Source of the DNA: an uncultured virus (IMG/VR IMGVR_UViG_3300002307_000047) | Lineage: Duplodnaviria > Heunggongvirae > Uroviricota > Caudoviricetes | Direction: 5' to 3' (one strand) | Length of the DNA stretch: 20,000 nucleotides | IMG/VR virus record: IMGVR_UViG_3300002307_000047 | Coordinates: 51,707 to 71,706 of that record | Part shown: one piece after another, positions 1-20,000 of the stretch | How positions within the stretch are numbered: the stretch's first letter is position 1 | Layout of the letters: each line of letters opens with the position of its first letter | Translations under genes and position numbers: made by a program | The notes under the pieces: model-generated | What the model was told of the DNA's origin: nothing | Database searches by the model: none | What the model saw: the letters and a program-made list of their open reading frames with translations, nothing else

Positions 1-245
1 GTTGCGTTACCCCTGCTAAAGTCTTGGCAAGGTGAACCACCTATTAATAGGTCAATGCGAGGCAACTGGTGTGCTGTTATCTTTGTAACATCTCCCACCT
101 GAATCGTATGTGGGTAATTCTCCATTGTGGTGCTTATTGCGTGGGGTTTAATTTCCGATGCAAAATAATTATCGTATTTTATCCCACACCGATTTAAAGC
201 GATTTGCCCACAGCTCATTCCATCAAAAAGCGATAGTACATTCAT
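1..245 (-). CDS. DNA (cytosine-5) methyltransferase, N-terminal part (runs off the window)
   Basis: Manual translation from ATG at 245: MNVLSLFDGMSCGQIAL...YFASEIKPHAI...QVGDV...IDLLIGGSPCQDFS. Shows motif I (LSLFDG), motif II (ASEI) and catalytic motif IV (GSPCQ). Absent from the ORF track because it is truncated. Confidence 0.93.
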   Translation of the reverse strand, partial: MNVLSLFDGMSCGQIALNRCGIKYDNYFASEIKPHAISTTMENYPHTIQVGDVTKITAHQLPRIDLLIGGSPCQDFSRGNA

Positions 246-248
246 ATT

Positions 249-340
249 AAAAGAAATCCCCGTTCCTACTAAGTGCTATCAGACACCTTTCGAGAACGAG
301 GAATTTTAAGTTGAAATATTTTTGGATGCTGATAGACATC
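249..340 (-). promoter_or_regulatory. Structured 5' leader of the methyltransferase: two hairpins with complementary loops, the second resembling an intrinsic terminator
   Basis: GAUG-UCUAUCAG-CAUC, then UCCUCGUUCU..AGGUG-UCUGAUAG-CACUU..GGAACGGGGA followed by UUUCUUUU. The loops CUAUCAG and CUGAUAG are exact complements. Confidence 0.65.
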
Positions 341-344
341 GGAA

Positions 345-352
345 CAAATATA
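345..352 (-). promoter_or_regulatory. Bacteroidota-type -7 promoter element (TATATTTG) for the methyltransferase
   Basis: Matches TAnnTTTG just upstream of the structured leader. No canonical -33 TTTG at the expected spacing. Confidence 0.55.
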
Positions 353-375
353 GTTATTTTATCAGAAATTATGCC

Positions 376-383
376 TAAATTTG
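376..383 (+). promoter_or_regulatory. Bacteroidota-type -7 promoter element (TAAATTTG) for the lysis genes
   Basis: Matches TAnnTTTG, 16 nt before the ATG at 400. Confidence 0.45.
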
Positions 384-399
384 TCAAAACATAGAGCCG

Positions 400-741
400 A
401 TGGAATTGGTGTGGTTTATTAAACTTGGATTGACTTTTTTAGGAAGTTTAATAATAGGATTAGTAGCAATTTTTTTACCTGACTGGTCTAAGGACGAAAT
501 AAGCAGATATATACATGAGCATCTATACTATTTCACCTGCGGTTCGACCGTAACGGGAACAGTAATAGCATCAGGCACAGTCAATCCCGCGTTTGCCGGG
601 TGGTGGGATTTGATAGTACGGTTTGTGATATTGAGCAGTCAGGTAATGATAACTGTGACGATCACATTCTTTCTTACTAAATTGCTAAAGAAACTTTTCC
701 CTGATCCGATTATTATTGACAAATCAGTACCTAAAAAATAA
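400..741 (+). CDS. Holin-like membrane protein
   Basis: 113 aa with 2-3 hydrophobic segments and a basic C-terminus, directly upstream of the endolysin. Confidence 0.6.
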   Translation: MELVWFIKLGLTFLGSLIIGLVAIFLPDWSKDEISRYIHEHLYYFTCGSTVTGTVIASGTVNPAFAGWWDLIVRFVILSSQVMITVTITFFLTKLLKKLFPDPIIIDKSVPKK

Positions 742-743
742 AC

Positions 744-1274
744 ATGCTCACACCCGAACAAATAGAATCCATAGCACTATACGCAAGCAAGTCAAAGGTA
801 GAACTATATACACCGATGATTAACGCTACGATGGAGAGATACGAGATCAATACACCGCTTAGACAGGCACATTTTCTCGCACAGATAATCCACGAGTCGG
901 GATCATTCAACTACACCACAGAATTAGCGTCAGGCGAGGCATATGAGGGCAGAAAAGACCTTGGCAACACTCAGGCAGGGGACGGCGTTAAATTCAAGGG
1001 CAGGGGCTTTATTCAGCTTACAGGAAGGGCTAACTATGCGGCATACGGCAATGCAATAAATGAGGATTTGATTATTAACCCTGAGTATGTAGCAACTCAA
1101 TTCCCCGCTGATGTTTCGGGGTGGTTTTGGCATACACATTCGCTGAATGCCTTGGCTGATGCTGATAACGTTTTAGCGGTGACCAAAGTCATTAACGGCG
1201 GCACAAATGGACTGACCGAAAGAACTTACTATCTGAACAGAGCTAAGAATGTTTTAATAAATCAAACAGCATAA
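744..1274 (+). CDS. Endolysin, glycoside hydrolase family 19 (chitinase/lysozyme-like)
   Basis: Motifs FLAQIIHES, YEGRKDLGN, GDGVKFKGRGFIQLTGRANY and VTKVINGGTNGL are typical of GH19 phage lysins. Confidence 0.93.
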   Translation: MLTPEQIESIALYASKSKVELYTPMINATMERYEINTPLRQAHFLAQIIHESGSFNYTTELASGEAYEGRKDLGNTQAGDGVKFKGRGFIQLTGRANYAAYGNAINEDLIINPEYVATQFPADVSGWFWHTHSLNALADADNVLAVTKVINGGTNGLTERTYYLNRAKNVLINQTA

Positions 1275-1323
1275 AAAAGAACATCGGGATGAATCATTTT
1301 GAAGAATGGGAAGAATATAAGAA

Positions 1324-1719
1324 ATGGAAGGCACTGACGAAGTAAAGAAGCCTCGTAAGATGCGCCCACAGCTATATGCGGTCTACTATGATAGTCTGCA
1401 TAAGATAGCTAAAGAGATGGGCTACAATCTCCTGATACACGGCTCAATGAATCGNGATATGGACTTAGTGGCTGTGCCATGGGTNAATGAGCCAAAGTCA
1501 CATTTGGAGCTTTTAAATGCTTTGTCTGATTTCCTAGGTACTGTGAAGTNTGCGGAGAATCCTGAAAACTTNGGTCAATTCTATATGCACTCCAAACTAC
1601 CCGGAGGTAGAGATTCATATGTAATCAATTTGAATAGAGGTAGGCATCACAATGGGTATTTCATGGAGGATGAAGACGCGCAATATTACATTGACATATC
1701 AATAACTCCACTAGCATGA
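1324..1719 (+). CDS. Hypothetical phage protein with a minimal nucleotidyltransferase-like motif
   Basis: LLIHGSMNxDMDLVAVPW plus a distal YIDIS resembles the pol-beta superfamily hG(S)-x-DhD...D signature. Confidence 0.55.
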   Translation: MEGTDEVKKPRKMRPQLYAVYYDSLHKIAKEMGYNLLIHGSMNXDMDLVAVPWXNEPKSHLELLNALSDFLGTVKXAENPENXGQFYMHSKLPGGRDSYVINLNRGRHHNGYFMEDEDAQYYIDISITPLA

Positions 1720-1883
1720 CCCCGATCCCCTACCCAACATCAATGAGCACACCGCTACTGCAAGTCTGCGGGATACTTCTGTTCGCTGTGGCAATTGCAG
1801 GTAGCTATGTTTTTGCCTGCTACATCATTGAGTCTGTGAGCAAGCATGATTTGACTGATAAAAATAAGACAGATGAAGCGTAA
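1716..1883 (+). CDS. Small single-pass membrane protein (55 aa)
   Basis: Manual translation MTPIPYPTSMSTPLLQVCGILLFAVAIAGSYVFACYIIESVSKHDLTDKNKTDEA. ATGA overlap with the upstream stop. Confidence 0.55.
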   Translation: MTPIPYPTSMSTPLLQVCGILLFAVAIAGSYVFACYIIESVSKHDLTDKNKTDEA

Positions 1884-1971
1884 AACTGCTTTGTGGTTTC
1901 TATTGGCGGTAACGGTAGTATTCCTATTCGCAACGATAGTGTTGCCGATTATATCAATGATAAAAATTTAA
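1873..1971 (+). CDS. Small membrane peptide (32 aa)
   Basis: MKRKTALWFLLAVTVVFLFATIVLPIISMIKI: basic N-terminus plus one TM segment; stop abuts the next ATG. Confidence 0.5.
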   Translation: MKRKTALWFLLAVTVVFLFATIVLPIISMIKI

Positions 1972-2334
1972 ATGGCAGACGCAATCCCTACCGATCCAAT
2001 CAGCGCAGACATATCGGCGGTAACTGCTGCGTGGGATGCTACCTTGGCGTTCATTTCCGGTGTAATGCCACCTACTCAATCAAGAATAGACAGACTAAAG
2101 ATTACCCACCTCGCACTATATCAGCGCGTCCGTCTGAGGATGGAAAATAAACTGTACAATGCCATATGCAAAGAAACTAAGCCGCCAGTAACGTCAGGGT
2201 ACATTGTGAGCTACGTTCTTTATGCAGACAATGATTTAGTCGGTTCGGAACAGGACGCGCTCATAAGGGTTCTTTTCGCTCGTTTTGGCCTTGATGAGAG
2301 CTGGCCTCCACTTTCGGTAATCACACCGAAATAA
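1972..2334 (+). CDS. Hypothetical protein
   Basis: 120 aa ORF, tightly packed in the plus-strand operon. Confidence 0.7.
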   Translation: MADAIPTDPISADISAVTAAWDATLAFISGVMPPTQSRIDRLKITHLALYQRVRLRMENKLYNAICKETKPPVTSGYIVSYVLYADNDLVGSEQDALIRVLFARFGLDESWPPLSVITPK

Positions 2335-2336
2335 CT

Positions 2337-2344
2337 TATCTTTG
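2337..2344 (+). promoter_or_regulatory. Bacteroidota-type -7 promoter element (TATCTTTG)
   Basis: Matches TAnnTTTG in the intergenic gap, followed by an A-rich leader and ATG 2377. Confidence 0.5.
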
Positions 2345-2376
2345 AAATTCTTAATTAACAATAAAATCAAAACAGT

Positions 2377-2754
2377 ATGAATCAATTCGTTTCAAACATC
2401 GTATCAGCGGGAACAGGCGCAATCACAGAAGGTCTTGCCCTTGATCCTAACATCAAGCAGGAGGACTTTAACGCGGCAATCGACCTCGGCATCGCTCAAC
2501 TCCAAGCCGCAAAGGATCAATTCGGCTCAACATCAACAGACAGCGAGGTAGTGAAGATCGAAAAGCTCGTAGGATACGGCCTGACAGGCGCGCAGAACGC
2601 ATGTGATGCGGCTGGTCTGACTAAGTACGACAACATCTTCGCTGTGGCTGAAAAGATAGATTTGGAGCTTGAAACGGGATCATTCAACTTCATCACAGCC
2701 ATAAAGAACTGGATCGAAGCTAAGAAGGCTGCAAAAGAAGCGACTGCGGCTTAA
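2377..2754 (+). CDS. Hypothetical Ala-rich helical protein
   Basis: 125 aa ORF with an A-rich leader and a downstream terminator. Confidence 0.75.
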   Translation: MNQFVSNIVSAGTGAITEGLALDPNIKQEDFNAAIDLGIAQLQAAKDQFGSTSTDSEVVKIEKLVGYGLTGAQNACDAAGLTKYDNIFAVAEKIDLELETGSFNFITAIKNWIEAKKAAKEATAA

Positions 2755-2772
2755 TCAACTTTTATGTGTGAG

Positions 2773-2800
2773 GCTCTGTCGGGAATGGCAGAGCTTTTTT
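2773..2800 (+). terminator. Rho-independent terminator
   Basis: GCTCTGTC-GGGAAT-GGCAGAGC followed by TTTTTT, at the junction of convergent operons. Confidence 0.8.
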
Positions 2801-3053
2801 ATTTCTTTAAGTCTCGTATCCAATCCTCAAATGAATCAATTCCCCTAGTGGTGTACATGGCTATTGCACAGTTTCCAAACTGCTCAACAAGCCCATCTTC
2901 ATCTATTTTACTGTCAGGCACATGTTCTAAATACTCTTTTTTGAATCTAGCAAACGTGTAGCCTGAATCATGCAGATTTTTACGCATCTTATTCATCAGC
3001 GCATGAGCCTCATCTTGCTCATCTTCGTCAAACCAGTCTTCTACGAATCCCAT
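2799..3053 (-). CDS. Hypothetical acidic protein
   Basis: 84 aa ORF, last gene of the leftward operon. Confidence 0.7.
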   Translation of the reverse strand: MGFVEDWFDEDEQDEAHALMNKMRKNLHDSGYTFARFKKEYLEHVPDSKIDEDGLVEQFGNCAIAMYTTRGIDSFEDWIRDLKK

Positions 3054-3064
3054 TGTTTATGATT

Positions 3065-3442
3065 TTATTTGAGCTCTATTATTTCAAAAATCTGTTCATC
3101 TAATATCCCCGTTCCGTCAGGGTGGGGGTCATGCACCATTTTGCCATTTAAATAAATAACCACATGATTAACGCTTGGGAACCGTGGCGATGCGCCACCA
3201 ACTAATATATATTTGTCAGCCACATTGTCGCCATCATTTAATGTTCTCCATATATACCCGCGTTCACCTAGCCAAGAATTAAGTATGGTATCCCAATTTT
3301 CATCATCGTAATATTCTTGTATTTGAATTACATCCTCTACCTCCATTTCTAGTATGGACGCAATACATGCAGGGAAACAATTCCCCCTAGCAGATACAGG
3401 ACTCATCCCGCTATGTAGGCGTGTTTGTTTTTGTGGTTTCAT
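3065..3442 (-). CDS. Putative papain-like (C39-like) Cys-His-Asp protein
   Basis: Likely start MKPQKQ at 3442, which avoids overlap with the upstream gene. Motifs GNCFPACIASIL, HVVIY and VHDPHP suggest a Cys-His-Asp triad. Confidence 0.55.
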   Translation of the reverse strand: MKPQKQTRLHSGMSPVSARGNCFPACIASILEMEVEDVIQIQEYYDDENWDTILNSWLGERGYIWRTLNDGDNVADKYILVGGASPRFPSVNHVVIYLNGKMVHDPHPDGTGILDEQIFEIIELK

Positions 3443-3495
3443 TTGATTTATTTGCCCCTGCCGGGGAAACGATCCCCAGCGAGTACCATACAGGG

Positions 3496-3747
3496 TTATT
3501 TCCAAGTAAGAGCCTTTACTGCCCACATCTGTGCGCCCTGAAGCTCGGTAATTGCAACAGATGCCAGTCTTTTTACCTCTGGGTCTGTGCTGCTGTTTCG
3601 CAGATCATTCATTTGGTCGATAGCATCCGCGAGGGTCTGCTTTGCCTTGTGAATAGCATCTTCGCCACTTGGGTTGAAATTGATGCCTACCGCCTTTTGA
3701 CCGAAAGTTGGATCTTTGTCGCTTGGTGCTAATTTTGCCTCATCCAT
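3496..3747 (-). CDS. Acb2/Tad1-like helical hairpin protein (candidate immune-signal sponge)
   Basis: 83 aa: TFGQKAVGINFNPSG, then two helices ending KRLASVAITELQGAQMWAVKA, recalling the C-terminal hairpin of Tad1 and Acb2. Confidence 0.6.
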   Translation of the reverse strand: MDEAKLAPSDKDPTFGQKAVGINFNPSGEDAIHKAKQTLADAIDQMNDLRNSSTDPEVKRLASVAITELQGAQMWAVKALTWK

Positions 3748-3788
3748 TTTTATAGTCGGTTTAACTCAGAGCCGATGTGATTAAAAGT

Positions 3789-3932
3789 TTATTGAAGTAG
3801 TAATATCAGATCGTAAACAATCACCAACGTAGCCCCGACATGCCACAGCAAGAACAGCAGCCAAATGTACCAGTCGCCAAGGTCGATGTCGTGGTAGCCG
3901 ATGTAGATTAGGCCGATTAGGGGGAGCATCAT
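3789..3932 (-). CDS. Small hydrophobic membrane protein (47 aa)
   Basis: Manual translation MMLPLIGLIYIGYHDIDLGDWYIWLLFLLWHVGATLVIVYDLILLLQ. ATGA overlap with the upstream gene. Confidence 0.55.
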   Translation of the reverse strand: MMLPLIGLIYIGYHDIDLGDWYIWLLFLLWHVGATLVIVYDLILLLQ

Positions 3933-4237
3933 TTTGATTTATATTTTGGATTCTTGTGAAAATAATGCTGATCGTCTGCCCAACTATCTACGGAATTAAA
4001 TTCATTTGCATTATAAACACCATAGTTATTGCCATGTGGCATATCACTAGGAGTATCGTTATATGCTGATATTTTGGCTTTGTCATACGCGCCTATTGTC
4101 CCATAGTTATTATAGAACTCAATGTTTAGGCTCTCGCATAGTTTGTATGCTTTTACCAATTTATTGAATGCCTTTTGTTGTTTGGGATTCAAATCTAAAA
4201 GGTCTTGCAATTCGTCTTTTCCTTCCGTATTATTCAT
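3929..4237 (-). CDS. Hypothetical protein
   Basis: 102 aa ORF with ATGA coupling at both ends. Confidence 0.7.
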   Translation of the reverse strand: MNNTEGKDELQDLLDLNPKQQKAFNKLVKAYKLCESLNIEFYNNYGTIGAYDKAKISAYNDTPSDMPHGNNYGVYNANEFNSVDSWADDQHYFHKNPKYKSK

Positions 4238-4368
4238 ATAAATGGGTTAATTATTGATTCAGGAATAGCCTCCAACGCCACCATAGCGATCTCATACAGT
4301 TCATCGCGTAGCTTGTCTGTGGGGTGGAGCTTGTACTCGGAATAAAGGGTTTTGAATTGGTCGGTCAT
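4234..4368 (-). CDS. Small hypothetical protein (44 aa)
   Basis: MTDQFKTLYSEYKLHPTDKLRDELYEIAMVALEAIPESIINPFI, with ATGA overlaps at both ends. Confidence 0.55.
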   Translation of the reverse strand: MTDQFKTLYSEYKLHPTDKLRDELYEIAMVALEAIPESIINPFI

Positions 4369-4505
4369 ATAGCATTCAGTTTTATCCTGCATAATCTGTT
4401 ATAGGCCAAAGATAGCTTGCCCGATGGAGTTTTGTTATAATTAGAAATGCCCTTGGCGCGGTAATGGCGCAGTATCACTTTTATATCTCTTGATTTTTTG
4501 GTCAT
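4365..4505 (-). CDS. Small basic hypothetical protein (46 aa)
   Basis: MTKKSRDIKVILRHYRAKGISNYNKTPSGKLSLAYNRLCRIKLNAI, with ATGA overlaps at both ends. Confidence 0.5.
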   Translation of the reverse strand: MTKKSRDIKVILRHYRAKGISNYNKTPSGKLSLAYNRLCRIKLNAI

Positions 4506-4816
4506 GGCTTGTAATTTTCGATGCTCTTAATGTTCCCAAGGTGAATGATGATGTCGCCCTTAGCAATGGCTACGCACAAGGTATTTGAGTATGATTTTGA
4601 AAAATCTGATTCGCTCACCTCATGGCGCAAATATACGCATGTGAATCTCGGTCTGCTAGCTCCGTACCCGTTGGTAAATTCAATCATGTCGCCATAGTTT
4701 ATGCCTTTAAGCCTAGATTTAATCCACTCAGATGGGGTTCTATACTCTTGGCATTTCTCGCCTGTCACCATTACCTCAAATGCTTTCTTGTGCAGTGTTA
4801 ACTTTAGTACTTTCAT
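4502..4816 (-). CDS. ASCH/PUA-like domain protein
   Basis: LKLTLHKKAFEVMVTGEKCQEYR (GxKxxExR motif), followed by GDMIEFTNGY. Confidence 0.8.
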   Translation of the reverse strand: MKVLKLTLHKKAFEVMVTGEKCQEYRTPSEWIKSRLKGINYGDMIEFTNGYGASRPRFTCVYLRHEVSESDFSKSYSNTLCVAIAKGDIIIHLGNIKSIENYKP

Positions 4817-5046
4817 GGCTTCTTATTTTTGTCGTAGTGAATCGGGTTTGAGCAGTTACCTTTGTGAGTAAGTGTTACACCTTGCGGTGTATGCAATTCT
4901 AAATATTCACAACTATCAATTGTTAACAATAATATGTTGTTTGCAATTGCCTTGGTTTCTATGCTTTTGTCATAATTGTTTTGCAATTGTTCACCGCACC
5001 CCGCGATCATTACCGCAGCGATGGCGATTTGGAGGAGTTTTTTCAT
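4813..5046 (-). CDS. Small lipoprotein
   Basis: MKK-hydrophobic-IAG^C lipobox; C-terminal IDSCEY...LTHKGNCSNPIH. Confidence 0.7.
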   Translation of the reverse strand: MKKLLQIAIAAVMIAGCGEQLQNNYDKSIETKAIANNILLLTIDSCEYLELHTPQGVTLTHKGNCSNPIHYDKNKKP

Positions 5047-5056
5047 GGCTTGATTT

Positions 5057-5431
5057 TTACTGAGTGATTGAATAATGCTCTAGGATGAACTGGCAGATGG
5101 CGAGGCAGTTGGGTACTTCCATCCAAGGCCAGTCTATCATGCCGTTGTAATAAATAAATAATGACATATTCTCATTCATTTCTATCTCTGTATATTCATC
5201 ATTGGCATCTGCGGCATAAAATTCACAATCCATCAGCCTGCATATCTCCTTACAGTGCTCCTCGTTCTCCGCTAGTTCTCGCAGAGGCGGCTTGGGTGTA
5301 GGTAGATACTTATCCGTAAATGCGCTGAATAGTATATCCGCAGCCTCATCTCCAAATTGTTTTCCAAGTGAATTTCGTAAATCGACTAGATGTGCTTTCA
5401 TATCGAAAAGGACAATTTCTTTCTCTTTCAT
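5057..5431 (-). CDS. Hypothetical protein
   Basis: 124 aa ORF within the operon. Confidence 0.7.
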   Translation of the reverse strand: MKEKEIVLFDMKAHLVDLRNSLGKQFGDEAADILFSAFTDKYLPTPKPPLRELAENEEHCKEICRLMDCEFYAADANDEYTEIEMNENMSLFIYYNGMIDWPWMEVPNCLAICQFILEHYSITQ

Positions 5432-5437
5432 TGATTT

Positions 5438-6190
5438 TTATTTTTGAGGGTTAATAGTTGCTGCGGGGAGAGGTGACAATTCCTGCCAATGGGTTACGTT
5501 ATAAACAGGATAATAATACCCAAGATCATCATGTTCATGCTGCTCATAATACCACCCNTCNTGTAGATACAGTGCGCCGACCTCAAGATCATTGAAAACA
5601 TAACTTGGCAAATCATCATCCTGATCTTCAAATTCTATTGCNACAGACTTATGNGGGCACCAAAAGCCTTTAAAATCTTTTTTACCATCAGTAAANCGAA
5701 CATTTTTTCCTGCTTTTGGCATTTTAACTACTATCTCTACCCATTCCTTCTCGCTGCTCTGCTCTCCCTTGTCCTTTAACCTATTGTGCAGGTAATCGGT
5801 CATTTCACGGAGCATTTCTCCGGTCATTTCAATTCCTAATGAGAAACACATATCATGGACATCTGCAAAGCTTATTTCCTTTTCGCCTCCGTTGTCCTTT
5901 GAGCCTGCGAGGTAGGAGCCTTTTGCTAAAGCATGTATGTACCCACTATGAGATTGACCCATTGGATGTTTTTCCGTGGCAGCTTTCGCATACGCCTCCG
6001 CTCTTTCCTGCAAGGTCTTATCTGAGGCAGCGGATAGGTCTGTAGCTACTGACGGATGATCTGTGCGGTATATGTCAAATAGCTGCGCGTCTGTGTATGA
6101 AGTCTCAGGCTGATCTATATTATTCAACCTGTACTCGTTTTCTTCTTTCCATTTTAGGAATGATAGAACTACTTCTTTTTCGTATTTCAT
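5438..6190 (-). CDS. Mosaic phage protein with a C-terminal DUF551-like domain
   Basis: EWVEIVVKMP...VTHWQELSPLP bracket is typical of DUF551/Ea22-like modules. Confidence 0.65.
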   Translation of the reverse strand: MKYEKEVVLSFLKWKEENEYRLNNIDQPETSYTDAQLFDIYRTDHPSVATDLSAASDKTLQERAEAYAKAATEKHPMGQSHSGYIHALAKGSYLAGSKDNGGEKEISFADVHDMCFSLGIEMTGEMLREMTDYLHNRLKDKGEQSSEKEWVEIVVKMPKAGKNVXFTDGKKDFKGFWCXHKSXAIEFEDQDDDLPSYVFNDLEVGALYLXXGWYYEQHEHDDLGYYYPVYNVTHWQELSPLPAATINPQK

Positions 6191-6227
6191 TGTTTGGTGT
6201 TGTTGGTTAGGAAGTCGAGTTGAGTGG

Positions 6228-6725
6228 TTATCCTTTTCTTGGGTTTGTATAATTAAGGCCAGACACGCGATTATCTATATCGCTTTGGGTCGGTTGATAT
6301 GGTATTATTCGCATTATTTCAAGCCTGTGTGCCACCTTATCCCAATCTACAAATGGTTGTTCGCTTATTTCGGGGTCGTACTTCCGGGGGCAGCCGAGCG
6401 CGGCATCATCAATATAAAGTTGCGCATAGCACTTAGGCGATGTAGTCCAATTGTGTTGGGTCGGATTTTTCTGAATGCCATGCAACGGAATGTCATTATC
6501 TGCGAACCATTGTACCGCATCGCTTAGGAATGCGCCTGTGACATCTGCTATCAGTTCGTGACCAGTTTCGCCCGACTCGGCTCTGTCTGACCTCATGGTG
6601 AAAAGTATGAGATTGTGACCGGCAGCCACAAGCCTTTTTAATACCGGCACTGCGCCAATATCCTTACCTATTTTGGGAAATTCGTGTGTAGTACACGTTC
6701 CGTCAAAGTCAATTGCTATTTCCAT
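6228..6725 (-). CDS. HAD-superfamily hydrolase/phosphatase
   Basis: IAIDFDGT (motif I), LILFTMR (motif II), PKCYAQLYIDD (motifs III/IV). Confidence 0.88.
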   Translation of the reverse strand: MEIAIDFDGTCTTHEFPKIGKDIGAVPVLKRLVAAGHNLILFTMRSDRAESGETGHELIADVTGAFLSDAVQWFADNDIPLHGIQKNPTQHNWTTSPKCYAQLYIDDAALGCPRKYDPEISEQPFVDWDKVAHRLEIMRIIPYQPTQSDIDNRVSGLNYTNPRKG

Positions 6726-6732
6726 CTTGTTT

Positions 6733-7110
6733 TTATTTTAAATTATCAATCTGATTCCTAAGGTAGTCGAGTGCTGCTGTGAGGCCAGCGGAGTAGGCGG
6801 CGATGCGGGATTTAGGAAGATCACTCCAATCTACCTCTGCTACCGTACCCTCATCGCTATACACGTGCCAATACCACGACTTTTTGCCTACGGTTATTCT
6901 CGGCTCAATCCATATGCCCTTACTATCCATCCATTCTACGGCCTCATAGATACTCGGAGCAGAAACGGTGTCAACCCTGTCCCTATTCTGAATTTCATTG
7001 TCGGTGTTATCAATGGGTAATCCGGCGCCTATCTGATGATAGTTCAATGTTGCTTTATTGTAGCCGCATTCTTTCAGCTTTATAGCCTGATCTTTCGTCG
7101 TGTATGTCAT
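6733..7110 (-). CDS. Hypothetical phage protein
   Basis: 125 aa ORF (AIKLKECGY...SAPSIYEAVEW). Confidence 0.7.
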   Translation of the reverse strand: MTYTTKDQAIKLKECGYNKATLNYHQIGAGLPIDNTDNEIQNRDRVDTVSAPSIYEAVEWMDSKGIWIEPRITVGKKSWYWHVYSDEGTVAEVDWSDLPKSRIAAYSAGLTAALDYLRNQIDNLK

Positions 7111-7286
7111 GGTTTGGTTATTTTTGATTTGCAGTCAGGACAATAGGTGTGATCTCCTATAAGCCCCCACCCTAAACTCTTAAAATACTTGACTGGCTTT
7201 TTTGTTTCACAATCCTCATCTCTATGACCACATTTGCGACATAGCAAGGAATATGTTATGATTATTTTCTGACCGAGTGTTGCCAT
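7107..7286 (-). CDS. Small zinc-finger protein (59 aa)
   Basis: Manual translation with CRKC...GW...YCPDC. ATGA overlap with the downstream gene. Confidence 0.65.
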   Translation of the reverse strand: MATLGQKIIITYSLLCRKCGHRDEDCETKKPVKYFKSLGWGLIGDHTYCPDCKSKITKP

Positions 7287-7291
7287 ACTTC

Positions 7292-7432
7292 TTACTTTTT
7301 AACTACTACAAATTTTACCCCGTCAATAATTTCACACTTGAGTTTACCAGTTGAAATCAATGTATAAACCCACGTAGTGCTTATCTTATTTGCATCAGCA
7401 TAATTCTTTACTGTTTGTAGTTTTTGTTTCAT
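7292..7432 (-). CDS. Small winged-HTH DNA-binding protein (Xis/AlpA-like, 46 aa)
   Basis: MKQKLQTVKNYADANKISTTWVYTLISTGKLKCEIIDGVKFVVVKK; first gene after a consensus promoter. Confidence 0.7.
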   Translation of the reverse strand: MKQKLQTVKNYADANKISTTWVYTLISTGKLKCEIIDGVKFVVVKK

Positions 7433-7436
7433 GTTT

Positions 7437-7467
7437 CAAAGTTATAAGTTATTTCGATACCACCAAA
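7437..7467 (-). promoter_or_regulatory. Bacteroidota sigma-A-type promoter
   Basis: TTTG (7467-7464), 19 nt spacer, TAACTTTG (7444-7437). Confidence 0.8.
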
Positions 7468-7469
7468 TT

Positions 7470-7691
7470 TTATTTCTCAATGTCCTCAAATAAAACCTTG
7501 AGCGCACTACTGTAGTCCTTGGATGTTGCGCCGTACTTAATAATAGCGGCATCTGATAGCTTCCTTGCTAAGTCAGTTGTTAGTGCATCCATTTCGTTTA
7601 GGAATGTGTTTACTGAGCAATCCCCATCTGCGTTAAGCTGAGTTGTTACCTTGCCCGTGTCGTCTTTTTCTACTGTAATTATGATTTTCAT
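7470..7691 (-). CDS. Hypothetical protein
   Basis: 73 aa ORF with an A-rich leader. Confidence 0.65.
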   Translation of the reverse strand: MKIIITVEKDDTGKVTTQLNADGDCSVNTFLNEMDALTTDLARKLSDAAIIKYGATSKDYSSALKVLFEDIEK

Positions 7692-7729
7692 GTTTTATGT
7701 TTTTTTATTTCTCAATAATAATAACCGCC

Positions 7730-9544
7730 TTAGAAGGGGTAAGGATTACCGTTTTCATCAAGTTCTGGTGCGGGTGGTTCATCCTCTTTGTCTTTTGATA
7801 TTCTACTATCCCTGATGTCTCTTTTTAAAAGGCTAGTTGTAGATGCGTTAAATTTTTCTTCATCCGCTTGATTTAAGTATCGCATCTCATTCATTGGCTT
7901 ATCACCCTCCTCAGCGTATCTTCCACTTGGTATATCATAGGTGAACGTTTGCATACCTGTTTTACCAACCCATTTAAACTTTACCTTCTGCACATGTACA
8001 TCAACGGTATTGGTATCAAAATTTCTATACACACAGATACCATTAAAAGCCTTATTATAGAAATGAGCCGAATCTGATATATCGTATAGGGTTGGAATAT
8101 TGTGTTTTTTAGTCACAACATCTTTGGGAATCTTAGTCGGGTGCGCCACAAGGAATATATGCACATTATACTTGGCACAAAACATCGTCATTTTTGTAAG
8201 AGCCTCACTGATGTAATCATTTTTGTCCTGTCCATTGTCTCGCTTATGACTCAAATAATTCCAAGGATCAAGTATGAGTGCATTTATACCATACCTCTTA
8301 ACCAACTCAGCACCTTTCGTAAGGACTCCATCTATCGACAAATCATTGTCATTGATCGAAAGAAAGTAGAAGTTATCATTTAAAAACTCCAGTGTTCTTT
8401 TCCTGACATCAATAGGAGTGTCTTTTATGTTTAGTCCAGTAGTCTTTTCCATGAGTCGGATAACATGTATTTCGGGCGGTTGTGTCTCAGGTGAAAAAAC
8501 TCCAAATCTCCATTTGTGTCTCGTGGCTAATTTTATCGCTATCTGATCGAGAAAGTCAGATTTACCATGAGACGGTATGCCCGTTATGATTGTAAGTTCT
8601 CCGCCCTTCCACTTGATTAGGTCATTGAATCCAATATAATCTATCGACAATACCTCGGGATACCCATACAGGGCAATATTTTCAACCTTATCAGCAAGAG
8701 ACTGAACAGTAACGATCCCCTCCAAATCACACTGCCTTGCATTAGATATACAAGCAAATAAGGTATCCTTACCATGCTTCAAAAGTACATCATTACTATC
8801 TTTACAGTCTTTCGGATATTGCACTATATAGCACCTGTCTGCGCCAAGCCTACGGACAAGCTCCACCTGCAATGATAATCCCGCCTCGTCCGAATCTGTG
8901 GCAATCGTGATCTTATCTATATTTTCAAAGGCATCAATGCAATTATCAAGGTATATTAGCTTCTGATTGCCCTTAGATGCCCCATTTGGCACAGAAATGA
9001 CGTTTGCAAGCCCTATCTCCATAAGGCTAAGGCAATCTATCTCCCCCTCTGTTATTATGGCCTCAGAATGCCCCGTAATTGAATCTATGTTATAGAAAAT
9101 CAACTCTGCGCCCCCTGACAATGAAAACTGCTTGTCTTTATTCCGAAACTTGATATTTATAAGCTCTCCCTCTCGGTAGTAATTGAAACACATACAAGGC
9201 GTTTCTTTCCCTGCTTGGGGTATAAACTCTAATGCTTCGGTAACTTTTGCTTTTAAAAGTGTCTCATTAGAGATGCCACGAGCCTCAAACCACTTTGCAA
9301 TGTTTGCTCCCACAGCCTTGGGGCGTGGTTCAGGTTTTTTGTAAACTTTCTTTTCTCTCACTTCATACACTTTAGCGGTTCCACTAAATCCACAGTGGTG
9401 GCAATTAAAAACACCATCTTCCTTATTCACCGATAGGCAAAGGTCTGTTTTATTCTTTCGCTCGGGACTGCATTTTGGACAGAGTGTTTTACCTTGTTTA
9501 ACAATCTTCCTTACGTCAATTCCATATTTGCCCCAATCCATCAT
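7730..9544 (-). CDS. Bifunctional DNA primase-helicase (T7 gp4/Twinkle-like)
   Basis: N-terminal zinc-binding domain (CPKC...CHHC), TOPRIM (ITEGEID, ATDSDEAG), SF4 helicase Walker A GIPSHGKS, Walker B LILDP, FLVAHP. Confidence 0.95.
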   Translation of the reverse strand: MMDWGKYGIDVRKIVKQGKTLCPKCSPERKNKTDLCLSVNKEDGVFNCHHCGFSGTAKVYEVREKKVYKKPEPRPKAVGANIAKWFEARGISNETLLKAKVTEALEFIPQAGKETPCMCFNYYREGELINIKFRNKDKQFSLSGGAELIFYNIDSITGHSEAIITEGEIDCLSLMEIGLANVISVPNGASKGNQKLIYLDNCIDAFENIDKITIATDSDEAGLSLQVELVRRLGADRCYIVQYPKDCKDSNDVLLKHGKDTLFACISNARQCDLEGIVTVQSLADKVENIALYGYPEVLSIDYIGFNDLIKWKGGELTIITGIPSHGKSDFLDQIAIKLATRHKWRFGVFSPETQPPEIHVIRLMEKTTGLNIKDTPIDVRKRTLEFLNDNFYFLSINDNDLSIDGVLTKGAELVKRYGINALILDPWNYLSHKRDNGQDKNDYISEALTKMTMFCAKYNVHIFLVAHPTKIPKDVVTKKHNIPTLYDISDSAHFYNKAFNGICVYRNFDTNTVDVHVQKVKFKWVGKTGMQTFTYDIPSGRYAEEGDKPMNEMRYLNQADEEKFNASTTSLLKRDIRDSRISKDKEDEPPAPELDENGNPYPF

Positions 9545-10386
9545 TTCTGCACTCTCCTATAATACGGAGTTGTTCCTTGGTCTTTTAGGATTCTATCTGA
9601 TTCTTCTACTCTTGATTTAAGTTCTTGGTATGGAGTTGGATGCTCAAATGTGGATACCCATATCATTTCATCTTTTGATGTGCTCCTTTGGATAATCCAA
9701 TTTTGTGGAACATGAATCCCTTTCCATGTTTTTGATATAGCAACATCAATAAGAGCTATAGCATTTTGCTCTATCCCCTCTGATAGCTTAAATAAATCAT
9801 TAATGCCTTGTATTTCAGAAATTGTACCCTTGTACTTAAAACCGTGTTGTTGTCTTTTATATTCCTTCCACCGCTCCCAAGCAACCTTAAATTCATCCGA
9901 TGAAAATGGATATACTAATTCTATTTCCTTTTCTTTACTATCCTTTCCTTTCCTTTCCTTTGTTGGATTTCGTTGAACAGTCGTTAACGGTTGCTCAACG
10001 GTCGTTGAACGGTCGTTGGCTCTTTTTTGGGCTGATGCCTTCCCCGCTAGCGATCTTTGTTCTCTTGACAAATTTCGCAACTCTATGTTTCTGAATACTC
10101 TATCACTCCAAAAATGAGTTTCGTCATTTTGGAACAACTCACATTCATCGGATATGGCATAATCTATTACCTCAGATACAAAGTCAGAAGTAGTTAGCAT
10201 CTGCTGAGCTATCGTAGTGTAGATATACTTCTTTTTTTCAATTTTGTGGCCTTCTCCTGAGTGGAGCATTTCTATAAGCCGCCAAAAAATACCATATCCA
10301 GCTCCACCGTACTTTGCTAAAAGTGCGCCTATTTTTGGATCGGAAGTCGGTTCGTAATCGTGGGGAAAATAAAAAGTATCTTTCAT
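9541..10386 (-). CDS. Replication initiator-like protein (DUF4373/Lin1244-like N-terminus)
   Basis: YFPHD...GYGIFWRLIEML N-terminus, RSLAGKASA linker, low-complexity repeat region, AWERWKEYK C-terminal domain; lies upstream of the helicase. Confidence 0.75.
   Translation of the reverse strand: MKDTFYFPHDYEPTSDPKIGALLAKYGGAGYGIFWRLIEMLHSGEGHKIEKKKYIYTTIAQQMLTTSDFVSEVIDYAISDECELFQNDETHFWSDRVFRNIELRNLSREQRSLAGKASAQKRANDRSTTVEQPLTTVQRNPTKERKGKDSKEKEIELVYPFSSDEFKVAWERWKEYKRQQHGFKYKGTISEIQGINDLFKLSEGIEQNAIALIDVAISKTWKGIHVPQNWIIQRSTSKDEMIWVSTFEHPTPYQELKSRVEESDRILKDQGTTPYYRRVQK
9971..10018. repeat. Iteron-like repeats (candidate replication origin) inside the initiator gene
   Basis: CGTTGAACAGT/CGTTAACGGT/TGCTCAACGGT/CGTTGAACGGT/CGTTGG with 10-11 nt period, next to a strand-asymmetric pyrimidine/AT-rich tract at about 9918-9962. 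Confidence 0.6.
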
Positions 10387-10862
10387 TTAGGTTCTTTCGG
10401 GGTTTCAATATTCACATAATCATCACCGCAGACAGACCTACTTAATAAGTCACTATATTCTTTGCGGTGCTCTTTGCCTAATGAGCTTATAAATGACAGG
10501 TCTAAGCCCATATCCAAAAGAGACATGCCACTATTGTGCGCGTTTATTATGTATGATAGAAATATCATCATTTCGGGGGTATCTGCATTGCACCTCCTAA
10601 ATACAGATAGGATATATTGCCCCATACCCTTTAATTGAGCCTCCTCTGCCCAATGACATTCATGGCACAGCGTCAAAAGACAATCGTTTGTATAATCCCA
10701 AGGCTCTCTACCTTGTATGTATTGGAGATGATGTACCTGTAATTCTTTTTGGTCGCTCCCGCAGTGCTTGCACTTAAATTCATCGCGCTGCATTATTTCT
10801 AATTTCTTCTTTTGCCACAAAGGATTACCTAGTTTCCGTTGGTATTCGTTTTTATTATTCAT
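10383..10862 (-). CDS. HNH endonuclease
   Basis: W...RDEFKCKHCG...LQVHH...LLTLCHECH. Start moved to MNNKNE (10862) because the promoter lies inside the longer ORF call. Confidence 0.85.
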   Translation of the reverse strand: MNNKNEYQRKLGNPLWQKKKLEIMQRDEFKCKHCGSDQKELQVHHLQYIQGREPWDYTNDCLLTLCHECHWAEEAQLKGMGQYILSVFRRCNADTPEMMIFLSYIINAHNSGMSLLDMGLDLSFISSLGKEHRKEYSDLLSRSVCGDDYVNIETPKEPK

Positions 10863-10882
10863 TCGGGGAATATTGAGTAATG

Positions 10883-10913
10883 CAAAGATAGTAGTCATTT
10901 ATCAATATCCAAA
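10883..10913 (-). promoter_or_regulatory. Bacteroidota sigma-A-type promoter for the replication operon
   Basis: TTTG (10913-10910), 19 nt spacer, TATCTTTG (10890-10883). Confidence 0.8.
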
Positions 10914-10949
10914 CAATTTCGAAAATAAATAAAAAAAGTTTACTAAATA

Positions 10950-10980
10950 TTTGGTAGTATCAAAAAGCTATCTAACTTTG
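10950..10980 (+). promoter_or_regulatory. Bacteroidota sigma-A-type promoter for the recombination operon
   Basis: TTTG (10950-10953), 19 nt spacer, TAACTTTG (10973-10980). Confidence 0.82.
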
Positions 10981-11000
10981 CATCATCTAATAAAACAACC

Positions 11001-11249
11001 ATGACAAGAATAGAGGTAAAAGAACAACAAAAAGCACTAGAAAAACTGGTGGATGAATTTGGTAAGTATGGGCACGATAAAGCTGCTGGCGGTGCATCTA
11101 CCTATATCATTAAAAAGATGCTTACGGACGCAGCTCCTGACGAATTGACCTTTATTAAGGTGCTTGGGTACTTCCAAGGCTTAAAGGCTGCGAAAGACGT
11201 AGCTATTGAGAAAGCCAAATCAGAATTAGTTCAACCAGTAAAACAATAA
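11001..11249 (+). CDS. Hypothetical protein (possible regulator)
   Basis: 82 aa helical ORF, first gene after the promoter. Confidence 0.7.
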   Translation: MTRIEVKEQQKALEKLVDEFGKYGHDKAAGGASTYIIKKMLTDAAPDELTFIKVLGYFQGLKAAKDVAIEKAKSELVQPVKQ

Positions 11250-11366
11250 TCATGTACAAATACACAGACACACAATTTATCGGCCCCACTCGACAGTCTA
11301 TCCGACATCTCAGAGCTAACAGAAGTATTAAGCGAACCCATTTTTGAAATTAAACCATAAACACCA

Positions 11367-11412
11367 TAGCGCAGGGTGACGATACGCTACAATTCATATT
11401 CACCGTAATGAA
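11367..11412 (+). ncRNA. Putative kissing-loop RNA structure in the recombinase leader
   Basis: UAGCG-[CAGGGUGACGAUA]-CGCUA and UUCAU-[AUUCACCGUA]-AUGAA. Loop segments GGUGA and UCACC are complementary. Confidence 0.4.
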
Positions 11413-11454
11413 CAACTAGGCGAAGGTTAATTAAACACATAAACAAACAAAACA

Positions 11455-12180
11455 ATGGCAACCGAATTAGCAACAATCAAGATACCAAGCCTAACAGATT
11501 TGGTCAATGAGTCCGAGGAGCAGTACAAAGACAACGCCCTCATGGTAATCCTCAATCAAGACCCGCCTAAGCAATGGCTTGAACAGCATCCCACGGTGAA
11601 GGTGAAGAACGCACAAGGGCAATCAGTCCCGCTAATGTTTCTGCCTATTTCACGCGTAGAGTACCTTTTAAGCCGCATATTCACTAAATGGTGGGTAGAG
11701 GTCAAGGAGGTAAAGCTAATCGCTAATAGCGTGGTTACCGTGGTCAGGCTGTACGTTAAGAACCCGACCAATGGAGAAGTAGAATGGACTGAGGGTGTCG
11801 GCGCGTCCCCTTTGCAGATCAAGTCTAAGGACAATGGCGGTCAGGGGGCGATAGACTTTCAAAACATGCAGTCAGCAGCGGTACAGATGGCAGCACCGTC
11901 TTCTAAGTCATACGCTATCAAGGACGCGGCAGAATGTTTTGGCAAGCTGTTTGGTAAAGACCTCGGTAGGAAGGATATTATCGACTATGGCTCACTACTC
12001 AAGGAAGAGCCTGCGACACTGGAAGAGCTAAAGGACTTAGCGGTGCAATGTATGGAGGCGGGTATTCAGTTGTCCCCGCAGGAGTTGGCAAACTATGACC
12101 GGATAACTAAGAATCAGGAGCACAAATCCTACAATACGCTCCGCAAATTGCTCACATCTAAACTAGAACAAAAACCATAA
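11455..12180 (+). CDS. Single-strand annealing protein (Rad52/Sak-like)
   Basis: FLPISRVEYLLSRIF..W...VVTVVRL...EGVGA...SYAIKDAAECFGKLFGKDL pattern; clustered with an exonuclease and an SSB-like gene. Confidence 0.75.
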   Translation: MATELATIKIPSLTDLVNESEEQYKDNALMVILNQDPPKQWLEQHPTVKVKNAQGQSVPLMFLPISRVEYLLSRIFTKWWVEVKEVKLIANSVVTVVRLYVKNPTNGEVEWTEGVGASPLQIKSKDNGGQGAIDFQNMQSAAVQMAAPSSKSYAIKDAAECFGKLFGKDLGRKDIIDYGSLLKEEPATLEELKDLAVQCMEAGIQLSPQELANYDRITKNQEHKSYNTLRKLLTSKLEQKP

Positions 12181-12184
12181 AAAA

Positions 12185-13276
12185 ATGACAGAAGAAACAC
12201 AAACACAAAGTAGCGAACTGGTAGTCGTTATTAACCAAAGTGGGCTAGAGAAAGAAACAGCCACTACATTGCTTGAAAAGTTTGCCCCGCTCTTTGAGAA
12301 GGCAGAGGAATGGAAGCGAAAAGCAGAGAGCCTAGTTATTACCGATGTTTCTCAAAAGAGGGAAATGCAGGAAGCGAGGATAGCGAGATTGGCACTAAAG
12401 GAAATCAGGGTTGATGCCGATAAAACCCGCAAAGCACTTAAAGAAGATAGCCTTCGCTATGGTAAGGCGGTGCAAGGTGTGTACAATGTAATAGAATATC
12501 TCATAGCGCCAATAGAGAAGCACCTGCAAGAACAAGAGGATTTTGCTGAAATTCAAGAAGCAAAAGTAAAAGCCGCGCTCAAAGAAGAACGCCTCTCTGC
12601 TCTATCTCCGTATGGAGTGGTAGACAATCCTTTCGTAGACTTAGCAAATATGCCTCAAGAGAATTTTGATGCTTATTTAGCGGGTGTAAAAAAATCACAC
12701 GAGGACAAAATTGCCGCCGAACAAAAAGCGGAACAAGACCGTCTTGATGCTATCCGTAAGGAAGAAGAAGCTAGAGAAGCGCAAAGGCTAGAAAATGAAA
12801 GGCTGAAAGCGGAGGCTGAACAACGTGAAAAGGAATTAAAGGCAGAAAGGGAACGCGCAGAGGCGGAGCGTAAAGAACAGGAAAAGATACTGGCAGTGGA
12901 ACGCGCTAAGGCAGAAGCCGAAAGAAAGGAATCAGAGAAGAAAGCACAATTGGAGCGCGAGCAGTCCGAGGCTAAAGCTAAAGCAGAGCGCGAAGAGCAA
13001 GCCCGCATATTAGCAAAAGAAAGGGCAGAGCGCGAACGGGTAGAGAAAGAGCTAAAAGATAAGGCAGAAGCCGAAAGAAAAGCTAAAGAACAGGAGGACG
13101 CAAAGAAAGAACATGAGCTTAGCATGGGAGATGCAGATAAGTTTGAAAGTCTTATCGCTGATCTTGCTTCACTAAAAGAAAAGTATCAATTCAAATCTAA
13201 GAAGCACCAAGCCCTATATGCTTCCGCAAATGAGCTTTTGGACAAAACTATTGCTTACCTAAACAATAAGAAATAA
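12185..13276 (+). CDS. Long E/K/A/R-rich coiled-coil protein
   Basis: 363 aa of charged helical repeats between the annealase and the exonuclease. Confidence 0.75.
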   Translation: MTEETQTQSSELVVVINQSGLEKETATTLLEKFAPLFEKAEEWKRKAESLVITDVSQKREMQEARIARLALKEIRVDADKTRKALKEDSLRYGKAVQGVYNVIEYLIAPIEKHLQEQEDFAEIQEAKVKAALKEERLSALSPYGVVDNPFVDLANMPQENFDAYLAGVKKSHEDKIAAEQKAEQDRLDAIRKEEEAREAQRLENERLKAEAEQREKELKAERERAEAERKEQEKILAVERAKAEAERKESEKKAQLEREQSEAKAKAEREEQARILAKERAERERVEKELKDKAEAERKAKEQEDAKKEHELSMGDADKFESLIADLASLKEKYQFKSKKHQALYASANELLDKTIAYLNNKK

Positions 13277-14064
13277 TGACACCCGAAGCACAAGAATCAA
13301 GATACGGCAACTTTACAAGCTCGGCAATCATAGCCCTGCTGTCAATGGGCAAGGTTGAGATGACTCCCGAAGAACTGGCAGCACGTCCGAAGTCAGGAAC
13401 AGGGAGCGCAACAAAGCTCAAAGAAGGTGGACTGGGTGAAGCAGCAAAAACCTACATCAAGACCCGAAATTGGGAATACAAGGCAGGTCGCTCAATGTCT
13501 CAGGACTCATGGGCTAAAGAAACAGCTTGGGGGAAAATCTGTGAGCCGCGCGTAATGGAGCTATTGGGGACATCGTACATCCCGACAGGCACAGAAGTAG
13601 CCATACCGCACCCAGAGTATCCTTTTTGGAAGGGTAGCCCTGATGGACAGAAATTCAATCTCTCTACGCCTGAGACTGTGATAGACGTAAAATCTCCGTT
13701 TACGCTCAATTCGTATTTCACATTTTATGACTGTGAGACTATTGAGGATGTCAGAAAGAACCACGATGATGGAGATAAATATTACTGGCAAATCGTCTCC
13801 AATGCTTGCATCCTCGGGCTAGGCAAGGCAGAATTAATCGTATATTGCCCCTATGAGGATGAACTGGAAGAAATAAGAAAGTCCACATGTGACGACATCG
13901 CCACAGAGAAATGGCTTGAGCGCGTTAACCCGCGATCACTACCATATCTCATACGCGGCAAAGCATACAGCAACCTCAAAATATTCTCTTTCGATGTACC
14001 GCAGGTAGATAAAGACAGGCTAACCGAAAGAGTAGTAGAAGCATCAAAATTATTAATCAGATAA
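13276..14064 (+). CDS. YqaJ/lambda-exonuclease-like nuclease
   Basis: RYGNFTSS, WGKICEP, GSPDG, IDVKSP and YYWQ form a PD-(D/E)xK exonuclease motif set. Confidence 0.88.
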   Translation: MTPEAQESRYGNFTSSAIIALLSMGKVEMTPEELAARPKSGTGSATKLKEGGLGEAAKTYIKTRNWEYKAGRSMSQDSWAKETAWGKICEPRVMELLGTSYIPTGTEVAIPHPEYPFWKGSPDGQKFNLSTPETVIDVKSPFTLNSYFTFYDCETIEDVRKNHDDGDKYYWQIVSNACILGLGKAELIVYCPYEDELEEIRKSTCDDIATEKWLERVNPRSLPYLIRGKAYSNLKIFSFDVPQVDKDRLTERVVEASKLLIR

Positions 14065-14073
14065 AAAACAAAA

Positions 14074-14379
14074 ATGGCAGACAACAAATATCCTCAAGGT
14101 TTGAAAGGATTTCAAAAGAGACAGGGAAGCCCTGATTTCGTAGTGTGTAGCATAATAATAGAGCCACGCGCCCTATTTGATTGGATCAAAACCGACGAAG
14201 GTAAGGCAGCACTCAAAGACTACAACGGCACTAAGCAACTAAAGCTAAGTGTAAATAAAAGCAAGACAGGCAACTTTCTGAACTTCGCTGTTGATAATTA
14301 CGAAGGCAAGACCGATGCGCCGAAAGCAGAGGCAAAAAAGCAGAGCAGCTACGATGATAGTCAAGACCTACCGTTCTGA
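14074..14379 (+). CDS. Putative single-stranded DNA-binding protein
   Basis: 101 aa beta-rich body with an acidic tail ending DLPF; recombination-module context. Confidence 0.6.
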   Translation: MADNKYPQGLKGFQKRQGSPDFVVCSIIIEPRALFDWIKTDEGKAALKDYNGTKQLKLSVNKSKTGNFLNFAVDNYEGKTDAPKAEAKKQSSYDDSQDLPF

Positions 14380-14424
14380 TAATCAACCCATTGCGATTAC
14401 TGCCCACAGGCGGTTAAGCATGGA

Positions 14425-14512
14425 TGGTGTGTAGCTCAGATGGTTAGAGCACGATAAGCCCTTTAAATGTAGGGGACTGTCGGGGTCGGTGGTTCAATTC
14501 CACCCACATCAA
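14425..14512 (+). tRNA. tRNA-like RNA with an abnormal, extended anticodon arm (no assignable anticodon)
   Basis: Acceptor TGGTGTG/CACATCA, TA, D-arm GCTC-AGATGGTTA-GAGC, stem CGATA/TGTCG enclosing 21 nt, variable GGGTC, T-arm GGTGG-TTCAATT-CCACC, discriminator A; no encoded CCA. Confidence 0.8.
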
Positions 14513-14655
14513 CTGATAGATAGCATTGCGGTAATGCGCGAAATAAATTCTGTTATGGCTGTATCCCCTATCTCTTTGATAATATCGGCCATAATTTCGT
14601 CACGCCCTCCGATCATTTCATTCAGTATTTCTTCTTTCAGTTTCTCGATGTTCAT
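14509..14655 (-). CDS. Small hypothetical protein (48 aa)
   Basis: MNIEKLKEEILNEMIGGRDEIMADIIKEIGDTAITEFISRITAMLSIS. ATGA-coupled; its stop overlaps the 3' end of the tRNA-like element. Confidence 0.55.
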   Translation of the reverse strand: MNIEKLKEEILNEMIGGRDEIMADIIKEIGDTAITEFISRITAMLSIS

Positions 14656-14807
14656 TGTCTTTGGTTAAATTGTTTAATAATCGTTTCTAAGGTCGGCGCA
14701 TCGCATAGGTAGTACAGTCCATTCAGGTAAAACCATTTCAATGTAGGCATCTCGTTGTACCTCGCGCAGAAATAGCGGTGCGAACTGGTGCAGAGGTGGA
14801 TCGTCAT
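14652..14807 (-). CDS. Small hypothetical protein (51 aa)
   Basis: MTIHLCTSSHRYFCARYNEMPTLKWFYLNGLYYLCDAPTLETIIKQFNQRQ, with ATGA overlaps at both ends. Confidence 0.5.
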   Translation of the reverse strand: MTIHLCTSSHRYFCARYNEMPTLKWFYLNGLYYLCDAPTLETIIKQFNQRQ

Positions 14808-15010
14808 AGGTGGTGAACCGTATTATAATCTCGAATAAAATCAGGTGGGAATTTTGAAACCCATTTGCAGTTAGGGCAGATAAATTGACCATCAATTTCC
14901 CTTCTTTCTGTTCGCGGATTATAGCAAGCGTCTTTTTTATCGTTACCGCAATATGGGCGATAGTTTTTGTCTGCTAACAGATTCTTTCTAACTATGCTGT
15001 GTTGGCTCAT
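14804..15010 (-). CDS. Small zinc-ribbon-like protein
   Basis: YRPYCG...C...QFICPNCKW. Confidence 0.65.
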   Translation of the reverse strand: MSQHSIVRKNLLADKNYRPYCGNDKKDACYNPRTERREIDGQFICPNCKWVSKFPPDFIRDYNTVHHL

Positions 15011-15165
15011 TTTATGTTTATTTTAGTTTGATAAAAATCTCTCATTGTCAGAATCGGACTGCTGTGCTTTAGCACTACTCGCTGTTTATCCGCTAAATGC
15101 TTGTCGATCTCGGCTATCTTCTGACGGATTAGCTCGGACGCTTGTAGGCGCGTTGCTGTGGTCAT
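15007..15165 (-). CDS. Small hypothetical protein
   Basis: Likely start MTTATRL at 15165, an ATGA overlap with the upstream stop. Confidence 0.55.
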   Translation of the reverse strand: MTTATRLQASELIRQKIAEIDKHLADKQRVVLKHSSPILTMRDFYQTKINIK

Positions 15166-16139
15166 ATCTTGAGCTTTTTGAAGTATTCGCTTACCGCATC
15201 TATTGTCCAAATATGGTTTTTTCTACCTGCATCATTTGTTATACACCCATAAATTTCAGAGTTGTATATTTTCCCGCTTGTGTACCTCCTGCCATCACCC
15301 CAACTCATTATAACGTCCTCAACGCACATGAACCTATCTCCCGGCTTTATCTCCTTGATGGTGTCGTAGTATTCGGGCGCGGCTTCGTCTTTGATGATGG
15401 GGCACCAACCTTCACCATCCTTGTATAGGTATGGATTTGAACAAACCTCACCGCTATTATCCCATAATCCACTTTTTGACCAAACGCAACGTATTGTGTC
15501 TATCATCGTAATATCAAAAGTAATTTCACCTCCATCCTTACAGGGCTTCACCTCTCTTATGCTGTTTTTATCTCTATGCACAAGTATTGACTTAAACTTG
15601 ACCCCTAAGCCATAATCACTATAAGCCTTTTTAAGCAGTTCTTCATCGCTCCATGTTGAATAGTCTATCGGCGCGTCTGTTTTGCTCTCTGTGGGCTTGT
15701 TTTCGCGTTCTGTGGCTATGTTTAGTACTTCGTGGTGCAGGTCGTGGAGTTCTTTAAACTCTTTCCTCAGTTTGTTGTACTTATTCAAGATACTTTGATA
15801 CCCTTTAGCCTGAATCTTGTTCGCATCCTCAGCGGATTTTAACTCATCTTGCAGCCTGCTAATCTCAAATCCTAGCTGGATACGCTCTTTGCGCTCGTTG
15901 GCTATCTCTCGGTTAAGGTAGTTTATTTCGACTATCTGAGAGTTTATCTTTGCCATTAGTTCGGTACTTGCTGCAATGGCTGACTTATCAAAGTCGTCGG
16001 TTAGTTGCCCGTATTCCTCTAAGCTCTCATTTCTCAGGTATAGCCGCCACATACCGAATAGTAGTAGCATACATACTGCCGTCATGCCGTAGAATAGACC
16101 ATAAGGGCTTGGATCGAAGTTTAAGTTTTGAATGTTCAT
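15162..16139 (-). CDS. Membrane-anchored coiled-coil protein with globular C-terminal domains
   Basis: N-terminal TM (LFYGMTAVCMLLLFGMW), heptad region at about aa 55-145, then small beta-rich domains. Confidence 0.75.
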   Translation of the reverse strand: MNIQNLNFDPSPYGLFYGMTAVCMLLLFGMWRLYLRNESLEEYGQLTDDFDKSAIAASTELMAKINSQIVEINYLNREIANERKERIQLGFEISRLQDELKSAEDANKIQAKGYQSILNKYNKLRKEFKELHDLHHEVLNIATERENKPTESKTDAPIDYSTWSDEELLKKAYSDYGLGVKFKSILVHRDKNSIREVKPCKDGGEITFDITMIDTIRCVWSKSGLWDNSGEVCSNPYLYKDGEGWCPIIKDEAAPEYYDTIKEIKPGDRFMCVEDVIMSWGDGRRYTSGKIYNSEIYGCITNDAGRKNHIWTIDAVSEYFKKLKI

Positions 16140-16159
16140 GATTATTGTTTTTGGTTTGT

Positions 16160-16228
16160 TAATTCTTAGCTAGTTTACAGCCTCACGGCTGCTATCACTA
16201 TTGGAGGGCTTTAGACCTGTCTGAATTA
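16160..16228 (-). ncRNA. Twister self-cleaving ribozyme, type-P3 permutation
   Basis: UAAUUC-AGAC-AGG-UCUAAAGC-CCU-CCAA-UAGU-GA-UAG-CAGCC-GUGA-GGCUG-UAA-ACUA-GC-UAA-GAAUUA. P3 UAAUUC/GAAUUA, P4 AGG/CCU, P2 ACUA/UAGU, P1 CAGCC/GGCUG, T1 CUA/UAG, T2 GC/GC, with conserved UAA and GA. Confidence 0.85.
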
Positions 16229-16672
16229 CCATGAAGAAGTATAGTAGTAGTCGCCGTCCTCAGATAGGCACGTTTCAACTATTTTTATTGTTTCCTCAAT
16301 ATTCTTAAAATAATACTCGTCATAGTCTGTGCCACCAAAGAAGAACCCCTCCTTTGTGGGTAGTACGGTTGCAGCCTCTGCTTTGTTTTTTAGTGCTTGC
16401 TTGCAGTCCTCAAGGAGCTTTTTAAGGGCAGAATCAGATACGTAGTAATCTTTGCAATCATCCTCTCCATCCTGTACGTTTTCTACAAACCAATTATGAA
16501 TGTGGTTTGCCTTGCGCCAGTACCCAATACTTTCTATTATCTCACTAACGCGCTTTAGGTTGATCTTAATTTCTTCGCCGTTTTTAGTCAGGGCAATTGT
16601 GCCCTCTATTTTCCTATGCTCATAGTTTGCTCCTATGTAGGTTTTCTTGCTTAAATACATGTCTAGTCCCAT
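16226..16672 (-). CDS. Conserved phage protein (MGLDMY...YWRKAN family)
   Basis: MGLDMYL, IGYWRKANHIHNWFV, LPTKEGFFFGGTDYDEYY and YYTSSW match a widespread phage family of unknown function. Confidence 0.8.
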   Translation of the reverse strand: MGLDMYLSKKTYIGANYEHRKIEGTIALTKNGEEIKINLKRVSEIIESIGYWRKANHIHNWFVENVQDGEDDCKDYYVSDSALKKLLEDCKQALKNKAEAATVLPTKEGFFFGGTDYDEYYFKNIEETIKIVETCLSEDGDYYYTSSW

Positions 16673-16698
16673 TTTTGTTTTGTTTATGTGGTTAAAAA

Positions 16699-17022
16699 TT
16701 AGTTTTTGTTATGTTCGTCCTCATGGGCTTGTATCATTTCGTATGGATCACTATAGCATAAATCAAATGACGGTTCAAATCCTTCGGGCGTTTCTTCGCC
16801 GTCCTGCGCCCTTAGCGTTAGGAATCCAGCGCACTCTTTTGTCGTTTCGTGCATAACCGCTTCGCCTTCATCATCGTGGGAGTAGGTGTTATGGCAAGAG
16901 AAGGAACTATATGGATTAGCTGCCATGTATGCGATTCTTTCAGCTACTTCGGGATGTAAAAAAGGCGTAACATCGGTTCTGAAAGGGCAAGTTTTGCAAG
17001 GCTTTTTCATGTAATCTGCCAT
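16699..17022 (-). CDS. Cys/His metal-binding protein (DUF6283-like)
   Basis: PCKTCPFR...FSCH...CAGF. Confidence 0.65.
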   Translation of the reverse strand: MADYMKKPCKTCPFRTDVTPFLHPEVAERIAYMAANPYSSFSCHNTYSHDDEGEAVMHETTKECAGFLTLRAQDGEETPEGFEPSFDLCYSDPYEMIQAHEDEHNKN

Positions 17023-17025
17023 GAC

Positions 17026-17340
17026 TTAGTTTTTGATCTGATTAATTAAATATCCTAAGTTCGTCCCGCTGTGCTTCATTATCTCCTCAGTACCGCCAAA
17101 GACTACAATCAAGGATTTTAACGTGTGGCCTAGTCCATCAAAAGATAGATCAGTTAGCCAGTCGGCGTTTATTTCTTGATCGGGTGAATCTTCTGCGTAT
17201 TGCCTCAGATAGTTTAAAGCCTTTTCTCTTTTGCTTGGTTGCTTCCTTTCTATGTATAATGGATCACCCTCATGAACTGGGTAGCCTAGTTCGCCCCCTT
17301 CGCTGTTCATTTTGTGTATCTCTCGTGGTGTAAATTTCAT
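17026..17340 (-). CDS. Hypothetical protein
   Basis: 104 aa ORF within the operon. Confidence 0.65.
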   Translation of the reverse strand: MKFTPREIHKMNSEGGELGYPVHEGDPLYIERKQPSKREKALNYLRQYAEDSPDQEINADWLTDLSFDGLGHTLKSLIVVFGGTEEIMKHSGTNLGYLINQIKN

Positions 17341-17345
17341 ATTAG

Positions 17346-17966
17346 TTACTTATTTTCGGGTGAAAAAATATTAAACCAAGCCTTAGCAGTTTCAAAAGCC
17401 ATTACACGCATTTGGCTCTTTTCTGATCCGTCATTCGGAAACTCATTATTGTTGTTCCAGAAATTAGTTTCCCATTCTGCTAGTGATCTGTTATGGCATC
17501 CCATTTTTACGCGCTTTTCTCCCTCCTCTGTTATGTATGGTATAACTGCATAAGTGTATAGCCCCGTAAATACTGCCGCCTTTTGTATTTTCTCGTTTCC
17601 TGTGAGGTCTGCGCCTCTGAGGTCTGCGCCTCTGAGGTATGCGCCTGTGAGGTATGCGCCTGTGAGGTATGCGCCTCTGAGGTCTGCGCCTCTGAGGTAT
17701 GCGCCTGTGAGGTATGCGCCTCTGAGGTCTGCGCCTCTGAGGTATGCGCCTCTGAGGTCTGCGCCTCTGAGGTATGCGCCTGTGAGGTATGCGCCTCTGA
17801 GGTCTGCGCCTATGAGGTCTGCGCCTCTGAGGTCTGCGCCTGTGAGGTCTGTTTTAAGTCTTACCGCCTCTTTAACGGTCTGCAAAACCGTATTGTTTTC
17901 TGATTCATATTCAAAAAGGATTGAGCCAGTTAGGAAATGTTTGATTGCAATTTTGATCTTTGTCAT
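17346..17966 (-). CDS. Pentapeptide repeat protein
   Basis: 17 consecutive pentapeptides, mostly A(D/Y)L(R/T)G, between unique N- and C-terminal caps (VKMGCH...W). Confidence 0.93.
   Translation of the reverse strand: MTKIKIAIKHFLTGSILFEYESENNTVLQTVKEAVRLKTDLTGADLRGADLIGADLRGAYLTGAYLRGADLRGAYLRGADLRGAYLTGAYLRGADLRGAYLTGAYLTGAYLRGADLRGADLTGNEKIQKAAVFTGLYTYAVIPYITEEGEKRVKMGCHNRSLAEWETNFWNNNNEFPNDGSEKSQMRVMAFETAKAWFNIFSPENK
17598..17852. repeat. 15-bp tandem repeat, 17 copies, coding for the pentapeptides
   Basis: Unit TGAGGT(C/A)TGCGCC(T)(C/G) with essentially two variable positions. Confidence 0.95.
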
Positions 17967-18033
17967 ATTTGTTTGTTTTAGTATGGTTTTGAATGTTCAA
18001 ATATTCGGTGTAGTTCTGCGTAAAACCCGTATC

Positions 18034-18279
18034 TTAATTATTTTGGGCAAGATGAAGCGCAATTGATTGACCTGCTTGATAAGCTCTTTCATGTAAATTT
18101 TCAAGTAGTGCCATAGCAGATCCCAAAAGTCTTTGCTCATCAGAGGTCATCAGTGCTATGCTATCATTTAACTCATATAGCCCCTCTCTGAGTATTTCGG
18201 TTTGCTCATAAAATACCTGAGTATCCTTTAGCCCCTTTAGCGTAAATATCTTGTCTCTCTCTGTTTGCTTCTTATCCAT
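18034..18279 (-). CDS. Hypothetical protein
   Basis: 81 aa ORF. Confidence 0.65.
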   Translation of the reverse strand: MDKKQTERDKIFTLKGLKDTQVFYEQTEILREGLYELNDSIALMTSDEQRLLGSAMALLENLHERAYQAGQSIALHLAQNN

Positions 18280-18301
18280 TTTGCGCGGGTTTAGTCGGTG
18301 A

Positions 18302-18544
18302 TTAGCAAATTACAGTTTTTGTTTCTCCACGGACAATGCGTTCCAATAACGCCCAAGATATTTCATACATTATTAAACCGCTCATGGCTGTAATGATAGG
18401 CATATGGAGTTTTGCGCCTGCTATACGCGCGGGGTACTTTTGCCCGTCTGCCTCAATTTGGATATTTAAAGCATTAGCGGTTTCTATCATATTCCTGCGT
18501 TTATCTATTAGATTGGACTCTATTTGTTTTGAAATTTCGCTCAT
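18302..18544 (-). CDS. Hypothetical protein
   Basis: 80 aa ORF. Confidence 0.7.
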   Translation of the reverse strand: MSEISKQIESNLIDKRRNMIETANALNIQIEADGQKYPARIAGAKLHMPIITAMSGLIMYEISWALLERIVRGETKTVIC

Positions 18545-18569
18545 TTCTTTCAGTTTTAAAGTTTAAAAA

Positions 18570-18612
18570 TCGGCATCATTCACGCAATGCCAAGTGCGGA
18601 GTAATCACACTC
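18570..18612 (-). ncRNA. Putative intercistronic H-type pseudoknot preceded by a small hairpin
   Basis: GAGU-GUGAUU-ACUC, then CGCA-C-UUGGCAU-UGCG-UGAAUG-AUGCCGA (S1 4 bp, S2 7 bp, L1 1 nt). Confidence 0.5.
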
Positions 18613-18623
18613 TAAAACAAAAG

Positions 18624-19556
18624 TTAAGCGGTCATTTTTATTTGCGTCTTGAAAACGAGATTGAAGGCATACAGGGCATTAGCTGTTAACTGTCTTTGCC
18701 AAACTCCCTGCGATGGCGACCATTTAAACGCAATACCTTTTAGATCGGCTATTACTTGCGCGATTGGCTTTTGCTCGTGCCTTACCTGTATTCGGTCTAT
18801 TTCAAAATTCAGTATTACTTCGTATCCTTCGAACTGGTGCGTAATATTGCCGCCTGCCTTCTCTGCTATGGTAGTTTTTTTCTCTGCTGCCTTGAGGTTT
18901 TCTTTTAGCCTCCGGATTGTTGCCCCGTTATTGGTTAATGACCCGTGACAAGTGCAATGAATCAACATCCAAGCGTCAAACCTTTTGGCTTGCTCTATGT
19001 CCTCACTCTTTATCCCTAAATCCAAAAGCGGCTGAGGGTTATCCATCAATTCTACAAATGTATGCTTGCGCTGTAATTTGGCAACTGCTTTAATGAGTTC
19101 TTGCTTTGCCTCCGCTTCTGCTATCTTAGCTTTCAGGTCTTGGATAGGGTCTATTTGTGCTTTAGCTGCCTTTCTAGCCCCCCTCTCAATGGCTGCTATT
19201 ATGCGTGTTCTCCATTCTACAAACTCAGTGTATTTGTTATCTGCCCATCTGTGGCGTTTTCCCTGCTGCCTAACAGGGAAATTAGATCCGCCCGTTATCA
19301 TAGTGCTGGCACATCCGCTTTGTGACGATAACCAAGAAGACAATTTTTGTATGTACTTGGATTTATAGCGGTTTGCCGTGTCGGTATCGCTGATAGATTG
19401 GATGTGCTGAATATCGGCGGTTAACTGGCCTTCATAATCTCTTAGGACTTGTTCAGCGCGTCTCTCAGGGCTGAAAGATGTATTTCTATGGGCGTTATAT
19501 GCTTGGCTGTGCAAATGGCCTAAAACTGGAAATTGATCTTGTAGTGTGGTATTCAT
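18624..19556 (-). CDS. Conserved phage/mobile-element protein (DUF3560-like or polyvalent-protein-associated)
   Basis: TSFSPERR, STMITGGSNFP, LTNNGATIRRLK, N.EIDRIQV and FKWSPSQGVWQRQLTANA are motifs seen in early or leading-region proteins of mobile elements. Confidence 0.65.
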   Translation of the reverse strand: MNTTLQDQFPVLGHLHSQAYNAHRNTSFSPERRAEQVLRDYEGQLTADIQHIQSISDTDTANRYKSKYIQKLSSWLSSQSGCASTMITGGSNFPVRQQGKRHRWADNKYTEFVEWRTRIIAAIERGARKAAKAQIDPIQDLKAKIAEAEAKQELIKAVAKLQRKHTFVELMDNPQPLLDLGIKSEDIEQAKRFDAWMLIHCTCHGSLTNNGATIRRLKENLKAAEKKTTIAEKAGGNITHQFEGYEVILNFEIDRIQVRHEQKPIAQVIADLKGIAFKWSPSQGVWQRQLTANALYAFNLVFKTQIKMTA

Positions 19557-19894
19557 ATAGATTCTGTTTTATGAGTTTCTGCAAATTCTTTCAGTCCAGC
19601 CATATCATAAAATTCATCACCATTGATATAGATATGGCTGTCTATTGAATTGGTAAATATTACTACCTCGTTAGCCTCTTCGTCTATCTCGGCGGCTGTG
19701 ATCGCCATTTGATATAACTCACCAATGAGAGAATTAAATGGGATTGATTGACCCTGAAATAGTTCTTTGCATTGATCCCACAGATCAGAAAATTCAATAT
19801 TGAAATTGTCCAATTCCTTTACAAGAAATTCAACATCTCCAAATCCACAATCTAAGATTGCTGCGATAATGTCATTGTTATTTTGATTATTCAT
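19553..19894 (-). CDS. Hypothetical acidic protein
   Basis: 113 aa, D/E-rich, ATGA overlap with the downstream gene. Confidence 0.7.
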   Translation of the reverse strand: MNNQNNNDIIAAILDCGFGDVEFLVKELDNFNIEFSDLWDQCKELFQGQSIPFNSLIGELYQMAITAAEIDEEANEVVIFTNSIDSHIYINGDEFYDMAGLKEFAETHKTESI

Positions 19895-20000
19895 TTTTTT
19901 TTGCGTACCGCGCCCGGTTGTTTGTATTGTGTGATTAAAAAATATTAGTTGTTAGTAGCTGTTTTTTCGTCTCTCCAATTTGCATAGTGAGTAAATGTAA

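Follow-up and report, generated by a model that had tools for sequence, protein, structure and literature searches.

Twisters, the three permutations in which they occur and their link to phage genes are all already in print, as is the proposal that polycistronic messages are processed by them. Bacterial twisters and hammerheads located near phage genes have been proposed to process polycistronic mRNAs (PMC6765202), and type II hammerheads have been described beside phage-like genes (PMC8782182). In RNA viruses, ribozymes lying just upstream of an ORF have been linked to translation initiation (PMC13725137). For the P3 type, crystal structures are available for env22 (4RGE/5DUN) and env9 (4QJH) (PMC6154101). 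A high-throughput assay of about 2,600 natural twister candidates found about 94% of them active; P1, P2 and P4 withstood imperfections well, deletions included, pseudoknot mismatches other than wobbles were harmful, the general-acid A and the A that follows it were essential, and changes of the general-base G were damaging (PMC11662667). In the rice twister, subjected to exhaustive single and double mutagenesis, activity was retained when, for most of the T1 and T2 pairs, another Watson-Crick pair was put in their place (PMC5113685).

Here we report on a 69-nt RNA element filling the spacer between two co-oriented genes of an uncultured freshwater tailed phage, which we consider likely to be a genuine, divergent type-P3 twister self-cleaving ribozyme. 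The locus resembles the bacterial cases (PMC6765202, PMC8782182) in that a putative small self-cleaving ribozyme lies between co-oriented genes of a phage cluster. It differs from them in its setting, the genome of a free phage, sampled in a lake metagenome and probably infecting a Bacteroidota-type host, instead of a Firmicutes prophage. With the RNA-virus ribozymes (PMC13725137) it shares the spanning of a short intergenic spacer and a predicted cut a few to tens of nucleotides before a start codon; those cases are eukaryotic RNA viruses carrying mostly hammerheads, whereas the present element is a twister candidate of a DNA phage.

Genomic context of the candidate ribozyme

The window, i.e., the whole 20,000-nt stretch of DNA that we have analysed, forms the final 20 kb of a viral record of 71,706 bp that has direct terminal repeats. 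A search of sequencing runs for this stretch retrieved one DNA run from a freshwater metagenome, its possible source, and no RNA run. The genome record (G000:C1) contains 20 single N letters, ambiguous or masked, the first five of which lie within about 49124-49582, outside the window. Near and distant blastn comparisons against GenBank phages returned no relative, the sole match being a 24-nt chance one.

The window genes are phage-like and include those for primase/helicase, replication initiator, HNH endonuclease, exonuclease-like and primase-like proteins. The primase/helicase had its best similarity, with 33-37% identity, to proteins of Riemerella, Tenacibaculum and Flavobacterium phages. 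As judged by eye, the Shine-Dalgarno sequence is absent and the leader A-rich at about 35 of the 36 gene starts. The motif TAnnTTTG, which we take to be the Bacteroidota -7 promoter element, was counted 31 times in the window against an expectation of 19.6 ± 4.5, with none of 200 shuffles reaching 31. Based on the primase/helicase relatives, the Shine-Dalgarno-less starts and the TAnnTTTG excess, the host of this phage is probably of the Bacteroidota type. Several copies of the motif lie just 5' of operon-leading genes; examples of the motif are those at 10973-10980 (+) before the gene at 11001, at 376-383 (+) before the gene at 400 and at 7437-7444 (-).

The candidate ribozyme is located in an 86-nt gap inside a co-oriented run of minus-strand genes extending from 19894 down to 14652. 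The 325-aa product of the gene downstream of it gave no family match and had no relative among the viral contigs; a single homologue was found in a large protein database, with 60% identity and encoded on a 1,583-bp ENA contig. A search of the minus strand at 16140-16700 for promoter motifs, sigma-70-like or TAnnTTTG, and for terminator-like sites found none, and co-transcription of the putative ribozyme with its neighbouring genes is likely, judging from the DNA.

Other features of this region were recorded as well. At 18570-18593 (-), where the primase-like gene 18624-19556 is separated from the small gene that follows it, there is a 9-pair terminator-like hairpin followed by UUUUU; at this point, upstream of the ribozyme, the minus-strand block may be divided into two transcription units. 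The operon of the ribozyme also encodes a 206-aa pentapeptide-repeat protein (17346-17966, minus strand; Pfam PF00805, E = 8.8e-44). At 14425-14512 (+), an 88-nt tRNA-like gene scored 46.7 bits with the Rfam tRNA model and is not called by ARAGORN. It has 23 nt where the model has the 9-nt anticodon-loop region, and by eye its anticodon arm is longer than usual, consisting of 5 bp, an internal loop, a further 4 bp and an 8-nt loop; the gene may represent a tRNA that bears an intron or is unusual in some other way.

Structural elements of the candidate ribozyme

A sequence-only reading of this DNA had placed every twister element, in P3-permuted order, on the minus strand between 16228 and 16160. 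A check of the sequence found each of them at its proposed position (Table 1), along with a perfect P3 of 6 bp that connects the region of the stop codon with 16165-16160. Helices P1, P2 and P4 have the twister arrangement. The double pseudoknot of the class is present, with loop L4 pairing both with the strand after the G-A (T1) and with the strand after P2 (T2), and so are its core letters: N-A-A, the general-base G followed by A, and the U and A-A in L4. The permutation is that of type P3, with an open P3 serving as entry and exit and with P1 loop-closed by GUGA. G16196 follows P2 and immediately precedes the pseudoknot A, and from this position it is predicted to be the general base, corresponding to G45 in 4OJI and G48 in env22 (PMC6154101).

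Table 1. Features of the candidate type-P3 twister and of its flanking genes, in window coordinates
Feature	Position	Strand	Remarks
Upstream gene, 148 aa	16226..16672	-	phrog_7971 (function unknown)
Type-P3 twister-like ribozyme, whole, 69 nt	16160..16228	-	From the upstream gene's stop codon to the P3 3' strand
P3 5' strand, UAAUUC	16228-16223	-	16228-16226 is the UAA stop of gene 16226-16672
P4, AGG/CCU, 3 bp	16218-16216 / 16207-16205	-	
Loop L4, U-CUA-AA-GC, 8 nt	16215-16208	-	U16215, A16211, A16210 and strands of T1 and T2
L2 3' strand, CCAA	within 16192..16204	-	Directly before the P2 3' strand
P2, ACUA/UAGU, 4 bp	16174-16171 / 16200-16197	-	
G16196 (predicted general base) and A16195	3' of P2	-	Roles according to PMC11662667 and PMC6154101
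T1 pseudoknot, CUA/UAG	16214-16212 / 16194-16192	-	All Watson-Crick
P1 hairpin, CAGCC/GGCUG	16191-16178	-	GNRA loop GUGA; 5 bp, 6 counting a G-U
UAA cleavage motif (U16177, A16176, A16175)	16175..16177	-	Located via the RF03154 alignment
Predicted scissile bond	U16177/A16176	-	A16176 is the predicted general acid (PMC11662667)
T2 pseudoknot, GC/GC	16209-16208 / 16170-16169	-	All Watson-Crick
Junction UAA	between T2 3' strand and P3 3' strand	-	
P3 3' strand, GAAUUA	16165-16160	-	6 Watson-Crick pairs with 16228-16223
A-rich, Shine-Dalgarno-less spacer	16140..16159	-	From the ribozyme to the AUG at 16139
Downstream gene, 325 aa	15162..16139	-	N-terminal hydrophobic helix, charged helical stretch, C-terminal domain

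The minimum-free-energy fold of the 69-mer was exactly P3+P4+P2+P1. Its energy did not differ significantly from that of shuffled sequences (z of -0.9 to -1.4), which is unsurprising for an RNA that relies on tertiary contacts. Folding at low Mg2+ may be weak, since two of the T1 pairs are A-U and P4 is limited to 3 bp. Cleavage at the predicted bond would give the downstream gene a 5'-OH leader composed of 16176-16160 and the spacer 16140-16159. The AUG at 16139 was confirmed, in agreement with the 37 nt originally proposed for this leader.

Match to the Rfam twister-P3 model

The Rfam twister-P3 model (RF03154) had been named in the sequence-only reading as a way of checking the assignment. 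With permissive thresholds, 16226-16162 aligned over model positions 1-73 of 73 with a score of 29.4 bits. The corresponding E-value was 1.7e-4 when 201 nt were searched against all families and 1.4e-5 when the 71.7-kb genome was searched with this one family. Against 4227 families over 51.7 kb it was 0.045, the only other match being a tRNA; this all-family permissive scan comprised 51.7 kb, the first 20 kb of the genome being scanned at gathering level only. The best member of clan CL00120 at the site was twister-P3, with one lower-scoring overlapping clan match left out. The check thus yielded a significant full-length match with a score 10.5 bits under the gathering cut-off of 39.9. At gathering thresholds no twister was reported, the window giving only a tRNA and the other 51.7 kb nothing. 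Rfam's rule would leave the element unannotated; the cut-off is operational and not a structural property of the class.

We have searched other viral genomes with the same model. Among 32 distantly related phage records none gave a match at E ≤ 1, and in 48 further viral records the top score was 19.3 bits, with five others at ≤14.8. The background maximum over these 80 records (32 + 48) was therefore 19.3 bits. The locus with this score (L259; G068:C1:36087-36147, minus strand; E = 0.008) could be another sub-threshold twister instead of noise.

The window element and the RF03154 family share the element order, both pseudoknots, the UAA motif, the G-A after P2 and an alignment over the full length. 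They differ in T1, which is CUA/UAG in the window and U-c-C/G-g-A in the model, and in T2, which is GC/GC instead of GU/AC. In addition, P4 has 3 bp with two positions deleted in the alignment, and the first L2 adenine of the consensus is a C. Compared with known twisters, the sensitive positions are all intact in the window element, and it deviates only at positions where variation is tolerated.

Expected occurrence of the structure by chance

As the RF03154 model is unable to score pseudoknot pairing, we have written our own descriptor. It requires the conserved letters and the complementarity of T1 and T2, after which the pairs of P2, P1, P4 and P3 are counted. Four core matches were present in the genome, with the candidate alone having 4, 5, 3 and 6 pairs in P2, P1, P4 and P3, respectively. 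Simulation of 500 Mb of first-order Markov sequence produced 11,594 core matches, not one of them as good as the candidate. The product of the conditional frequencies gave an expectation of 1.7e-5 such matches per Mb per strand, an estimate that is generous to the candidate because the thresholds were fixed after it had been seen. Generous as the estimate is, this chance rate is far too small to explain the candidate.

Scans keeping the T1 letters of the window were also performed. One of them, on viral sequences, returned at least 114 stretches, of which 80 loci with 81 placements were examined. None of these 81 placements, all of which share L4, the T1 strand and UAA-N4-GC, had the helices. 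Another pattern scan fixed on the window T1 returned 20 stretches, none of them twister-like by eye.

Sister elements in other phages

We have then left T1 and P1 free and kept P2 fixed in the search pattern. This search returned one viral stretch, which was a sister of the window element, and 28 metagenome stretches, four of which were sisters. The sisters comprise three distinct sequences on five contigs of other phages: one shared by L178/L254 and L190, a second on L188 and a third shared by L196 and L198. L178/L254 corresponds to the viral record G033, and L190, L188, L196 and L198 are metagenome contigs. The G033 sister matched RF03154 with 34.9 bits (E = 2.4e-7), also under the 39.9 cut-off. 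Two later viral scans added no new member, one giving only G033 and the other five stretches of which G033 alone was real. Applied to 185,579 prokaryote genomes, the pattern returned 29 stretches, none twister-like by eye, and no prophage copy with the window P2 was found in this set. At 39 loci carrying homologues of the upstream gene (≤55% identity), the stop codon was in no case followed by the element, other sequence being present there.

On another viral contig (L253, 1501-1561, plus strand) we have observed the same P4/L4 frame with a complementary T1, UCU/AGA, and no P1 or P2. It could be a decayed copy or a chance occurrence.

Conserved structure and covariation

In the sisters P4 is again AGG/CCU, to which two of them add a fourth A-U pair, and L4, T2, P2, the G-A, the P1 stem and the UAA are kept as well. 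No difference from the window is seen in P2, P4, T2, the P1 stem or the catalytic letters. Their P1 loop is CCGUAA instead of GUGA, and their P3 has 4 bp (GGUU/AACC or GGCU/AGCC) and is directly adjacent, whereas the window P3 has 6 bp and 3-4 nt junctions. The 3-bp P4 had been pointed out in the sequence-only reading as the weak point of its proposal. P4 is as short as stated there; it is conserved with a length of 3-4 bp among the sisters, and twisters tolerate deletions in P4 well according to PMC11662667.

T1 is UCA/UGA in the sisters and CUA/UAG in the window, i.e., two of the three pairs are changed on both sides. These are pairs 24-46 and 25-45 of the alignment that we refer to as A1 (U-A to C-G and C-G to U-A). 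This supported the earlier view of the unusual window T1 as a compensatory change. One P1 pair of A1 is C-G in some sisters and G-C in others, and one P3 pair is C-G in L188 instead of U-A. Two of the three double-sided P3 changes were discounted, as the window P3 is not positionally homologous.

In the five distinct rows of A1, T1 and T2 are paired in 100% of the cells, and the P4 and L4 letters other than those of T1 are invariant. U16177, A16176, A16175, G16196, A16195, U16215, A16211 and A16210 are likewise invariant in A1. Over all 103 cells of A1, 98.1% are paired, compared with 17-41% when the partners are slid by 1-3 columns. With four sequences, RNAalifold recovered P3, P4, P2 and P1 unprompted, and the minimum-free-energy fold of each sister had the same architecture as the window ribozyme. 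The covariation rests on few events, because there are only four distinct sequences, three of them mosaic kin (~85% identity). These few events are exactly those that the pseudoknot model predicts.

An island of homology between stop and start codons

When 2.5 kb of window DNA was compared with the sister contigs, only 16169-16218 aligned on every sister (52 nt, 84.6% identity, E = 1.4e-9). In L196/L198 there was in addition a looser alignment of 96 nt with 74% identity (16127-16218), which extends into the leader. The genes flanking the sisters are unrelated to those flanking the window element: tblastn of five flanking window proteins against the sister contigs gave no match at E ≤ 1. The neighbours also vary among the sisters, the upstream gene encoding 140 or 138 aa and the downstream gene 81 or 66 aa, all of unknown function. 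L188 and L190/L198 are mosaic contigs with ~85% identity in which small genes are swapped on either side of the ribozyme, L188 carrying an extra 66-aa gene and a different upstream gene.

The placement is the same throughout. Every copy abuts or overlaps the upstream stop codon and is followed by an A-rich spacer, with 26-27 nt from the predicted cut to the next AUG in the sisters and 37 nt in the window. From these alignments, the island of homology and its stop-to-start placement look like a functional RNA module that is under selection or moving horizontally.

Discussion

The intercistronic type-P3 twister identity put forward in the sequence-only reading is supported by the full-length model match, the descriptor statistics and the double-sided T1 changes of the sisters. 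Several other explanations have to be weighed against a self-cleaving ribozyme.

The element might be a conserved twister-derived RNA that no longer cleaves itself, or does so too slowly, and that has another role in the spacer, for instance protecting a 3' end as a structure, being recognised by a protein or nuclease, or acting as a spacer in translation. We regard this as unlikely. It would fit with the scores of both phage contexts falling under the Rfam cut-off (29.4 and 34.9 bits), with a T1 rich in A-U and with a short P4. However, A+1, A+2, the general-base G, the L4 adenines and the T1/T2 pairing are intact and invariant in the five distinct rows, and compensatory upkeep of the pseudoknot pairing is a requirement of the active fold. 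The proportion of active molecules among the natural candidates assayed (about 94%, PMC11662667) also argues against a relic that does not cleave.

A farther-reading proposal takes the ribozyme and its A-rich leader together as a mobile intercistronic cassette, circulating among unrelated freshwater phages of Shine-Dalgarno-less (Bacteroidota-type) hosts, with the cut 26-37 nt before the AUG being its function. This is a tentative and rather improbable idea. Were it true, the short unstructured 5'-OH end would aid Shine-Dalgarno-independent initiation or block 5'-end-dependent decay, and 3' exonucleases would be kept away from the upstream message by the folded ribozyme and its cyclic phosphate.

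Chance resemblance of an ordinary intergenic spacer to a twister is close to refuted, and we give it very little credence. A selection effect is conceivable, the candidate having been picked by eye among about 250,000 windows, and neither a gathering-level match nor a significant fold energy was obtained. Against chance stand the descriptor rate of 1.7e-5 per Mb per strand, the background maximum of 19.3 bits over 80 viral records and the presence of the 52-nt core, at 85% identity and with compensatory T1, P1 and P3 changes, in unrelated phage contigs. Equally improbable is that the P1 hairpin acts as a transcription terminator or attenuator, or as an RNase III-type processing hairpin, with the rest being coincidence: a stable GC-rich stem of 5-6 bp with a tetraloop does lie between the two genes, but no U-tract follows P1 (the next bases are UAAACUAGCUAAG), the terminator scan at 16140-16230 listed nothing, a stem of 5 bp falls short of what a double-strand RNase site requires, and the conservation of L4, T1, T2 and P2 would be left unexplained.

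Returning to the type-P3 twister, its intact core suggests that it is probably active within the polycistronic mRNA. A minus-strand polycistronic RNA would be made, in which 16228-16160 would fold co-transcriptionally into P3, P4, P2 and P1, the fold being locked by T1 (CUA/UAG plus an A-A contact) and T2 (GC/GC). G16196 and A16176 would catalyse the attack of the U16177 2'-OH on the U16177-A16176 bond. Owing to the type-P3 permutation, 52 of the 69 nt, including both hairpins, would stay upstream and 17 nt would go downstream. The upstream RNA would retain the 52 nt of folded ribozyme with a 2',3'-cyclic phosphate at its 3' end, and the gene of the 325-aa membrane protein would gain a 37-nt, A-rich, unstructured 5'-OH leader. 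It would be reasonable to expect that cleavage separates the fates of the two operon halves, as PMC6765202 suggests for bacterial twisters and hammerheads. Since the 5' strand of P3 holds the stop codon of the upstream gene, a terminating ribosome would open P3, and one may speculate that translation of this gene and folding of the ribozyme interact.

The knowledge of the ribozyme class itself is left unchanged by the window element. What is new is a small branch of lake-phage twisters with natural T1 variants and a modular stop-to-start placement, a branch that standard annotation misses because both of its genomic contexts score under the Rfam cut-off. The natural variants CUA/UAG and UCA/UGA can be regarded as a compensatory-mutation experiment supplied by nature, and the island of homology between unrelated phages offers a concrete, testable setting in which to study the role of twisters in phage operons.
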